DNA of 64,000 nt from Fimbriimonadia bacterium (lineage in GTDB: Bacteria > Armatimonadota > Fimbriimonadia > Fimbriimonadales > JABRVX01). The stretch lies in assembly GCA_041483895.1 (NCBI GenBank), contig JBGPGO010000007.1, forward strand, positions 146,582-210,581, read 5' to 3'. Shown piece by piece: positions 1 to 64,000 of this stretch; positions within the stretch are counted from its first letter, which is position 1, and every line of letters starts with the position of its first letter. Below the pieces are notes generated by a model that saw only the letters and a list, made by a program, of their open reading frames with translations, was not told where the DNA came from and did not search any database. The position numbers and the translations under genes were made by a program.

Positions 1-1
1 C

Positions 2-202
2 GGCTGCGCAACGGCGGACTTCAATCAAATCAACGGAGATGCGGACGGCAACAATCAGGTCGCCCTCCCGGACCTCAACCAACTGTTCATCAACTTCGCT
101 TCCACCACCGAACCCGGTTCGGATCTGGATGGAAGCGGACAAGTGGACCTGGGAGACATCAATGCCGTCTTCCTGAACTTTGCCATGGTTGGAGCGCCTT
201 AG
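2..202 (+). CDS. 3' end of a protein with a dockerin-like tandem Ca-binding (DxDGxxxVxLxD) C-terminal domain; partial
   Basis: Manual translation in frame 2 gives ...INGDADGNNQVALPDLNQLFINFASTTEPGSDLDGSGQVDLGDINAVFLNFAMVGAP*, with stop TAG at 200-202. Confidence 0.75.
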   Translation, partial: GCATADFNQINGDADGNNQVALPDLNQLFINFASTTEPGSDLDGSGQVDLGDINAVFLNFAMVGAP

Positions 203-227
203 GCGTCACCATACTTCGCTAGTGACT

Positions 228-264
228 AGCCCCCGGCCATGAAGCAATGGCTGGGGGCTTTCTT
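228..264. terminator. Intrinsic terminator hairpin between convergent genes
   Basis: AGCCCCCGGCCAT-gaagca-ATGGCTGGGGGCT followed by TTCTT. Confidence 0.6.
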
Positions 265-328
265 GAGCCTGGAATACGAACGAACCCCGGCGGATACCGC
301 CGGGGTCGTCGGACCGGACGCTGCGAAT

Positions 329-1075
329 CTAGAATGGAAGGGAATTACAGAATGTGTCGAGCCAGGGAATCGATGTCGGCGAGCCGTTGATATCGTAGAC
401 CCATTGGCCGCGCGTGTATTGCCACATGTTTTCCGCATTATCCGGCTGGCAGGTCAGTCGGAGAGGGATGTTTTTCGAGTGGCCATCCATGAAGAGTGTG
501 ACCATGGAGCGATCATCACGGCGGCCGCCACCCCAGTTCGGGATGTTCCAACCGCCTTTTCCGTTGTAGAGATACTCAATCCATGGACCGTAGTCCGGGT
601 ACACGTCCTTGTTTTCCGCAACGACAATCGCTTTCGCCGGTTCGTGGACGGACCGAGCGGTGTAATTGGCCACGTCCTGCCAATTCCCGGTTTTGAAGAA
701 CGGTCTGTAGTAAAAGTAACCGCGATAGAAGCGTGGTTTTACCGGGTTTGTCATAACGGCTTGCTCATCGAAGATGCGCGCGCCCGGATTCAGAGGATCC
801 TTGAAAACTTCGGCGCTTTTCGCGTACGGCTGCAAACCGTGCTTCCAACTCCGGCGCCCGTCATCGTCTCGGATCTTGAACATGACGCCGTTCTGATCGT
901 CCACGTACATCTGAATTGCGGTGCCGATCTGCTTCATGTTCGAGATGGTAACTGTTCCCATCGCGGAAACCCGCGCGCTGGCAAACACTGGGAAAAGAAT
1001 GGCTGCCAGAATGGCAATGATAGCGATTACCACGAGAAGCTCGATGAGAGTAAAGGCCTTTTTATTCAATTTCAT
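329..1075 (-). CDS. Prepilin-type N-terminal cleavage/methylation domain protein (DUF1559-like)
   Basis: N-terminus KKAFTLIELLVVIAIIAILAAILFPVFA, then SNMKQIGTAIQMY and a C-terminal LFMDGH motif. Confidence 0.9.
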   Translation of the reverse strand: MKLNKKAFTLIELLVVIAIIAILAAILFPVFASARVSAMGTVTISNMKQIGTAIQMYVDDQNGVMFKIRDDDGRRSWKHGLQPYAKSAEVFKDPLNPGARIFDEQAVMTNPVKPRFYRGYFYYRPFFKTGNWQDVANYTARSVHEPAKAIVVAENKDVYPDYGPWIEYLYNGKGGWNIPNWGGGRRDDRSMVTLFMDGHSKNIPLRLTCQPDNAENMWQYTRGQWVYDINGSPTSIPWLDTFCNSLPF

Positions 1076-1091
1076 TCGATCACCTCAAGAC

Positions 1092-2126
1092 TTAGCTTGT
1101 ATAAAGTTCGGGACGGCTGGTCGAGCCCCGCACGTCAATCGCGAGCGGGAAGACGACCTGCAAGTGGTCTACGGGTTGTTTATGAACAATCGAGGCCAGC
1201 AGGATGGTTGCCCGCCTCGCCATATCTCGAATCGGTTGACGAATACTGGTTAGTTTCGGGTCGACCCGATCGCATGAATCCGTGCTGTCAAACCCCACGA
1301 TTGACACGTCCTTGGGAACCGCCAGACCCAGTTCGCACAGTAGCCGCAGGCAGTTGAACGCCACGTCATCGGACCAGACAAAAAGCGCCGTCGGTCGGTC
1401 CTTGCGGTTCATCAAATCGATGAGCGCCCCAGTGTTCGAAGAAGGGGTTTCCATCGTGACAACCATCTCCGGATCGAACGGCAACGACGCCTCCTCAAGG
1501 GCGCTTCGAAAGCCATGCAGGCGATCCGTGGAACTCCGCGACCCGTGCGGTCCCCGAATCATACCAAGCCGCTTGTGCCCAAGTGAAATCAAGTGTTCGG
1601 CCGCCAGCCGGCCGCCAGAATAGTTATCGGCATCCACAAAGGGTACGTCCGGATCGTCGGTCCGCGTGAAAAACAGAACGCTCGGAAACTTGCGGTTCAA
1701 CAGGTCCAGCTGTGTTTGATCGTCGACGTCTCGCAGAACCAAAGCGCCGTCCACACGGCCATCGGAGATCACATCGGCTTCGCTCCCCGCGCCGTTTACG
1801 GCTTTCGTGTGGAGCAGCAGGTCCATCCCAGTCTCCACGCATCCCTCGCACACGCCGTGCATCGCCTCGGCAATGAAATTCGACCACGATGAAAAGTAGG
1901 TGGCATACTGAAAAACGACGGCGATCGTATCGGTCTTCTGTTTCAAAAGCATCTTTGCCAACGCGTTGGGCCGATAGCCTAACTCGCGGGCGACCTCAAT
2001 CACCCGTTCTTCCGTGCCGGCACTGATGCGCGCCTCTGTTGCCCTGCCGTTCAGGACGTAGCTGACGGTGACCTTGCTGACCCCGGCAAGGCGTGCCACA
2101 TCCTCAATCGTATTTCTCTTCTCCAT
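1092..2126 (-). CDS. LacI family transcriptional regulator
   Basis: HTH TIEDVARLAGVSKVTVSYVLN, YRPN hinge, and VPKDVSIVGFD...LTSIRQP sugar-binding domain. Confidence 0.95.
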   Translation of the reverse strand: MEKRNTIEDVARLAGVSKVTVSYVLNGRATEARISAGTEERVIEVARELGYRPNALAKMLLKQKTDTIAVVFQYATYFSSWSNFIAEAMHGVCEGCVETGMDLLLHTKAVNGAGSEADVISDGRVDGALVLRDVDDQTQLDLLNRKFPSVLFFTRTDDPDVPFVDADNYSGGRLAAEHLISLGHKRLGMIRGPHGSRSSTDRLHGFRSALEEASLPFDPEMVVTMETPSSNTGALIDLMNRKDRPTALFVWSDDVAFNCLRLLCELGLAVPKDVSIVGFDSTDSCDRVDPKLTSIRQPIRDMARRATILLASIVHKQPVDHLQVVFPLAIDVRGSTSRPELYTS

Positions 2127-2131
2127 CGTTG

Positions 2132-2279
2132 CTGAAACCTTTCACCTAAAGTGTAACATACTGTCGGGTCGTGCCGTTATTCTCTGTAGCGATTCCGAAT
2201 AAACACGTAATTATACCAGGCTATCTCCCGATAGTTACGAGATGGTCCTGGAGCTACAATCAGTGCTGAATGGTTTCAG
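2132..2279. promoter_or_regulatory. Two candidate LacI-type operators in the divergent intergenic region
   Basis: CTGAAACCTTTCAC at 2132-2145 and CTGAATGGTTTCAG at 2266-2279 (reverse complement CTGAAACCATTCAG). Both are near-palindromes and match at 12 of 14 positions. Confidence 0.55.
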
Positions 2280-2295
2280 TTTGGAGAATTGAGCG

Positions 2296-2496
2296 ATGAG
2301 AAAAGAAATTCCAGCGAAAACGATGGCAGTCATCGGCGTTTTGATCGTCGCCGTCTTGGGAATCCTCGTTTGGCAAGTTTTCTTCAAGTCGGGGCCTACG
2401 AGTCCAGCAGAGATCGGAATCGGCGCGCCTGCGCTTCCGGGTGGCGGCACCGTCTCTCCCGGCAGTGGCAGCAACCCGAACGGGTCTGGAAAGTAA
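2296..2496 (+). CDS. Small single-pass membrane protein
   Basis: GGAG RBS, hydrophobic helix AVIGVLIVAVLGILVW and a Gly/Pro-rich tail. Confidence 0.6.
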   Translation: MRKEIPAKTMAVIGVLIVAVLGILVWQVFFKSGPTSPAEIGIGAPALPGGGTVSPGSGSNPNGSGK

Positions 2497-2650
2497 AGCG
2501 AGTCAACCGGCCGTTACTATGGGCTTGGCCCTAGGCTCCTTGGCGGAGAGTCGTTCAATCGAATCTCCCATTCGGTTGGCACGGCACTTAACTTCGTTCG
2601 TCAAAGGTATTGTAGAATGCCGGGTATTGGTTGTAATCAGGGGAGGGGAC

Positions 2651-3664
2651 ATGGACGAGCAGGCTCACTTGGCGCAGTTAGACCAGATTCGACAGCAGTA
2701 TGAGACGCTGCTCGAGGAAGTTCACAAAGTTATCATTGGCCAAGACGATGTTGTCCGCCATCTGGTGAGCGCGCTCTTTGCGAAGGGACATTGTATCGTC
2801 ATTGGCGTGCCCGGCCTTGCGAAAACCCTTCTTGTGAAAACCCTGGCCCAATGCCTTTCCTGGGACTTCAAACGCATTCAGTTCACTCCCGACCTGATGC
2901 CCAGCGACATCATCGGCACGGAGATTCTGGACACCGACCCGGCAAGCGGCGGACGCTCTCTTCGTTTCGTCCGGGGTCCGGTCTTCGCCAATGTCATCCT
3001 CGCTGACGAAATCAACCGCACTCCGCCGAAAACTCAAAGCGCCCTTCTGGAGGCGATGCAGGAGTATGCCGTTACCGTTGCGGGCCACACGATGCCGCTC
3101 GACCCGCCGTTCTTCGTCGTCGCCACGCAAAACCCGATCGAGCAGGAAGGCACCTATCCATTGCCCGAAGCCCAGCTTGACCGGTTTATGTACAGCCTCT
3201 ACATCGATTACCCCACCGCCGAGGAAGAGGAAGCGATCGCCGAAAGCACGACGACGAACGAAGTGCCGGAAGCAGGGACCGTGTTCACCAAGGAGGAACT
3301 GCTGAACGCCCAGCGGTTGGTGCGTGAGATTCCCGTCTCGCCGCACGTAGTCAAATACGCCGTCTCCCTCGCCCGTGCCAGCCGGCCCGGTTCTCCGGAA
3401 GCGCCATCGATGATCAAGAAATACTCGCAATGGGGCGCCGGTCCGCGCGCCGCCCAATACCTGCTGCTGGGAGGCAAGGCATTTGCCGTCATGCAAGGCA
3501 AACCAACGCCGACCGCCGCCGACCTGCGCCAGATCGCCCCGCTGGTTCTGCGCCACCGAATCATCCCCAACTACGCCGCGGTTGCCGACGGAATCACCGC
3601 CGCACACCTCGTCCAGGACCTTTTGCACAATGTGCGGGAGCCCGCGTATGCAACCGAAGGATGA
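2651..3664 (+). CDS. MoxR family AAA+ ATPase
   Basis: GVPGLAKT Walker A, RIQFTPDLMPSDI, LADEINRTPPKTQSALLEAMQE and ATQNPIEQEGTYPLPEAQLDRF. ATG at 2651 follows a GGAGG RBS. Confidence 0.95.
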   Translation: MDEQAHLAQLDQIRQQYETLLEEVHKVIIGQDDVVRHLVSALFAKGHCIVIGVPGLAKTLLVKTLAQCLSWDFKRIQFTPDLMPSDIIGTEILDTDPASGGRSLRFVRGPVFANVILADEINRTPPKTQSALLEAMQEYAVTVAGHTMPLDPPFFVVATQNPIEQEGTYPLPEAQLDRFMYSLYIDYPTAEEEEAIAESTTTNEVPEAGTVFTKEELLNAQRLVREIPVSPHVVKYAVSLARASRPGSPEAPSMIKKYSQWGAGPRAAQYLLLGGKAFAVMQGKPTPTAADLRQIAPLVLRHRIIPNYAAVADGITAAHLVQDLLHNVREPAYATEG

Positions 3665-4583
3665 GATCCCCTCGACTTCGCTCGGGGCAGGTGGCACTGG
3701 GCGGCGCTTCCTCCAACCCGCGGACCTAAAGCGTCTGCAAAATTTGCAGTTCGCCGCGAAATTGATCGTCGAGGGCTATTTCCAGGGCAAGCACCGCTCG
3801 CCCTATTACGACTTCTCTTCAGAATTCGCCGACTATCGCCCCTACACGCCGGGCGACGAAATCCGTGCCATTGATTGGAGGGCCTTCGCGCGCACGGATC
3901 GCTTCTATATCAAGCTGTATCGCAAAGAGACCGACATGAACTGCTGCGTCCTCGTGGACAAGAGCAATTCCATGGCATTTCGCGGCAGCTCGCCCCTTAC
4001 GAAGCTCGAATATGCCAATTTCCTCGCGGCCGCCCTGTCCTATTTAATGATAATGCAGGGGGACAAGACCGGCCTGGCGCTCTGCGACGACAAAATGTCC
4101 GGCTTCGTGCCCGCCGGCGGCACCATGCGAACGCTCCAGCAAATGCTGGTGACATTGGAGCGCGCCACCCCCGGCGGCCCGACGAAGCTCGCGGAAGGCC
4201 TTCGCGTGCTGTTCAGCCTGCTGAAGCGCAAGGGTCTTCTTGTCGTGATCTCCGATTTCCTGGACGACACGAGCGAGGTCTTTTCCGCCCTCAGCATGTT
4301 CGCGCATAAGGGCTTTGCTATCTTGCTCTTTCACGTCCTGACCGATGACGAAATGAATCTTCCGCTGGTCAGCAACGCGTTGTTTCAAGACATGGAATCG
4401 CCCGCGTCCGTTTCCGTGGAGCCGGAACCGATCCGTGCGGCCTATCAGGAGGAGATGCGCGGGTTCATTGCGGAGATGGAATCGAACGCGAAGGCACGCA
4501 GAATGCACTACCAGCTTGCCACGACAGCCGAACCGTATACCAGAGCTCTCGAAGCCTATCTGACGGCAAGGGCCAGGCTATAA
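3648..4583 (+). CDS. DUF58 domain protein
   Basis: G.H.S....SSEFADYRPYTPGDEIRAIDWRAFARTDR, DKSNSM and VVISDF motifs; follows MoxR. Confidence 0.92.
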   Translation: MQPKDEIPSTSLGAGGTGRRFLQPADLKRLQNLQFAAKLIVEGYFQGKHRSPYYDFSSEFADYRPYTPGDEIRAIDWRAFARTDRFYIKLYRKETDMNCCVLVDKSNSMAFRGSSPLTKLEYANFLAAALSYLMIMQGDKTGLALCDDKMSGFVPAGGTMRTLQQMLVTLERATPGGPTKLAEGLRVLFSLLKRKGLLVVISDFLDDTSEVFSALSMFAHKGFAILLFHVLTDDEMNLPLVSNALFQDMESPASVSVEPEPIRAAYQEEMRGFIAEMESNAKARRMHYQLATTAEPYTRALEAYLTARARL

Positions 4584-6713
4584 ATGTTCTCGTTGCTAAA
4601 CGCCGGCCTGTGGCCTTGGATTGCGGCAGCGTCCGTGCCGCTGGTGATCCATTTGTTGACCCGCCGTACTCGCAGACGGATGGACCTGCCGACGGTGAAG
4701 TTTCTGCAGCGCACGCTCGCCCATCAGAGCCGCATCTTTCGCTGGCGGCATTGGCTGCTGCTTGCCCTTCGCACGCTGGCGATTGCCGCGCTGGTTGTGG
4801 CCTTCCTGCGCCCAGCCTTGCTGAGTCCGTTGGCGGCGCAGGGTTTCGAGCGATCCGGCGTGGTTATCGTCCTCGATGTGAGCGAGAGCATGGCCTACTC
4901 GTCCGGTGGTGTGAGCTCGCTGGCGAAAGCGAAAAGCCAGGCGCTCAGCGTTCTGCAAGACTTGCGGGCCGGCGACCATGCGAACATAGTTTTCTGCGGC
5001 GCTCAGCCAACATCCGCCCAGCCGTCGCCAACCACCGACATCGCCGCTCTTCAGACGAGCGTTCGTTCCATGGAAGCGACCGACGAACGGGCAGACGCGG
5101 CGTCGGCAATCAATGTGGCGGTCGAGCAGTTGGGAAAGACAAATAGTCGGGCCAAGCGGCTCTATATCATCTCCGATTTCCAGCGAACCAACTGGTCGGA
5201 TGTCAAGTTTGACGCGGTGCCCGCCGATGCGAGGGTGCTGTTCGTCAGCGTGGATTCGACCGCGCGCCAAAATGCCGGATTGACCGGTCTCAAAATCCGC
5301 CCCTCAACTCCGTGCGTCGGCGAGCCGCTGACGGTGCAGGCCGAGGTATTCAACTCTTCCTCCTCGCCCCGCACGGTGCCGGTCACATTCACCCTATCGG
5401 ATCCCTCGGCTCCGCTCGGGACAGGCAGCCGCAACTTCTCGGACAGCGTTCAGCTCGCCCCCTATTCCAGCGGGAACGTTAGCCTGCCGCTCACCTTCGA
5501 CGCGCCGCAGCGGATGGAGTGCACAGCCACGCTGCCGCAGGACAATCTGGCCGGCGATAACACACGGCGACTCGTCATCGATCTTGGCCGCATGGCAACC
5601 GTTTTGCTGATCACCGACGAGGACACCAACGCCACCACGAGCGCGGCCTACTATCTGGTTCGTGCCCTCCATCCGGACCCCGGTTCGGTCGCCGGCTTCC
5701 GGGTCTTGCCCGTCCATTCGAACGCGGTCAATAACCCGATGCTGAAGGCGGCGGACGCCGTGATGGTTTGCAATGCGCCGAGCATGCCGCCCGTCCAACT
5801 GGAGGTCCTCGCGAAGTATGCGGTCTCCGGCGGCAGCCTGGTCTGGTTTCTGTACGGCGACCGTGTGGCCGAGCAGATCAAGGGGCTGAGCGCCCAGTTG
5901 CCCAAGTCGGAACCCGCGCCGCTACAGGTGGAGGGGATCGCGAACGTCCAAAGCCGGGCCAAGGGATTTGTGACGCTATCCGAGGCGCGATACGAGAGCA
6001 AGCTGCTGAAGGCGTTTCGCGATCTCACTGCGTCAGATCTCGGCCATATCAAGTTCTACAAATTCAGCCTGACGAGCGAGGTGCAGCCGCGCGCTGAATT
6101 GCTGCTGAAATTTGAGGACGGGACGGCGGCGGCGGTCCGGTGCGGGGAGGGCAGCGGCAACCTGTTGCTTCTCAACATGTCCCCCGCGCCGTCCTGGAGC
6201 GACCTTGCAAGGCAACAGATATTTTTGCCGCTCATGCACGAATTTCTTAAAGGAATCCTCGCCAAAGATTCCGGTGCTTTGGAAGCGTTTCCCGGCGGCA
6301 CGGCCTCCACCACGATTGAGCCGACATCCGCCACTCTTACGTGCGTCGATCCGCTTGGACAGGTAGTGCCGGTAACCATGGACAAGACGACCGGCTCCAT
6401 CGTGATCGATCCGGCGCGTCGGGCGGGTATCTACCACTTGACCGCGGGCGCGCAAGAGGTGGCCGCTCTCGCCGTCAACCCGCACCCGGACGAGTCCGAT
6501 CTCCGCTCAATTGATCCGCGCGAACTTGAGTCGCAGCGGGAGAAGTCCCGCTCCTATCTCACCGGCTCGACAGGCAATGACCCGGACGTCAGCGATCTCG
6601 ACAAGGGCACGCCGATCTGGCACTATCTGCTGATATTCGCGATTGCAGCACTGTTCGCGGAGCAGGCCGTTGGCCGCGTGGGCGTGCGATCGCGCAAGGG
6701 GAAGACGGCATGA
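4584..6713 (+). CDS. BatA N-terminal / vWA domain membrane protein
   Basis: VPLVIHLL..R...LPT..FL BatA motif, MIDAS DVSES, IISDFQ and a C-terminal TM helix. Confidence 0.85.
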   Translation: MFSLLNAGLWPWIAAASVPLVIHLLTRRTRRRMDLPTVKFLQRTLAHQSRIFRWRHWLLLALRTLAIAALVVAFLRPALLSPLAAQGFERSGVVIVLDVSESMAYSSGGVSSLAKAKSQALSVLQDLRAGDHANIVFCGAQPTSAQPSPTTDIAALQTSVRSMEATDERADAASAINVAVEQLGKTNSRAKRLYIISDFQRTNWSDVKFDAVPADARVLFVSVDSTARQNAGLTGLKIRPSTPCVGEPLTVQAEVFNSSSSPRTVPVTFTLSDPSAPLGTGSRNFSDSVQLAPYSSGNVSLPLTFDAPQRMECTATLPQDNLAGDNTRRLVIDLGRMATVLLITDEDTNATTSAAYYLVRALHPDPGSVAGFRVLPVHSNAVNNPMLKAADAVMVCNAPSMPPVQLEVLAKYAVSGGSLVWFLYGDRVAEQIKGLSAQLPKSEPAPLQVEGIANVQSRAKGFVTLSEARYESKLLKAFRDLTASDLGHIKFYKFSLTSEVQPRAELLLKFEDGTAAAVRCGEGSGNLLLLNMSPAPSWSDLARQQIFLPLMHEFLKGILAKDSGALEAFPGGTASTTIEPTSATLTCVDPLGQVVPVTMDKTTGSIVIDPARRAGIYHLTAGAQEVAALAVNPHPDESDLRSIDPRELESQREKSRSYLTGSTGNDPDVSDLDKGTPIWHYLLIFAIAALFAEQAVGRVGVRSRKGKTA

Positions 6714-8920
6714 GCTTCTCCCCCATCTTCCCCCTTCTGCAGGTGATCGTATTTGGTTTGATCGCTGTCGGCATTGCGTTTGCGCTGTATCGAAGGGATG
6801 AAAGAGTCGGCCCGCGCTCGCTCGTACTCGCCGTTCTGCGCGCGGTCGCGGTAGCGGGGATCTTCATGCTGCTGCTGAACCCAATTCTCTCGCGCCCGGA
6901 AGACCAGCCGACCGGCAAGCCGCCGCTGATGGTGCTGGTGGATACGTCTCACAGCATGGCGGTCAAGGATGTCGGGACTGGCAGTCGCTTCGATGCGGCA
7001 AAGCGTCAGGTTTTCGACAACCAGCCCCTCCTCCGCGCCCTGTCGCGCAAATACACGCCGATCTTTTTCCGATTGGATTCCGATGCCACGAGACAAGACC
7101 CGACTGCGCTGGATAAGCTGGAGAATCCCGATGGTACGCGGACGTGCATCGGCGAGGGCATCGCGCATGCCCTCAGCGCCGCGGGGGATTCGCGCATGGG
7201 TGGCATCTTGCTGCTTTCCGACGGGCGCAACAACGGCGACCTCAGCCCCGCCGATATCGCCAAGCAGGCCAAAATGCGAAAGTTTCCGGTCTTCACCGTC
7301 TGCCTCGGTCAAAAGTCGAACACGAAAGACGTTGGCGTCGCCGTCCGACGATCGCAGGTGTACGCCGCCCCGGATCAGGAGGTGACGATTGACGCGGACA
7401 TCACCTGCAGCGGATACGGGTCTGCGCAGGCTCAGGTCCAGCTCCTCCGGGACGGCAAGCTGATGGCAAATCGGACGGTGGGGATCAGCGACAGCGCCCA
7501 TTCCAACGTCAGCTTTCCCGTCAAGGAGTCGCAAAAGGGTCTTTATCGGTATTCCATTGTTGTCCAGAAGCTGCCGGGCGAGGTGATTGCCAGCAACAAC
7601 AGGGCCTCCGCCCTTGTCAACGTGCTCAAAGCCAACACCCGAGTCCTGGTCCTCGAAGGCAGGCCGACCTGGGACGCCAAGTTCCTGATCCAGGCGCTCC
7701 ACTCCGATCCGAGCGTGCAATTGGATGCGATCTTCAAGCTGACCGACACTCGGTTCTTTGCGGTGCGCGCCGCCGAGACCGGCGAGACTACCTCCGCAAG
7801 CATGAAGATGCCCACCTCCCCCGCCGAGCTTGCGAAATATGACGTGATCATCATCGGCAAGGGGTTTGAGGAGTTCTTTACCGACGCGACCGCCGATTCG
7901 ATCCGCACCTACGTTACGGAAAGCGGCGGCAATCTAATTTTGTTCCGGGGTAAGGCGGAGGATCGTTCGACGACCCTCGCATCGTTGGAGCCCGTGACAT
8001 GGAGCGACGATCAGGTGCGCGATTTCCGCATGAAGCTGACCGCCGACGGACTCACGAATCCGGCCTTCACATTCAATGGCGAGGGCGATTCTGAAACCAT
8101 TGTCCAGGCCCTCCCGACGCTGATCTCCGCGACAAGGGTGGAGAAGGAGAAGGCGCTCTCGGTGGTCCTTGCCCGCGCAAACGGCGTTGCGAACGCCGGC
8201 CAGCCGAACAAAGAGATGGCGGTGCTGGCGTATCAGGACTTCGGCACGGGTCTCGTGGTTTCACTCATCGGCCAGGGGCTCTGGCGATGGGCTCTGCTAC
8301 CGCCGGAGCTGGCCAAGTACTCGAAATGTTATAGCGATTTTTGGACCCAGCTCATTCGGTGGCTGGTCAGTCGCTCCGACTTCCTGCCGGGCCAAAACGT
8401 CTCGCTGAAAACCGACCACCTGAACTATTCCCCCGGCGAGGCCGTCAACCTGATGGCCTTCGTCCGCGGAAAGAAGCCGGACTCGCTGGCGCCTGTCTCG
8501 ATCACGGGCCCGGACGGCCAGCCGGTGAAGGTGTCGCTCAGCAAGGCGGGCGGCAAACAGGCGGATTTCCTCGGAGTTTTCCGGCCAAAGGCGCCGGGCG
8601 ACTACATCGCGACGCTGGCGACGCAGACCCGGAGCGGGGGCCAGATCACCGTCCCGTTCGCGGTGTTTGAGCGGCGCGAAGAGGACCTGAATACGTCGGC
8701 CGATCCGGGGCTGATGCGACAGATCGCGATGGCCGGCGGCGGCGAAGAGCTGACGCTTGACCAATTGAACGGTCTGCCGGCCAAATTAAAGGAAGCGCAG
8801 GCCCTGCTTGTGACGAAAACGGAGCCGCAAAGCGCCTGGGATCGATGGTGGGTGCTGGCAATCATCCTTGGTATCCTCAGCGCGGAATGGATCCTGCGGC
8901 GAAGAATGGGTATGGTGTAA
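6710..8920 (+). CDS. vWA domain plus glutamine-amidotransferase-like membrane protein
   Basis: DTSHS MIDAS, LLSDGRNN, VLVLEGRPTWDAKFL, LWRW, and C-terminal EWILRRRMG. Confidence 0.8.
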   Translation: MSFSPIFPLLQVIVFGLIAVGIAFALYRRDERVGPRSLVLAVLRAVAVAGIFMLLLNPILSRPEDQPTGKPPLMVLVDTSHSMAVKDVGTGSRFDAAKRQVFDNQPLLRALSRKYTPIFFRLDSDATRQDPTALDKLENPDGTRTCIGEGIAHALSAAGDSRMGGILLLSDGRNNGDLSPADIAKQAKMRKFPVFTVCLGQKSNTKDVGVAVRRSQVYAAPDQEVTIDADITCSGYGSAQAQVQLLRDGKLMANRTVGISDSAHSNVSFPVKESQKGLYRYSIVVQKLPGEVIASNNRASALVNVLKANTRVLVLEGRPTWDAKFLIQALHSDPSVQLDAIFKLTDTRFFAVRAAETGETTSASMKMPTSPAELAKYDVIIIGKGFEEFFTDATADSIRTYVTESGGNLILFRGKAEDRSTTLASLEPVTWSDDQVRDFRMKLTADGLTNPAFTFNGEGDSETIVQALPTLISATRVEKEKALSVVLARANGVANAGQPNKEMAVLAYQDFGTGLVVSLIGQGLWRWALLPPELAKYSKCYSDFWTQLIRWLVSRSDFLPGQNVSLKTDHLNYSPGEAVNLMAFVRGKKPDSLAPVSITGPDGQPVKVSLSKAGGKQADFLGVFRPKAPGDYIATLATQTRSGGQITVPFAVFERREEDLNTSADPGLMRQIAMAGGGEELTLDQLNGLPAKLKEAQALLVTKTEPQSAWDRWWVLAIILGILSAEWILRRRMGMV

Positions 8921-8924
8921 TGCA

Positions 8925-11765
8925 ATGATCCGATCGCACGTTTTCCCTGTGACCAACCTCAGAGCGGCCCTCCTGAAGACCGCCGGCCGCATCCGCGAGA
9001 CCACCGTCCGCGAGGCATCCTACGGACTCGCTTGGCGCTGGCTTGCCATGCTCGGCGGCCTGTTCCTTCTGGACCTGATGTTCGCATTGCCGGTCTGGCT
9101 GCGATGGGCGGGGCTGCTCGGGCAGGGATGGTTCGTGTATCGTGGCGTGCAGGAGATTCGCCGGTCGGGGCATCGTGCGAAATTGGAAGATCAGCGGGCG
9201 GCCCGCGTCGTCGAGGAGAGCCATCCGGAGCTGGATAACGCGCTGATCAATGCGGTGCAATTTGAAGACAAGATCGACGCCGCTCCTGAAGCGCAGGCCC
9301 CGTTGATGCGGCGCGAAATTGAACGGGCGGAGTCGGCGATTGCCGGCGTTTCGCTCGAGGAGACGGTGTCACGGGACGGGGAGCGGCGGTCCTTCCGAAA
9401 GATGGCGGGTTTCGCGGGCGTGTGGCTGCTTGTGGCGGTTCTGTTCCCTGGGGCGTTCTTTGCCGTCATGCCGCGTCTGTTCGCGCCATGGCTGGACGAT
9501 ATCACTCCGCCGTTTTCATTGACCAAATTCGACGTGATGCCGCACGGCGCGTCGGTCCGATTCGGCGACCCGCTCACTTTGAACATCTCGGTCTCCGGCC
9601 CCATTCCGGACAACATCGTCTTGATGACCCGGACGAAGGATACCGATTGGCGCAGCGTGGCGCTTGAAAGCACCGAAGCAGGCCATTACGCGGTCACGCT
9701 CGATTCGCTGCGAGAGGACACATGGTACTGCGCGCAGGGTGGCGGCGCGCGCAGCGCCCGATGGCTGGCGAAAGTGATCCTCCCGCCTACCGCCGAATCC
9801 ATCACGGCCTCCTACGTCTATCCGCGCTACGTCAACCGCCAATCCAACACGGAAACCGTCGGGGATGCGGGAATTCACGCTCTGTTCAACACGGATGTTC
9901 GGCTGAAGATCAGCGCCAATCGCGACCTCAGCGGCGGCACGCTGACCCTGACCTTTGCGGACGGAGAGACCGAGCGCGTGGACGTGCTGGTCGATCCGAA
10001 AAGTCATCGCCAGGCGATCACAACGTTCCGCCTCACCCGCTCCGGCAAATTCACGTTGATGCTGGCCGGCGACGACAACCAGGTCAATCCGGAGGCGGCG
10101 AAGGGCAAGCTGACGGTCGAGCACGATCAGCATCCGACGGTTTGGATCGACGCGCCCGGCCAAGAGCTTCTCGTCACGCCGGAAATGAAACTCGCCATCG
10201 GCGTGGAGGCCGAGGACGATGTCGGGGTTCAGACGCTGGAAATCCATCGCACGATCAACGACCTTGCGGACACGCAGGACATCCTCCACAATGGCCCGCC
10301 GCTCAAGAAGGTCGGCAGCCGGCTGGTGATGGACCTGGCCGATCTCGGCGTTCGGCCCGGAGACCAGATCACCTACTATGCCGCCGCCTACGACAACGAT
10401 CCGGGGCGGCCGAACTACGCCGAAACCGATCCGTACAAGCTGAAGGTGGTATCGAAAGAGGAGTATATCAAGGCGCTCAAGGATCAGCAGGACGCGGAGC
10501 GACTGAGCAAAGACATGCAGGACATTGTCGAAGCGACCCAGGAACTGGCCAAGCAGCAGCGCGAGCTCGCGGAAAAGATGCAGAAAATCAAGAACGAATT
10601 GGCCAAGAAGCCCGGCGATGCAGCCTTGCAAAAGCAGCTTCAGCAGGCACAGGCGGAACAGAAGGAATTGCAACAGGCCGCGCAAGAATTCGCCGACCAG
10701 CTCAGCGCCTACGCCAAGTCGCCGAGCAACTCCGATTTGGAGGCCGCGTTGAAAAAGAAGATCGGCGAGATGTCTCAGAAGATCGGGCAGGCGGCGCAAG
10801 GGCCGATGCAGCAGGCACAGAGCGGGACCCCGGGCGAGGCCGCGGATGCCGCCAAGAAGGCCGCCGAAATGCTGAGCCAGGTGAACGGCCAGATGCAGCA
10901 GCAGGTGGCCAAGAGCATCCAGAATTTGGAAAAGGTCGCGCCGCTCTTTAATGACGTCGAGCGATTCAAAGAGCTTTTGACTCGCCAAGGACAACTCGTT
11001 CTGCAGGCGCGCCAATTCCAGGATCGCGCCGCCACCGATGCGACGGCCAAGGCGCGCATGGATCATATCGCCACGGAGCAGGAGCAGATTCGACAAGAGC
11101 TTCAACAGCTCCAACAGGATTTCCGCGCCCATGCCACCGCCGCGCAGAAAGATTTCCCCAAAGCCGCCGCGTCCGCGCGAAAGATCGCCGATGAGATCGG
11201 CCGCCGGCAGATCGCCAATCTGATGCAGGCAGGGACAGACAAGTTCCACGAATACCAAGGACCGGAAGGATTCCAAAACGCCCAGCGCGCCCTCCAGGAG
11301 ATGGAGGCGATGATGAGCAATTGCCAAGCATGTCAGAGCAATTGTGAAGGGGAGCTCGACATCGCGCTGGGCCGGAGCCTCGGCCAATCCGGCCTCGGCG
11401 ACAGCCTCTCGCAGTGCATGGGAAACAGTCCCGGCACGGGGCAAGGGGGTGGCAACGCATCCGGCCGCGGCGGGATGGGTGGCGGGTCGGTGGGGCAGAC
11501 CGGTGGCGGCTATACGATGCGCGGTCCGATGGCATATGTTCCGTCCGTTCGCAGCTTAGGCGGCGCGGCGGGCGTCAAGCGCGCAAAGAATCCAAACGGG
11601 ATGGCGCGAACGCCGGCGGAGCTTGCCCCCGACCATGTCGAGACCATGGGCTCCAATGTCAAGACGCCGCCAAAGGCATCCGACGCCGCGAATCGCGCAT
11701 ACCCGCCGGAATACCGCAAGATGATCAACGACTACTTCATCTCGGTCTCAAAGGAAAAGCGATGA
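8925..11765 (+). CDS. Membrane-anchored coiled-coil protein (DUF4175-like)
   Basis: N-terminal TMs, AEDDVGV and RPGDQITYY.A.DND motifs, a Gln-rich coiled coil, and C-terminal YPPEYRKMINDYF. Confidence 0.75.
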   Translation: MIRSHVFPVTNLRAALLKTAGRIRETTVREASYGLAWRWLAMLGGLFLLDLMFALPVWLRWAGLLGQGWFVYRGVQEIRRSGHRAKLEDQRAARVVEESHPELDNALINAVQFEDKIDAAPEAQAPLMRREIERAESAIAGVSLEETVSRDGERRSFRKMAGFAGVWLLVAVLFPGAFFAVMPRLFAPWLDDITPPFSLTKFDVMPHGASVRFGDPLTLNISVSGPIPDNIVLMTRTKDTDWRSVALESTEAGHYAVTLDSLREDTWYCAQGGGARSARWLAKVILPPTAESITASYVYPRYVNRQSNTETVGDAGIHALFNTDVRLKISANRDLSGGTLTLTFADGETERVDVLVDPKSHRQAITTFRLTRSGKFTLMLAGDDNQVNPEAAKGKLTVEHDQHPTVWIDAPGQELLVTPEMKLAIGVEAEDDVGVQTLEIHRTINDLADTQDILHNGPPLKKVGSRLVMDLADLGVRPGDQITYYAAAYDNDPGRPNYAETDPYKLKVVSKEEYIKALKDQQDAERLSKDMQDIVEATQELAKQQRELAEKMQKIKNELAKKPGDAALQKQLQQAQAEQKELQQAAQEFADQLSAYAKSPSNSDLEAALKKKIGEMSQKIGQAAQGPMQQAQSGTPGEAADAAKKAAEMLSQVNGQMQQQVAKSIQNLEKVAPLFNDVERFKELLTRQGQLVLQARQFQDRAATDATAKARMDHIATEQEQIRQELQQLQQDFRAHATAAQKDFPKAAASARKIADEIGRRQIANLMQAGTDKFHEYQGPEGFQNAQRALQEMEAMMSNCQACQSNCEGELDIALGRSLGQSGLGDSLSQCMGNSPGTGQGGGNASGRGGMGGGSVGQTGGGYTMRGPMAYVPSVRSLGGAAGVKRAKNPNGMARTPAELAPDHVETMGSNVKTPPKASDAANRAYPPEYRKMINDYFISVSKEKR

Positions 11766-12433
11766 AAAAGACTCAGCGACTTCTCGCCCTTGCCGTGTTC
11801 CTTCCCCTCCTCGTGATGGGGCATCCGGGACCGGGCGCCGTTCAGGAGGGCGACAAAGTTAAATGCGCCAACCTGACCTACGCGATGAACAAGACATCGG
11901 TCTGCTTCAGCGATCGCTTCCTGCGCCGCCTGCAGCTTGAGACCAACATCCTGACGGAGCCGCGATTTATGAAGGCCCGCCTCGGAACCAATGAGGTGTT
12001 CGATTATCCGTTTTGCATCATGACGGGCGAGGGGGGCTTTTCGCTAACGCCGAAGGAGAGGATCAACCTCAAGTATTACGTCACGCATGGCGGATTCTTG
12101 CTGGCATCCGCGGGATGCTCCGATCCCGAATGGACCAAGTCGTTTCGCGGCGAGATGGCCCGGATCTTCCCGGATCTCAAACTTAAATCGATTCCGCTCA
12201 CTCACCCGATCTATCACACCGTCTACGATATCAAATCCACCCAAACGATCCATGACCACCGCGGCGCGGTCTTGGAAGGCCTGTTTTACAACAACAAGAT
12301 CGTCGTGCTCTTTTCCCAGGACGGCCTGAACGACACTTCCCATGCGGAGAACTGCTGCTGCTGTGGCGGTGATGAGCTGGATCAGGCGGAGTATTTCAAC
12401 GTCAACATTCTCGGCTATGCGCTTCTCCACTAA
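11762..12433 (+). CDS. DUF4159 domain protein
   Basis: Signal peptide, YPFCIMTGEGGFSL..E..NLK.Y...GGFL and IPLTHPIY; typical of MoxR operons. Confidence 0.8.
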   Translation: MKKTQRLLALAVFLPLLVMGHPGPGAVQEGDKVKCANLTYAMNKTSVCFSDRFLRRLQLETNILTEPRFMKARLGTNEVFDYPFCIMTGEGGFSLTPKERINLKYYVTHGGFLLASAGCSDPEWTKSFRGEMARIFPDLKLKSIPLTHPIYHTVYDIKSTQTIHDHRGAVLEGLFYNNKIVVLFSQDGLNDTSHAENCCCCGGDELDQAEYFNVNILGYALLH

Positions 12434-13754
12434 GCTCGGAATCGCTTTGTGCTTTCCGCTATCGGCCCTTGTCACTGGTATGGTATTGGAGGGCTGCGGA
12501 TCCGGGATGCCGGAGCGGTTGACTCTGTTCGTGTCGGGAGATAGCAGAGGGTATTTAGAGCCGTGCGGCTGCCGGATCGATCAGGCCGGTGGACTGCCCG
12601 GCCGAGCAGTCGCGATCGAGAAGGCAGGGGTGGGGGAGAAGCTGGTGGTGGACGTTGGAAACCTGACATCTGGCAGCCGATCCTACGAGCTGCTCAAGAT
12701 GCGCTACCTCTTGGAAGGAATGAAGGCGATCGGATACGACGCGGTCAACCTCGGCAAGAATGAGGCGCAACTCGATCGGGTGACGCTGAGCGACATGATG
12801 TCCCATTCTGGGCTGCCGTTTTTGTCGGCGAATGTATTGGATAAGAAGGATAAGACCCCGATTGCCGACCGCTATCGGATCATCCGCCGCGGTGCGCTGC
12901 GGGTCGGCGTCACTGGAGTCACGGAATGTGAGGCGCGCGACGCCGGGCCGGGCATCGAGGTCCGGCCGCCGATTGAAGCGCTGGCCGATGTCATCCCCGA
13001 CCTGAAGGGCAAGTGCGACTTCGTCGTCGTTCTTGCATTCGTTGACGAAGAAACCATCAAACAGATCGCGGAAAAGTTTCATGAAGTGGACTGCATTCTC
13101 GGCGGCGACGTCCCGCAATCTTCGGGAACGGCCCAAACGATCAACCGCGCGATCGCGTTCAACGTCGTCGATCGCGGAAAGGTTTTGGGGCAGATCGATC
13201 TGGTGCGCAAGGGGGCCGGCTACTCGGTCGCATCATCCAAGGGGATAAGGATCGCGGCGGACAAAGTGAAGGGACCGCCCGCGATCGCCGACCTTCTCGC
13301 GCGATATAAAAATGAATTGCGCGAGCGAAGATTTGAATTGGCAAGCGCCGAAGGCATGGAGCGGATCGCCGGGCAAGAGACCACATCGGACGAGTTCGTC
13401 GGAGCGCAGGCCTGCCAGAGCTGCCACGCTTCATCTCTGCACGTCCTGCTTGCCTCCGCCCATAGTCACGCGCTCCAAACCCTGAAAGAGAAAAAGAGCG
13501 AATTCGATCCGGAATGCCTTCGCTGCCACACCGTCGGTTACGGTCTTTCCAGCGGCTACATAGACGAAAAGACGACGCCGCAACTGGCCGGAGTGCAATG
13601 CGAGAACTGCCACGGAAGAGCGAAAGAGCATATCGCAAAAGGGGTGAAAACGACGCTGAAGCCGGTGACCCCCGCAACCTGTGTAAACTGCCATGATGAG
13701 GAGAACAGCGCGAACTTCCGCTTTGCCACCTTCTGGCCGAAGATCGCGCACTGA
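12417..13754 (+). CDS. 5'-nucleotidase (UshA)-like domain fused to a tetraheme cytochrome c
   Basis: GYLEPCGC...GGL, YDAVNLGKNE and PFLSAN, plus four CxxCH motifs (CQSCH, CLRCH, CENCH, CVNCH). Confidence 0.85.
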   Translation: MRFSTKLGIALCFPLSALVTGMVLEGCGSGMPERLTLFVSGDSRGYLEPCGCRIDQAGGLPGRAVAIEKAGVGEKLVVDVGNLTSGSRSYELLKMRYLLEGMKAIGYDAVNLGKNEAQLDRVTLSDMMSHSGLPFLSANVLDKKDKTPIADRYRIIRRGALRVGVTGVTECEARDAGPGIEVRPPIEALADVIPDLKGKCDFVVVLAFVDEETIKQIAEKFHEVDCILGGDVPQSSGTAQTINRAIAFNVVDRGKVLGQIDLVRKGAGYSVASSKGIRIAADKVKGPPAIADLLARYKNELRERRFELASAEGMERIAGQETTSDEFVGAQACQSCHASSLHVLLASAHSHALQTLKEKKSEFDPECLRCHTVGYGLSSGYIDEKTTPQLAGVQCENCHGRAKEHIAKGVKTTLKPVTPATCVNCHDEENSANFRFATFWPKIAH

Positions 13755-13759
13755 TAGCC

Positions 13760-14536
13760 ATGAAAATGATACCGATTCTGTGCCTGTTCCTTGCTGCCGC
13801 CGCTACAGCCCAAGTTCACTGGGAGACTAGCTACGACCACGCCAAGCAGGTCGCCGATAAAGCCGGAAAGCCGCTCCTTGTTGACTTCGCGGCGTCCTGG
13901 TGCGGGCCATGCCGGATGATGGACGAGCAGACCTTTAGCAACGCGAGCGTGAAATCTCTTCTCGCACGAACCATCTGCCTTCGGCTCGATGTGGATCAGC
14001 GCCCGCCGCTTGCCGCAAAGTTTGGCGTCAACTCCATCCCGCGCGTGGTCTTGCTGTCCACAACAGGCGTAACGATCATGGATATTCAGGGTTTTCATGA
14101 CGCACAGTCGTTTTCGCAGGAGCTCAGTCGTGCGCTGGGAGTGAAAGCCGATGCCGCCGCACCGACTGAATCCCCCGAGGCAGTTAAGGTGCGTGAGGCG
14201 CTGCGAAATGGCACGTTCAGGCGACTGAAAGCCAGCGATCCGAAAACCGCCGCGCGCGGATTGGATCTGCTCGTGGCACAGCTTGGGGTCTTTGAGGAAG
14301 CGCAATATCGTCCGATCGCGTCGCTGATCAAGAACGCGGGCAGGGATGCCATCCCCGCGCTCATCGCCGGGATGGGGCATAAGCATCTGGCGGTCCGCGT
14401 CGGCGCTTATCGGACGCTGCAGTCAATCCTTGGCGCCAAACGTGGCCTGCCGGTTTACAACCCGTGGGCGTCTGCCAAAGTTCGGCAGCAGCAGCTCGCC
14501 GCGTGGCAAAAATGGTGGCAGAATCAGAGCGGCTAA
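13760..14536 (+). CDS. Exported thioredoxin family protein with a helical C-terminal domain
   Basis: Signal peptide, KPLLVDFAASWCGPC and cis-Pro SIP loop. Confidence 0.85.
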   Translation: MKMIPILCLFLAAAATAQVHWETSYDHAKQVADKAGKPLLVDFAASWCGPCRMMDEQTFSNASVKSLLARTICLRLDVDQRPPLAAKFGVNSIPRVVLLSTTGVTIMDIQGFHDAQSFSQELSRALGVKADAAAPTESPEAVKVREALRNGTFRRLKASDPKTAARGLDLLVAQLGVFEEAQYRPIASLIKNAGRDAIPALIAGMGHKHLAVRVGAYRTLQSILGAKRGLPVYNPWASAKVRQQQLAAWQKWWQNQSG

Positions 14537-16989
14537 TCCGCATAGCCGCCATATCGTTGACCCTGCCGCATCATGATCTTTGCGATTGCCATATCCGCCG
14601 TGCCGAACTTGGACGGCTTTGACGATTCCAGTTTCCATCCACCCGACTGCCGGAACTTCGCGAGGTACTCCTTGGGCATCTGGCCGCGCATATCGTATGG
14701 TGAGTAGTATGTTTGACTCCCCGCCATGGGCCGCCAGGACCAGTAATGCACCTCCGCCAAAGAGCGCGAATCGTTGAACAGGACAGGTCCGTCCTTTGTG
14801 AGTATCGTCATGCTGTCGTTCGCGGGGCCGCCGAACTGCAAAACGCGCATCCCGCCCAGATCGTCGACCCGCTTCATGTAGTCCTCTTCCGTTACGCAGA
14901 TGACGCGCGCCGCCGCTCCGTGAAACTCCTGCCAAGACGGCTTGTCCAGCACGACGATGATCGGATCGCGGGCTTTGTCACCACCGAAGCAGGCGGTGAA
15001 CACGGTTTGGAGAATCTCGCGTCGGTCGGCGTTCCCAGCGAGCGGTTTCCCCTCCGTCCCGTTCGGGGCAGGCGCCAGCGGGTTGGCGTCCTTTCCGTCC
15101 GGCGCTCCGTCTCCATCCGTGTCTTTCTTGCTTGGGTCCGAACCGAGGCGCTTCTCGATCCGGTCCGGCAGCCCGTCGCCGTCCGTATCTTGCCGCATCT
15201 CTTTCAGCGATAGTGTGATTGGGGTCCGCAGTCCTTTGCTGACCGACTGCTGCAGCTTGCTGGACTTGCGGTACAGTTCCGACCGCCGTTCCGCCACTAG
15301 GCCGGAATCCCGCAGCGCCGCCTGCACACGCTGCAATTCTAGCGCGTCGGTCTTGTTGGGCGGCGATAGGACTACGCTGTCTCCGTCCACCGAAATCGTG
15401 CAGCTGCCCGCCTTGGGTCCACCGCCGTAGCTTGAATAGTTGGATCCCGCGACGTACTGTTTGCCGGAGAACAGAAACTCTTGCCATTTGCCTTCCCGTT
15501 CCCGCGCGAGCCAGAGGTCCATCGCGTTCCCCAATCTGGGACAGACGACAACCACCCATCGGTTGCCGTCGGGCGAGAGATTGGAAGCGACGGGTGATAG
15601 CGTGCCGGTTGGAGCGTCTTTTTCGCCATGAAAAACCGGTAGTTCGAATTCGCCGAGCGCGATCGTGCCGTTGGAGTCTGATTTGAAGGCGGTCAGATTC
15701 CCGGTGGCAACGAGACCTTGCCGGGCGGTGGCGCGGGCCTCATCCGACGCGTCCGGGCTGGTGGCGATCTCTCCCAGCGCTTCCATTCCGGCTTTCGTGC
15801 CCTTCCTCGCGATCGCGGCGGCGCATTTGGAAAGGAGAAGCGCGGCCATGCCCTTTTGCTTGGGATTCGTTGTGTGCATTGCGCGTTTGGCGAAGTTCGC
15901 GATGGCTGCGTCCGCCGTGGGAAGGTCCATGATTTCCAGTACCCGCAAGGCAGCGTCGGCAGCCGGCGGCTTCGCAACGTCGAGAAATCCGGCAAGTGTG
16001 GGAACGGCGGCGTCTCCGAAAAGGCCGAGCGTCGAGAAGGCGTCGTTCGTCTCTTCTCGCAACGGCGGAATCTCGGTGGGAGATTCTACTTCCGCACCGG
16101 GTGATGCGCCGGAGCGGCCCGCGTAGGACGAAAACCCTTCCGCAGAAATCTCCGGGCTCCCATCGATCTTCGCCTTTAGGGCGGCGATCTTGTCGGATAT
16201 CTTCTTCGGATCGGTCAGCCGCGATAGCTTCCAGGTCCCACTCTTGTAGGCCGCCTCCCCGCCGAAATAGTCCGCGAGCCGCACCATCAGCTCCTCCAGC
16301 CCAATGCGGTCCACCACTTTGAACTGCAGCATCGCGCGGTGGGTCTGCTGGCTATAGGCGCCGGAATAGGACCGACGGGAGGCTTCTCCATACATCAATG
16401 AAAGCACGCCGCCGCCTTCCTCCTCCGGCTTGGTTTCGCGGCCAAGGAGGTTTTGGCGAAGGGTCAGCAACTGTGGATCGGCATCAATTTTGATCTGCCA
16501 GGTTGAGCTCATGGCCGTCACCATCTGGCCGGCCGTCTCCGCGAAGATTCCAAATCCGGTGATCCCGTCCGGCGGCGACTTCTCTATCGCATGCAGCTCT
16601 TTTTCCGGGCCGAAGTACAGGAGAACATATTCCTTCCCCTGTTTCCAGGCAATCGGGGATTTCTTTGCGCACGTCTCTAGAACCTGCTGGACGGACTGCG
16701 CTTGGGGCGTGTAGGCCGGCGTCCATTTAACTTCGTCGAGCGGCTTGGGCGCGAACACGACCCAGCAGCCGCCGGCCGATTGGGCCATCGCAGCCGCCAG
16801 AGACAGCGGCTCGCCCGTCCGGCCCGTGCCGACCCAGGACGAAATGTCGAACGGCCGGGACAGATCGGCGTCGTGCGAAACATTCTCTGCTGATGCATTT
16901 GTGCCCGGCTTTGCCGCATGGCGGCAGGACGGCAACGCTAGCAGCAATACTATGATCGCAACCCAAAACTGGAATCGACTTCGCGACAT
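14533..16989 (-). CDS. Hypothetical lipoprotein with HEAT-like repeats and DTDGDG Ca-binding repeats
   Basis: Lipobox-like LALPSC and DTDGDGLPD...DTDGDGAPD; 818-aa ORF. Confidence 0.65.
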   Translation of the reverse strand: MSRSRFQFWVAIIVLLLALPSCRHAAKPGTNASAENVSHDADLSRPFDISSWVGTGRTGEPLSLAAAMAQSAGGCWVVFAPKPLDEVKWTPAYTPQAQSVQQVLETCAKKSPIAWKQGKEYVLLYFGPEKELHAIEKSPPDGITGFGIFAETAGQMVTAMSSTWQIKIDADPQLLTLRQNLLGRETKPEEEGGGVLSLMYGEASRRSYSGAYSQQTHRAMLQFKVVDRIGLEELMVRLADYFGGEAAYKSGTWKLSRLTDPKKISDKIAALKAKIDGSPEISAEGFSSYAGRSGASPGAEVESPTEIPPLREETNDAFSTLGLFGDAAVPTLAGFLDVAKPPAADAALRVLEIMDLPTADAAIANFAKRAMHTTNPKQKGMAALLLSKCAAAIARKGTKAGMEALGEIATSPDASDEARATARQGLVATGNLTAFKSDSNGTIALGEFELPVFHGEKDAPTGTLSPVASNLSPDGNRWVVVVCPRLGNAMDLWLAREREGKWQEFLFSGKQYVAGSNYSSYGGGPKAGSCTISVDGDSVVLSPPNKTDALELQRVQAALRDSGLVAERRSELYRKSSKLQQSVSKGLRTPITLSLKEMRQDTDGDGLPDRIEKRLGSDPSKKDTDGDGAPDGKDANPLAPAPNGTEGKPLAGNADRREILQTVFTACFGGDKARDPIIVVLDKPSWQEFHGAAARVICVTEEDYMKRVDDLGGMRVLQFGGPANDSMTILTKDGPVLFNDSRSLAEVHYWSWRPMAGSQTYYSPYDMRGQMPKEYLAKFRQSGGWKLESSKPSKFGTADMAIAKIMMRQGQRYGGYAD

Positions 16990-17121
16990 TTCCCCACTCC
17001 TTCACCCGCCAAGAACGTAAGCTATTCTACGCTAAATGAGCCGTCTCGCTGACAACAACTTGAAGCGTGTCTGCTTTCCTCGGCTTCTAACCATGTCGCC
17101 CGACGAAATTTCAATTGCCGG

Positions 17122-17150
17122 TTGACACGCCGGATTCTTGATGCTATAAT
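17122..17150 (+). promoter_or_regulatory. Consensus sigma70 promoter of the leu operon
   Basis: TTGACA (17122-17127), 17-bp spacer, TATAAT (17145-17150), with an extended -10 TG. Confidence 0.85.
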
Positions 17151-17160
17151 GCTTCCCAAT

Positions 17161-17283
17161 ATGTTCTCTGGCGGAATCACAAGGATCGCGTTCAAGGGCC
17201 TCGACCGCATTGCGGCGGTTGAGGGCGTTTCGCTTGCGCTTATTCTTGGGCTTCCATTGGTCCTTATTCTTGGGCCAACCTAA
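17161..17283 (+). CDS. Leucine-rich leader peptide (40 aa) of the leu attenuator
   Basis: Manual translation MFSGGITRIAFKGLDRIAAVEGVSLALILGLPLVLILGPT*, with 7 Leu in a 13-codon C-terminal run. Confidence 0.75.
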   Translation: MFSGGITRIAFKGLDRIAAVEGVSLALILGLPLVLILGPT

Positions 17284-17285
17284 CG

Positions 17286-17351
17286 CCGGGAACAGCGCAC
17301 AAATTTCACAACTTTAGGCCTCCCGGAAAACCGGGGGGCCTTTCCGATTTT
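17286..17351 (+). terminator. Attenuator terminator with competing antiterminator
   Basis: Stem AGGCCTCCCGG-AAAA-CCGGGGGGCCT followed by TTCCGATTTT. CCGGGA at 17286-17291 is complementary to TCCCGG at 17321-17326 in the 5' arm. Confidence 0.75.
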
Positions 17352-17556
17352 GAGCGGCAAACGCGCCGACAGTGTCGTCGGCCTGACATCCCGCCTGCCC
17401 CGCCCGTCCCGAGCGAAGCCGAGGGAAGCGGAGCCGAGGGGATACCGGGAAACGAAAGGACGCGACATGGATAGGACTGGCGCAAGAGTGGTGATGGAGG
17501 CGACGCAATGGGCCGGCGAGCGCTGGGGCGGTCACCCATTCCGGGAGGCGCGGCGC

Positions 17557-18678
17557 ATGACCCACACGATAGCGGTTCTGCCCGGCGACGGTATCGGCCC
17601 GGAGGTGGTCGCCCAGGCCGTCTTGGCGCTCAAGGCGGTGGGCGTCCGATTTGGATTGGAGCTGCGATTTGACGAAGGGCTCGTCGGCGGGGCAGCCTTC
17701 GATGCGACGGGCCATCCTCTGCCGGACGCAACGTTGGAGCTTTGCCGCCGATCGGACGCTGTCATTCTTGGGGCGGTGGGCGGCACGAAATGGGATGGAC
17801 TCGATATGGAGCTGCGACCGGAAACTGGGGCGCTGCTACCCTTGCGCAAACAACTTGGGCTGTTCGCCAACCTGCGGCCCGCGCGGCTGTACGAACCGTT
17901 GGCATCGGCTTCGCCGCTCAAGGCGGGCCATCGGTTCGATATCCTGATCGTTCGGGAGTTGACCGGCGGAATCTATTTTGGGAAAAAGGAACGGACGGCC
18001 GGCGGCGCGATCGACGTCTGTTCCTATTCGGTGGAAGAGATCGAGCGAATCGTCCACGTTGGTTTTCGGGCGGCCCGAACGCGCGGACGAAAACTGTGTT
18101 CTGTGGACAAGGCCAACGTTTTGGAAACGTCGCGTCTCTGGCGAGAGGTCGTCGTTCGCATTTCGGCCGAGTATCCGGATGTCTCGGTGACCCACATGCT
18201 GGTCGATAACTGCGCTATGCAACTGGTGCGCGATCCGAGCCAGTTCGATGTGATCGTCACGGACAATCTTTTTGGCGACATTTTGAGCGATGAGGCGGCA
18301 GCGATGACCGGCAGCTTAGGGATGCTTCCATCGGCCTCTCTCGGCGATGGAAGATTCGGCTTGTACGAACCGGTGCATGGATCGGCACCTGATATCGCCG
18401 GGAAGGACGTCGCCAATCCTATGGCCGCAATCCTTTGCACGGGGATGCTGCTGCGTCATTCTCTCGAATCTCCCGAAGCGGCGGATGCTGTCGATAAGGC
18501 TGTGATCGCGGCGTTGCATGACGGTTGGCGAACGGCAGACATTGCCGGCGACGGTAAGTTCATCGGTACAAAGGAGATGGGTGCAAGGGTCTTGGAAAAA
18601 CTGGAATCGCGCTTCCCAATCCCTTCACAGTCGGACTGCGAAGGGATTGGGAAGTCGCACTGTAAAAGCGAGGACTGA
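17557..18678 (+). CDS. leuB: 3-isopropylmalate dehydrogenase
   Basis: [41 protein letters not shown] and [13 protein letters not shown]. Confidence 0.97.
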
Positions 18679-18679
18679 T

Positions 18680-20218
18680 ATGGCAACACGCATTACTATT
18701 TTTGATACCACACTGCGGGACGGGGAGCAGTCCCCTGGCGCCTCGCTCAACGTCGAGGAGAAGATCGAGATCGCGCGGCAACTCGAGCGGCTTGGCGTGG
18801 ATGTCATCGAGGCCGGATTCCCGATCTCTTCGCCGGGAGATTTTCGCGCGGTGCAAGAGGTGTGCGCGGTGGTGAAAGAGGCGACGGTCTGCGGTCTGAC
18901 TCGCGCCGTCGAAAAGGATATCGACGTCGCGGCGGAGGCTCTAAAAGGGGCGGTCCGTCCGCGAATCCATACGGGTCTCGGCGTTTCCGACAACCACCTC
19001 CGCTACAAACTGCGAATGACCCGCGACGAGGCATTGGAGCACGGGATAAACGCGGTCCGCCATGCGCGGCGATACGTGGACGATGTGGAGTATTTCCTGG
19101 AAGATTCCGGCCGTGCGGATACGGACTATCTGTGCCGAGTCATCGAGGCCGTCATCGATGCCGGTGCGACCGTGATTAACATTCCTGACACCACCGGATT
19201 TACGACTCCCGACGAGTTCGGCGCGCGGATCCGGACGGTGCTGGAGCGCGTCCCAAACGTGGACAAGGCCGTCATCTCCGTGCACTGTCACAACGATCTT
19301 GGCATGGCGGTGGCCAACTCGCTGGCCGGCGTCATGAACGGGGCCCGGCAGGTCGAATGCACGGTCAACGGCATCGGAGAACGCGCGGGAAACACGAGCC
19401 TGGAAGAGGTCGTGATGGCGATGAAGGTCCGGAGCGATCTGTTTGCGATGGAGACCGGCATCGTGACGCAAGAGATCTATAAGACGAGTCGCCTGGTCTC
19501 GAATCTCACGGGCATTCTGGTCCAGCCGAACAAGGCAATTGTTGGTTCGAACGCATTTGCCCATTCTTCCGGGATTCATCAGGACGGAGTCTTGAAAGAG
19601 CGCACGACGTATGAGATCATCGACCCGCGGGATGTGGGCATTCCTGAGAGCAAGATTCTCTTGACAGCGAGATCGGGACGGCATGCATTGCGCAGCCGCC
19701 TTGCCGACCTGGGCCACCAACTGGGCGAAGCGGAGGTGGACAAAGTTTATCAGCGCTTCCTCGAAGTTGCCGACAAAAAGAAGATGATTTTCGACGAGGA
19801 CTTGGAAGCGATCGTCGCGGATGAGACTTCCAGTGTGCGAGTCACGTACGAGTTGGCTCATGTACAGGTCTCATGCGGCAGCGACAGCATTCCGACGGCA
19901 ACCGTCGAGCTTCTCGGGCCCGATGGCGATCGATTCGTCGATTCCGATCATGGCGCCGGACCGGTTGACGCCATCTACCGATCGATCAACCGGATCATCG
20001 GCGTGGAGAATGAACTGATCGAGTTCTCCATCCAAGCCGTAACCGAAGGAATTGATGCCTTGGCCGAGGTCACGATTCGGATACGCCGCGGCAACGACAT
20101 ATACACCGGCCGCGCCTCTCATTCTGACATCTGCGTCGCGAGCGCGAGGGCGTATATGCAGGCCCTCAATAAGCTGCTTGATCGCGTGGGCGCACCGGCT
20201 TTGGAGCCCGCCGTATGA
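18680..20218 (+). CDS. leuA: 2-isopropylmalate synthase
   Basis: [45 protein letters not shown] and a C-terminal regulatory domain. Confidence 0.97.
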
Positions 20219-21645
20219 AACCGAAAACGATGTTCGACAAGATATGGGATTCGCACGCGATCCCGGCCGAAGGGCGTGGGCATCCGCTGCTGTACATCGA
20301 CCGTCATCTGGTTCACGAGGTCACGTCGCCGCAAGCGTTCGATGGGCTGCGACTCCATGGGCGAAAGGTCCGTAGGCCGGACCTGACCGTCGCCACGATG
20401 GACCACAACGTCCCGACGACGGACCGCCGACTACCAATAGCGGATCCGATTGGACGCAAGCAGCTTGAGGCGCTCGCCGCCAACTGCGCGGAGCATGGCA
20501 TTGCGCTGTTCGATCTGCACAGCCCGCGACAGGGCATCGTGCATGTGATCGGTCCCGAGCTCGGACTGACGCTTCCCGGCATGACGATTGTGTGCGGCGA
20601 CAGTCACACGTCGAATCATGGCGCATTTGGCGCGCTGTCTTTTGGCATCGGCACGTCGGAGGTCGAACATGTGCTCGCGACCCAATGTCTTCCCCAATCG
20701 AAACCGAAGACGATGGAGATTTGTGTCGATGGATCGCTGCCGCGTGGAGTGACGGCAAAGGATCTGATTCTCGGAATCATCGGCCAAATCGGCACGGACG
20801 GAGCGGCGGGTCATGTGATCGAATACACGGGTTCGGCGATTCGAGACCTTTCCATGGAAGGGCGGATGACCGTATGCAACATGTCGATCGAGGCCGGAGC
20901 GCGGGCGGGGATGATAGCGCCGGACGAGGTTACGTTCGACTACATCGAGGGCCGTCCCCGAGCACCGAAAGGGCAGCATTGGAAGGAAGCGCTCGAATCT
21001 TGGCGCGGACTGCCGTCTGATCCAGGCTCGACGTTCGATCGAACGGTGGAAATCGATGCGGCGGATCTCGCGCCGTACGTCACATGGGGGACGAACCCGA
21101 GCCAGGTCGAGCCGGTAGACGGATGCGTGCCGTTTCCCGACAGCTTTGCGACCCCACAGTCCCGGGAAGAGGCGCGGCGGGCGCTGGAATATATGGACCT
21201 GGTTCCCGGCACGCCCATGCAAGATATCCCCCTCGATCGCGTCTTCATCGGCTCGTGTACCAACGGCCGGATCGAGGACCTACGGGCGGCCGCAGGTGTC
21301 GTGGCGGGGCTACGCGTCGCCGAAGGGGTTGTGGCGCTCGTCGTTCCCGGATCGCAAGACGTCAAACGGCAGGCGGAATCGGAAGGCCTCGATCGGGTGT
21401 TCATGGATGCGGGATTCCAATGGCGCGACGCCGGCTGCTCCATGTGTCTCGGCATGAACCCAGATACTCTTTCACCAGGACAACGGTGCGCTTCGACTTC
21501 AAATCGGAACTTCGAGGGTAGGCAAGGCAGGGGCGGACGCACGCATTTGGTGAGTCCGGCAATGGCGGCGGCGGCGGCGATTTCGGGCCGATTTGTTGAC
21601 ATTCGAAAATTTGATTTAGGGAGGCTACAGTATGCAGTCGTTTGA
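20215..21645 (+). CDS. leuC: 3-isopropylmalate dehydratase large subunit
   Basis: [35 protein letters not shown] and [12 protein letters not shown]. Confidence 0.97.
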
Positions 21646-22276
21646 CAAAATAACCGGTGTGGTTGCGCCGCTGAATCGGCCAAACATCGACACCGATCAG
21701 ATCGTGCCGAAGCAGTTCTTGAAGCGGGTGGAACGCACCGGCTTCGGACGCTTTCTCTTTCACGATTGGCGCTATCATCCCGACGGTTCTCCGCAGTCGG
21801 AGTTCGTGCTGAATCAGCGGGAGTATGAGGGCGCCGCCATCCTTGCGGCTGGCAAGAATTTCGGCACCGGCTCATCGCGGGAGCACGCGGCTTGGGCGCT
21901 CATGGATTACGGCTTTCGCGCCATCCTCGCGCCGTCGTTCGCGGATATCTTCTATAACAACTGCCTGCAGAACGGCATTCTGCCCGTCGTTTTGGACGAG
22001 GAAGCGATAGAGCGGATTCACCATAACGCACAATCCGTTTCCGGTTATCGTCTAACGGTGGACCTCAACGAGCAGCGCGTGAGCGACAACAATGGGTTTG
22101 CCGCCGAATTTGAGATAAATCCGTTTCATCGCCATTGCCTGCTGAACGGCCTTGATGAAATCGCTTTGACGCTGGAATATGAGGACGCGATAGCCGCCTT
22201 CGAGCGTGGCCGCGCCGAGTGGTTGAACTCATCGGAGCCGGACGTGCGGGAGCAGCTCCACGAGGTCTACAACTAG
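21632..22276 (+). CDS. leuD: 3-isopropylmalate dehydratase small subunit
   Basis: [29 protein letters not shown] and SFADIFYNN. Confidence 0.97.
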
Positions 22277-22374
22277 CGGAAGCCGTTACCCCAGTTTAGG
22301 AAGCTCTGACTCTCGGGTTTTGGCGCTCAGAACCCAAAAATCCTACTAGGCAATGCCCCTTGGAGGAGTACCCG

Positions 22375-23145
22375 ATGAGCACCCAGACGCTGCCGATCCG
22401 TCGATTGTCATCCCTATCACTGTTTTTCCCTGCCTATAATGAGGTCGAAAACCTAGAGCCGCTGGTCTCCGAAGCCGACAGTACCTTGCGCCGGGTGGCG
22501 GAAAAGTACGAAATCATCATCGTGGATGACGGCTCCACGGACGGCACCGGGGAGCTGGCCGACGAGCTGGCCGAGGAGTACACGAACGTCCGGGTGATCC
22601 ACAACCGACCCAATCGCGGCTATGGCGGCGCGCTCCAGGCCGGTTTTGAGGCGGCCAACAACGACTGGATCTTTTTCACAGACGGCGACCGGCAGTTCCA
22701 CCTGGACGAGCTCGCCAACCTGGTCGCCGTGAGCCAGGGCGTGGATATGGTGCTCGGCTACCGGATGAAGCGGAGCGACCCGCCGCATCGGCTGCTCAAC
22801 GCCCTTATGTATAAGACGATGATCCGGATCTTGTTTGGCCTAAAGTTGAGAGATATTGACTGCGCATACAAGCTGATCCATCGAAGAGTGTACGACGCCA
22901 TGGAATTGCGGAGTGAGGGCGCACTGATCTCGGCCGAGCTGCTGATCAAGGCGAATAAGATGGGCTACACCTTCACCCAGGTCGGCGTGCATCACTATCC
23001 CCGCATCGCCGGAAAGCAGTCGGGCGCCAATCTGTCAGTGATACTCCGAATGTTCCGTGAGCTGTTCCGGATGCGCAAGAACCTGGCCACCTACACCGGA
23101 AAGGCCGTGGTTTCTGTGGAGACGGATCGAGAGAGGGTGGCTTAG
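22375..23145 (+). CDS. Glycosyltransferase family 2 (polyprenol-phosphate type)
   Basis: FPAYNE, IIVDDGSTDGT, NRGYGGAL and FTDGDRQF. Confidence 0.92.
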   Translation: MSTQTLPIRRLSSLSLFFPAYNEVENLEPLVSEADSTLRRVAEKYEIIIVDDGSTDGTGELADELAEEYTNVRVIHNRPNRGYGGALQAGFEAANNDWIFFTDGDRQFHLDELANLVAVSQGVDMVLGYRMKRSDPPHRLLNALMYKTMIRILFGLKLRDIDCAYKLIHRRVYDAMELRSEGALISAELLIKANKMGYTFTQVGVHHYPRIAGKQSGANLSVILRMFRELFRMRKNLATYTGKAVVSVETDRERVA

Positions 23146-24488
23146 TGCAACACGTTATCGTTGTCGGCGGAGGCTTTTCGGGTCTCGGTACCGCTTATGA
23201 GCTCTTGAAGCGCGGCGTTCCTGTGTCGATCTATGAGGCGACGGACAGCCTGGGCGGGTTGGCGGGATCCTTCCCCGTCGGCGGTACGAGGCTGGAGAAG
23301 TTCTATCATCACTGGTTCAACAACGACACCACGGCCCTGCAATTGGTACACGAATTGGGGCTGGAAGATAATCTGATTCGGAAGAACAGCAACACCGGGA
23401 CGTACTACGCGAACAGCATACATCGGCTTTCCGGTCCCAAGGACCTGCTGAAGTTTAAGCCGCTGCCTCTCATCGATCGCGTGCGATTGGGCAAGTTGGC
23501 ATTGATGGCGCGCCGGGTTAACGACTGGCATGCGCTGGAGAAGATCACGGCGGAAGAATGGCTGATCCAGATGGCGGGGCGCAATGTGTACGACGTCATG
23601 TGGAAGCCGCTGCTGGTCGGCAAGTTTGGGGACTACTCCAACCAGGTGGCTGCGGTTTGGATATGGAACAAGCTGCGGCTTCGGGGAGGGTCGCGCGGCA
23701 AAGGGCAAAAAGAGGAGTTGTACTATCTTCGCGGGGGATTCCAACGCCTGACCAATGCGCTGGCGGAGAAGATTGTGGAGATGGGCGGGGAGATTCATCT
23801 CCAATCACCCGTCGCCAAAGTGCGGACCGCCATGGATCAGGTGCGCGGGATCGAGCTGACGGATGGCAAGCGGGTGGATAGTGATACGCTTGTAATTACG
23901 TTGGCGCCGGAATTGGCCCATGCGCTGCTGCAAGACCCGCCGACCAAGTTGGCGATGTCACTCAAATCGATTCCGTATCTGGCTGCGCAATGCGTGATTC
24001 TGGAGATGGATCGCAGTCTCAGTTCCACCTACTGGCTTAATGTCAATGATATGGAAGCGCCATTTGTCGGCGTCATCGAGCACACGAACTTTGAGGAGTC
24101 GAGCGAGTACGAGGGACGTCATATCGCCTATCTCGGAAAGTACCTTCCCCGGACCGCCCGGCACTATACGATGGGCGAGGGGCCGGTGGTAAACGAGTAT
24201 CTGGAGTATCTGCCGCGCATGTTCCCTGAGTTCGACCAAAGTTGGGTGCAGGATTGGCATGTGTGGCGGGCGGACTACGCGCAGCCGGTGGTGCTGCCGT
24301 TCTACCGCGACCTTGTGCCCCCCATGCGGACGGAAATCAATGGACTGTGGCTGTGCAACATGGCCCAGGTCTATCCGGAGGATCGAGGCACCAACTACGC
24401 GCTCCAGTACGGCTATCGGTGCGCGCGTGAGATGGTGGAAGTCGCGCGGAAAACCGTATCCCATGACGTTCCGAACGTCAAGGGATAG
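23145..24488 (+). CDS. FAD-dependent oxidoreductase (amine oxidase / protoporphyrinogen oxidase-like)
   Basis: VVGGGFSGL Rossmann motif, GGLAG, LEKFYHHWF and YPEDRG. Confidence 0.88.
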   Translation: MQHVIVVGGGFSGLGTAYELLKRGVPVSIYEATDSLGGLAGSFPVGGTRLEKFYHHWFNNDTTALQLVHELGLEDNLIRKNSNTGTYYANSIHRLSGPKDLLKFKPLPLIDRVRLGKLALMARRVNDWHALEKITAEEWLIQMAGRNVYDVMWKPLLVGKFGDYSNQVAAVWIWNKLRLRGGSRGKGQKEELYYLRGGFQRLTNALAEKIVEMGGEIHLQSPVAKVRTAMDQVRGIELTDGKRVDSDTLVITLAPELAHALLQDPPTKLAMSLKSIPYLAAQCVILEMDRSLSSTYWLNVNDMEAPFVGVIEHTNFEESSEYEGRHIAYLGKYLPRTARHYTMGEGPVVNEYLEYLPRMFPEFDQSWVQDWHVWRADYAQPVVLPFYRDLVPPMRTEINGLWLCNMAQVYPEDRGTNYALQYGYRCAREMVEVARKTVSHDVPNVKG

Positions 24489-24493
24489 TTCCC

Positions 24494-24985
24494 ATGGCTT
24501 TCGATCCGGGTCTTGCCGTTGGGGAGCCTGCGCCTGTGTTTGGGTTGCCGGATCATGGTGGCGCTGTTCGCCAATTGGCTGACCTGTGTGGTCGTCATGG
24601 ATTGGTGGTCGTGTTTATTCGCTCCGCTGCCTGGTGTCCGTTTTGCAAAATGCAGTTAGCGCAGTTGGTTGCGGACTCCGATCGGATTGCGTTGGCCGGT
24701 TTGGGAATCGCGGCCGTTTCAAAGGATTCCGTGGACGTATTTCGGACTTTTGCCAACGCCGTTTGCGCGCCGTTTCCTCTGCTCTCCGATTCAGAAGGCC
24801 GGTTTATCCGTGAGGCCGGATTGCGCAACGAACAGATATCGATCGAACGGAGCATCTACGGCATTCCGTATACCGGTCTTTGGGTTCTCGACTCCTCCGG
24901 TATCATCCGCGAGAAGGAGTTTCAGGAGGACTATCGTTACCGGCCCCGGATTTTGGAATCTCTCCAGAAAATGGGAAAAATCTAG
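24494..24985 (+). CDS. AhpC/TSA (peroxiredoxin-like) family protein
   Basis: GEPAPVF.LPD, RSAAWCPFC and FPLLSD. Confidence 0.8.
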   Translation: MAFDPGLAVGEPAPVFGLPDHGGAVRQLADLCGRHGLVVVFIRSAAWCPFCKMQLAQLVADSDRIALAGLGIAAVSKDSVDVFRTFANAVCAPFPLLSDSEGRFIREAGLRNEQISIERSIYGIPYTGLWVLDSSGIIREKEFQEDYRYRPRILESLQKMGKI

Positions 24986-26566
24986 CTATTGCTTTGCTCG
25001 CTGCTTCGTCAATGTTGAGATCAAATCGATCGCCGGAATGTGAATCCCAAATCGAAATTCCCCCGGGTTCTGCCGCCAGACAAAGAACGGTTCGATGCAG
25101 TGGAACAGAGATTTGAACGATATCTCGACGTCGAACAGGTCCTTGCGATCCGGATCGTATTTGGTCAGCAGAGATACGTGGCTGCCGCCGACCGCGACGT
25201 CCAATCGCGAATGCACGGTCCTGCGGCGCGCCGGCTCGTCAAAACGCAGCACCGGCGCACCCGTTATATATGTTTTGGCCAGCCCAAATGCAAATCGGAG
25301 CCGGTCGGAACGCTCCAACACGATTTCGCCGATCGGCCGCACCCACTCCAAATGTTGGCTATTATCATAACGGAACAATGCGCCATCACCGCGCAGACGG
25401 AATGACAGCCAGGGAGTAAATTGCCACGATCCAATCGTTGCTGTGCCTTGCAGCGCCAGTCGATCAGACGCCCGATCCGACGGCTGCTCGCTCACCCGGC
25501 CCAACCGGACCGTTCCGGTGCCGAAGACCGATCCGATGCGGCCGTTCGCTTGGACACCGAACTCCCAATCCTTGCTAACGAACAGATCCTCTTCGATGCG
25601 TGCGAATACAGGCAGATTGGAAGAGTTTTCGAAGAAAACTGACGCGCGAGCGGACTTCAACCGACGATCCTCTTCCTCGGGCGTCGGCACGTTTACATTA
25701 TCGAGGTATGAATTGGTAAAGCGCTCCCCCTCTTCCGTATCCGGAAGGAACAGTGAGTCAGGTCGGTTCGGGGAAAGAAAGGAGTGAGCAAGAAGCTCAC
25801 GGCGTTCCAGTGGCGCCAGTGTGAATGCGCCGATTTGCGCCAGCAGCTCGGTCTGCGGCGCCGGAGTAAACATGCTTCCCCAAGCGATGGAAACCCCTTG
25901 GTGCCGATTGAAACCGACCGCCGGAACGGAAAACTGATTCTCTACCTGGCGGAGAGAGAATCCAAACCAGGGAACGGTAACAATATTCTCATTGAAGAAT
26001 CGAACCCTCGCGTCATAGATTCGGCCTTGCTCCCCAGGACGAATTCGCAGCTTTTTGAACCCGATGGAATAGTCCGGACGGATCAGGTTGCACGTGGTCG
26101 CTTCGCCGTCAAATGCCTGCCACTCCCCTTGATTGAGCTCCACACGCTTAGCGATAAATCGCGCTCCTTGAGCGACGATAACGGCGTTTTCCGCGAACCC
26201 GTTGTGGTTGCCAAAGTCATACCAAAGATTTGTGGCGGTCATCGTGCCGATCGGATCGGTGACAAACACGCGGCCGCTCGCATGGATCACGGTCGTATCG
26301 TCCTGCCAGGTCATCTCGTCCGCGGAGAACGTGTCGATCCCATACGTGGCAACGGCCTGTGACGCGACGTACCGATATCTCTTTTGCCGAACAATTGTAA
26401 CGGACGAGGGGATTCCCCAATGCGACAGGGGGCCGAGTTTGACGGTCTGCGACGGGATCTCGGTCACCGTTATTTTGGCGTATCCAAGGTCGATCGGTTC
26501 TTGAGCGGAGCAATGCCCGGCGATGCCCGCACAGATCACCCAGGTCCAAAGATACCGGCATCGCAT
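24986..26566 (-). CDS. LptD/OstA-like outer membrane protein
   Basis: Signal peptide, OstA-like beta-jellyroll (FSADEMTW..ASGRV), ATTC...PDY, and a beta-rich C-terminus with HC. Confidence 0.6.
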   Translation of the reverse strand: MRCRYLWTWVICAGIAGHCSAQEPIDLGYAKITVTEIPSQTVKLGPLSHWGIPSSVTIVRQKRYRYVASQAVATYGIDTFSADEMTWQDDTTVIHASGRVFVTDPIGTMTATNLWYDFGNHNGFAENAVIVAQGARFIAKRVELNQGEWQAFDGEATTCNLIRPDYSIGFKKLRIRPGEQGRIYDARVRFFNENIVTVPWFGFSLRQVENQFSVPAVGFNRHQGVSIAWGSMFTPAPQTELLAQIGAFTLAPLERRELLAHSFLSPNRPDSLFLPDTEEGERFTNSYLDNVNVPTPEEEDRRLKSARASVFFENSSNLPVFARIEEDLFVSKDWEFGVQANGRIGSVFGTGTVRLGRVSEQPSDRASDRLALQGTATIGSWQFTPWLSFRLRGDGALFRYDNSQHLEWVRPIGEIVLERSDRLRFAFGLAKTYITGAPVLRFDEPARRRTVHSRLDVAVGGSHVSLLTKYDPDRKDLFDVEISFKSLFHCIEPFFVWRQNPGEFRFGIHIPAIDLISTLTKQRAKQ

Positions 26567-26605
26567 GCATCCTCGGTTCGAGGAACAGCTACGGGCTCCT
26601 GCCGT

Positions 26606-29041
26606 CTAGTCGTCTCCAACGAGATCGAAATTGCTAAAGACCGTATTGAGATCGGGAAGATTGACGACGCCGTCGCCATCGAGATCCGCGTTCTGGTCTT
26701 GGGTACCGAAGCTGGAGAACACGGAGTTCAAATCCTTCACGTCTACCCGGTTGTCGGCCACCTCCGCATTGCCGTTGCTCAACACGATGTTCAAGCCGGG
26801 ATTGTTGTCGGGCTGATAATCGACTTCGAGTGTCCGACGCAGCCAGTGGGACGGCTTTACAGAAACCGTGAATCGGGTGACGGGGACGTCGAGATTCAGG
26901 ACAAAGCGGCCCTCGTTGTCGAGCGGAACTGAATAGTCGTGGGAAGATTTGCCCAACGGCGTGACGGTCATATCAACGGATGATGGTCGCGCGCCATGTT
27001 GGCTAAGACCTTGGAATTCCACGGCGCCTCTTACTGACATGATTTTCGTCGACTGAACAACTGGGTCAAACACTTCGACAAATTCCCAGCTCAATGGCGG
27101 CATGGTAAAGGTCAATTTTAGCGTGCTTCCACTATTGAATTTGATCCACTTCCCTCGCAGCCCTTTGTATGCCGCCTTGAGAATATCGTCAGGCAGGAAG
27201 AAATCGGAAGGGGTGATGTTTACAGTAACAGTTTTCGCGGTTTCGCTTGGGTTCCAGAAACAGAGGTATCCGTACTTTCCGTTCAACTTTGGCCGCAGAT
27301 GGTACATGCCATCGACCCACTCACTCCCGAAATTGGAGGAGTTGGTTGGGTCGTAGCATCGCTTCGTGCTATCGTCAATTTGGGTGTAGGCTGTGTACTC
27401 TTGGTTTTCTCTGAACCAGGCGACCCACTTCTTGCAAAGAGCCATTTCGGAGGCGGTGATACCATCGAGCGAGCCGCTAAACTCCAAATTGCAGTACGAA
27501 CCGACGATGGATGCCAGACTATATTCCAGCGCGTCCAACGCAGTCTCAATGCCAGGCAGATGCGCGGGCGTCGTACCCGTCCGGCCCCAATTCGGCATCA
27601 ATGCGTTCGTCCAACCGGTTCCGTTTCGTGTGGAATCCGCCGAGCGGTACCACCAACGCGGGTCCTGGCGACGCGGATCGTTGAGGCCGGCGAGAATCCA
27701 ATCCGTTTGCCAACCCATATCGTTGTAACCGAGCGTTGGTGTCGTGGAATAGCCGCGGTCCAGGACGATTTCGGGTCTCGCTGCTCGAAGCTGCTCGCAG
27801 GTCAGCTTCCAGTTCGCCAATTGACCCATCAATGCGGAGCCCGGAGCGTGGGGATGATCGATGGCCCAGCAATAGTCGCGCTCTACGACAAAGTCAAGTT
27901 TCAGAAAATCGGCTTGAGTCTCATTCACCCAGGACAGTATCTTATTGGTGATCGTTTGCTGCCAATCGGTTGCAAAGCAGTATGCCGGCATGCCGGGACT
28001 CCAGATGGCGCCTCCAGGGTTCAAGATTAGCCGACTTGGATCGATGTTTGGCGCACTGGGATCCGTAAGCGCGGGCGCAATCCAGAAGCCAAACTTCATT
28101 CCATTGTTCCGGATGTTCTGCGAACAGGCGCCGAGTCCGTGCGGAAACCCAAATATATCCAGCCCCCAAGAGCCGTATAAATTCTCCCAGCCGTCATCCA
28201 CGACAAAATAATCTGCGCCGAGCTGCTTGGCGGTGGGGGCGATACGGGCACAATCGTCCTCGGTGACATTCGTCTTGTACCCATACCAGGTGTTGTAGAT
28301 CACCGGTCTGTTCATCCGTGAAGCATGCGCGAGGTATGTCCCCCAAAACAGTTGGAGACCAAATGCCGCCGTGTATTTGGTGCCCTTTGCCAAACAGAGA
28401 ACAGCCTGTTCCGTGTGGTCCGTTTCTTGCTGTACCCGCATCGACGCGGTAATCGCGTTATTGGCGCGATCGCAGACTCCGGCGGGGCGAGGGAGGTTGC
28501 ACTCCAAACCGATCGCATACCCCTGTCCCGCGACCGCGATGCCGTTGTCGTCCCAGACGCCAAACGAGCCGTTGACCACCGGCGATGTGATCGTTAGCTT
28601 TTCTACCAGAGCCGATTCCACCCGCTGCTTGGGCAGGAACTCGAACCACTTTGCGATCCAGGGCCGGTTGCCCTTGAATATCCGATAGTGGATCACGAAG
28701 TTCAAACCGTTTTTCTCGGCGATCACCCGGACGTGCTTGGCTTCCACCTCATCTTCAACCTGAATATCTTGAATGGTCGAGCCGACGAGATCGACGGTTC
28801 CGGATGGAAGAGTGATCGTCCCTTCGCTGTTCTGCTGAGCGATCATCTCTTGACCCCGAATCTTCAATGAGGTAGTTATCAGGTCCAAGGACACGACGCG
28901 GCTGCAGACGTCGTTCTCCATGGTGATTCCGGTAGTCCCAATCGTAACTTTGGCGTAGTCGCCGGAAAAGAAAGGATTGGAATTATAGGCCTGCGCCGTA
29001 GCGGTTACCAAGAGTGGCGTTAGCATCCAGAAACGAAACAA
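26606..29041 (-). CDS. Secreted alpha-galactosidase-like glycoside hydrolase (GH36/clan D) with a dockerin-like C-terminus
   Basis: YNTW, YFVVDDGW, FPHGL, MKFGFWIAP and FLKLDF; C-terminal ADLDGDGVVNLPDL. Confidence 0.75.
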   Translation of the reverse strand: MFRFWMLTPLLVTATAQAYNSNPFFSGDYAKVTIGTTGITMENDVCSRVVSLDLITTSLKIRGQEMIAQQNSEGTITLPSGTVDLVGSTIQDIQVEDEVEAKHVRVIAEKNGLNFVIHYRIFKGNRPWIAKWFEFLPKQRVESALVEKLTITSPVVNGSFGVWDDNGIAVAGQGYAIGLECNLPRPAGVCDRANNAITASMRVQQETDHTEQAVLCLAKGTKYTAAFGLQLFWGTYLAHASRMNRPVIYNTWYGYKTNVTEDDCARIAPTAKQLGADYFVVDDGWENLYGSWGLDIFGFPHGLGACSQNIRNNGMKFGFWIAPALTDPSAPNIDPSRLILNPGGAIWSPGMPAYCFATDWQQTITNKILSWVNETQADFLKLDFVVERDYCWAIDHPHAPGSALMGQLANWKLTCEQLRAARPEIVLDRGYSTTPTLGYNDMGWQTDWILAGLNDPRRQDPRWWYRSADSTRNGTGWTNALMPNWGRTGTTPAHLPGIETALDALEYSLASIVGSYCNLEFSGSLDGITASEMALCKKWVAWFRENQEYTAYTQIDDSTKRCYDPTNSSNFGSEWVDGMYHLRPKLNGKYGYLCFWNPSETAKTVTVNITPSDFFLPDDILKAAYKGLRGKWIKFNSGSTLKLTFTMPPLSWEFVEVFDPVVQSTKIMSVRGAVEFQGLSQHGARPSSVDMTVTPLGKSSHDYSVPLDNEGRFVLNLDVPVTRFTVSVKPSHWLRRTLEVDYQPDNNPGLNIVLSNGNAEVADNRVDVKDLNSVFSSFGTQDQNADLDGDGVVNLPDLNTVFSNFDLVGDD

Positions 29042-29318
29042 TTCAACTCTCCTTAACGGTAGTCGGCAAACTGCCAGAGAACCTTGCGAGGTAATGATAT
29101 CACATAGTGGCCAATTTTGCCATCGTGTAAAGTCCGGTTGTCGCGGGCATCCGAGCGCGAATTGCCTGCATGGTTTGCCGGGCCGAAGTAGGAGAACGGC
29201 AACCAGTTTTCCCGAACCGTTGGCAAAATCCCAGAAATCTCCCGGAAATTTCGGCAGGAAGTGGCGGGCCGCTAGAGAACCTCACTTTTCCTAGAATCTA
29301 ATCGAGGCAGGTCCGAAC

Positions 29319-32300
29319 ATGAGATTAATCGCAGTCACCGCAGCCCTACTCGCCGCCGGAATGGCCCTTTCGCAGGATCAGTTGGCGAAGAGTTTCCTCA
29401 ATCCACCCGATTCCGCCAAGCCGCACACCTGGTGGCACTGGATGGACGGCAACATCACCAAGGAAGGTCTGACGGCCGACCTGGAGGCGATGAAGAAGGC
29501 CGGGATCGGCGGCGCGCAAATGTTCACAGTAGCCGTCGGTATTCCGCCGGGACCGGTCGGATACATGAGCGACAAGTGGCGGGAGATGGTCAAGCATGCG
29601 GTGAAAGAGGCAGGCAGGCTTGGGATCGAACTGTGTATCCACAATTGCGCCGGTTGGTCAAGCAGCGGCGGTCCCTGGATCGATCCCGCGCACGCGATGC
29701 AGCTGATCGCCTGGTCGGAGAAAGCAGTCCACGGCCCCATGCACTTCGATGACAAGTTGGCCATGCCGAAACCGCCCTATTCCTACAAAGTCATTGACTA
29801 TCACAAGGATATAGTCGTGCTCGCCTTCCCGACTCCCAAGCCGTTCAAGGTCGAGGGGTTGAACGGGAGGTCCGGCGCTTCCCGCGGACCGGACAACCTG
29901 TATCCGGACGTAACCCCCGTTCCCGACGGAGTGGCAATTTCGCGCGAAAAGATTCTGGTAATCAGCGAGAAGATGGACGAGTCCGGCCGGCTGGTGTGGG
30001 ACGTGCCCGATGGCGATTGGACGATTTTGCGAATCGGATACACCCCGACCGGCAAGGACAACCATCCCGCGCCGCCGGAGGGCGATGGGTTGGAAGTGGA
30101 TAAGCTGAGCCGCGAGGCCCTCGACGTGCACTGGAACGGGATGATGGCGAAGATCATCGCCGACCTCGGGCCGCTTGCCGGCAAGGTGCTCAACAACTCG
30201 CTCATCGACAGCTATGAGGTGGACAGCCAGAACTGGACGCCCAAAATGCGGGAGGAGTTTCAGCAACGGCGGGGATACGATCTTCTCACGTACCTGCCTG
30301 TCGTTTGTGGCAAGATTGTTGACAGCCATGAGATGAGCGAACGGTTCCTGTGGGACTTGCGGCGAACGATCGGCGACCTGTTCGCGGACAACTACTACGC
30401 TTACTTCCGCGATCTCTGCCACAAGGCGGGGCTCAAATTTTCCACCGAGCCTTATGGCAATGGGACGTTTGACAACGCGCAGTGCGGCGGAATAGCCGAC
30501 ATCCCAATGGGCGAATTTTGGGTCGGCGGCGGGGCGATTGAAACGACAAAGCTTGCCTCCTCAATCGGCCACGTCTATGGCCATCCAGTTATCGGGGCGG
30601 AATCATTCACGGCGGACGACAACGTCGGCCGATATCTGGTTGAGCCGTATGGCATCAAGGCTCTGGGCGACAAGATCTTTTGCAACGGAATCAACCGTTA
30701 TATTTTCCATAGATATGCGCACCAGCCGTGGATGAATTTGAAGCCGGGAATGACCATGGGCCCGTGGGGAATGCATCTGGACCGCACGGAGACATGGTGG
30801 GACGACGCATCCGCCTGGCTGAAGTACGTCGCGCGCTGCCAGTACCTGTTGCAGCAGGGCCACTTCGTGGCGGACGCGCTCTATTTCTATGGCGAAGGCG
30901 CCCCCAATGATCTTCCCTACGGTGATGCGCTGCTGCCGGCGATGCCGAAGGGATATGATTACGACGGCTGCGACGCCACGATCGTCATGAATCGCATCAC
31001 CGTCAAGAACGGGCGCATTGTTCTTCCCGACGGCACATCCTATTCCATCCTCATCCTGCCCGATTCGCAGTTCATGACCCCGCGGATGGCGCGAAGGGTC
31101 CGCGATTTGGTTCGGCAGGGTGCGGTCGTCTACGGTCCGAAGCCGACGATGTCGCCAAGTCTCAACGGATACCCAACCTGCGATGATGAGGTCGCGAAGA
31201 TTGGCGACGAGGTTTGGGGGAAATTCAACGGGAAGACAGTGTTAATCGGCTCCTACGGAAGCGGGCGCGTCATCTGGGGCAAATCGCTCAACGAAGTCCT
31301 CACCGATTTGGGTGATGATCCGGATTTGCAATATCAGGGATTGAACGGCGGCGCGAATCTGGCGCATATCCATCGAAATATCGACGGCGCAGACGTCTAT
31401 TTTGTTGCCAATCAGCAAAATCGCGCCGTGCGGGTTGATTGCAGCTTTCGTGTGGCGGGCAAGGCTCCTGAGCTTTGGTTTCCAGAAACGGGCAGGACCA
31501 TGCCGGCCCCGATCTATCGTCCCGACAAATATCGCACGTCGGTGACCATGAATCTCGGTCCCGTGGAGTCGGTCTTTGTTATTTTCCGAAAGGGTGATTC
31601 GGCAGACCACTATCCGAACCTGACCTTTGTTCCGCAAGGACAGGAATCGGAGACGCCTCAAACCATCGTCATCAAGTCCGCCCGATATGGAACGGAGGAC
31701 GGACGCGGGGTAGATGTGACGGCAAAGGTGCAGCAGATGGTGTCGGAAGGCCAATACGAGATTCACGCGACGAATGGCATGTTTGGCGATCCGGTGGTCA
31801 ACGTTCAGAAGCGATTGGTCGTGCAGTACGAGCTGAATGGCAAGCCGATGGACAAGACGGTCCCCGAGAACGGGACAATCGCGATTCTCGTAACCAACGA
31901 CAATCCTTACACGTTCCCGGAATTTGATCTGATTCGGGACAGCAAAGGAATGGTTGCGGCGTTGCCGTGGAAAGCCGGGACGTTCGAGTGGACGCCATTG
32001 GTAGCCGCACAAAAGAAGATACCGGTTGCGAACGATGCGGACGCTGTGAACATTGCTGGACCGTGGACAGTCAATTTCGCGAAAGGGTGGGGCGCGCCGC
32101 CGACGGTGCACTTTGCCGACCTGCATTCATGGCCAATGGATACGGATGATGGCGTAAAGTATTTTTCCGGCACCGCAACGTACATCAAGCAATTTTCGGT
32201 ACCGGCAGCCATGATCGGCCAGGGCCGCTCCGTTTGGCTCGACCTTGGCAAAGTGAAGAACTTTGCGCGGGTTCGCGTGAACGGTAAGGATTTGGGGATT

Positions 32301-32615
32301 CTTTGGAAGCCGCCGTTCCGCGTCGAGGTGACCGGAATCGTGAAGGCCGGTTCCAACAATCTAGAGATTGCAATCACCAATCTGTGGCCGAACCGGCTGA
32401 TTGGGGACGAGCAGCTTCCGCCGGACGTGGAGTGGGCGGGGGCGCGGCTGAAGGAGTGGCCCGACTGGCTGAAGAACGGCAAGCCTCGCCCAAAGACCGG
32501 CCGGCTGGCGTTCACCACTTGGCACTTTTACAACAAGGATTCTCCGCTGTTGGAGTCGGGGTTGATCGGTCCGGTTGCGTTGCGATCAGCGCGGGTCTTG
32601 TCATTGAATCCGTAG
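29319..32615 (+). CDS. Alpha-L-rhamnosidase-like glycoside hydrolase (GH106)
   Basis: KPHTWWHWMDGNI, GWSSSGGPWI, IDSYE, PMGEFW, GAESFT and NLWPNRLIGD. Confidence 0.88.
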   Translation: MRLIAVTAALLAAGMALSQDQLAKSFLNPPDSAKPHTWWHWMDGNITKEGLTADLEAMKKAGIGGAQMFTVAVGIPPGPVGYMSDKWREMVKHAVKEAGRLGIELCIHNCAGWSSSGGPWIDPAHAMQLIAWSEKAVHGPMHFDDKLAMPKPPYSYKVIDYHKDIVVLAFPTPKPFKVEGLNGRSGASRGPDNLYPDVTPVPDGVAISREKILVISEKMDESGRLVWDVPDGDWTILRIGYTPTGKDNHPAPPEGDGLEVDKLSREALDVHWNGMMAKIIADLGPLAGKVLNNSLIDSYEVDSQNWTPKMREEFQQRRGYDLLTYLPVVCGKIVDSHEMSERFLWDLRRTIGDLFADNYYAYFRDLCHKAGLKFSTEPYGNGTFDNAQCGGIADIPMGEFWVGGGAIETTKLASSIGHVYGHPVIGAESFTADDNVGRYLVEPYGIKALGDKIFCNGINRYIFHRYAHQPWMNLKPGMTMGPWGMHLDRTETWWDDASAWLKYVARCQYLLQQGHFVADALYFYGEGAPNDLPYGDALLPAMPKGYDYDGCDATIVMNRITVKNGRIVLPDGTSYSILILPDSQFMTPRMARRVRDLVRQGAVVYGPKPTMSPSLNGYPTCDDEVAKIGDEVWGKFNGKTVLIGSYGSGRVIWGKSLNEVLTDLGDDPDLQYQGLNGGANLAHIHRNIDGADVYFVANQQNRAVRVDCSFRVAGKAPELWFPETGRTMPAPIYRPDKYRTSVTMNLGPVESVFVIFRKGDSADHYPNLTFVPQGQESETPQTIVIKSARYGTEDGRGVDVTAKVQQMVSEGQYEIHATNGMFGDPVVNVQKRLVVQYELNGKPMDKTVPENGTIAILVTNDNPYTFPEFDLIRDSKGMVAALPWKAGTFEWTPLVAAQKKIPVANDADAVNIAGPWTVNFAKGWGAPPTVHFADLHSWPMDTDDGVKYFSGTATYIKQFSVPAAMIGQGRSVWLDLGKVKNFARVRVNGKDLGILWKPPFRVEVTGIVKAGSNNLEIAITNLWPNRLIGDEQLPPDVEWAGARLKEWPDWLKNGKPRPKTGRLAFTTWHFYNKDSPLLESGLIGPVALRSARVLSLNP

Positions 32616-32623
32616 GTTGCATC

Positions 32624-32792
32624 TCCCTTCATAGTACGACTATGAAGGGATGTTCCTATCTCTTTCCTCTCCCTCAACGCGGGTCTTGGTGTGAGCCAAA
32701 TGCAAGGGACCGGCAAAACGACCCGCGTCTACTATGCCGAAACTGTGAAGGGATGGGATTCACTTCGATACCTTCACAGTCGCACTGTGAAG
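32624..32792. repeat. Cluster of CTTCACAGT-N3-ACTGTGAAG-type palindromes (REP-like)
   Basis: TCCCTTCATAGT-acg-ACTATGAAGGGA (32624-32650), CTTCACAGT-cgc-ACTGTGAAG (32772-32792) and a half copy near 32743. A related copy lies at 18612-18654. Confidence 0.7.
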
Positions 32793-32800
32793 AGCAATCG

Positions 32801-33694
32801 CTATTTTTCGCTCTTCGGGTTCGGTTTGCAGCCGCCTTCTCCGGTGGCGCGGACGTGGGCTTTGTGCTTATCCTCGATGCCCTTATACGCATACGGATCG
32901 ATGCCGGCGATAAGCACGATGTCGCGATTATCCGTGTTCGCGAAGTGCCTGCCTTCCTCTACCCGTCCCCAAGGGAGGAGCGACTCCGCGCTCATATAAT
33001 GGTTGACCAGCACTCGCCGATACCCGGCTGCCGCCCGATTCGGCTGCGAGCGATGGAGCAGATAGCCGTTGAAGAACAGAATGGTCCCCGCCTCGACCTC
33101 CACCGGGATCTCATCCTTCTCCGAGTAGGGAAATCCAAAGGTTTCCTCGGCGCAGTCGAAGCGGCGGTCATCGTGCTCGTGCTGCGGCCACAGGATGCCG
33201 TGCTTGTGCGATCCCGGGATGACCCAAAGGGTGCCGTTCTCGACGGTCGCATCGTCTAAGGCGATCCAAGCGCCGGTAAGTGACCGGTCGCGCGTTGGAA
33301 TATAGACCTCATCCTGGTGCCATGCCTGTCCGGGCTTGCCTGCCGCCTTGATAAACAGCATGCTTTGCATGCACTTTACATTCGGGCCGATCGCCTTGGT
33401 CAAGACATCGCCGATGACCGGATGACCGAGATACTTGAACATGACCTGCGAAATCTTGTGCGGGAAATGGATGCAGAGGAAGCGCTTGAGGATGTCGTCC
33501 TCTCTGTCGCCCGCCTCGGTCGGGACGAAGCCGTGATAGTCGCCGTAGTCTCCCCGGCAGATTTGGGTCGCATCTTTTCGCAACTCCTTAATTTCTTCTA
33601 TGCTCAGGGCGCCGGGCACCGCGAGGAAGCCGCTTTCGCGGAAGAAAGCGATGTCATTATCGGTGATCGTCGGGTAGGCGTGTGTTGTTGGCAT
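32801..33694 (-). CDS. Phytanoyl-CoA dioxygenase (PhyH) family Fe/2-OG dioxygenase
   Basis: WHQD, AWIALDDATVENGTLWVIPGSH and LLHRS. Confidence 0.92.
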   Translation of the reverse strand: MPTTHAYPTITDNDIAFFRESGFLAVPGALSIEEIKELRKDATQICRGDYGDYHGFVPTEAGDREDDILKRFLCIHFPHKISQVMFKYLGHPVIGDVLTKAIGPNVKCMQSMLFIKAAGKPGQAWHQDEVYIPTRDRSLTGAWIALDDATVENGTLWVIPGSHKHGILWPQHEHDDRRFDCAEETFGFPYSEKDEIPVEVEAGTILFFNGYLLHRSQPNRAAAGYRRVLVNHYMSAESLLPWGRVEEGRHFANTDNRDIVLIAGIDPYAYKGIEDKHKAHVRATGEGGCKPNPKSEK

Positions 33695-33726
33695 GTTGTT
33701 TCCTCATTCTATCACGAAAAGTTACT

Positions 33727-33838
33727 TTGTCATTCCGAGCCTGTCGAGGAATCCCTCTCTGGAGGCTATGTGATCTGACAGCGTTCGCTGAAGTCGAGAG
33801 GTTCTGAAAGAGATTCCCCGACAGGCTCGGAATGACAA
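33727..33838. repeat. 27-bp inverted repeat (GTCATTCCGAG-type REP/MITE-like element)
   Basis: TTGTCATTCCGAGCCTGTCGAGGAATC (33727-33753) and GATTCCCCGACAGGCTCGGAATGACAA (33812-33838), with one mismatch. Confidence 0.8.
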
Positions 33839-33869
33839 CTTCAACGTGTTCAGAATGACAGCTCCGTTA

Positions 33870-34643
33870 CTATTGAAGAAGTGCCCTTACAAACGCCTCT
33901 GCCTGTGCCGGTAGGTCGCCGGCCTCACGCATGTCGTGGAGGAACTGGACGAGAGCGCTGCCGACGACCGCGCCGTCGGCGAAGGCCTGAATGGCGCGAA
34001 CATCGTCTACCGTGCGGATGCCAAAACCGACCACCGCAGGGGTCTGCGTCGCGGCTTCTACCTGTTCGACAAGGGCCTTCGTGTCATCGAGCGCTGCGGA
34101 ACCGACGCCGGTGACCCCGGTTCGAGAGACGCAATAGACAAAACCCGTCGACAGCCGGCACGCCAATTCGATGCGATCCGGCGTGCTGGTGGGCGCGAGG
34201 AGAAAGATGGTGTCGAGTCCGGCGCCGTTCGCCGCCGTCTTCCACGGACCGGCCTCCTCAGGCGTGAGGTCGGTGACGATGACTCCGTCGGCGCCCGCCT
34301 CTTTCGCGCGGTTGGCAAACGCTTCCAGGCCGATGCGAAGAACCGGATTGTAGTAGGTCATCAGCACAATCGGCACATCGGTCTTCTCCCGTGTTTCGGC
34401 CAATTTATCAATGATCTGCCCCACGCGCACGCCACGATCGAGGGCCCGTTGGGAGCTTGCCTGGATGGTCGGTCCATCGGCTATCGGGTCGCTGAACGGG
34501 ATGCCGATCTCCACCGCGTCCGCTCCACCCTTGGCGAGCGACGCGACGATCTCCGGCAGTTGCGCGATATCCGGATCGCCGGCGGTGACGAAGCAGATGA
34601 GGGATTTCTTTCCAGGCTGGGCGAGGCGTTCGAGTCGGGACAT
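33870..34643 (-). CDS. trpA: Tryptophan synthase alpha subunit
   Basis: FVTAGDP, EIGIPFSDPIADGPTIQ, LMTYYNP, SRTGVTG, VGFGI and ADGAVVGSA. Confidence 0.96.
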   Translation of the reverse strand: MSRLERLAQPGKKSLICFVTAGDPDIAQLPEIVASLAKGGADAVEIGIPFSDPIADGPTIQASSQRALDRGVRVGQIIDKLAETREKTDVPIVLMTYYNPVLRIGLEAFANRAKEAGADGVIVTDLTPEEAGPWKTAANGAGLDTIFLLAPTSTPDRIELACRLSTGFVYCVSRTGVTGVGSAALDDTKALVEQVEAATQTPAVVGFGIRTVDDVRAIQAFADGAVVGSALVQFLHDMREAGDLPAQAEAFVRALLQ

Positions 34644-34653
34644 GGGCTTCAGT

Positions 34654-35736
34654 TTACTCGGCAGCAAGCATATCCATGAGGCGGTCGTTGATAAAGAGCA
34701 CATCGCGGCCCATTTGACGGCGTCTGAGCACTCCGATATCTTCCAGTTGAGATAAATATCTGGCAGCGGTGTTTCGCGAGGCTATTCCCGCGCGTTCCAA
34801 TGTCGTTGACCGAATATATGGCAATTGGAAAACGAGATCGATTAGCTCGCGACTGTATCGGCGTCCCAACTTTTCCATTGCCAGTTCGCAGGTCTCCTTT
34901 ATCGCTGCTCGAATTTGCTCCAAACGTCTGCGTGTCCCGGTGGCGGTTTCGCGAATCGCTTCCAACAAATAGAGAATCCAGGGTTCCCACATTTCCAGTT
35001 CCGTCACGTCTCGCAGATGGCGATAATATGCCGCACGATTTTCTAAGATGTAGTGACTCAAGTACAGCACAGGTACTTCAAGCAGTTTGTTCTGAAGCAT
35101 CGTGAGAATATTTATCACCCTGCCGACTCGACCATTTCCATCCGGAAATGGGTGGATGGCTTCGAATTGATAATGCGCCACCGCCATTTTGATCAATGGA
35201 TCCACACCGTCGTCAATTGCGAGATAATCACAGAGGTTCTGTAGAAGGCTACTTATCAGGTCCTTTCCAAAGGGAGGCGTATAAACGATATCGCCTGATA
35301 CGCTAGCGGCAAGTCTTGTTCCGGGGCCCGCGCGAAGATCGAATACGGGAGACTTAATGATCTTGGCCAACTCGATAATTAAGGACGTATCGATTGCGGG
35401 CTGCTGGTGCAACGTGCGATAGCCATGCCAGACCGCCTGCTCGTATCTAAGGACTTCCTTTGCTTGAGGACTTTTGGCATCGGTGTTGTCTGCCAGGGGA
35501 ACGTATAAAGCATCGTTTGTGGTTACGACGTTTTCTATCTCGGAAGATAGTTTCGCCTCTTGAATTACGGCGGCTCTCAATAGAATGGATTGATTCGGGA
35601 TGGACTGACCGAGGGTGTTCAACTCCGCGAGCGCCAAACGAGCCGGCAGTAGTTCGAGAAGAATCTGTTTTGTTACCACGTCCTTCGTCGGAGGCAATGG
35701 CGGTAAATCGTTGTATGGTTCTTCGCGATCGAACAT
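34654..35736 (-). CDS. Fic family protein (class II, N-terminal inhibitory motif)
   Basis: FEAIHPFPDGNGRVGR catalytic motif, SSEIEN matching (S/T)xxxE(G/N), and a C-terminal HTH. Confidence 0.93.
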   Translation of the reverse strand: MFDREEPYNDLPPLPPTKDVVTKQILLELLPARLALAELNTLGQSIPNQSILLRAAVIQEAKLSSEIENVVTTNDALYVPLADNTDAKSPQAKEVLRYEQAVWHGYRTLHQQPAIDTSLIIELAKIIKSPVFDLRAGPGTRLAASVSGDIVYTPPFGKDLISSLLQNLCDYLAIDDGVDPLIKMAVAHYQFEAIHPFPDGNGRVGRVINILTMLQNKLLEVPVLYLSHYILENRAAYYRHLRDVTELEMWEPWILYLLEAIRETATGTRRRLEQIRAAIKETCELAMEKLGRRYSRELIDLVFQLPYIRSTTLERAGIASRNTAARYLSQLEDIGVLRRRQMGRDVLFINDRLMDMLAAE

Positions 35737-35949
35737 GCACACAAAATACCTGGTTTTTTCAATCAAAGGGCGGAATCCGCGCAAATCTTAGGCATATGCA
35801 AGTCAATCTGCCCAGAAAATACCTTGTTTTTGGGCAGATCGGTCCGGACATGCCCAGAACTTGGGCATGTTTCCATGCTTATGCACAGCAAATACTGGGT
35901 TTTTGGGCACTTCAACCGAAAGGAGCCACCGAGTATAATCCCAGCCAAG

Positions 35950-36399
35950 ATGGACCGGCCAAGCTGGGATGCTTATTTCATGCGGATCGCCCACGATGTT
36001 TCCACCCGGGCGACATGCCTGCGGAGGAAGGTCGGGGCGGTAATCGTGGCGGAAAAGCGGATTTTGACGACCGGTTACAACGGCGCGCCGCACGGCCTGC
36101 CCCACTGCACCGAGGTGGGCTGCAAGCTGGATAACGGACACTGCATCCGCACCCTGCACGCGGAGCAGAACGCCATCGCTCAGGCCGCGCTCTTCGGCGT
36201 CAGCTGTTTGGGTTCCGGTCTTTATGTCACTTGTCAGCCCTGCAACAACTGCGCCAAGATGATCATAAACGCCGGCATCAAGAAGGTGGTTTTCGAGGGC
36301 GATTATCCCGACCCGTTCGCCTTGGAGCTATTCGAGTTCGCCCAGGTGGAGCTGTTTCGGTACGGGGAAGACACTATTGAAAAGGTGCCGCTCGGATGA
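35950..36399 (+). CDS. dCMP deaminase family protein
   Basis: RPSWDAYFM, TGYNGAP, HAEQNAI and PCNNC Zn ligands. Confidence 0.93.
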   Translation: MDRPSWDAYFMRIAHDVSTRATCLRRKVGAVIVAEKRILTTGYNGAPHGLPHCTEVGCKLDNGHCIRTLHAEQNAIAQAALFGVSCLGSGLYVTCQPCNNCAKMIINAGIKKVVFEGDYPDPFALELFEFAQVELFRYGEDTIEKVPLG

Positions 36400-37502
36400 T
36401 CGTCCAGATACTGATCATCGGCTTTGTCTCCCTACTGACCTCTCTGTTGCTGACCCCATTCGTCCGGAGGTGGGCGGTCGCAAAGGGGATCACGGACGAT
36501 CCGGCTGACCCGCGCCGCATGCACAAGACGGCGATGCCGCGTTGGGGCGGGCTGGCGATCGGCGCGGCTACCCTGGTTGGGGCGACGGTGGCCCGTTTTG
36601 GATTTGGTTTCGGTCAGGGACCGGAGAGCACGGCATTCGAGGGCGTTCTGCTGGTCGGGGTTGCGGTCCTCCTGATGGGGGCGCTCGACGATAAGCTCGA
36701 CTTCTCGGCAGGCACTCAGGCAATCTTCCTCCTGCTTTGCGGCCTCGTCGTGCAGCTATTTGGGGTTCAAATCACCGGAGTCTCAAGACCTTGGCATGGG
36801 CCAGGCGAATCGAATTGGTTCCCGCTCGGCAACTGGGCCTGGCCGGTCACCGCGATCTGGATGTTCGTCGTCTCCAAGACGATGGATACGATTGATGGAT
36901 TGGACGGCTTGGCTGCGGGGATTGCCGCTATTTCCGCCACAACGCTTGCCATCTTGGCCCTTCAATATCACCCGCCCATGGCAGCCGCGGCGGCGCTGGC
37001 GGCTGCGGTTTGTGGGGCCTGCATCGGGTTTTTGCGGCACAATTACAATCCGGCAAAAATCATCATGGGCACTGGGGGAGCGCAGTTCCTCGGGTTTACC
37101 TTGGCGGGTCTGAGCGTCATCGGGGCGTCCAAGACCGCGGCGGTGGTTACCGTCGGGATTCCCGTCCTGATCTTCGCAATTCCGATTTTCGACGCATTTT
37201 TCGTGGTTTTTCGGCGCATTTTGCACCGACAACCGATATATAAGGCGGACAAACGCCACATTCACCATCACCTGATCAGCAAGGGACTTTCGCAACGCCA
37301 GACGGTTCTGGTGCTGTATGCTGTTGCAATCGTCCTTTGCGCCACAGCGTTATGGATATTTGGGAAATCACGCGATGACAGACATTCAACCGGGCAGGTC
37401 GCCTCTTTCGGTACTAACAGTTTTCGGGACCCGGCCGGACGCCATCAAGATGGCGCCGGTTATCAAGGAGCTGGCGCGATTTCCCGATCAAGTACGGCTT
37501 AG
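36396..37502 (+). CDS. Undecaprenyl-phosphate GlcNAc-1-phosphate transferase (MraY/WecA/TagO family)
   Basis: MPRWGG, GALDD, IDGLDGLAAG, NYNPAKIIMG and ADKRHIHH. Confidence 0.9.
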   Translation: MIVQILIIGFVSLLTSLLLTPFVRRWAVAKGITDDPADPRRMHKTAMPRWGGLAIGAATLVGATVARFGFGFGQGPESTAFEGVLLVGVAVLLMGALDDKLDFSAGTQAIFLLLCGLVVQLFGVQITGVSRPWHGPGESNWFPLGNWAWPVTAIWMFVVSKTMDTIDGLDGLAAGIAAISATTLAILALQYHPPMAAAAALAAAVCGACIGFLRHNYNPAKIIMGTGGAQFLGFTLAGLSVIGASKTAAVVTVGIPVLIFAIPIFDAFFVVFRRILHRQPIYKADKRHIHHHLISKGLSQRQTVLVLYAVAIVLCATALWIFGKSRDDRHSTGQVASFGTNSFRDPAGRHQDGAGYQGAGAISRSSTA

Positions 37503-38529
37503 GCTGGTCTCCAGCGGCCAGCATCGAGAGATGCTGCGGCAAGTGATGGACACGTTCGAAATCGAGCCGGATATCGATTTGGACATCATGCAGCATGGGC
37601 AGACGCTTGCGGGCATCCTCACTCGCTCGCTCAACGGTCTGTCCGAGGTTATTGCGGAGGGGAAGCCGGACCTTGTGATTGCCCAGGGTGACACAAGCAC
37701 CACTTTCGCCGCCTCCCTCGCCTCCCATTATAATCGCACCAAGTTCGCCCATGTGGAGGCGGGGCTGCGCACCCACGATCTGTACAATCCGTTTCCGGAA
37801 GAGGCCAATCGCCGTCTGACCGCCCAGATTGCGGATTTCCACTTTGCGCCCACCGATCTTGCCCGCCGAAACCTGATTGCCGAGGGGATTTCAGAGGATC
37901 GAATCTGGGTCACCGGGAATACGGGGATTGACGCTGTGAAGATCGCGGCCAACCGAATTCCGGACGCGGCGACGGGCAGCCGAATGGTGCTGGTTACCGC
38001 CCATCGCCGGGAAAACTGGGGAGAGCCGATGCGTGACATCTGCCGAGCCATTTTGCAGCTTCTCGATCGGTTCGAAGATATCGAGGTCGTGCTGCCGATG
38101 CACAAGAATCCCGATGTGCGGGCGATCCTTACCGACGAACTTGGGCATCATCCTCGCGTGAGTTTGACCGAACCGCCCGAATATGCGGAATTCGTGGCCC
38201 TTATGAAACGGGCGACTCTGATCCTCACCGACTCCGGTGGCGTGCAGGAAGAGGCGCCGGGGTTAGGGAAACCTGTGCTCGTGCTGCGAAAAACAACGGA
38301 ACGGCCGGAGGGTTTGGGCGCGGGCGTCGCTCGGCTGGTCGGCACCGATCCGGCGGCTATCCTTTCGGAGGCCTCGGAACTTCTCTCTTCGGAAACGGCC
38401 TATCATCGCATGGCGCAGGCAGTCAACCCGTATGGCGATGGCCTTGCCTCGGCCCGAATACGGACCGCGATTTTCCAGGAATACAGCATCGCCTGCGATG
38501 CTGAACCGGTGGCGCAATGGCAATCATAG
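37375..38529 (+). CDS. wecB: UDP-N-acetylglucosamine 2-epimerase
   Basis: VFGTRPDAIKMAP, QGDT, HVEAGLRT, PFPEE, TAHRREN, TDSGGVQEE and NPYGDG. Confidence 0.95.
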   Translation: MTDIQPGRSPLSVLTVFGTRPDAIKMAPVIKELARFPDQVRLRLVSSGQHREMLRQVMDTFEIEPDIDLDIMQHGQTLAGILTRSLNGLSEVIAEGKPDLVIAQGDTSTTFAASLASHYNRTKFAHVEAGLRTHDLYNPFPEEANRRLTAQIADFHFAPTDLARRNLIAEGISEDRIWVTGNTGIDAVKIAANRIPDAATGSRMVLVTAHRRENWGEPMRDICRAILQLLDRFEDIEVVLPMHKNPDVRAILTDELGHHPRVSLTEPPEYAEFVALMKRATLILTDSGGVQEEAPGLGKPVLVLRKTTERPEGLGAGVARLVGTDPAAILSEASELLSSETAYHRMAQAVNPYGDGLASARIRTAIFQEYSIACDAEPVAQWQS

Positions 38530-39650
38530 ACACTCGCTCCTCTATGGGCTGGTTCGCGCCGCTGTGGAACGTGGTGTGGCGGGTTGCCATTGCCGTCGGC
38601 ATCCTTTGGTTTTTATCCCGGATTCTCGGTGTTGTCGCGATGTTCTTGGTTTCCGGAGCCTTCGCCTACTTCGTCTGGCTCGGCGTCGGGTTCCTCATCC
38701 GCCTGAACTGGGGTCCGTTCAACCACTGGGGCGGAAAAGTGAAGCGGGTGATTGCGTGCATCCTCTGCTACATATTGCTAATTCTCTTCCTCTGGTTTGT
38801 GGGGGTTCAGATCTCCAAGCCGGTGAAGCAGGGTTTTGCCACTCTGAAGGATAATTGGTCGAGCTACTCGGCAAGGTTTGCGGAGTACACGGCGGACGCG
38901 ACGGACTTTTATGAAAAGAATGTGCCGGAGCCGATTCGAAGTTTCCTTGGCGACTGGAGGCTGCATTTCTTCGACGAGCGCGCATCGGTCCCCGGGCAAG
39001 CTCCGCGTTCCCCGTTTGCATGGATTTCAACGGTCGTGGAGTTGGTGCTGGTGCCGGTCCTCGCATTCTTTTTCATCGTCGATGGCCGGTCCATCAAGAA
39101 GGAAGTTCTTGAGCTGATACCCAGAAATCGCGTCCGAAAAGCGCTCAAGATCTCCCAGGAAACAAACCAAGTGATGATCGCATACACCAAGAGTCAGGTC
39201 ATTCTATGCGTACTTGCCGGACTGGTTACGTATGGCATCTTCTTGCTTCGCCCGGAATGGCGGCCGTATGCGGCGGTGGTAGGGATATATGCCGGATTGA
39301 CCCGCGCGATTCCCCTCGTTGGACCCATCATAGGCGGCATTCCCATCATTTTGCTCGCGGGGGTGTCATCCGGCAGCCCCGTTGTGGCGGCATGGGTCAC
39401 CGGCGGCTTTACAGCCATGCACTTCTTGGAGAGCAAGGCCGTCTTCCCTCTCATCGTCGGGCATCGGGTGGAGATGCACGCGGTGCTTGTCATCACATCG
39501 CTTCTTGTCGCCTACGAATTCTTTGGAATTTTCGGGATGTTTTTCGGACCGCCGGTCGCCGCTATCGCGCGCAACGTGATCGTGGGATCGATACGCAAGC
39601 GGCGGAGCGTCGAGGCGAGGGTGACTCCGGAGCTTATGCGTGCCGGCTGA
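38517..39650 (+). CDS. AI-2E family transporter
   Basis: Multi-TM protein with FFFIVDG, IPLVGPIIG, P.IVG.RVEMH and FFGIFGMFFGPP. Confidence 0.85.
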   Translation: MAIIDTRSSMGWFAPLWNVVWRVAIAVGILWFLSRILGVVAMFLVSGAFAYFVWLGVGFLIRLNWGPFNHWGGKVKRVIACILCYILLILFLWFVGVQISKPVKQGFATLKDNWSSYSARFAEYTADATDFYEKNVPEPIRSFLGDWRLHFFDERASVPGQAPRSPFAWISTVVELVLVPVLAFFFIVDGRSIKKEVLELIPRNRVRKALKISQETNQVMIAYTKSQVILCVLAGLVTYGIFLLRPEWRPYAAVVGIYAGLTRAIPLVGPIIGGIPIILLAGVSSGSPVVAAWVTGGFTAMHFLESKAVFPLIVGHRVEMHAVLVITSLLVAYEFFGIFGMFFGPPVAAIARNVIVGSIRKRRSVEARVTPELMRAG

Positions 39651-39770
39651 CCACAATGCTCGTAGCAGCGGGTTCGATCCCCGGCCCCTTCCTCGGCCAC
39701 CCACCCTCATACCCGCTGAATGGGGAGTTATGATGCGACACATGGATCCGCGACTACAAGGGGTATGTTG

Positions 39771-40589
39771 ATGGAGAGTTGGCTTGCGGCATCGCTGCTC
39801 GGACTGATTCAAGGTCTCACAGAATTTCTTCCCGTCTCGAGCTCCGCTCACCTTATCCTCGCCCGTGACTATTTTCACTGGTCGCTCGGCAGTGAGAACC
39901 TCGATCTCACTTTCGACGTAATGCTGCATCTAGGCACTATGCTGGCGGTCGTCGCCTATTTTCGCAAAGACATCTGGCGATTGTTGACCGGCCTTTTCTC
40001 TTCCGATCCCGAACGGCGGCCGGACAAGAAGATGGCGATCTACATTCTTCTGGCCACCATTCCGGCGGGCCTTTTCGGCGCGCTGTTCGAGCAAAAGATC
40101 GAGGATTATTTCCGATCGCGCGTGCCGGTCATCCTGATTTTCCTCGCGGTCATGGGAATCGTTATGTGGCTTGCCGACCGGTATGGAAAGAAAGCCCGGG
40201 ACGAAGAGAGTGTCGGATTCGGGGATGCCATGTTGATTGGCATTGCGCAGGCGGCCGCGTTGATGCCCGGCGTGTCTCGATCGGGTGGGACGATCACGAT
40301 GGGCCTCTTTCTGGGGTTGAACCGAGCATCCGCCGCGCGGTTCAGCTTTCTGCTGTCTACGCCCGCCGTTATTGGGGCGGGACTTTGGAAGCTGAAGGAC
40401 CTGCGGGGTATGCAATTGCCGCCCGGCGCCGGCCTGAATATGGTGATCGGCGTGATCGTATCCGCGATCGTTGGCTTTGCCACCATCGCGTTGCTTCTCC
40501 GGTTCCTGCGGGAGCGGACAGTGCTTGTCTTCACCGTCTACCGGGTCCTACTAGCCGTGGTCCTGTATTTTGCCTTGGTTGCTAGATAA
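39771..40589 (+). CDS. uppP: Undecaprenyl-diphosphate phosphatase
   Basis: GLIQGLTEFLPVSSSAHL and PGVSRSG.TI motifs. Confidence 0.95.
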   Translation: MESWLAASLLGLIQGLTEFLPVSSSAHLILARDYFHWSLGSENLDLTFDVMLHLGTMLAVVAYFRKDIWRLLTGLFSSDPERRPDKKMAIYILLATIPAGLFGALFEQKIEDYFRSRVPVILIFLAVMGIVMWLADRYGKKARDEESVGFGDAMLIGIAQAAALMPGVSRSGGTITMGLFLGLNRASAARFSFLLSTPAVIGAGLWKLKDLRGMQLPPGAGLNMVIGVIVSAIVGFATIALLLRFLRERTVLVFTVYRVLLAVVLYFALVAR

Positions 40590-40617
40590 TCGCCCAGCGG
40601 GTTATAATATTAGAAGT

Positions 40618-40893
40618 ATGAAAAGTTACGATGAGGTAGTGGCGGCGGCTCGTAGCCTGCCGAAGGCCGATCAAGCAAGACTCTTGCGTGAACTGCAGGT
40701 TGAGTTGCACAATGAATCGGTTAGTCGCCGTGGCGGCCTTACAACCGACCATCCTCGAACACCCGAGCTGCAGGTCAATCCTAGGGCAAGTTGGCTGGAT
40801 TACATGGGCATTGCACCATACCCCTTGGTAGGGATGGACGCGCAGGAATGGGTCACGAAACTGCGTGAAGAATCTGATCGAACCATTCCGTAA
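40618..40893 (+). CDS. Putative antitoxin
   Basis: Small ORF coupled (TAATG) to a PIN gene; C-terminus MDAQEWVTKLREE. Confidence 0.65.
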   Translation: MKSYDEVVAAARSLPKADQARLLRELQVELHNESVSRRGGLTTDHPRTPELQVNPRASWLDYMGIAPYPLVGMDAQEWVTKLREESDRTIP

Positions 40894-41333
40894 TGCAACC
40901 CTCCATGTTTGATGGCATCGATTCCATTTTGATAGACACCGCGCCTGTGACATACCTCATCGAAAGACATCCCACATACGAGGCGCTGGTAGCTGCGCTT
41001 TTTGCGTAGTTGGAGCAACGAGACATCCGTCACATTACGACACCCATCACATTGTATGAGTGCATTCGCGGGGTCGTTTCACAGGCCATTGAAAGCGAAT
41101 TCGTCGCATTGTTGACTGACGGGCCGCAGACAGTCTTCACAGCAATTGATGTGGTTACATCTCTCAATGGGGCGAAGTTAGGCCAGAAGTATGGTTTGCG
41201 ATTGCCCGATGCGATGCAAGCGGCTATCGCCATGGATACCGGCTGTCAAGCTATTCTGACGAACGATAAGGAGTTTAGGAAACTGCCCATGATCAAGTCT
41301 TTCGTTCTTGATGAACTGATGCAAAATCCTTAG
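40893..41333 (+). pseudogene. PIN-domain (VapC-like) toxin with an in-frame nonsense codon
   Basis: MQPSMFDGIDSILIDTAPVTYLIERHPTYEALVAALFA*LEQR...TPITLYE...LRLPDAMQAA...ILTNDKEF, with TAG at 41007-41009. Confidence 0.8.
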
Positions 41334-42700
41334 TCCTGCCTTAATTCACGGAGCAAGCTGGGCGCGGCGTGGGGTGGTGGATTGTTCAGGCCCTTGAACT
41401 CCTCCTCAAACACGCCCCACAGATTGTCCTTGATGATATAGCTGGCATCGAAGACGCTGATGCCAAGGGTATTCTCGCGCGCCGCCCGGATCGCTTTGCG
41501 GAGCTGATCGGGAGTCTTGTAGTCGTTTAGGTAGATCGTCCCGTAGATAAACGCCGATGCTCCGGCCACTTCGACGGCTCGCTGACAGGCCCCGGCAACC
41601 GTCTGCAGCTTGTTGTCCGGCTGCTCGTATGGCTCGGCGGAGGAATAATATGCGCCGACGCAAAGAAAGTCCAAGAAATCGGCCTCGCCGGTAAATCGCA
41701 TCTCCGGTTCGGCATTCGGATACTGGACGGGTAGCAGGTCGCTCGCCCAGTTCACACCGACACTCTCATACTTATCATACCAAGCCCCGACATAACATCC
41801 GACGGGCACAGAGCTTCCGGCAGCGTACAGTTCTTGCCGGAGATCGCCGACAAAATCGCGGATGATGGAGGTTCGCAGAAGCTGATATTCCGGCCAGCGC
41901 GGACCCCGCCGTGGTGGTTCGCCATGCTTCAGCGGTGGGAGCAGAATGCTGCCCGGCCAGAACCCCGGCTCGCCAAATCTCCCGGTAAACGCCTGGTGCA
42001 TCTCCGCGCTAAAGTCGCCACCAATGCCTTCGAAGCGAAGGCGGTCGTCCATCACCAGCCCATCCACGGGGTAGTTCTTCGCGACCTCAATCATAATCGC
42101 CATCTCGCGCTTGCGGACGGCTTCATTAAGTGGATTCACGAAGAGAGGAATATTGCGCTTCGGCTGCTTGAGAACCGATTCAAGCTCTAGCCGGGCTACG
42201 CCATCTGTCCAATACGGAACCGCGACGATGGAAGCCCATTCCGGGTGATTCCAAATGTCGCCCGCACGATCGAATGACGAATGGCCCTCGCTGAAGATGG
42301 CGAAGTTGGCGAGGCAGCGCAAGCCAACTGCGTGCGCCTCTCTTACCATCGTACCCAGGACGTCCATCCCCGCCGGCATCTGGATGCCCTTCCACGTGGT
42401 CATCTGTGTCGCGATGGCCGACGGATAGAGCGTATAGCCGACAATCGGCTTCGCGTCGATGATTACCTCGTTGAATCCCGCCTTTTTGGCATTGGCGCAG
42501 AATTCCTTGATTTTCTCCGGGTACACCAGCCAATACCAGTTCGCGGAAGCGTCGACCCAAATTTGGCGAGCCTCAAGACCGATTTTCTTGGCGCGCTGAA
42601 AAAGGGCGGGAGGCCCCTGTGAAAAACACTGGGTACCGACGAGCGCAGCCAGCGCCGACAAACCTAACGAGTACAGCCTGATGATGACCCTTCCCCACAT
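41330..42700 (-). CDS. GHL10-like (family 10-like) glycosyl hydrolase; start uncertain
   Basis: IWVDA, GFNEVIIDAKP, VNPLNEAVR and YPVDGLVMDDRLRF. Confidence 0.75.
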   Translation of the reverse strand: MWGRVIIRLYSLGLSALAALVGTQCFSQGPPALFQRAKKIGLEARQIWVDASANWYWLVYPEKIKEFCANAKKAGFNEVIIDAKPIVGYTLYPSAIATQMTTWKGIQMPAGMDVLGTMVREAHAVGLRCLANFAIFSEGHSSFDRAGDIWNHPEWASIVAVPYWTDGVARLELESVLKQPKRNIPLFVNPLNEAVRKREMAIMIEVAKNYPVDGLVMDDRLRFEGIGGDFSAEMHQAFTGRFGEPGFWPGSILLPPLKHGEPPRRGPRWPEYQLLRTSIIRDFVGDLRQELYAAGSSVPVGCYVGAWYDKYESVGVNWASDLLPVQYPNAEPEMRFTGEADFLDFLCVGAYYSSAEPYEQPDNKLQTVAGACQRAVEVAGASAFIYGTIYLNDYKTPDQLRKAIRAARENTLGISVFDASYIIKDNLWGVFEEEFKGLNNPPPHAAPSLLRELRQD

Positions 42701-43190
42701 TCTGTCTGGAGCCGCAATCGGCCGCCGGGTCCGACCGACCTGGATCGCGTGCATCGCCGCTTACTCCAGCCACTTCATTTTGGACCATTATCCGCATCTG
42801 GAACCACTGCGCGAGTGGCCTATGTGGCAACGAACGCTATTTGGCTATTCGGATGCCGCCATAGCCATCATCATGCTTGCTCTGGTTATCCGATGGAATC
42901 GGGAGCGATGGCTGCCCATTGTTCTCTGTGCTTTTCTGGCCGATTGGCCGGACATTATGCGCTCCATTCCCGTCGTGTCTCCGTGGCTTATCGAAATGCC
43001 GATATGGAAGCAGATGAACGACTTTCACAACAGCTTCCACGCGCAGACCGTATGCGCGACATGGTACACGGGACTCTGGGGACAGGTGTTGGTGATATGG
43101 ATCTCCATGTGGCTATTGCGGCCCAAATCGAGGGATTCGCACCCTCAGCTCTTAGCGGTGGCGAAGCGTTCGACCGGAGATGGAACCTAG
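42684..43190 (+). CDS. Membrane protein (metal-dependent hydrolase-like His motifs)
   Basis: PHILSGA, SHFILDH.PH, ADWPD and FH..FH motifs; several TMs. Confidence 0.65.
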   Translation: MTLPHILSGAAIGRRVRPTWIACIAAYSSHFILDHYPHLEPLREWPMWQRTLFGYSDAAIAIIMLALVIRWNRERWLPIVLCAFLADWPDIMRSIPVVSPWLIEMPIWKQMNDFHNSFHAQTVCATWYTGLWGQVLVIWISMWLLRPKSRDSHPQLLAVAKRSTGDGT

Positions 43191-46163
43191 CTGGCTCCGG
43201 CGCACAAATGCCGGCGCTTCGGCAAAGTCCGCCGAAACGTTAACTGTCACCGCAAGGGCGTCCGCAACCGTCCAATCCGCGGTAAGATTGCCGGCCGCCT
43301 CGACGATCGCCGCATCGCACTTCGATTTGAAGTCGTCGAAATATGTTTTGAGGAGCGCCATCGCCTTCTTGTCTCCCAGCAGCGGCGAGCCTTTTTTCGT
43401 GGCAAAATTGAACAGTTGCGCCGCCGTCTCGGCATTCCCCTTGAGCCACTCCGCCGCCGCGACGATGGCGACCTTCCGATATCGCCACGGACCCAAGTGC
43501 AGCCACTCCAGATCGCCGGGGATTCCCGACATCATCGATAGGGCGTCGTTCGGCCGTCCGCGGGCCAAGGCGACGTAGGAGCATGCGAACAGATACGGTA
43601 GGCGAATGATCAGGGTTTCCGAATTTGCCAGCCACCGATAGGCTTTCTGGCAATGGGACTCGGCCAGCTCGACATTTTCTTGCAGCAGAGCCAATTCCGC
43701 GGCGCGTGAATAGGAGGAGCACGCCACGACGGCATCTTCCATCTCCTCCCCCATCGCGATCGCTTGCATGCACCATTCCGAAGACCGATCGTAGTTCCCC
43801 AAGATCATCTCGCAATCCACATACAGGTTGAGCGCCCAGTAGGCCACAGCCTGGTCCAGCTCCTCTATATCCGAAAGGTCGGTGTTGTCCAGGATTCGCT
43901 TGGCGTCTCTGGCATCCCCGCGAAGCAGCGACAGTTCCGCCATGCGAACCTGCGCTGCCGCAACGACACTGGCATCGCCGCACGACTTGGCGGCCTCGAC
44001 CGCAATCCGCATGGATTCAACTGCCTCATCGATGCGGTTCTCCTCGGCATGAAACAGGCTTTCGTAATGCTTGTGTTGGAAGACCAGCAATGCTTCCCCG
44101 GTTTCTTCCGCCATGGCCGCAACTTCGCCGAGCAAGGAGAGCCGAAGGTCCGGTAGGAGCACGGAACCGACGGTCAGATAGGCAGAGGTTCTCCAGTTCT
44201 GAGCCAGCTCTCTCAGCAAGGCCAGGGCCTCCTCGATCGCCGCCCCAGCCTGATCTTCCTTGATATGAGTAGTCAGGCACAGAGCGCCGTACATGAACAG
44301 GCAATGCGCTGTGTCCTCCGGTGGGCGATGGGTTCGAATCTTATCTAGATTTTCTTCCAACATCTTCCGGCTTTCGCTTAGCGGGAACGGAAGGTGGGGC
44401 AATCGGAGCTTCATGACTGCCGCAATGTAGTCCGCGATGAGCTTATCATCGTCCAATTCGAAGGCATACCGGCCGGCTGCCCGAATCTGGTCGGCGGCCC
44501 GGACCAACTTCTTCACGCCGCTTACCGTCAACCCGTCGAGTTCTCTGCCACAGATTTGCTCGATCAGATTCGTAAAGTACATGATATGCCGGCGCTTGAG
44601 CTCTTGGACCCGCTCATGGTCCTTTACTTTTCCCAGACCGTATTCCCGCAGGCTTTCCAACATGCTAAACCGCACTTCGCCGCCCAACTCCACTGTCCTC
44701 ACCAGCGACTTATCGCGCAGCGCCGCCAGATCTTCCAGGATCTGATCGCACCCGGTAACCGCCTTGGCGGCTTCGATGGAGAAGGGTCCGTCCAGGACGC
44801 TCAGCTCGCGAAAGTTGAGCTGCTGCGATTCCGTGAGACCATCGTAACTCCAATCGATGGCTGCCATCAGCGAGCGCTGCCGTTCCTCGACATCGCGGGC
44901 GCCGGTCGCCAAGAGGGCAAATCGGTCGTCGAGCCGCTCCAATATCTGCTTCGGCGTGAAAATTCGGGCTTGGGCGGCGGCAAGTTCGACGGCAAGGGGC
45001 AGACAATCGAGGCGGCGGCAGATCTCCTCGACAGTCCATCGCTGGTCGGCGCCGAGGCTGTAGGACGGCCGGGAGCGTTGGGCGGTGGCTTCGAACAGGC
45101 GTACAGCATCGACCGTGTTGAGAACATCGACAACGTATTCATGTTCGCCCGTCAATTGAAGCAGTTCCCTGCTGGTCACGACCTGCTTGATCCCTTGGCA
45201 GCTTCGCATCAAGGCGGCAACCAGAGATGCCGTGGCCATCTGGTGCTCGAAGTTATCCCAGATGAGGAGCGATTCTTTGCCACATAGCCGTTCTGCCAAG
45301 GCTTCCACCGGATCACCCTCCGGAGCGCTCATGTGCATCGCCGCCATCGCGCGGGCGGCCAGTTCGGCGTTACCGGCATTTGGGGGAATGTGCGATAGTG
45401 ATACCCACCAAACACCGTGTTGGAAATGGGGCAGAACATCTTCCGCCGCTCGGGCGGCCAACCGGCTCTTGCCAACGCCCCCCGGTCCGGTGAGAGTAAT
45501 TATGGGGGTTTCCGGTTTTCGGATCAGCTTCGCCAATCGCTCCACGTCTTCATCGCGACCGAGAAAAGTCGTCACGTCAACCGGTAGGTTGTTCGGTTGG
45601 ACTTCCGGCGTGCGAAGCGGGGGGAAATCCAGAGGCTCTCCGGCCGTCTCCAATTGAAAGATGCGTTGCGCCTCGGCAACTCCAGGCAGCCGGTGCCTGC
45701 CCAAATCGCGCAATCGCCACCCGCTTGTTGTGTCCAGCAAGTTGGCGGTCGTATCGGAGACAAGGACTTGACCACCGTGGCCGGCCATCACCATCCGGGC
45801 CAATCGATTGACCGGAGGACCGTAGTAGTCGTTCGCTTCCGGAGTAAGAAAGCCGCTGTTGAGCGCCATTCGCACCCGGATCGGTTCCGGCGTGGGCCAT
45901 TCGATACCCGCCAACTGCGCTTGAATCGTGGCTGCCGCCCGGGCCGCCGACTCGGGGCTGGAAAATGCCGCGAAGCAGCTATCGCCCCCGGTTTTTACGA
46001 TCTGTCCGTGTTCCCGTTCGATGACGGTCCGGAGAAGATCATCGTGAATAGACACCGCCTGCCGCATCGAGCCCAGGTATCTTTCCCACTTTTCGGTGCT
46101 GGCCTCAATATCGGTCATTAGCAAGGTTACGGTGCCGGTAGGTAAAGGTGATTGCACAGTCAA
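43152..46163 (-). CDS. Class III adenylate/guanylate cyclase + STAND NTPase + TPR-like protein
   Basis: TLLMTDIEAST, KTGGDS, DYYGPPVNRLAR, GPGGVGKS Walker A, LIWDNFEH and CLPLAVELAAA. Confidence 0.9.
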   Translation of the reverse strand: MTVQSPLPTGTVTLLMTDIEASTEKWERYLGSMRQAVSIHDDLLRTVIEREHGQIVKTGGDSCFAAFSSPESAARAAATIQAQLAGIEWPTPEPIRVRMALNSGFLTPEANDYYGPPVNRLARMVMAGHGGQVLVSDTTANLLDTTSGWRLRDLGRHRLPGVAEAQRIFQLETAGEPLDFPPLRTPEVQPNNLPVDVTTFLGRDEDVERLAKLIRKPETPIITLTGPGGVGKSRLAARAAEDVLPHFQHGVWWVSLSHIPPNAGNAELAARAMAAMHMSAPEGDPVEALAERLCGKESLLIWDNFEHQMATASLVAALMRSCQGIKQVVTSRELLQLTGEHEYVVDVLNTVDAVRLFEATAQRSRPSYSLGADQRWTVEEICRRLDCLPLAVELAAAQARIFTPKQILERLDDRFALLATGARDVEERQRSLMAAIDWSYDGLTESQQLNFRELSVLDGPFSIEAAKAVTGCDQILEDLAALRDKSLVRTVELGGEVRFSMLESLREYGLGKVKDHERVQELKRRHIMYFTNLIEQICGRELDGLTVSGVKKLVRAADQIRAAGRYAFELDDDKLIADYIAAVMKLRLPHLPFPLSESRKMLEENLDKIRTHRPPEDTAHCLFMYGALCLTTHIKEDQAGAAIEEALALLRELAQNWRTSAYLTVGSVLLPDLRLSLLGEVAAMAEETGEALLVFQHKHYESLFHAEENRIDEAVESMRIAVEAAKSCGDASVVAAAQVRMAELSLLRGDARDAKRILDNTDLSDIEELDQAVAYWALNLYVDCEMILGNYDRSSEWCMQAIAMGEEMEDAVVACSSYSRAAELALLQENVELAESHCQKAYRWLANSETLIIRLPYLFACSYVALARGRPNDALSMMSGIPGDLEWLHLGPWRYRKVAIVAAAEWLKGNAETAAQLFNFATKKGSPLLGDKKAMALLKTYFDDFKSKCDAAIVEAAGNLTADWTVADALAVTVNVSADFAEAPAFVRRSQLGSISGRTLRHR

Positions 46164-46350
46164 GTCAGTTTACCGCTCCGGCAGCCTGGCGGTTGCGACG
46201 GAACTTGGAACCTTTTAAGCCCGTTCACCATCATTACGAGTAGCAAAAACAGTCGCTCCGGGATATATTGGAGATGGCGAGCATATTCAGTGATTTAGAC
46301 GAAGTGCACTGGCCCTATCTTTGCAGGGAGAGACCAGGAGGTTTCGCGAC

Positions 46351-47994
46351 ATGCGAATTCGAGCAGCAATTCTAGGTATTCTTGCTAGCGCCTTTGCCGT
46401 TGCGTCTGCTCAAACAACTATCCGAACGGTCTTTGGACCAAGCATTCAGGAGGTTGTGCCGGGTGAGATTCTGATCAAGTTTCGGCCCGGAGTGACCTCA
46501 CTCGACCAGAGCCGTTTGGCAGCCCAGCTCGGCGGGACCATTAGACCCTCCATTGGCGGCAACGGCTTTCAGAAGATCCTCCTCTCGAAGTTTGCCAACG
46601 TCGTAGGATTGGCCGATTATCTGAAGACATTGCCGGGAGTTGAAGTGGCAGAGACCAACGGCTATGTGTACGCAGCCTCGAATCCTAACGATCAGTACTA
46701 TCCTCAGCAATGGAACCTGCCAAAAATCAATTGGCCGACCGCCTATGCACAATATTGGGGGAAGTCCACCGTAATTATCGCCAGCGTCGACACGGGTGTT
46801 AATCCCAATCAGGAAGACCTGGTCGGCAAAGTACTGGCTGGGCGCGACTTCGTAAACAACGACGACAATCCGATGGATGACAACGGGCACGGGACATTTG
46901 GCGCCGGCATTGCCGCCGCTTGGACGAACAATATGGTTGGCATTGCGGGGACCGCGCCCGGCGTGACTATTTTGGCTGTCAAGGTCTTGAACTCGGCCGG
47001 CCAGGGCACCTGGGAGAACCTGGCGGCAGGGATCGACTATGCTGTTGCCCACGGAGCGCAAATCATTAATATGAGCTTAGCCGGAGCGGGAGGCAAGGCC
47101 ATCACTCAGACGGCGGTGGAAAACGCGGCCAATGCCGGTTGTATTCTGTCGGTCGCGGCCGGCAACGGGGGATCAACGACTCCGCAATACCCTGCCGCCT
47201 ACGAGCAATGCATTGCCGTGGGAGGCACCGACCAGAACGATGCCCGATGGTCCGGTTCCAACTACAACGCGGGGATGAGTCAATGGGTTGACGTCGCCGC
47301 CCCTTCGGTAACCATTTGGGGCTGCCAATTGACGAACAACTATAACGCCGGCAACGGAACATCATACGCAACGCCGCAGGTGTCGGCGGAAGCCGCGCTA
47401 CTTTACTCCGCGCTTACCGAGCCGAACCCGCAAACGCCGCGTTCGACATCCATTGCAGCACAGGTGAGGCAGATCATTGAAGCCAATGTGGTGGATGTTG
47501 GGGCGTGGGTGATTAAGGGCCGCATCAATTTGGGCGCAGCGGTGAGTTCCGTTGTGAAAGTATGGCTGACCGGCACCGTGACGTTGGACAATCATGTCGC
47601 TCCCCAGACGATTCCAGTGACGGTCCAGGTGCTGCAACCGGGGACCGGCACAGTGGTGGAAACCGAGGTTTTCAACACAAACCCTGCGGGAAATTTTCAG
47701 GTGGCACTCAAGTTCACCGGTCTCAAAGACTTGCGATTTTCCTCAGGGGCGCAGTTCTTGGCGAGACGGTTGAACGGAGCGGCGCTGAATAGCTTTTCGC
47801 CGACGTTTGTCGATATCGAATTGCCCAACGGCGACGTGACGCACAACGGAGCCGTTGATACGTTTGACCTGAACAATGTGTTTATGGAATTTGGAAATTC
47901 AGGCACCGATGCGGACCTCAATGGCGACGGAGTAGTGGACCTCAGGGACCTGACAAATGTATTTCTGTTCTATGGACTGACGGCGGACAGTTAG
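46351..47994 (+). CDS. Secreted S8 subtilisin-like peptidase with a dockerin-like C-terminus
   Basis: Catalytic triad VDTG, HGT and GTSYATP; AAGN; C-terminal ADLNGDGVVDLRDL. Confidence 0.92.
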   Translation: MRIRAAILGILASAFAVASAQTTIRTVFGPSIQEVVPGEILIKFRPGVTSLDQSRLAAQLGGTIRPSIGGNGFQKILLSKFANVVGLADYLKTLPGVEVAETNGYVYAASNPNDQYYPQQWNLPKINWPTAYAQYWGKSTVIIASVDTGVNPNQEDLVGKVLAGRDFVNNDDNPMDDNGHGTFGAGIAAAWTNNMVGIAGTAPGVTILAVKVLNSAGQGTWENLAAGIDYAVAHGAQIINMSLAGAGGKAITQTAVENAANAGCILSVAAGNGGSTTPQYPAAYEQCIAVGGTDQNDARWSGSNYNAGMSQWVDVAAPSVTIWGCQLTNNYNAGNGTSYATPQVSAEAALLYSALTEPNPQTPRSTSIAAQVRQIIEANVVDVGAWVIKGRINLGAAVSSVVKVWLTGTVTLDNHVAPQTIPVTVQVLQPGTGTVVETEVFNTNPAGNFQVALKFTGLKDLRFSSGAQFLARRLNGAALNSFSPTFVDIELPNGDVTHNGAVDTFDLNNVFMEFGNSGTDADLNGDGVVDLRDLTNVFLFYGLTADS

Positions 47995-47998
47995 GTCG

Positions 47999-48096
47999 GG
48001 TAGCCGCAGGCTTTAGCCTGCTCTGAGATTTGGTCAGGTCGCCGCAGGCTTTAGCCTGCGCCTCGATTCGGACGCAAGCTAAAGCTTGCGGCTACC
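47999..48096. repeat. Cluster of GTAG-type REP palindromes
   Basis: GGTAGCCGCAGGCTTTAGCCTGC, GTCGCCGCAGGCTTTAGCCTGCG and the inverted copy CGCAAGCTAAAGCTTGCGGCTACC. Confidence 0.8.
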
Positions 48097-48307
48097 GGGC
48101 GAAGGTAGAATCGGTTTATGGCCACCCTGCGGCGTTTGTGATTTGCCCTAGGTGTTCGGAGCCGACAACAATATCTAGGGGGCCGTTCTCGGGTCGTACA
48201 ATGGAGCCTCACGGCTCTCGCGGCGGACCGGACGCCACCAATTTATGTTCGGGGTTCCTGAACATCGGCGGTACACGGCGGTTGCGGGGTGGTATTCTAT
48301 TTATGTT

Positions 48308-49471
48308 ATGAGTCGAATTACATGGTTAGCGATAGGGATTGGCGCGGTTGCTGGGGGCGCCTGGACGGCTTGGCGCGTCGGGAATACTTCCACGCCTGCA
48401 GGCGGCGACACTATCGATCAGATCATGGCGGCAGCGGAATTGGTCGTGCTGGATCCGAAATACACGGAACTGGATGTCAATGAGAAACCGGTTCCGTTGG
48501 CGCTAAAGCGAAAAGTGCTTGCCGACAATGCAAAAGTATTCGAAAAGGTTCGATCAGCCCTCCAAAATCCGACCTTTCGAACGAATCGCGATGAAACAGA
48601 CGTTCCCAAATTTGCCGCCGTACGCGAATTTGCCCGCCTGGTCGCCCGCAAGGAAGAGGTGGAGATCGAGGAGGGCAACGATCATGGCGCGATCGAAACA
48701 CTTGCATTTGGGCTTCATCTTGCCAACGCAATGGAACGGGGCGCTCTTATTTCCGGCCTTGTTGGCATGGCGATTGAGTCGATCGTTTTGAAACCGGTTG
48801 CAGAACGTTTGCCGAAGTTGAAGGCTGACGACGCCACCTACCTGCTGGCTAAAATGAAAGGTGCGATCAACCGTCCGATTGATCTTGCTTCCATGATTCG
48901 TGGCAGCTTGGAGTCGTCCGCTCGGAGGTTTGAAGACCTTGAAGGCACGGCGGATAGAACCGTCGAGACCTTGCCCAGCCCGGCGAAGGAGTTTGGGAGA
49001 GAGGTGCGGGAGAAAAATCGTCATAAGCCGACGGCGAAGGAAATCGCGCAGGGCAAAGAGTTGGCGGCCTACTATCGGCGGATGGCCCCACCGGTCCTTG
49101 CCGAGATTCGAAAACCGAGATGGCTGCGGAAGAAACCGCCGTTGCCGCCGAACCCGCCGAAGTCGGCAGATCGAGAGTTGTTCCTGGGGTCGTTCGATGT
49201 GAATTGGATGGTTGTCGGTCGGTTCGACGTGCGCATGGCGCGGTTGCGGCTGGTGGCGACAGACACCGCCATCCATCTATATCAGATCCAAAACTCTATG
49301 GTTCCGCGGAACCTCGCCGTGCTTAACGACCGGCAGATCACGATCGATCCGATGAATGGAAAGCCGTTTGTTTACAAGCGATTATCGAAAAGATATTTGC
49401 TGTATTCCACTGGGGAGAATGGCAAAGACGAACACGGCAAAGGGGACGATATTCTTGCCGTTCGGCGCTAA
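48308..49471 (+). CDS. Hypothetical membrane-anchored protein with a GspG-like C-terminal motif (paralog 1)
   Basis: N-terminal TM and DPMNGKPFVY..YLLYSTGENGKDEHGKGDDI. Confidence 0.7.
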   Translation: MSRITWLAIGIGAVAGGAWTAWRVGNTSTPAGGDTIDQIMAAAELVVLDPKYTELDVNEKPVPLALKRKVLADNAKVFEKVRSALQNPTFRTNRDETDVPKFAAVREFARLVARKEEVEIEEGNDHGAIETLAFGLHLANAMERGALISGLVGMAIESIVLKPVAERLPKLKADDATYLLAKMKGAINRPIDLASMIRGSLESSARRFEDLEGTADRTVETLPSPAKEFGREVREKNRHKPTAKEIAQGKELAAYYRRMAPPVLAEIRKPRWLRKKPPLPPNPPKSADRELFLGSFDVNWMVVGRFDVRMARLRLVATDTAIHLYQIQNSMVPRNLAVLNDRQITIDPMNGKPFVYKRLSKRYLLYSTGENGKDEHGKGDDILAVRR

Positions 49472-49525
49472 TACCAGTTATCGCGAGCGAAGGCGCCGAA
49501 TGAGAGATGGTGTCATAATTCTGCT

Positions 49526-50704
49526 ATGAGCCGCTTCACTTGGCTGGCGATTTTCGCTGTTGCATTGGGCGGCGGCGGATTCTACTATTATCATTCCCGG
49601 CAGTTGACGCCCGATACTGTGGACCGGATAATGGATGCCGCGAGTCGGATGGTGCTTGATGAGCAATACAAGCAGTTGAATGCGAACGAACAACCGGTTC
49701 CGCTAGCATTGAAACGCAAGGTGCTTGCCGATAACGCAAAGGTATTCGAACAGCTGCGCATCGCCCTTCAACATCCATTCCACACCGACTCGCGGAATCG
49801 CACAGCCGACACAAGCAGAGGATTCGCCGTCCGAGAGTTTTCGCGGCTGATCGCGCGCCAGGAGGAGGTGCAGATTGCCGATAGGGATGTCAAAGGGGCC
49901 ATCGATTCGATGGCTTTCGGGTTCGATATCGCGCAGGAAATGGAACGAAGTTCGGAGGGTTCCGCTTTGGCCGGAGTATCGATCGCTGACAGCGTTATCG
50001 AGCCGATTGCCAAGGAATTGGGGAAGCTCCAACGCTCCGAAGCTGCCTATTTGATGACGGCATTGAAGAGGGAGTCGGATCGCCATACCGACTTCAAGTC
50101 AAGAGTCCAAGGCACATTTGAGCAGTATGCACAAGAATCCGAGGACCCGTATAAGGCAATGGAGACCATCATCAAGTATGTGGGCAGCCCAATGAAGGAA
50201 CTCATGGCGCTAGAATTTAAGAACAGGAAGCCTCTCACGAACGAGCAGGTAGCCGAGGGGCGCGAAGAGGGGCGCTATCTGCGGACGATGGCCGCGCCGC
50301 TCATTGTGGAGGCAGGCAAGCCTAGATGGCTTCGGGTGAAACCCAGTCTGCCCGGAACGCCGCCGAAGATACACGGGGCGGAGATATTCCAAGAGGCGCT
50401 CGATACCTCTTGGAAGGTGTTAGACGTATTCGACCGTCGTGTCGCCTGGCTGCGGCTGTTTGCCGTTCAAACGGAGATTCGCCTTTATCAGTTGCAGCAT
50501 CATACGATGCCCTCTGACCTAGCCGCCCTCAATGATTCCAGAGATTGTATTGATCCCTTTACAGGCAAGACGTTCATATATCGGCTACTATCGAAAGGGT
50601 ATCTAGTCTATTCCATTGGAGCTAACGGGAAGGATGACGGCGGACGCGGTGACGATGTGCTCCCAATACCTCACCATACGATTCGCCGAAGCGCAGGTAA
50701 TTGA
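49526..50704 (+). CDS. Hypothetical membrane-anchored protein with a GspG-like C-terminal motif (paralog 2)
   Basis: Shares PVPLALKRKVLADNAKVFE with paralog 1; DPFTGKTFIY..YLVYSIGANGKDDGGRGDD. Confidence 0.7.
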   Translation: MSRFTWLAIFAVALGGGGFYYYHSRQLTPDTVDRIMDAASRMVLDEQYKQLNANEQPVPLALKRKVLADNAKVFEQLRIALQHPFHTDSRNRTADTSRGFAVREFSRLIARQEEVQIADRDVKGAIDSMAFGFDIAQEMERSSEGSALAGVSIADSVIEPIAKELGKLQRSEAAYLMTALKRESDRHTDFKSRVQGTFEQYAQESEDPYKAMETIIKYVGSPMKELMALEFKNRKPLTNEQVAEGREEGRYLRTMAAPLIVEAGKPRWLRVKPSLPGTPPKIHGAEIFQEALDTSWKVLDVFDRRVAWLRLFAVQTEIRLYQLQHHTMPSDLAALNDSRDCIDPFTGKTFIYRLLSKGYLVYSIGANGKDDGGRGDDVLPIPHHTIRRSAGN

Positions 50705-51449
50705 TACAACTGCTCCGATCCGTGAGTCGTTTCTCCATCCACGCGCGCTCCTCTTTGAACGCCTTTTGGTCTTTGGGACTGAGCCTCTTCATGACCTCCA
50801 CCCAAACCTCTTGGGCTCGCTTCTTGCTAATCACTAACGCGTCCACATACATGTCGCAGGCCCACTGAAGTCGAACTTCGCCGTCGCGTTTTTCATGGTC
50901 CAGCTTGTTTCTTGCGGCAACTATATGTGCCTCTAGTCGATCGGGGAAATTCCGCGTGACATCGACATAGCGTCCGTTTTTTAGGCCGAGGATGAGCAAC
51001 GGCATCGGTCCCCAGCCGCTGGGACTACCAAGTGCATATCGGTAGCCGTCATCATAAGTACACATTTCCAACGTGCCATTGCCGTCGAGGTCTTGGTAGA
51101 CGACCTCGTTACGGCCAGAATAGAATGCGATTAGATTCTTGATTCGCTTCCCCATCGAAAATATCAATGTGTCCGCATGGCCATCCGCGCCGGCGTCTAT
51201 GTTGACGACCACCTCCGGAACTCCATCACCGATTACATCCAACTGCCACGGCACGCTCATATATTCTCGCCTTATTCGCGCGGCAAGGCGATTGTGTCGG
51301 TCTCGGATGGTGAGCGTGTGCATCATTTGGTCTTCTCGTTCTGACAGCGTCAATCGATAGCCCTGAATCGTGTTGTGCCAAGTCACTTTGTTGATCGAAG
51401 CCAAGCGGCCAAGGTGCGAGATAATGATTGCGACAAGGATGTTAATCAC
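50622..51449 (-). CDS. Hypothetical exported protein with FG-GAP-like Ca loops
   Basis: DVIGDGVPE and DLDGNGTLE motifs. Confidence 0.5.
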   Translation of the reverse strand: MINILVAIIISHLGRLASINKVTWHNTIQGYRLTLSEREDQMMHTLTIRDRHNRLAARIRREYMSVPWQLDVIGDGVPEVVVNIDAGADGHADTLIFSMGKRIKNLIAFYSGRNEVVYQDLDGNGTLEMCTYDDGYRYALGSPSGWGPMPLLILGLKNGRYVDVTRNFPDRLEAHIVAARNKLDHEKRDGEVRLQWACDMYVDALVISKKRAQEVWVEVMKRLSPKDQKAFKEERAWMEKRLTDRSSCINYLRFGESYGEVLGAHRHRVRRHPSR

Positions 51450-51462
51450 TTCTGTGCTCCAA

Positions 51463-52065
51463 TCAGTGCGTGGTCAGGATCAGTTTGTCGACAACAAACT
51501 TGCCGGACTGCTCCCGCAGCTCGATCCTCCAGCCGACGTTGCTCAGCGCTTTGGCCGCAATCGCCGGACCATGGAAGACATTCAATTCGTAGGACTGTGT
51601 GTCTTTTCCGATATTGATCCAAGAATAGAAAGAATGATTGACAAACTCACAATAGTTCTTCCAAACCGCCCGCAGCATTTTTGATTGCGGCTTCCTCGTT
51701 TCTACGTCAACGAATATCGCCGAATAGAGCTGGATGTCGTCACTTTCGCTACGCTCATCAAGATACCGGTCTGGAACTAGAGATGCTGGAAAGGCGTTCC
51801 TTCGAACCTTGGGCCAGTTGTCGTAGTCGATTGCATAGGTTCGCTGGTACTGAACGATCAACAAGTGGGGACCACAGAACTTCTTGAACTCCGTCCAATT
51901 AGCAGAATTGGCCGCGCTAAGAATCAGTCTACAGGTTGTACGGAAAGCATCACCCTTGGCCTCTGTTTTCCGCGATACCTGACCTTCTGAATCCGAACTT
52001 GTGCTTATCACGGCAACATAGACCGCCATTACCGCAAATACCTTGACTAATTGAACCGTTCTCAT
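51463..52065 (-). CDS. Hypothetical exported protein
   Basis: ATG at 52065 after GGGAGAG; signal-like MRTVQLVKVFAVMAVYVAVI. Confidence 0.5.
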   Translation of the reverse strand: MRTVQLVKVFAVMAVYVAVISTSSDSEGQVSRKTEAKGDAFRTTCRLILSAANSANWTEFKKFCGPHLLIVQYQRTYAIDYDNWPKVRRNAFPASLVPDRYLDERSESDDIQLYSAIFVDVETRKPQSKMLRAVWKNYCEFVNHSFYSWINIGKDTQSYELNVFHGPAIAAKALSNVGWRIELREQSGKFVVDKLILTTH

Positions 52066-52075
52066 TTCTCTCTCC

Positions 52076-53371
52076 CTAGAACGACGTTCCGCTTGTGAAC
52101 GTGAAGTTGTCGGCAACCAGGCCGGGGGCTTCGATATCCATCCAGTTGCCACTGCGTTTGGGGCGGCCGAGCGCCTGGATGTTGGACAGCATGACGATGG
52201 GACTTTCATTAAAACGCATATTCTTAACCCCGCGCGTTACTTCCCCATTCTCGATGAGGAACAGCCCGTCCCGGGTCATGCCGGTTAGCAAAAGCTGCAT
52301 CGGATCGACGTAGCGGATGTACCAAAGCCGAGTGATAAGCAGCCCGCGATCCACTTGGCGGATCAGGTCATCTTCCGTCGCGTCGCCACCGGACATGACG
52401 AAGTTGGTTGGCGAGCCGGTGTGGGGCCGCCCGACTTCTAGAGACCAGTACCGGTTGTAGCAAAGCGTCTTCAACCGGCCCTCTTTCACCCAATCGACGC
52501 GGCGAAGCGACCTGCCCTCGGAAGTGAAGCCGGTCGATCGGCAGGTGGGATGCAGCGGGTCGGAGAACAGGTTCGCTGCCGGTGCGACGAGATTGGTACC
52601 CTCTTTGCCCGAAAAGACGCTGCGGCCCTCGATCGCCGCTTTCGCGTCCAGACCCATCGCCAGGAACACGAGCAGATCGGCGACGGCGGGCGGCTCCATC
52701 ACAACGGTCCAATCACCCGGTTGGACATCGGTGGGGTTCTGCCCCGCAACCGCCTTTTTCGCGGCGCGAGTGGCCAGGGCGCGGGTATCCACATCGTTTA
52801 ACCGGTGGCTGACGCCCTCCGCCCAGCCGGAGCTTGTCTCGGTCATCGCCGTGCAGACGAAACGCACCTTGGTGCCGGCATGGCGATAGAACGCGCCCTT
52901 TGTGTTGGCGAGGACGCTGGTGAAGCGGCGGGTGGAGAGGCTTCCCGCGAGGCTGACCTTTGCGGCATCGGCTGCGGCTATCGCCTCTTTCACTTGCTCC
53001 GCTCGGCAGGCCGGATCGCATTGGACGACTGCCTTGTCCCAGGGTTCCGGCGCTTCCGGCATCGGATGTTGCGGCGGGCAGGGGACGAATTCGGTATCGG
53101 GAGCGGCGACGCGGGCGAGCGCCTCGGCGCGCTGAACCGCCGTCTGCAAGGTTTCGTCATCGAAAGAGTTGACCGACGCCGAGCCGACCCGGTTGCCGAA
53201 CGCGACGCGAATCTCGAACTTCTCATCGGATTTGGCGGTGTTCTGGGTGATTTCGCTGTTCGCGATTCGGGTAGTTGCTTCCGCGGATTCGTAGATGGTC
53301 GCGGTGGCTTCGTCGGCGGTCACGAAGGAGAGGGCGCGGTCGAATATCCGTTTTGCGTCTTCTTGGGTCAC
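52076..53371 (-). CDS. TldD/PmbA family protein (TldE-like)
   Basis: TRIANSEITQN, PGDWTVVMEP.AV, GLLITRLWY, LTGMTRDG.FLIENG and NMRFNESP. Confidence 0.9.
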   Translation of the reverse strand: MTQEDAKRIFDRALSFVTADEATATIYESAEATTRIANSEITQNTAKSDEKFEIRVAFGNRVGSASVNSFDDETLQTAVQRAEALARVAAPDTEFVPCPPQHPMPEAPEPWDKAVVQCDPACRAEQVKEAIAAADAAKVSLAGSLSTRRFTSVLANTKGAFYRHAGTKVRFVCTAMTETSSGWAEGVSHRLNDVDTRALATRAAKKAVAGQNPTDVQPGDWTVVMEPPAVADLLVFLAMGLDAKAAIEGRSVFSGKEGTNLVAPAANLFSDPLHPTCRSTGFTSEGRSLRRVDWVKEGRLKTLCYNRYWSLEVGRPHTGSPTNFVMSGGDATEDDLIRQVDRGLLITRLWYIRYVDPMQLLLTGMTRDGLFLIENGEVTRGVKNMRFNESPIVMLSNIQALGRPKRSGNWMDIEAPGLVADNFTFTSGTSF

Positions 53372-53418
53372 GGCATATTGTACAAGGTATCCACGGGGGC
53401 GGGTCGAATAATGAGGAA

Positions 53419-54099
53419 ATGTCTGACCCCTATGCCCCGCTGCGAGAAAAGATGGTGACCGAACAATTGGTTGCGCGGGGTATCCGGGATGAGCGGCTAT
53501 TGGCCGCGATGCGAAAAATACCGCGCCACCTGTTTGTCCCGGAACATCAGGTCGATAAGGCCTATACGGATAATGCCCTGCCGATTGGATATGGGGTGAC
53601 GATTTCCCAGCCGCTGATGGTGGCGGCGATGACGGAACTGCTCAACGTTGGGCCCGGAATGAAGGCCTTGGAGATTGGGGCGGGGTCTGGATATCAGGCG
53701 GCAATTCTTGCGGAGCTGGGCGCCGAGGTGGTGACGATTGAGAAGATTGAGCCGGTGGCGGAGATGGCGCGTCGCAACCTTTCTGATCTGGGTTATGACG
53801 TGAAAGTCGTTGTCGGCGATGGGTCCCTGGGATGGCCGGAAGATGCGCCGTATGATCGGATTATTTTCACCGCGTCCGCGCCCTCGGTTCCGGAACGCTA
53901 TATCGATCAGCTGGCCGCCTTCGGTCGGATCGTCGGGCCGGTGGGGTCGCGGCAGTCGCAGGAGCTGATCGCGTTGGACAAGAGCAGCACGGGCGAGACC
54001 GTTATGACCTACCATGGCGGTTGTATGTTTATACCGATGGTGGGCAAGGGAGCATGGCCGGAGGGGACCGAGCCGCCATCTTTTCCGGAGGACGAATGA
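53419..54099 (+). CDS. pcm: Protein-L-isoaspartate O-methyltransferase
   Basis: PRHLFV, TISQP, LEIGAGSGYQAA and GDGSLGWPEDAPYD. Confidence 0.95.
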   Translation: MSDPYAPLREKMVTEQLVARGIRDERLLAAMRKIPRHLFVPEHQVDKAYTDNALPIGYGVTISQPLMVAAMTELLNVGPGMKALEIGAGSGYQAAILAELGAEVVTIEKIEPVAEMARRNLSDLGYDVKVVVGDGSLGWPEDAPYDRIIFTASAPSVPERYIDQLAAFGRIVGPVGSRQSQELIALDKSSTGETVMTYHGGCMFIPMVGKGAWPEGTEPPSFPEDE

Positions 54100-55355
54100 A
54101 AACGGTTTCATTGCGGCAAGGGATGACGATTGATCGGGCTCTCTCAGTCAAGTCAGGGACATATACTTTTGGTGGAGATGGGCCGGGGCACTCTCTGTCC
54201 ATTACTGGGTCGGACTATTTGTTGGAGTTCCTGGGCTCGAAGCTGTGCTCCGTTAAGAAGCTGAGCGGCGATATGACGAAAGGCACGGGCGTCTTGATTA
54301 AGGGTGCGCGGGGGGTCAGCATCGCCGGCCTGGATGTGAGTTGGTATCACCGCGGGATTCAACTCGAAGATTGCGAGGATGTGACGCTGATTGACTGCGA
54401 TGCATCGGATAACGGCCAACGAAAGTTTCGAAGCACGGACTCCAAATATGACAAGCGCGATTTTCTGGACATATTTCACTATAAGGTTTGGAGCAAATAT
54501 GGGGCGGGTATCTATCTGAAGAATTGCAAGCGGTGCAGGGTGATCAATTGCGTGGCGAAGTATCAGTTAAATGGGATTATATTGGATGGGTGTGAGGACT
54601 GTTTGATCGAGGGGAATGTTTGTACGGATACCATGGGGTGGGGGATTCGGTTGTGGAGCAGCAGCAACAATCGCATTATCGGAAACGATTGTAGGCGATG
54701 CGTAAGCGGGGAGTCGGCGATTTACAGCCACGGGAACGATAGCGCGGGAATCGTGATGGTCAATGCGTGCCATCATAATCTTATCTCCGGCAACGACTTG
54801 CGTCATTCCGGGGACGGGTTTTTTCTTACTGCGGATTTAGGGACGGAGCAGTCGAATGACAACCTCATCGTCGGAAACGATGGGTCTCATGCGCCGCACA
54901 ATCCGTTTGAGTCCACCTTTTGCCTGCGCAATAAATTCTACAACAACAAGGCTTCGCATTCGCACTACGGATTTTGGATGGGTTTTTCTTGCGATAACGA
55001 GCTGATTGCCAACGAGATTGAATACAACCGTGCGGCGGGCGTGGCGATCGAGCACGGGCGGGGGAATCGGATCATAGGGAATCGATTCCGATTCAATCGC
55101 GAATATGGGATATTGCTATTTCGTCGGCGCAAGGATGGACCTGCGTCGGAACACTATCAGATTATTGGGAACGAATTTGACGAGAACTTCACTGCCGTTG
55201 AAATGCGGCTGACCTCGCATTGCGTCCTATACCACAATTCGCTTCCCGGAAGGGATATCTACACAGCTCAAGGATGGGAGGGTCCGAATGAAGACATTGT
55301 TGTCGATGGAGTAGATGTGGCGTCCCCGGACTATTGGAAAGATTGGCATGAGTAG
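54096..55355 (+). CDS. Right-handed parallel beta-helix repeat protein (NosD/pectin-lyase-like)
   Basis: Repeated GI.L....NN.I.GN units. Confidence 0.8.
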   Translation: MKTVSLRQGMTIDRALSVKSGTYTFGGDGPGHSLSITGSDYLLEFLGSKLCSVKKLSGDMTKGTGVLIKGARGVSIAGLDVSWYHRGIQLEDCEDVTLIDCDASDNGQRKFRSTDSKYDKRDFLDIFHYKVWSKYGAGIYLKNCKRCRVINCVAKYQLNGIILDGCEDCLIEGNVCTDTMGWGIRLWSSSNNRIIGNDCRRCVSGESAIYSHGNDSAGIVMVNACHHNLISGNDLRHSGDGFFLTADLGTEQSNDNLIVGNDGSHAPHNPFESTFCLRNKFYNNKASHSHYGFWMGFSCDNELIANEIEYNRAAGVAIEHGRGNRIIGNRFRFNREYGILLFRRRKDGPASEHYQIIGNEFDENFTAVEMRLTSHCVLYHNSLPGRDIYTAQGWEGPNEDIVVDGVDVASPDYWKDWHE

Positions 55356-55440
55356 GGATGGGCTGAATGACACCGTCGGAAACCCACGTCAAGCGCTCTG
55401 ACGACTTATCCGGCGATAATCGTTGCGGCCCAATCAAAGG

Positions 55441-56346
55441 CTATTGATCGAACAGGCCGAGTGTCTGCTTCTGGCTCTCAAAGTCTATCTCAATGAGCTG
55501 CAGCGGCTGCAAGGCTTCCCGCAAATCTACAACCTTTGCGCCGTGCGATCGCAACTCGGTTTCGGCCCGCGCGCCCTCTATGACAAAAACTTTTCGGCCC
55601 TCTTTCAACGCATCCGTGGCACCTTGCCACGTGCCGCCGGTGCCGGGATCGCACTCGACAATCAGCGTCGCCTCCGCGCAGGCATAAGCCAATCGGTTGC
55701 GAGCCATCGCGTTCCCCACGTCGAATCCCGCCTCTGGATGCACTTCCGACACGAGACAGAGATCGCCTTCGTCCAGCACGATATGAATCCCGGATCGGCG
55801 CGTCGCGCGCAACAGGCTGTCGGAAAGAATCCCCACCACCTTGCCGCCCGCCTCCAACGCGGCCTGCATTGCCGCCGAATCCACTCCGCGGGCGCCGCCG
55901 GAGACCACGCACAGTTCCGCCAATACGCAGGAGCGAGCTACCTCCGCCGCCTGCTCGAGCCGCTCCTCCGACGCATTCCGAGAGCCAACGATCGCAAATC
56001 CTGAGAGACTGAGGAGGCAGATGTCTCCTGCGCCATATAGGAGGGCCGGCGCACGATTCTTCAACCGTGTAAATGCTACGGGAAAGTCGGAATCTCGGAC
56101 GGATCGGACCCATATCCCCGCGTCGCTCCACCGCTCCAACTGTTCGAACACGTCTCGCGCCTGCAAGGCCCGAAATCGCTCCGGATCGATGGGGCACCCA
56201 GCGAGATCGGCGGGCAAATCTTCCTCCGGGCCCAACCACGCGGCTAGTTCCAGGACCTCGCGATTGGACAGCGGCCGGCAGTCGTCCACGAGCCACCGCG
56301 CGGTGAGTTGAACCGCCAATTGCGTGAACGGAGACATTTCAGCCAT
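55441..56346 (-). CDS. DprA/Smf-like DNA-processing protein
   Basis: PALLYGAGD, AIVGSR, VVSGGARGVD, AMARNRLAY and GGTW.GA. The start overlaps the stop of the RecQ-PRTase remnant (ATGGCTGA). Confidence 0.9.
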   Translation of the reverse strand: MAEMSPFTQLAVQLTARWLVDDCRPLSNREVLELAAWLGPEEDLPADLAGCPIDPERFRALQARDVFEQLERWSDAGIWVRSVRDSDFPVAFTRLKNRAPALLYGAGDICLLSLSGFAIVGSRNASEERLEQAAEVARSCVLAELCVVSGGARGVDSAAMQAALEAGGKVVGILSDSLLRATRRSGIHIVLDEGDLCLVSEVHPEAGFDVGNAMARNRLAYACAEATLIVECDPGTGGTWQGATDALKEGRKVFVIEGARAETELRSHGAKVVDLREALQPLQLIEIDFESQKQTLGLFDQ

Positions 56347-56557
56347 CGGCGTGAGCCACCGCCGTCGAAGTAAGCGCAAAGGGGTATACCTCCGGGCAGC
56401 CCGCCTGCCGGAGCATGGCCCCGATCACCGTAAAGGTCCATCCCGAATCCACCATGTCGTCAACCAACAACACCGGCTCCTTTCTCATCGCAGCCAATTC
56501 GAACACACCGTCCAGATTTCTCGCCTGCTGAAAGCTGTTGTGCATTGTTTCGAGCTT
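56339..56557 (-). pseudogene. C-terminal remnant of a RecQ-family helicase with phosphoribosyltransferase domain
   Basis: TMHNSFQQARNLDGVF...PVLLVDDMVDSGWTFTV...LRQAG...VYPFAL, containing the PRPP-binding motif. Confidence 0.8.
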
Positions 56558-56653
56558 GATTTTTTCACGTCCAGAGGTCGCGGGGGTCCAACAAATGGTA
56601 GTCGGCGGGCAACCAACGAGGACACATCATCAGGGCCATTGTCGGGAAATGCT

Positions 56654-57568
56654 CTAGGTACGCGCATCGCTATCCATGCTCTCCGTAATGCCATCTATGA
56701 CGGCCTTCCAGTTTGGTAGACAAGGGTTGCTAGGGGTGATCGATTTAAGGTAGGCGTAGTACCCAGTAAGTTCTAATACTCTGGGAACAAATCGCCGGGG
56801 ATCGTGGTTAGCCTGAAAGAACACAGCGCGAAGCCTGAGCCTCAAATAGCGGGGCAAATTTGCAGACTCGTTTACAACTAGCCCGGTGACAAGCTGACAA
56901 TTCGTCTTATAGTTCACCCGGAATTTGGCCAAATTGATCAGAAACCCTTCGTCTGCGATAATTTCTGAGACGCGCTGGAAAGAACTGCGGCTGAAACCCT
57001 TTTCACCGGAAATTGTTATGTCATCGCAATAGCGCGTGTAGCCATATCCTCGCTTACTGCAATATCCCACAAGCCTCCCGTCAAGTTTCCGGCAAATCAA
57101 GTTTGCAATGTCCGGAGATGTTGGCGCGCCCTGCGGTAGTCTTCCCCTGTATGTGCAAATTCTTGTAAAGGTGGAGGCAATTTCAGCTGAGTATCCTAAT
57201 GACCGGTACAATTCAAAGACCCGATTGCTGCTGATTGTTGGGAAAAAATCCTTGAGGTCGATGTTTGCAACGAAGTCCCTACCTGTATGCTGATCGGCGT
57301 TCTTCAGAACACTGCATCGCGGTCGAAAGGCCGTGGCGGCTGGTGAGATTTGAATCTGGCGGAGCACATATACGAGAATCCACCGCTGGAAGCCTTTAAG
57401 AACCTTGCTTGGAGCAGCAATCTTCCTGTATCCTCTGCCTCCCCGCTTCGGTAGTCGAAAAACTTTGTAGTGACGATCCGCATTTGCACGAAGGTCGTAA
57501 ACTGTACCTGTCGTGATGCCAAGGTACTGAGAGAGTTGTACGACGTCGGCTACTGCAATCTGGGCCAT
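56654..57568 (-). CDS. Retron reverse transcriptase
   Basis: PKRGG.G.RKI.AP, NADQH (retron region X NAxxH), DLKDFF, LPQGAPTSP, YTRYCDD and VTGLVVN (region Y VTG). An alternative GTG start lies at 57577. Confidence 0.95.
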   Translation of the reverse strand: MAQIAVADVVQLSQYLGITTGTVYDLRANADRHYKVFRLPKRGGRGYRKIAAPSKVLKGFQRWILVYVLRQIQISPAATAFRPRCSVLKNADQHTGRDFVANIDLKDFFPTISSNRVFELYRSLGYSAEIASTFTRICTYRGRLPQGAPTSPDIANLICRKLDGRLVGYCSKRGYGYTRYCDDITISGEKGFSRSSFQRVSEIIADEGFLINLAKFRVNYKTNCQLVTGLVVNESANLPRYLRLRLRAVFFQANHDPRRFVPRVLELTGYYAYLKSITPSNPCLPNWKAVIDGITESMDSDART

Positions 57569-57585
57569 TCTTCTCACTAAACCAT

Positions 57586-57750
57586 GGGCGGATGCTTTGT
57601 GACAACTCTTCGCCGGTCCGGATCTGGTGTATTAAATGCAGGAATCTGCAGCCGAATACACCAGTTCCCGGACTGATAATGTTATCATCGTATCCAGAGT
57701 GACGATTGCGTCACCCGTCACTGCCGAGGCAGTTCAAAGACATACCGCCC
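57586..57750 (-). ncRNA. Retron msr-msd non-coding RNA
   Basis: Terminal imperfect inverted repeats at 57586-57599 and 57735-57750, two short msr-like hairpins (57720-57733, 57699-57714) and a long msd-like hairpin (57616-57673), immediately 5' of the RT. Confidence 0.85.
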
Positions 57751-57756
57751 GTCTGC

Positions 57757-57786
57757 AATTTACCCTTCGTCAGAGCTAATGCGCAA
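57757..57786 (-). promoter_or_regulatory. Candidate sigma70-like promoter for the ncRNA-RT transcript
   Basis: TTGCGC, 18-bp spacer, TAAATT on the minus strand. The predicted +1 falls at about 57750, the first base of the terminal repeat. Confidence 0.5.
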
Positions 57787-57796
57787 GTGCGTGGCC

Positions 57797-58618
57797 TCAG
57801 GAGCGGTCGGCGCCTTGGAGCCGCGCATTCAGCACGGCGAGCCTTACTCGTGAAATGTCGAGTGCAGCCGATGGGGAGACGCCTAAGGCGTCGATCGGCA
57901 TTTGCGGCAGATAAGTTTTTTTCTCTTCCTTTATCATCCCTATCTGAAACAGCTTGGTGAGGCTAGGCCGCACGATTTTTTCCGATCCGATGACTTCGCA
58001 GAGTTCGGCGTAACTGATCGGGTGCGACACGTAAATGCCGCACAATGTCACGTATTCCTCGAATGTCAGTGGCTGAAGTAGTCGCGCCGCGCGCTCGGAC
58101 TTCAAGTACCATTGACGGGCGATGCGTAGATCTATATCTGAAAGGACTCGACCCCGTGAAACGGATTGTGCCGGGTCATAGTATATGATGCTATCCTGGT
58201 CGAGGAGTCGGAGCGGGCCATGATTAATGAAGCTGTCCGAATCCCGGAATTTGATCGGATTGAACACAACAAGTTTATCATGCAGCTTGTTATTCAATGC
58301 AAATGCAGTGACTTCAGCGATCGTACCGGCTGAGCCGAGAAATATTACTATCAAATCCGACTCTTCGGCTTTCTTGACTTCAATGGACAAGAGATCGCCT
58401 TTCTTCTTGACCCTCACGTCATCAAGCCCCTCGATCTCTTCGCCCAGGAAGGCATCGCAGCCCATTTTTCGGTTCAGTTCGTGACGCAGCTGGCGGCGCA
58501 AATCTCTGCCGCGAGGTTCGGGCTGAGAACCGCACAAGAACACTTTGAGCCTGCGACCCATTTGCATATGGGCAAACAAGCCGCTCAGGTAGAAGGATTT
58601 CGGGGTGGCGTTATCCAT
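57797..58618 (-). CDS. Retron type II (Eco1/Ec86, St85-like) effector: NDT-like domain plus putative winged helix
   Basis: VFLCG, DLLSIE...AEESDLIVIFLGSAGTIAEVTAF and SFINHGP; C-terminal ISYAELCEVI...LTKLFQIGMI. ATG at 58618 is preferred. Confidence 0.85.
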   Translation of the reverse strand: MDNATPKSFYLSGLFAHMQMGRRLKVFLCGSQPEPRGRDLRRQLRHELNRKMGCDAFLGEEIEGLDDVRVKKKGDLLSIEVKKAEESDLIVIFLGSAGTIAEVTAFALNNKLHDKLVVFNPIKFRDSDSFINHGPLRLLDQDSIIYYDPAQSVSRGRVLSDIDLRIARQWYLKSERAARLLQPLTFEEYVTLCGIYVSHPISYAELCEVIGSEKIVRPSLTKLFQIGMIKEEKKTYLPQMPIDALGVSPSAALDISRVRLAVLNARLQGADRS

Positions 58619-58706
58619 TGGGTTAAGCCTAATTGCCTTCCTGTCGAGTCGCTCCAACGCTAAAGTGGAGTAGATGGTACCCGACCTGTTGACCAACAAT
58701 AGATTT

Positions 58707-58805
58707 TAGTCGGCCCGCCGCCCGGATCGCCTCTTCCTGCCCGGCCCGAAATTCAGCCGTCGGATTTCCGAGCGCCTCTCGAAGCAAATGAACCAGCGAA
58801 GTCAT
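58707..58805 (-). pseudogene. N-terminal remnant of a RecQ-family helicase
   Basis: GGAGG RBS and MTSLVHLLREALGNPTAEFRAGQEEAI (FRxGQxEAI motif 0). Similarity ends before Walker A. Confidence 0.75.
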
Positions 58806-58875
58806 GTCACATCCCTCCGACGGCAATAGACTCGCACATCGCCCCGGTTTGTGACAAGCGTTCAGAAAAAAATCC

Positions 58876-61800
58876 TTAAAATCGGAGCGTGTAGTCCACG
58901 GAGCCGACCGTCCAGTTCCTGTCCCGGTCGTTGGGGACCGCATGTTGGTACTGCGTGTCGGCAATCGAGAAGGAGAGCGCGTTCTGAGGATTGACCGTGT
59001 AGGAGTACCGGAGGGAAACCGTATGGCCGATGGTCGAATTGCCGTAGATGTTGGACGACTCCAGCCCATAGCCGACCGACCACAGGTCCAATCCCTTGGG
59101 GTTCTTCATGTTCAACGTCAGGCCGCCTTTGCGAGCGACCTGGCCCTTCGTATCGTCATAGTTGGTTAGGTAGCTGCCGACGATCTCGTTGCGCTTGTCC
59201 AGCCTCATCCCCAGCGCCCAGTTGCTGGTTCCCGTCGGATTGATGATCGTGCCGAAGGGAACGTTTTGCTGCGCCTTTTCCGGGTTGGCGCTCAGATCAT
59301 GGGTGAGCGTCAGGAAGTTGCCCATTTTGTAGTCGAGATGATAGGTACGAATGATCTGCTGAATGTCGCCCGGTAGCGTGCGAATCTTATAGAGAACGTT
59401 GGCGTGGAACGTCTGTTTCGGATCCGGGTTGGTCGTGTAGTTGAATGTTCGATCCACTGCCCGGAAGCCGGATGGAGTCATCGCGCCGCCGTAGCTCCAT
59501 GCGAGCTTGCTCGTGCCCCAATCGGCGGAGAAGCTGCCGGTTTTGTTCTCTGTCTTCCACACCGTGGCTTCCGCAAGGCTCTGATAACCGAATGCGAAGG
59601 TGGCGTTCTTCAGCGGTCCGAAACGGAACGGCTTGGTGTTCTTCAGCCCAAACTGCCCGGTGGCTTTCGTGTTCGTGGCATCGCTTCGATCCTCAACGTA
59701 TCCGCCGGAAAGTTCCAGGTTTCGGAAGGTGGTCTGGCTGATGCTCCAGTTCTGCGTCGCTTTCCCTAGACCCTGGCTGTTGAGCATGCGCGTGTACGAC
59801 CATTGGAATTTGGTACCTTTACCCAGGTCGTATCCGACGCCGTATATTCGGTGCACCTCGTCCGCCCGCTTGTCATCTCGATCGATGGTCTTTTCCGTTA
59901 CAGAAAGGTTCAGGCGCTTGGTGATGTTCCCGGAAATGCCATTTACGTCGGTATGCTCTTTGTTTCCCGCGCTGTCGTCCATGACCAGGTGTTCGGAGAC
60001 CAGTCCCAATCCGCCGAAGGGCGATCCTTCGTATTTCCAATACTGAGTCTGTTTGTCGACGCCTGTCGCTGTCGTTCCGCCGCTTGATTCCCGCTCCGTA
60101 AAGCTTGCCAGTTTCCCGATTTTGCCGAAATCCCGATTGAGGGTAGTCTTCTCGTGCTGGTAATCACTCAAACTAGCGATCGGGGAATCTGCTTTGAGCC
60201 GATCGTTGAGGTGAGTGAACCCAGTGTTCTTGTCCGGCGCCCAGTTGATGAAGAACTTCGTCTGTCCTCGTTCGATGGCCATATCGGGATTGCTCGCCCC
60301 GAATTGGAACAGCTCCGCGGAGAGATTCTTGAGCAGCTTTATCTTCCCGGAAAAATCAAACTGCTTGAACCCGCGCAGTTCGGATAGCAGGCCCGTCTCC
60401 GGGTCAGCCAGATCAGCCGCCCTGGTGAATCCATTGTCCACGTTTCGGAAGTTCGCGAGGAGCTCGTAGTTGCCGCCTTTGAATCCGATGGTTCTTCGGG
60501 TAAAGCCGCCGCCTTCGCCACCGAGCGCCAAGTCCCTTACGCTTATGGTGCCGTTCTTTCCGAGCGCCAATCCCAATGACCACTCGTGGCGAGAAAGGCC
60601 CGTTTCATTCGCATAAAATTTCCGTTCTGATTCGAGCAGGTCGCCGATTCTGCTGAATCCCGCATCGATGCTTTGGTCCAAATAGTTGAACGATATGGTT
60701 TTCGTTGACAGACCGAATCGCTTGCGGTCGATGCCGCCATTCTTACCATCGATCGAATACATGTCGAAGGCCAGCTTGCCGAACTTTTGGTCCAGTGAGA
60801 AGCCTCTATAGTCGCGGGTAAGGCCCGCCTGGCGTACCAAGAACTCCTTGTCTTTCGGTCCGATGGCGTTGTCATCCGACTGGTAGCTTTGGTGGATTTC
60901 GTGGATGGCGGCGTCCTGCTCGTCCGGGCGCAAGTTGCCGAGTCCCGAAAAGCCGGCATCCGCCTGCGTGGAGGTCCAACGAAGACCCCAACCGAGGCCA
61001 TTGAACATCAGGTTGCGGCGGACGAAATCCCCGCCGCTCGTTTCGACCCGATCCTCGGCGAAAGTGTTCCAAACATCCTTGCGCCGCATGAAGTCCAGAA
61101 GCTGGAGCCGGAAACCGCTGCGATGGAAGCCGGTTTCCTTTTGCCACTGGCCGCGCTCGCCTTCCGCCAGGTCGCCGAACCGGGTGAAACCTGTGCCGAT
61201 CGTTTGATCGTAATGCGAAAGCTTCGCGACCTTCGTATCGAGCGAAAGGTTTTGCTGATGGATTTCCCCTCCCGCGTCCCGAATGCTCTTGTCGTCGTAC
61301 TTCAGCAATCCATCTTTGAGAGCCAGCGCCGCGCCCATATTGTCTCGCGTGATGCCCTTTTCCTTTGCCCACTGTTGGGCGTCGGCGTCGTTCAGGTCCT
61401 TGAAACGTGTGAACTGCGGATCAACCCACCGGGAGCTCCATGAAAAGCTGGCCGCGCCTGCCTTGAAATCAAATCCGCGGCGCTCGATGCTTCCCTGCCC
61501 GTCCGTGATGCGGCTGAACAGGCTGCTGAAGTCCGTCGAGCCGGTTCCGTACCCCAGGCTGTAGCCGAGACGGTTGATCCCTTTTTCCTTTTGCCATTGG
61601 TTGACCTGATCTTGGCTCGCTCCTTGTCCGGTGAGCCCTTCAAAGCCATTGAACTTCGCGCCGATGTCGGAATAGTTGACGTTCGCCCGGAAGCCGCCTT
61701 CTTTCAGCGCCAGGTTTTGGTAGATGAACCGATCCATGACGCTCTCCTTCGTCGATCCTTGCTTCGTGTCCGGTGAATTGGGATTGGCGAATGACTTGAC

Positions 61801-62373
61801 GCCCTGCTGAGAGGACATGAAGTAGATGCCGGATAGGCTGGACCCGCCTCCCAGTTGGAAGTTGTTTGCGATTCCATAGGTCATGCGCTGCAAAATGCTT
61901 CCATCTTGCAATCGTTCCGCGCCCATTAGGCCGAACGAAGCCTTAATCGCGCCACCTTGGCCGAAACTAAAAGCGAGCAATGGCTGACCCGAAGACTGAT
62001 TTTGCCCAACCAAAGACGGGTCGTGGCGATAGAGTACCGTGACCGATTCTTGGGATCGGACCGCCCGGACGAAGGTGAGCGTGCCCGACGAATAATCGAT
62101 CTGATAGTCCTGGCCCCTGTGGAGAGTTTTCCCGGCCACGTCCACAGTCTCGGTGCCGGGAACGATGCCGCCGTAGCGAAGGGCGTATCCGAATCCGCTC
62201 CCGTTTCCCGGCAATAGATCGGAGGCGGCGGTTCCGGCCACAGTCGGCGTTGACGGTATGTCTGTGTAGCCGCCACTCCCCTGATTCAGGAAGTCGTCGT
62301 ACCATTGCGCGGCCGCCCGTGGCCCGAAGGCCAAAGGAAGTACTAACGCAAGGACGAGGATCAGTTTCCGCAT
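58876..62373 (-). CDS. Large putative outer-membrane beta-barrel protein with internal repeats
   Basis: Signal peptide, amphipathic beta-strand-rich sequence, C-terminal DYTLRF and a recurring (I/V)DxGFxRxxDL motif. Confidence 0.7.
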   Translation of the reverse strand: MRKLILVLALVLPLAFGPRAAAQWYDDFLNQGSGGYTDIPSTPTVAGTAASDLLPGNGSGFGYALRYGGIVPGTETVDVAGKTLHRGQDYQIDYSSGTLTFVRAVRSQESVTVLYRHDPSLVGQNQSSGQPLLAFSFGQGGAIKASFGLMGAERLQDGSILQRMTYGIANNFQLGGGSSLSGIYFMSSQQGVKSFANPNSPDTKQGSTKESVMDRFIYQNLALKEGGFRANVNYSDIGAKFNGFEGLTGQGASQDQVNQWQKEKGINRLGYSLGYGTGSTDFSSLFSRITDGQGSIERRGFDFKAGAASFSWSSRWVDPQFTRFKDLNDADAQQWAKEKGITRDNMGAALALKDGLLKYDDKSIRDAGGEIHQQNLSLDTKVAKLSHYDQTIGTGFTRFGDLAEGERGQWQKETGFHRSGFRLQLLDFMRRKDVWNTFAEDRVETSGGDFVRRNLMFNGLGWGLRWTSTQADAGFSGLGNLRPDEQDAAIHEIHQSYQSDDNAIGPKDKEFLVRQAGLTRDYRGFSLDQKFGKLAFDMYSIDGKNGGIDRKRFGLSTKTISFNYLDQSIDAGFSRIGDLLESERKFYANETGLSRHEWSLGLALGKNGTISVRDLALGGEGGGFTRRTIGFKGGNYELLANFRNVDNGFTRAADLADPETGLLSELRGFKQFDFSGKIKLLKNLSAELFQFGASNPDMAIERGQTKFFINWAPDKNTGFTHLNDRLKADSPIASLSDYQHEKTTLNRDFGKIGKLASFTERESSGGTTATGVDKQTQYWKYEGSPFGGLGLVSEHLVMDDSAGNKEHTDVNGISGNITKRLNLSVTEKTIDRDDKRADEVHRIYGVGYDLGKGTKFQWSYTRMLNSQGLGKATQNWSISQTTFRNLELSGGYVEDRSDATNTKATGQFGLKNTKPFRFGPLKNATFAFGYQSLAEATVWKTENKTGSFSADWGTSKLAWSYGGAMTPSGFRAVDRTFNYTTNPDPKQTFHANVLYKIRTLPGDIQQIIRTYHLDYKMGNFLTLTHDLSANPEKAQQNVPFGTIINPTGTSNWALGMRLDKRNEIVGSYLTNYDDTKGQVARKGGLTLNMKNPKGLDLWSVGYGLESSNIYGNSTIGHTVSLRYSYTVNPQNALSFSIADTQYQHAVPNDRDRNWTVGSVDYTLRF

Positions 62374-62380
62374 GAGTTGG

Positions 62381-63304
62381 TTAGAACTTGGCGCTCACTA
62401 GGGTCAGTCCGGAAGAACCGCCGGAGCTACGGAAGGAAGGCTGGTCGAACCAGCGCCTTCGCGTGGGTCCGCCTTCGATCAGGAAGGTGATCCGCTTCTT
62501 TGCGTCGGCCGTAAGGAAGGCGGCAACAATCGGCGGCTTGGCGCCGGTGCTGACGGCGAGGTCGGTTTTGGCAGCCTCCGCATCGTTTGCCTCTCCGCTG
62601 GATTCGTCAGCGACGTAGATTGGCTCGGTTTTCTGCTTGCGCTGAACGGTCTTGTAGCCCATTTCCGCATCGCTGGGATCGTACGGAACGGAGGCGACCA
62701 GCATGGAGCTGCCGATAAATCCAGGACGGATGTCGGTGGACAGCGAGGGCGCCTTTACAATCGGTTTAGGCAGTTTCTTCGAATTGTCACCCGGACGGGC
62801 CTGTGCCAATCGCACTCGTGGCTCGCCGGCCTTCGCCTGTTCGTTGATAAAGGTATCGGTGACCTTGGGCGCAGGCGCCGGCGTCACCTTCGGCAGGTTC
62901 GGCTTGAGGGTGATTTGCGTGGAGCGATTCGAAGCCATTTCCCTTGGATGCCCCGGATTGCCGCCGATCAGGACGAACAGCGCCCAAATCACGGCGGCGG
63001 CCGTTGCGACCGCGCCTGCCATTCGATAGCGGGCAATGAACTGGCTGAGAACGCTTTTGCGCTGGATGGTGGCGTCGAGAATGTTCGTCCGGAGAGATTG
63101 TGGTGGAGCCACTTTCGGAATCTGCCGGAAAAGGGCCGGGGTCGAGGTCAGGAATCGATACGATTCCTCGCACTCCTGACAGGTCATCCTGTGGTCCTTC
63201 AGCAGGGCCACTTCACTCTCTGAAGCTTCCCCATCGGATATCGCCGAGAGGATTTCCCAGTAGTCCTCACAGCCTCTCTCAGTAGGAGAATTGTATTGAG
63301 ACAC
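62381..63304 (-). CDS. Zinc-finger (zf-HC2) anti-sigma factor-like membrane protein
   Basis: CEDYWEILSAISDGE...HRMTCQEC (HxxxCxxC) and a single TM. Confidence 0.8.
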   Translation of the reverse strand: MSQYNSPTERGCEDYWEILSAISDGEASESEVALLKDHRMTCQECEESYRFLTSTPALFRQIPKVAPPQSLRTNILDATIQRKSVLSQFIARYRMAGAVATAAAVIWALFVLIGGNPGHPREMASNRSTQITLKPNLPKVTPAPAPKVTDTFINEQAKAGEPRVRLAQARPGDNSKKLPKPIVKAPSLSTDIRPGFIGSSMLVASVPYDPSDAEMGYKTVQRKQKTEPIYVADESSGEANDAEAAKTDLAVSTGAKPPIVAAFLTADAKKRITFLIEGGPTRRRWFDQPSFRSSGGSSGLTLVSAKF

Positions 63305-63523
63305 GATAAAGCCTCCAAATCAAACGGTGCTGTTGGATTAGACCTGTGTGGAAAACAATCGTGGCGGGAATGGGTGCTGCCTTTAGGCCGGTATTAGGAC
63401 TGAAGGATTGGAAAAAAATCTCGGACAGGGCAAATACTTTCGGGGACTTTGAGAGTCTACTAAGGGAGTGGCCCTATGTCCGGGGCGGGAAGGCGGCACA
63501 GAAGTGGCATGGGAGACAGCAAT

Positions 63524-63745
63524 ATGCACAACCAAAATGGGACTTCTGCGACCGAAACCATGAAGCAGCTTCACTTTACCAGGGAGGAGGCGCTGGCGCT
63601 CCTCAGTCTATGCATGCTTGCCCCGACACCGCCGGACGTTTTTGCTGAACGGGGGCTGATGAAGCTGGCCCACGCCTGCCGGACCTTTTTGGCCGATGAC
63701 GAACGAGATGCGGACAGCCTCCCCGCCCGGCCTGCGGAGAATTGA
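63524..63745 (+). CDS. Small hypothetical protein
   Basis: ORF with a GGAG RBS; no recognisable motif. Confidence 0.4.
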   Translation: MHNQNGTSATETMKQLHFTREEALALLSLCMLAPTPPDVFAERGLMKLAHACRTFLADDERDADSLPARPAEN

Positions 63746-63860
63746 ATGCGAGGTTCGTAACTGTGGTTGTGTATACTTGCTGGGAATACTATGTCCGATG
63801 CCTCCCGACGAACACAGGCGGAAAAGCTCTACGACGATCTCATCGCGAGATCGCAAGGAG

Positions 63861-64000
63861 TGGAGTGCCCCCGGAAATTTGAACCAATCTTTAGATTAGA
63901 CTCTTTCCCTGAACAAGAAGGAAGGAGACTGGAAATTGAAGCAGAGCAGGTTCACAGAAGAGCAGATCGTCCGGATTCTCTCTGAGGGGGAGCGCGGAGA
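63861..64000 (+). mobile_element. Left end of an IS3-family insertion sequence (IS407-group-like); partial
   Basis: IRL-like TGGAGTGCCCCCGGAAA at 63861. GGAG RBS and TTG at 63936 give OrfA MKQSRFTEEQIVRILSEGERG. Confidence 0.85.

Follow-up and report, generated by a model that had tools for sequence, protein, structure and literature searches.

A probable type II-A3 retron that has replaced most of a psyrT toxin gene in an uncultured bacterium from sediment

A reverse transcriptase (RT) gene, a structured RNA and a gene for a putative effector lie side by side on the minus strand of the 64,000-nt stretch of DNA analysed here (the window). The locus raises the question of what kind of retron this is, whether its gene order is new, and what it displaced. 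A sequence-only reading had proposed a complete tripartite type II-like defence retron, and this is borne out by protein profiles, by matches to solved structures and by the anatomy of the RNA. All four items that it had observed (the RT, the RNA, the upstream ORF and the AT-richness) are present where it had placed them. Our analyses indicate, with high confidence, a type II-A3 tripartite anti-phage retron in canonical order, carried on a horizontally acquired 2.1-kb cassette that replaced about 585 psyrT codons.

The RT gene (56654..57568, minus strand) runs from an ATG at 57568 to a stop at 56654 and encodes a 304-AA product; in the ORF reading an alternative GTG start at 57577 would give 307 AA. 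Motif reading located NADQH (NAxxH, region X; AA 90–94, 57301–57287), the active site YCDD (YxDD; AA 180–183, 57031–57020) and VTG (region Y; AA 227–229, 56890–56882), all on the minus strand, confirming the retron signatures reported earlier for this protein. Definitions of the retron-specific regions X and Y follow the available text of Mestre 2020. The protein matched Pfam RVT_1 (E 1.5e-17), and its top PADLOC model in a comparison with 68 families was RT_II-A (PDLC02941, E 5.5e-83). With NCBIfam retron_St85_RT it scored 237.8 bits, which exceeds the cut-off of 235 by less than 3 bits. A search of the PDB returned the Ec86 RT as the closest solved relative (E 2e-51, 178 bits), with Ec67 at 119, Kva2 at 107, Ec83 at 76 and Ec78 at approximately 70 bits; identity to the Ec86 RT of E. 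coli BL21 was 40% across 231 AA. The RT alone is nevertheless insufficient for assigning the type or for placing the protein in the Ec86 clade (Mestre clade 9), because the PADLOC model RT_XIII ties with the best one (276.7 bits, split over two stretches) and RT_III-A is close behind; it is the effector that decides.

The effector gene (57797..58618, minus strand) encodes a 273-AA RcaT-type protein with an N-terminal NDT-like N-glycosidase domain and a C-terminal helical/winged-helix domain. Its top PADLOC model was NDT_II-A (PDLC02930, E 4.3e-31), and it matched NCBIfam NF038232, "retron St85 family effector protein", with 109.8 bits (cut-off 100). The closest PDB match by phmmer was the Ec86 effector (7v9x_C, E 4.8e-14), and BLASTP against the BL21 Ec86 effector gave 27% identity across 273 AA (E 2e-19). 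For the AlphaFold model (pLDDT 84.7), the three best structure matches were all to the Retron-Eco1 effector (Z 13.0, 12.8 and 11.6 over 230–233 residues). These were followed, for the N-domain, by DNPH1 (Z 11.3, rmsd 3.3, 136 aligned residues), MilB and NDTs. E102, within GTIAEVTAF, is the conserved Glu of the catalytic position; in the alignment it falls on the position that carries the E106A mutation in 8qbl. The protein is without the C-terminal "DYRL" tail carried by most of its close relatives. These relatives bear PF28093 as a precomputed tag, and a scan of the effector against a Pfam copy without this family gave no match.

Between the two genes, the fold and a covariance model define an msr-msd ncRNA at 57586..57750 (minus strand). 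Its a1 (57750–57735) and a2 (57599–57586) segments enclose msr hairpin 1 (57732–57721), msr hairpin 2 (57716–57697) and a long msd hairpin (57673–57616), and the conserved G closing a1, at 57735, is the candidate branching G. The predicted length of 165 nt was found exactly. The RNA has a minimum free energy of −77 kcal/mol and a z of −6.72, equalled by none of 200 shuffles; the whole 228-nt effector-RT gap folds with a z of −4.87. A covariance model, R1, trained on only seven relatives and with the locus itself excluded, gave a single match in the 64-kb window, at 57762–57686 on the minus strand (35 bits, E 2.2e-6), and it also detected a relative outside the training set (L006, 46 bits). In an alignment of nine sequences, fitted to the model and including three near-duplicates (L008–L010), all 108 of 108 cells of the two msr hairpins were paired and compensatory changes occurred in 5 of the 12 pairs, a result matched by none of 500 shuffles. 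All 8 of the sequences compared have an a1/a2 stem and a long msd hairpin, and their a1/a2 sequences differ. Rfam gave no retron family match around the locus at E ≤ 10; this blank is uninformative, because the genuine Ec86 locus is not matched either (E ≤ 0.01). Inspection of the msd stems of the relatives by eye revealed no conserved methylation motif, e.g., GATC. A shared motif of this kind was dropped as a candidate, as GATC-like sites vary among the relatives.

The order effector-ncRNA-RT had been taken for a rearrangement of Retron-Eco1, whose own order was given as ncRNA-RT-effector. If so, the locus would represent a new architecture, a type II retron with its effector moved forward and the ncRNA sandwiched between the genes. 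The order itself is real. However, in E. coli BL21(DE3) (NC_012971.2) the effector (877889–878812) and the RT (879050–879937) of Retron-Eco1 lie on one strand, and an msr-msd fold with an a1/a2 stem (z −8.76) is located between them, overlapping the 3′ end of the effector gene. In line with this, a construct in the available part of an Ec86 preprint is named "pACYC184-effector-ncRNA-rrt". Since BL21(DE3) Retron-Eco1 natively has the order effector, ncRNA, RT, the order in the window is the canonical one and should not count as unusual. The order effector, gap, RT recurs in every one of the 7 related loci whose downstream sequence was long enough, and at two RefSeq plasmid loci, one in Phaeobacter inhibens (NZ_CP081236.1) and one in Thioclava sp. 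(NZ_CP135445.1). Furthermore, for retron types VI, IX, X and XIII the portion of the literature available to us also reports effector genes upstream of the ncRNA-RT module. The reading as a new architecture is refuted by the BL21(DE3) locus, and we give it practically no weight.

The order of the genes bears also on whether the locus works as a toxin-antitoxin retron of the Retron-Sen2 kind, in which an intrinsically toxic RcaT would form tetramers or higher oligomers once freed, with RT-msDNA acting as a genuine antitoxin. [quoted passage not shown] Yet the RT is much nearer to Ec86 (178 bits) than to St85/Ec78-type RTs (approximately 70 bits), the best PADLOC models of both proteins are those of Ec86, and gene order and ncRNA position match Eco1, while the order of Sen2 is msr-msd, orf, RT according to the abstract on a Vibrio mimicus retron. 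We therefore regard a Sen2-like toxin-antitoxin retron as unlikely. The locus is most likely a further type II-A3 member, complete but ordinary.

What is new here is the site: the retron replaced most of a psyrT toxin gene and spared the antitoxin gene psyrA. The psyrT 3′ remnant (56339..56551, minus strand) comprises the last ~70 codons, with the PRPP-binding loop of the phosphoribosyltransferase domain, and its frame is closed upstream by two stops. It matched positions 622–686 of the 689 of PADLOC PsyrT (E 1.4e-22), positions 618–686 in a search of the own genome for PsyrT (E 2.7e-21) and, in tblastn with an intact PsyrT from a related genome, residues 615–685 of 685 (48% identity, E 3e-12). 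The stop of this remnant overlaps the start of psyrA (55441..56379, minus strand; likely start ATG 56346), the intact gene for the DprA-like antitoxin of PsyrTA. Its product matched PADLOC PsyrA (E 7e-77) and Pfam DNA_processg_A (E 2.1e-37), and its score equals that of PsyrA in relatives which keep an intact psyrT.

On the other side of the cassette, the psyrT 5′ remnant (58629..58805, minus strand) has a GGAGG Shine-Dalgarno sequence, an ATG at 58805 and 58 codons, and ends with a stop 10 nt ahead of the effector ATG. PsyrT homology in it is limited to approximately 58790–58725. The remnant matched PADLOC PsyrT at model positions 8–48 of 689 (E 0.0026); in tblastn, residues 10–30 of 685 of the intact PsyrT aligned at 58790–58725 (59% identity, E 0.007), and residues 63–84 of 734 of the PsyrT of a second related genome gave an E value of 0.016. 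By itself this match is weak; its position and orientation fit. Two relatives from the same taxonomic order keep intact psyrT-psyrA pairs. The search of the own genome revealed no full PsyrT elsewhere, the other 11 matches being partial helicase or PRTase.

The cassette (56585–58720) has a GC content of 51.4%, compared with a window mean of 57.9% (sd 2.5%, windows of the same size), and so low a value occurs in only 0.2% of sliding windows; the region is thus more AT-rich than its flanks, as had been noticed before. The effector was found in none of 40 related genomes searched. Horizontal origin, which the sequence-only reading had suspected, is supported because the GC content of the cassette is low and the effector was not found in these 40 genomes. 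Flanking genes differ in each relative examined. An imperfect 18-nt direct repeat (14/18) lies at the cassette junctions (56589–56606 and 58697–58714). Repeats as good arose in 14 of 500 shuffles and in 21 of 500 random windows, and with these frequencies the repeat is too weak to be taken for a target-site duplication or an att site. As to the host, the earlier assignment to Armatimonadota is consistent with LeuC, whose best named relatives are Chthonomonadales/Armatimonadota (73–75% identity), although the resolution of this marker is low, with Bacillota at 72%; we describe the host as a Chthonomonadales-like uncultured sediment bacterium.

A position within a broken gene could also mean that the retron itself is dead or decaying, a passenger in a wrecked defence locus which has lost msDNA production and defence, and a 95%-identical effector on another contig does have a 13-residue internal gap; among the sequencing runs listed, none is recorded as RNA. 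In the window, however, both ORFs are full length with all catalytic motifs kept, and neither the 12 msr pairs nor the a1/a2 stem shows a break. Both cassette junctions are spanned by contigs of four sediment metagenome runs, and these contigs differ from the locus at no position; none of the contigs from these runs joins across the retron as a retron-free form would. Decay of the retron is, on these grounds, very unlikely.

The retron probably works in the same way as Eco1, with the effector held by RT-msDNA until a phage alters the msDNA. The mechanism set out here is taken by homology from Eco1 and Sen2. The effector, the RNA and the RT would be co-transcribed, probably off the start signals of the replaced psyrT. 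A search for promoters and terminators turned up no minus-strand signal to account for transcription. A weak TTGCGC-N18-TAAATT is found directly ahead of a1, by sequence reading only. Pairing of a1 with a2 would close the RNA on itself, and the RT would then prime at the 2′-OH of G 57735 and copy the msd region to give a hairpin msDNA. In complex with the RT, this msDNA is expected to bind the NDT-like effector and keep it inactive, and modification or degradation of the msDNA by a phage enzyme would release the effector. Once released, the N-glycosidase activity of the effector may hit pools of NAD+ or nucleotides, and the phage would no longer find support in the infected cell. In the accessible part of bioRxiv 10.64898/2026.10.13.758329, type II effectors are termed RcaT, RT-msDNA is the inhibitor and methyltransferases are the triggers, and for Eco1 NAD+ hydrolysis with auto-ADP-ribosylation is described. 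The part available of a second preprint names Dcm as a trigger and reports depletion of adenine derivatives (bioRxiv 10.1101/2023.08.16.553469).

The retained psyrA allows one further reading, in which the retron seized not only the toxin slot but also the expression signals of a PsyrTA module, and the DprA-like, ssDNA-binding PsyrA was kept as a partner of the retron. PsyrA might then associate with the msDNA or shield it, or adjust the release of the effector, and such a partnership would make the locus a hybrid retron-PsyrA defence system. We consider this improbable.

As one more Eco1-type retron, the locus has catalogue value and possibly adds to the diversity of editing tools; it alters no concept. 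The replacement of psyrT by a retron is of modest interest as a clean, independently assembled case of defence-locus turnover. The retron and its relatives, which come from Planctomycetota, Hydrogenedentes and unclassified MAGs, form a small environmental sub-clade marked by a conserved msr of its own.

Compared with PsyrTA, which consists of a RecQ-like helicase-PRTase toxin and a DprA-like antitoxin, the locus has kept an intact psyrA and both psyrT ends (~30 first and ~70 last codons) at the expected positions and in the correct orientation, but the ~585 codons in between, including the helicase core, are missing and the retron stands in their place, so that no full-length PsyrT is encoded. 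With Retron-Sen2 (St85, type II-A1) it has in common the RcaT effector family (NDT-like plus DNA-binding domain), along with its NCBIfam names, and presumably the general logic of RT-msDNA holding the effector in check; the Sen2-type RT falls in a different clade, and the Sen2 ncRNA lies upstream of the effector in the description available. The Phaeobacter and Thioclava plasmid loci also carry a RefSeq "retron St85 family effector protein", a gap (173 nt and 181 nt, respectively) and an RT, and both gaps fold into an a1/a2 stem, a pair of small hairpins and one long hairpin, the Phaeobacter fold with a z of only −2.62. Their effectors are 31–33% identical to the one in the window, and R1 gave no match on these plasmid RNAs at E ≤ 1.

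Retron-Eco1 (Ec86, type II-A3) differs from the locus in an effector of only 27% identity and in an unlike msr sequence, with no cross-detection by Rfam or R1 (R1 as run on the window, L006 and the two plasmid loci). In the window a1 lies outside the effector ORF, an overlap being present in one relative (L004), and the trigger site of Eco1, CCWGG, is missing from the msd stem as far as its letters can be read. Site and host also differ: a broken psyrT in an uncultured Chthonomonadales-like bacterium vs. a P2-like prophage remnant with adjoining portal and terminase genes for Ec86. At the same time, the two have in common the gene order with the ncRNA in a gap of ~230 nt, the best PADLOC models PDLC02941 and PDLC02930, the two-domain effector fold (Z 13.0, 233 residues) with its active-site Glu, and an ncRNA in which an a1/a2 stem is combined with two msr hairpins and one long msd hairpin.

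Two minus-strand frames, of 300 aa at 58699-57797 and 307 aa at 57577-56654, were present in the ORF listing with approximately 220 nt between them. Alignment with 18 relatives set the start of the upstream gene at the ATG 58618, giving a 273-aa effector (58618-57797), and the ATG at 57568 gives a 304-aa RT (57568-56654) in which NADQH, YCDD and VTG are all present. Between the two genes, a 165-nt RNA at 57750-57586 folds with a z of -6.72. The GC content of the 2.1-kb retron block is 51.4% vs. a window mean of 57.9%, the lowest of any same-size block in the window. The sequence-only reading had described here a complete retron, AT-richer than its surroundings, with a 304-aa RT carrying NAxxH and VTG next to a structured 165-nt RNA, and these features were all recovered. 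The retron is real and complete, and apparently intact.

PADLOC searches, proposed in that reading for both ORFs, returned RT_II-A as best for the RT and NDT_II-A for the effector. The upstream protein matched NDT_II-A models only (top PDLC02930, E 4.3e-31), as well as the NCBIfam family 'retron St85 family effector protein' (109.8 bits, cut-off 100). By sequence, the solved structure nearest to it is the effector of Ec86 (Retron-Eco1; E 4.8e-14), which in E. coli BL21(DE3) is 27% identical to the window protein. The three top PDB matches to its AlphaFold model (mean pLDDT 84.7, pTM 0.83) are all Retron-Eco1 effector entries, nearly full length (Foldseek E ~1e-11), with VIA Z of 13.0, 12.8 and 11.6 over 230-233 residues; the rmsd is large because the domain angle differs. 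Next came, over residues 21-178, the NDT-fold N-glycosidases DNPH1 (Z 11.3, rmsd 3.3) and MilB and nucleoside 2'-deoxyribosyltransferases.

The best model for the RT was RT_II-A PDLC02941 (E 5.5e-83), with RT_XIII level at 276.7 bits and RT_III-A close, so the RT by itself is not decisive for the type. It also matched NCBIfam retron_St85_RT (237.8 bits, cut-off 235). Its nearest solved structure is the Ec86 RT (E 2e-51, 178 bits), followed by Ec67 (119 bits), Kva2 (107), Ec83 (76) and Ec78/St85-type RTs (~70). The BL21(DE3) Ec86 RT is 40% identical to that of the window, and the Ec86 RT and effector have the same top PADLOC models, PDLC02941 and PDLC02930. On the effector and the RT's nearest relatives, the system is best classified as a type II-A3, Eco1-like retron, with the RT a candidate member of the Ec86 clade.

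For the RNA, 11 loci with effector relatives were gathered, 4 from genomes and 7 from metagenomes. Three of these stop at the effector and a fourth, L006, keeps just 75 nt beyond it; in all seven with enough downstream sequence a retron-type RT is the next gene after a gap of ~150-200 nt. Each gap shows a common fold plan: a long a1/a2 stem at the termini, differing in sequence from lineage to lineage, two small msr hairpins and a long and variable msd hairpin (53-94 nt), with a conserved UUUG|GAC junction in which the G ends a1. In one relative (L004) the effector ORF shares its 3' end with the a1 arm and the first hairpin. A covariance model covering a1 and the two msr hairpins, trained on seven relatives only, gave a single match on both strands of the 64-kb window, at 57762-57686 on the minus strand (35 bits, E 2.2e-6), and also detected the untrained, truncated L006 (46 bits). 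Standard pairing was observed in 108/108 cells (12 pairs in nine aligned sequences), as compared with 18-62% in slid controls, and 5 of the 12 pairs showed both-sided changes; 0/500 shuffles equalled this result. These figures come from an alignment that had been fitted to the covariance model and that represents some five or six independent lineages, since L008-L010 are near-duplicates. No second RNA copy was found upstream of the effector.

A search of 40 related genomes did not recover the effector in any of them, and the relatives' cassettes are flanked by unrelated genes (succinyl-CoA ligase, melibiase, CARF-adenosine-deaminase, transposases). Taken with the low GC content, these findings favour a compact, horizontally acquired two-gene cassette, as had been suggested from base composition. 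In L002 (746-2314), an uncultured-bacterium MAG locus, the CARF-adenosine-deaminase-like gene (PADLOC CARF5--CARF_ADA, E 2.9e-48) lies ~1.1 kb upstream of the retron, which is thus again in a defence neighbourhood. The probable Armatimonadota host fits the relatives of the window LeuC, the best named being Chthonomonadales or Armatimonadota MAGs, albeit at low resolution (73-75% identity vs. 72% for Bacillota).

The sole unexpected element is the location of the retron, inside a gutted psyrT beside an intact psyrA. The two genes belong to PsyrTA, a defence/toxin-antitoxin module in which PsyrT is the toxin. Directly downstream of the RT, a minus-strand ORF of 68 codons aligns with the C-terminal end of the PADLOC PsyrT model over 65 positions (622-686/689, E 1.4e-22), and its stop overlaps the start of a 312-aa psyrA on the same strand (within 55441-56551; PADLOC PsyrA, E 7e-77). 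Directly upstream of the effector, a minus-strand 58-codon ORF (58629-58805), preceded by a GGAGG ribosome-binding site, aligns with PsyrT 8-48 (E 0.0026); alone, this N-terminal remnant would be weak evidence for replacement. Two genomes of the same order, G027 and G033, carry intact psyrT-psyrA pairs whose PsyrT proteins are 734 and 685 aa long (E 6e-259 and 2e-252), and their alignment to the window is confined to residues ~10-30 (58790-58725) and 615-685 (56551-56342). As the alignment is two-ended, the N-terminal remnant lies where it would be expected and no full PsyrT was found elsewhere in the window's own genome, a ~2.1-kb retron cassette (~58720 to ~56585) probably replaced ~585 psyrT codons, including the helicase core, leaving ~30 codons at the start and ~70 at the end of the gene and sparing psyrA. 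An 18-nt imperfect direct repeat (14/18) at the junctions (56589-56606 and 58697-58714) is probably due to chance, as 14/500 shuffles and 21/500 random windows reach it.

Misassembly does not account for the arrangement, since contigs from four sediment-metagenome runs, one of which may be the source of the window's own sequence, bridge both junctions with 0 differences (right junction, records 4, 21 and 27; left junction, records 6, 14, 24 and 31). No contig joining psyrT across the retron was found among the metagenome contigs compared. Contigs from three runs match 40 nt alone, at the PRPP loop (56436-56475), with lower identity and diverging on both sides; presumably these are PRTase genes of other sediment organisms and not alternative forms of the locus. 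Directly upstream of the psyrT remnant, a 1165-aa ORF (58876-62373) with a signal-peptide-like start had no Pfam match at E <= 0.001; its product is possibly located in the outer membrane or at the cell surface.

According to one preprint, the RcaT effector of type II retrons is kept inactive by the RT-msDNA complex, Sen2 is activated by a phage DNA methyltransferase (Dam, on GATC in the msDNA), and the Eco1 effector hydrolyzes NAD+ and auto-ADP-ribosylates (bioRxiv 10.64898/2026.10.13.758329). Another describes Eco1 activation by phage Dcm on CCWGG in the msDNA, and depletion of adenine derivatives (bioRxiv 10.1101/2023.08.16.553469). The window retron would be expected to follow the same type II logic of an effector restrained by RT-msDNA, with G57735 as the candidate priming G, 57673-57616 as the putative msDNA hairpin and E102 as the putative catalytic Glu. 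E102, the Glu of GTIAEVTAF, aligns with the residue that distinguishes the wild-type Eco1 chain from the 8qbl 'inactive effector (E106A)'. The effector would be either intrinsically toxic, in the manner of Sen2, or non-toxic, in that of Eco1. No methylation motif common to the msd stems of the relatives was found.

The sequence-only reading had taken the order effector-ncRNA-RT as a rearrangement of an Eco1 order ncRNA-RT-effector, and this did not stand. An Ec86 preprint names a construct 'pACYC184-effector-ncRNA-rrt', and the native locus was therefore checked. In E. coli BL21(DE3) (RefSeq NC_012971.2) the effector (877889-878812) and the RT (879050-879937) lie on a common strand. The 180 nt across the effector end and the gap adopt an a1/a2-closed retron RNA fold (z -8.76); this is the well-known Ec86 msr-msd. 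RefSeq marks the Ec86 effector and RT at this locus (875500-881500 searched) with no ncRNA between, and no Rfam 15 model detects the msr-msd there at E <= 0.01. The order of the window retron recurs on a Phaeobacter inhibens and a Thioclava sp. plasmid, with foldable gaps of 173 nt and 181 nt, respectively. In published descriptions, effector genes of retron types VI, IX, X and XIII are likewise placed 5' of the ncRNA-RT module. Effector-ncRNA-RT is the canonical order of Eco1 and not a new one, and the window retron is an ordinary new member of type II-A3.

Follow-up and report, generated by a model that had tools for sequence, protein, structure and literature searches.

A probable Ec86-like retron with an A-facing-A junction in its msr-msd RNA, located inside a broken psyrT toxin gene

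The DNA analysed here (64,000 nucleotides of contig JBGPGO010000007.1 from a Fimbriimonadia bacterium, hereafter the window) carries a cassette of about 2.1 kb composed of an effector gene, a structured non-coding RNA (ncRNA) and a reverse transcriptase (RT) gene. All the genes of this neighbourhood lie on the minus strand, and the order is effector, ncRNA, RT, with 46 nt between the end of the effector gene and the first arm of the ncRNA (a1) and 9 nt between its last arm (a2) and the start of the RT gene. The RT gene, 56654–57577(-), encodes a protein of 307 aa that matches PADLOC RT_II-A (5.5e-83) and reaches 237.8 bits against NCBIfam retron_St85_RT (NF038233; curated cutoff 235), with the PADLOC scores of RT_II-A, RT_XIII and RT_III-A lying close together for this protein. 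NADQH, VTG and YCDD can be read in its translation, and NAxxH, VTG and YxDD are the retron RT motifs named by Mestre 2020 (PMC7736814). Its best match among solved structures is the RT of Ec86 (1.6e-51). The same is true for the effector, a nucleoside deoxyribosyltransferase-like (NDT-like) protein of 273 aa counted from its ATG, 57797–58618(-), whose best match among solved structures is the Ec86 effector (4.8e-14, over residues 23–210). It also matches PADLOC NDT_II-A (4.3e-31) and NCBIfam STM3845_fam (109.4 bits, cutoff 100); the longest ORF at this position begins further upstream, at the TTG at 58699.

A broken psyrT toxin gene surrounds the cassette, which replaces about 550 of its about 690 residues while leaving both gene ends in place. 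The N-terminal remnant of this RecQ-like toxin, 58706–58805(-), corresponds to PsyrT profile positions 8–48 of 689 (E 0.0026), is also supported by alignment to intact PsyrT of relatives, and falls in a 58-codon ORF, 58805–58632(-), upstream of the effector. The C-terminal remnant, the PRTase-like end at 56342–56626(-), corresponds to profile positions 618–686 of 689 (E 4.5e-23) and was also found by tblastn to intact PsyrT. Its stop is overlapped by an intact psyrA gene, 55441–56346(-), which encodes a DprA-like antitoxin (PADLOC PsyrA 7e-77; Pfam DNA_processg_A). Compared with a PsyrTA system as defined by PADLOC PsyrT and PsyrA, the window thus keeps two psyrT ends and an intact psyrA; in all five related genomes examined, the best PsyrA homolog of the genome is preceded by an intact PsyrT of 685–734 aa. 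No PsyrT was found next to the homologous RTs (0 of 160 loci). PsyrA was considered as a partner of the retron and rejected, as it adjoins just one of the 160 homologous RT loci, there on the other strand, and belongs to the broken psyrTA; psyrA and psyrT are genomic context, outside the retron.

The cassette shows signs of recent acquisition, namely its low G+C content (49–54%, versus 62–65% for psyrA) and the absence of its RT from all 40 related genomes searched. An imperfect 18-nt direct repeat (78%) is present at both cassette edges, 58697–58714 and 56589–56606, 2108 nt apart, with the shared core TAGTCGGC (plus strand), and may be a recombination scar or may be due to chance. We rejected an assembly artefact, as contigs of four sequencing runs show no differences across the left junction or, starting from 56600, at the right one. 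The replacement of a toxin core by a retron cassette, with the antitoxin left intact, clearly illustrates turnover within such a locus, be it a toxin-antitoxin or a defence system, and makes the insertion site informative. Two other features of the surroundings were observed. The RT frame and the psyrT C-terminal remnant lie in the same frame (56654–56342, minus strand), with three stop codons within 30 nt between them. Upstream of the locus, an ORF of 1165 aa, 58876–62373(-), begins with what resembles a signal peptide and could be assigned to no family of Pfam or PADLOC; its sole match was a weak one to T9SS SprA (E 3.4e-4).

Contigs from other sequencing runs agree with the window throughout the region. 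A separately assembled contig from another sediment run spans 56851–58162 without any differing letter, two further runs are identical to the window on the a2 side, and the contigs of the four DNA runs contain no variant in the region, at a low read depth of about 4x and in runs that may stem from one campaign. Among the sequencing runs searched for the ncRNA stretch, none of those containing it is recorded as RNA. When read by eye, the 46-nt spacer contains a weak candidate promoter, TTGCGC-18 nt-TAAATT at 57757–57786(-), which ends 7 nt before 57750. A consensus scan for promoters (requiring 4 of 6 positions per hexamer) and terminators returned none on the minus strand near the ncRNA, and the Rfam covariance models gave no match to 55000–60000 at E values up to 1.

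The ncRNA itself, 57586–57750(-), runs from a1 to a2, as read from the sequence, from a fold with a z-score of -6.72 and from a covariance model match to its msr part. The first-pass annotation had described it as an RNA with a canonical retron layout. Every element of that description was recovered on the minus strand at the same positions, and the minimum free energy (MFE) structure predicted by RNAfold reproduces a1, the two msr hairpins, a small palindrome, the 58-nt stem and a2. This structure has an MFE of -77 kcal/mol, compared with -47.9 (sd 4.3) for 200 dinucleotide shuffles, none of which was as stable. Both sequence and RNAfold place a1 at 57735–57750(-) and a2 at 57586–57599(-); they pair in a 14-bp duplex with two bulged U, which closes the structured ncRNA directly 5' of the RT gene. 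Within it, msr hairpin 1 (57720–57733(-), 5 bp, ACUGC-CUCG-GCAGU) is supported by RNAfold and the covariance model and has a homologous hairpin in relatives. The same two methods support msr hairpin 2 at 57697–57716(-), which had been read as GUGACG-CAAU-CGUCAC and whose stem in fact extends to 8 bp (GGGUGACG-CAAU-CGUCACUC). A small hairpin at the msr/msd boundary, UGAUAA-CA-UUAUCA at 57674–57687(-), is found in the sequence and in the MFE structure and is missing from the centroid structure. It is followed by the long msd hairpin of 58 nt, 57616–57673(-), with the tip UGCAG-AUUC-CUGCA, and by a 3' template tail, 57600–57615(-), that separates the msd hairpin from a2 in the RNAfold structure. 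When the plus strand from 57601 to 57690 was folded as DNA, the same long hairpin was obtained (z -5.26).

We then compared this RNA with the regions upstream of related RTs, using 160 homologous RT loci taken from contigs of genomes and metagenomes, in which the best identity to the window's RT is 58%, over part of the protein. At the nucleotide level, blastn of the ncRNA against 80 genome-contig loci returned only chance matches of 12–22 nt, none of them 5' of an RT, and 29 loci from viral contigs contained no closer relative (best RT identity 43%). The best full-length RT homolog (49% identity; L081:1208-2584) is followed by a DUF222-HNH endonuclease ORF, and its contig begins inside the msd. 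Folding was applied to the 280 nt before the RT start in the 22 best homologs having upstream sequence. In 21 of these 22 regions (the exception being L091) we found a common layout, consisting of a long a1, a junction CU(C/U)U(G/A)-G, a 5-bp hairpin ACCGC...GCGGU, an 8-bp hairpin GGUUGAUG-UUU-CGUCAACC, a variable msd, and a2 preceded by a G. The second msr hairpin of the window corresponds to the 8-bp hairpin of these relatives. Duplexes between a1 and a2 were present in 19 of the 19 loci examined, with unrelated sequences; a permissive search for such duplexes in more distant loci returned over-long, unreliable pairings and was left out of the results.

As the first-pass annotation had proposed, folding of the RNAs of homologous RTs was combined with an analysis of covariation. 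The seed alignment consisted of 19 msr segments from homolog loci, with the window left out. In it, standard pairs make up 94.4% of the cells and in five pairs both partners have changed, whereas slid partners were paired to 15–58% only; the covariation score was reached by none of 500 shuffles, a count that overstates the support since the 19 seeds are related to one another. The covariance model built without the window matched 57690–57745(-) with 23 bits (E 3.6e-4) and 12 of 12 pairs standard. Over the 64 kb, on both strands and with filters off, this was the sole match below E 1, the next one reaching 9.2 bits (E 1.5); as these E-values are rough owing to a shortened calibration, we place weight on the gap in bits and on the position of the match directly before the RT. 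A conserved structure, whose absence would have counted against the first-pass interpretation, is thus present 5' of homologous RTs, and the model derived from it locates the msr of the window. Based on the covariance match, the shared layout and the presence of a1/a2 in relatives, we judge this msr to belong, in diverged form, to a family of RNAs linked to RTs. As the RT of the closest relative shares 58% identity, covariation supports the msd stem and a1/a2 of the window at the family level only; the lack of a close copy for covariation follows from the RT being found in one of 41 related genomes, the window's own.

Some of these loci also contain a relative of the effector. With the window's effector as a tblastn query, an NDT gene was found 5' of the RT in five of the 160 loci (L002, L047, L082, L092 and L113). 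In three of them (L082, L002 and L092) the upstream ORFs match NDT_II-A, with the same RNA and the RT coming next in that order. Two loci, L047 from Serratia and L183, have an Ec86-like RNA as read from their folds; under the covariance model, hairpin 2 of L047 was matched weakly (14.2 bits, E 0.66). We also observed that the model matches hairpin 2 alone (GAUGAUG-UUU-CGUCAUC), about 650–720 nt before the RT, in further loci, including L048, L050, L055, L056, L061, L064, L069, L071, L121, L124, L125 and others. Most of these loci are Flavobacterium/Bacteroidota retrons, and the position of the match suggests that a further gene lies between their ncRNA and RT gene.

What was observed directly at this locus is how the RNA folds, in which order the genes lie, to which families the proteins belong, and that the msr is homologous to RNAs 5' of related RTs. 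We consider it very probable that 57586–57750(-) encodes the template/primer RNA (msr-msd) of a type II-A3 (Ec86-like) retron made up of three parts, the NDT-like effector, the ncRNA and the RT. The gene order matches the "Nuc_deoxy+Retron" arrangement of effector, ncRNA and RT listed as type II-A3 with Ec86 as a described member (Mestre 2020, PMC7736814). Here the assignment is based on gene order, effector family and nearest solved structures, clade 9 being the RT clade of II-A3 in that classification (PMC7736814) and the match to the Ec86 RT the one indication of it at this locus. Effectors of this type are expected to be NDT-like with a C-terminal DNA-binding part, and the structural match of the window's effector covers residues 23–210. 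Retrons of the Ec86-like kind have already been described, and the RNA of the window adds a member to them.

A different reading, in which the interval is not a retron RNA and instead forms an intergenic regulatory structure (an attenuator, a terminator or a processing site), would account for a strong fold located between two co-oriented genes. We give this reading next to no credence. The consensus scan found no terminator-like site there, the complete retron layout is present, and RNAs homologous to its 5' part stand before related RTs regardless of the upstream gene, which in the loci sharing the window's msr motif is LigD, GcvP-like, DUF900 or NDT.

Within the retron RNA, the A-facing-A junction is what we regard as the single real departure from the family. 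At the junction, 57734–57735(-), G57735 forms the last a1/a2 pair, with C57599, and A57734 is unpaired opposite A57600, both in the MFE structure and in the model alignment; A57734 takes the place of an unpaired G in relatives. In the 19 loci with a1/a2, an unpaired G follows a1 in all and a G precedes a2 in 19 of 19; as these loci were picked by a motif requiring the unpaired G, the independent observations are the facing G and the loci L015, L047, L183, L102 and L159. Read by eye, the junction letters are two opposing Gs in L015, L047, L183 and L102, while L159 has a U opposite the G. The closing pairs of L015, CUUUG/CAAAG, are the same as in the window, yet its junction is G facing G. Two opposing G residues are likewise marked in the published retron RNA consensus (Mestre 2020, PMC7736814), and the characterised retrons covered in the cited accounts (PMC7736814, PMC8989520, PMC6868368) are all described as priming from a conserved guanosine, although Se72 is listed as a validated retron without an apparent priming G (PMC6868368). 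The window can be aligned with its relatives in two registers. In the first, that of the model alignment, both facing Gs are changed to A. In the second, G57735 coincides with the conserved G; it is then preceded by a U-A pair and lies opposite a C, one extra A is found before hairpin 1, and a commonly conserved A (57600) becomes the first template base.

These observations bear on the nucleotide from which the RT would prime, previously placed at a G at or near 57735. This assignment stands in so far as G57735 is the only G at the junction, and is weakened by its pairing with C57599 and by the presence of A57734 at the position of the unpaired G of relatives. We regard G57735 as the likeliest candidate for the branch nucleotide, and a reasonably probable one. 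The ncRNA gene could instead be a genuine retron gene that no longer primes, with A57734 in place of the ancestral unpaired branch G and A57600 in place of the G opposite; it would then yield little or no branched msDNA, and the cassette would be decaying or working differently. This would fit the G at the facing position in 19 of 19 relatives, the junctions of the five loci read independently (including L015 with its identical closing pairs), the opposing G residues of the consensus (PMC7736814) and a cassette that looks like a recent arrival, with its RT in none of 40 related genomes. However, the RT and effector frames are intact, with the catalytic motifs present, G57735 is directly beside the junction, and in the second register it coincides with the conserved G, provided that a single additional A is accepted ahead of hairpin 1. 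Loss of priming thus appears unlikely while still deserving some weight, and the intact RT and effector frames lead us to favour, mildly, a working retron. A working retron might also depart from the rule of an unpaired G facing a G, either by priming from A57734 or by making unbranched or otherwise atypical RT-DNA, which we consider improbable. The more specific form of this proposal, priming from the 2'-OH of adenosine A57734 in the canonical unpaired position to give a branched, rA-linked msDNA, is very improbable in our view. In the structure-aware alignment A57734 does share a column with the invariant G, and both facing positions have changed together, from G/G to A/A, with the mismatch kept. 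Against it, characterised retrons are described as using a conserved guanosine (PMC7736814, PMC8989520, PMC6868368), no adenosine branch was found in the titles and abstracts among the matches listed by a search of the retron branching literature, and the proposal rests on one sequence at about 4x depth. If a departure of this kind were true, it would be the first natural case of a branch nucleotide other than the canonical unpaired guanosine. Irrespective of the reading, the junction is unusual, and its A-facing-A mismatch beside a stem-terminal G offers a cheap natural test case for the priming needs of RTs, which matter for retron-based genome editing.

For the preferred reading, a working retron that primes from G57735, the behaviour of characterised retrons allows us to infer msDNA synthesis, its branch nucleotide and stop point, a role in defence and a trigger. 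The RNA would fold with a1 paired to a2, the RT would bind both msr hairpins, and the 2'-OH used for priming would be that of the nucleotide at the junction, most probably G57735. Reverse transcription would start at 57600 or 57601, going by the retron mechanism described in PMC6868368, and the msd would be copied leftwards from about 57600/57601 to about 57675–57690. The predicted product is a branched single-stranded DNA of about 75–90 nt, with plus-strand sequence, that would fold into a hairpin. The msDNA interval proposed by the first-pass annotation (plus strand, about 57600–57680) follows from the layout of the RNA. By analogy with Ec86 and Sen2, the complex of RT and msDNA may keep the NDT effector switched off until the msDNA is altered or modified by a phage protein.

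As to what might be sensed, the internal loop near the stem tip had been put forward as a possible sensing element, for which the sequence and fold provide no particular support. Ec86 is described as sensing Dcm methylation of CCTGG in its DNA stem-loop (10.1101/2023.08.16.553469), and Sen2 as sensing Dam methylation of a double-stranded GATC contacted by the effector (10.64898/2026.10.13.758329). Since the feature sensed in both retrons, as reported in these sources, is a methylation site in the msDNA stem, such a site seems to us a better founded candidate than the loop near the tip, although this is only a guess. The msd of the window contains CCGG on both arms at the base of the stem (57671–57668 and 57621–57618) and, where the internal loop lies, GATC on a single arm (57624–57621); a CCWGG site was not found in it.

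Among characterised retrons, the closest counterpart is Retron-Eco1 (Ec86), listed as type II-A3 (PMC7736814). Its order of NDT-like effector, ncRNA and RT is the same as in the window, its RT and effector are each the best solved-structure match of the corresponding protein, and both RNAs have a1/a2, two msr hairpins and a long msd hairpin. In addition, the Ec86-like locus from Serratia (L047), with its upstream NDT gene, is among the homologs of the window's RT. In contrast, the window's RT is only as similar to that of Ec86 as distant homologs are, its msd shows no sequence relationship and does not contain the CCWGG sensed by Ec86 (10.1101/2023.08.16.553469), and two As oppose each other at the junction in place of two Gs. 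While the II-A3 RNA family is labelled "Proteobacteria/Firmicutes" in Table 1 of PMC7736814, the host of the window is an uncultured sediment bacterium, to which the Ec86-like system of RNA, RT and effector now extends.

Retron-Sen2 (St85), of type II-A1, shares other features with the locus. Its effector and that of the window are both members of the RcaT/STM3845 family, and the score of the window's RT attains the NCBIfam cutoff for St85. The Sen2 order is msr-msd, effector, RT (PMC11701397), whereas that of the window is effector, msr-msd, RT. In Sen2 the msDNA hairpin is described as the sensor that holds the effector (10.64898/2026.10.13.758329). The GATC sensed by Sen2 is double-stranded (10.64898/2026.10.13.758329), unlike the single-arm GATC of the window at its internal loop.

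Finally, most of the closest RT homologs with upstream sequence come from ncRNA-RT cassettes of Obscuribacterales/Melainabacteria (L001, L003-L013 and L083-L089), which also provided most of the alignment seeds and whose RTs are 39–50% identical to that of the window. They share with the window the msr motif, CU(C/U)UGG followed by the ACCGC hairpin and then by the GGUUGAUG-UUU-CGUCAACC hairpin, located about 150–300 nt before the RT start. Unlike the window, they have no NDT gene detectable by tblastn, and their junction is G facing G. In seven of these loci we scanned the genes upstream, finding LigD in L004, L005 and L086, a GcvP-like protein in L006 and L009, DUF900 in L001 and no family in L084. 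As these ORFs (415–767 aa) belong to the families named or to none, and vary between loci, we rejected them as a new effector. The cassettes thus appear to share the RNA-RT module without the window's effector, which fits the modular picture of retrons drawn in PMC7736814. An msr hairpin motif is therefore common to the window and to Melainabacteria-like ncRNA-RT cassettes without an NDT gene. Like the wider host range, the junction and the turnover at the defence locus, this leaves the current picture of retrons unchanged. A minor likeness was also seen in the msd of L082, one of the loci with an upstream NDT gene and the closest RT homolog that has an RNA (58% identity over residues 33–248), where a hairpin at L082:2330-2350 (CCUGCG-AUUC-CGCAGG) resembles the tip of the window's msd, UGCAG-AUUC-CUGCA (57650–57637), the remaining msd being different.
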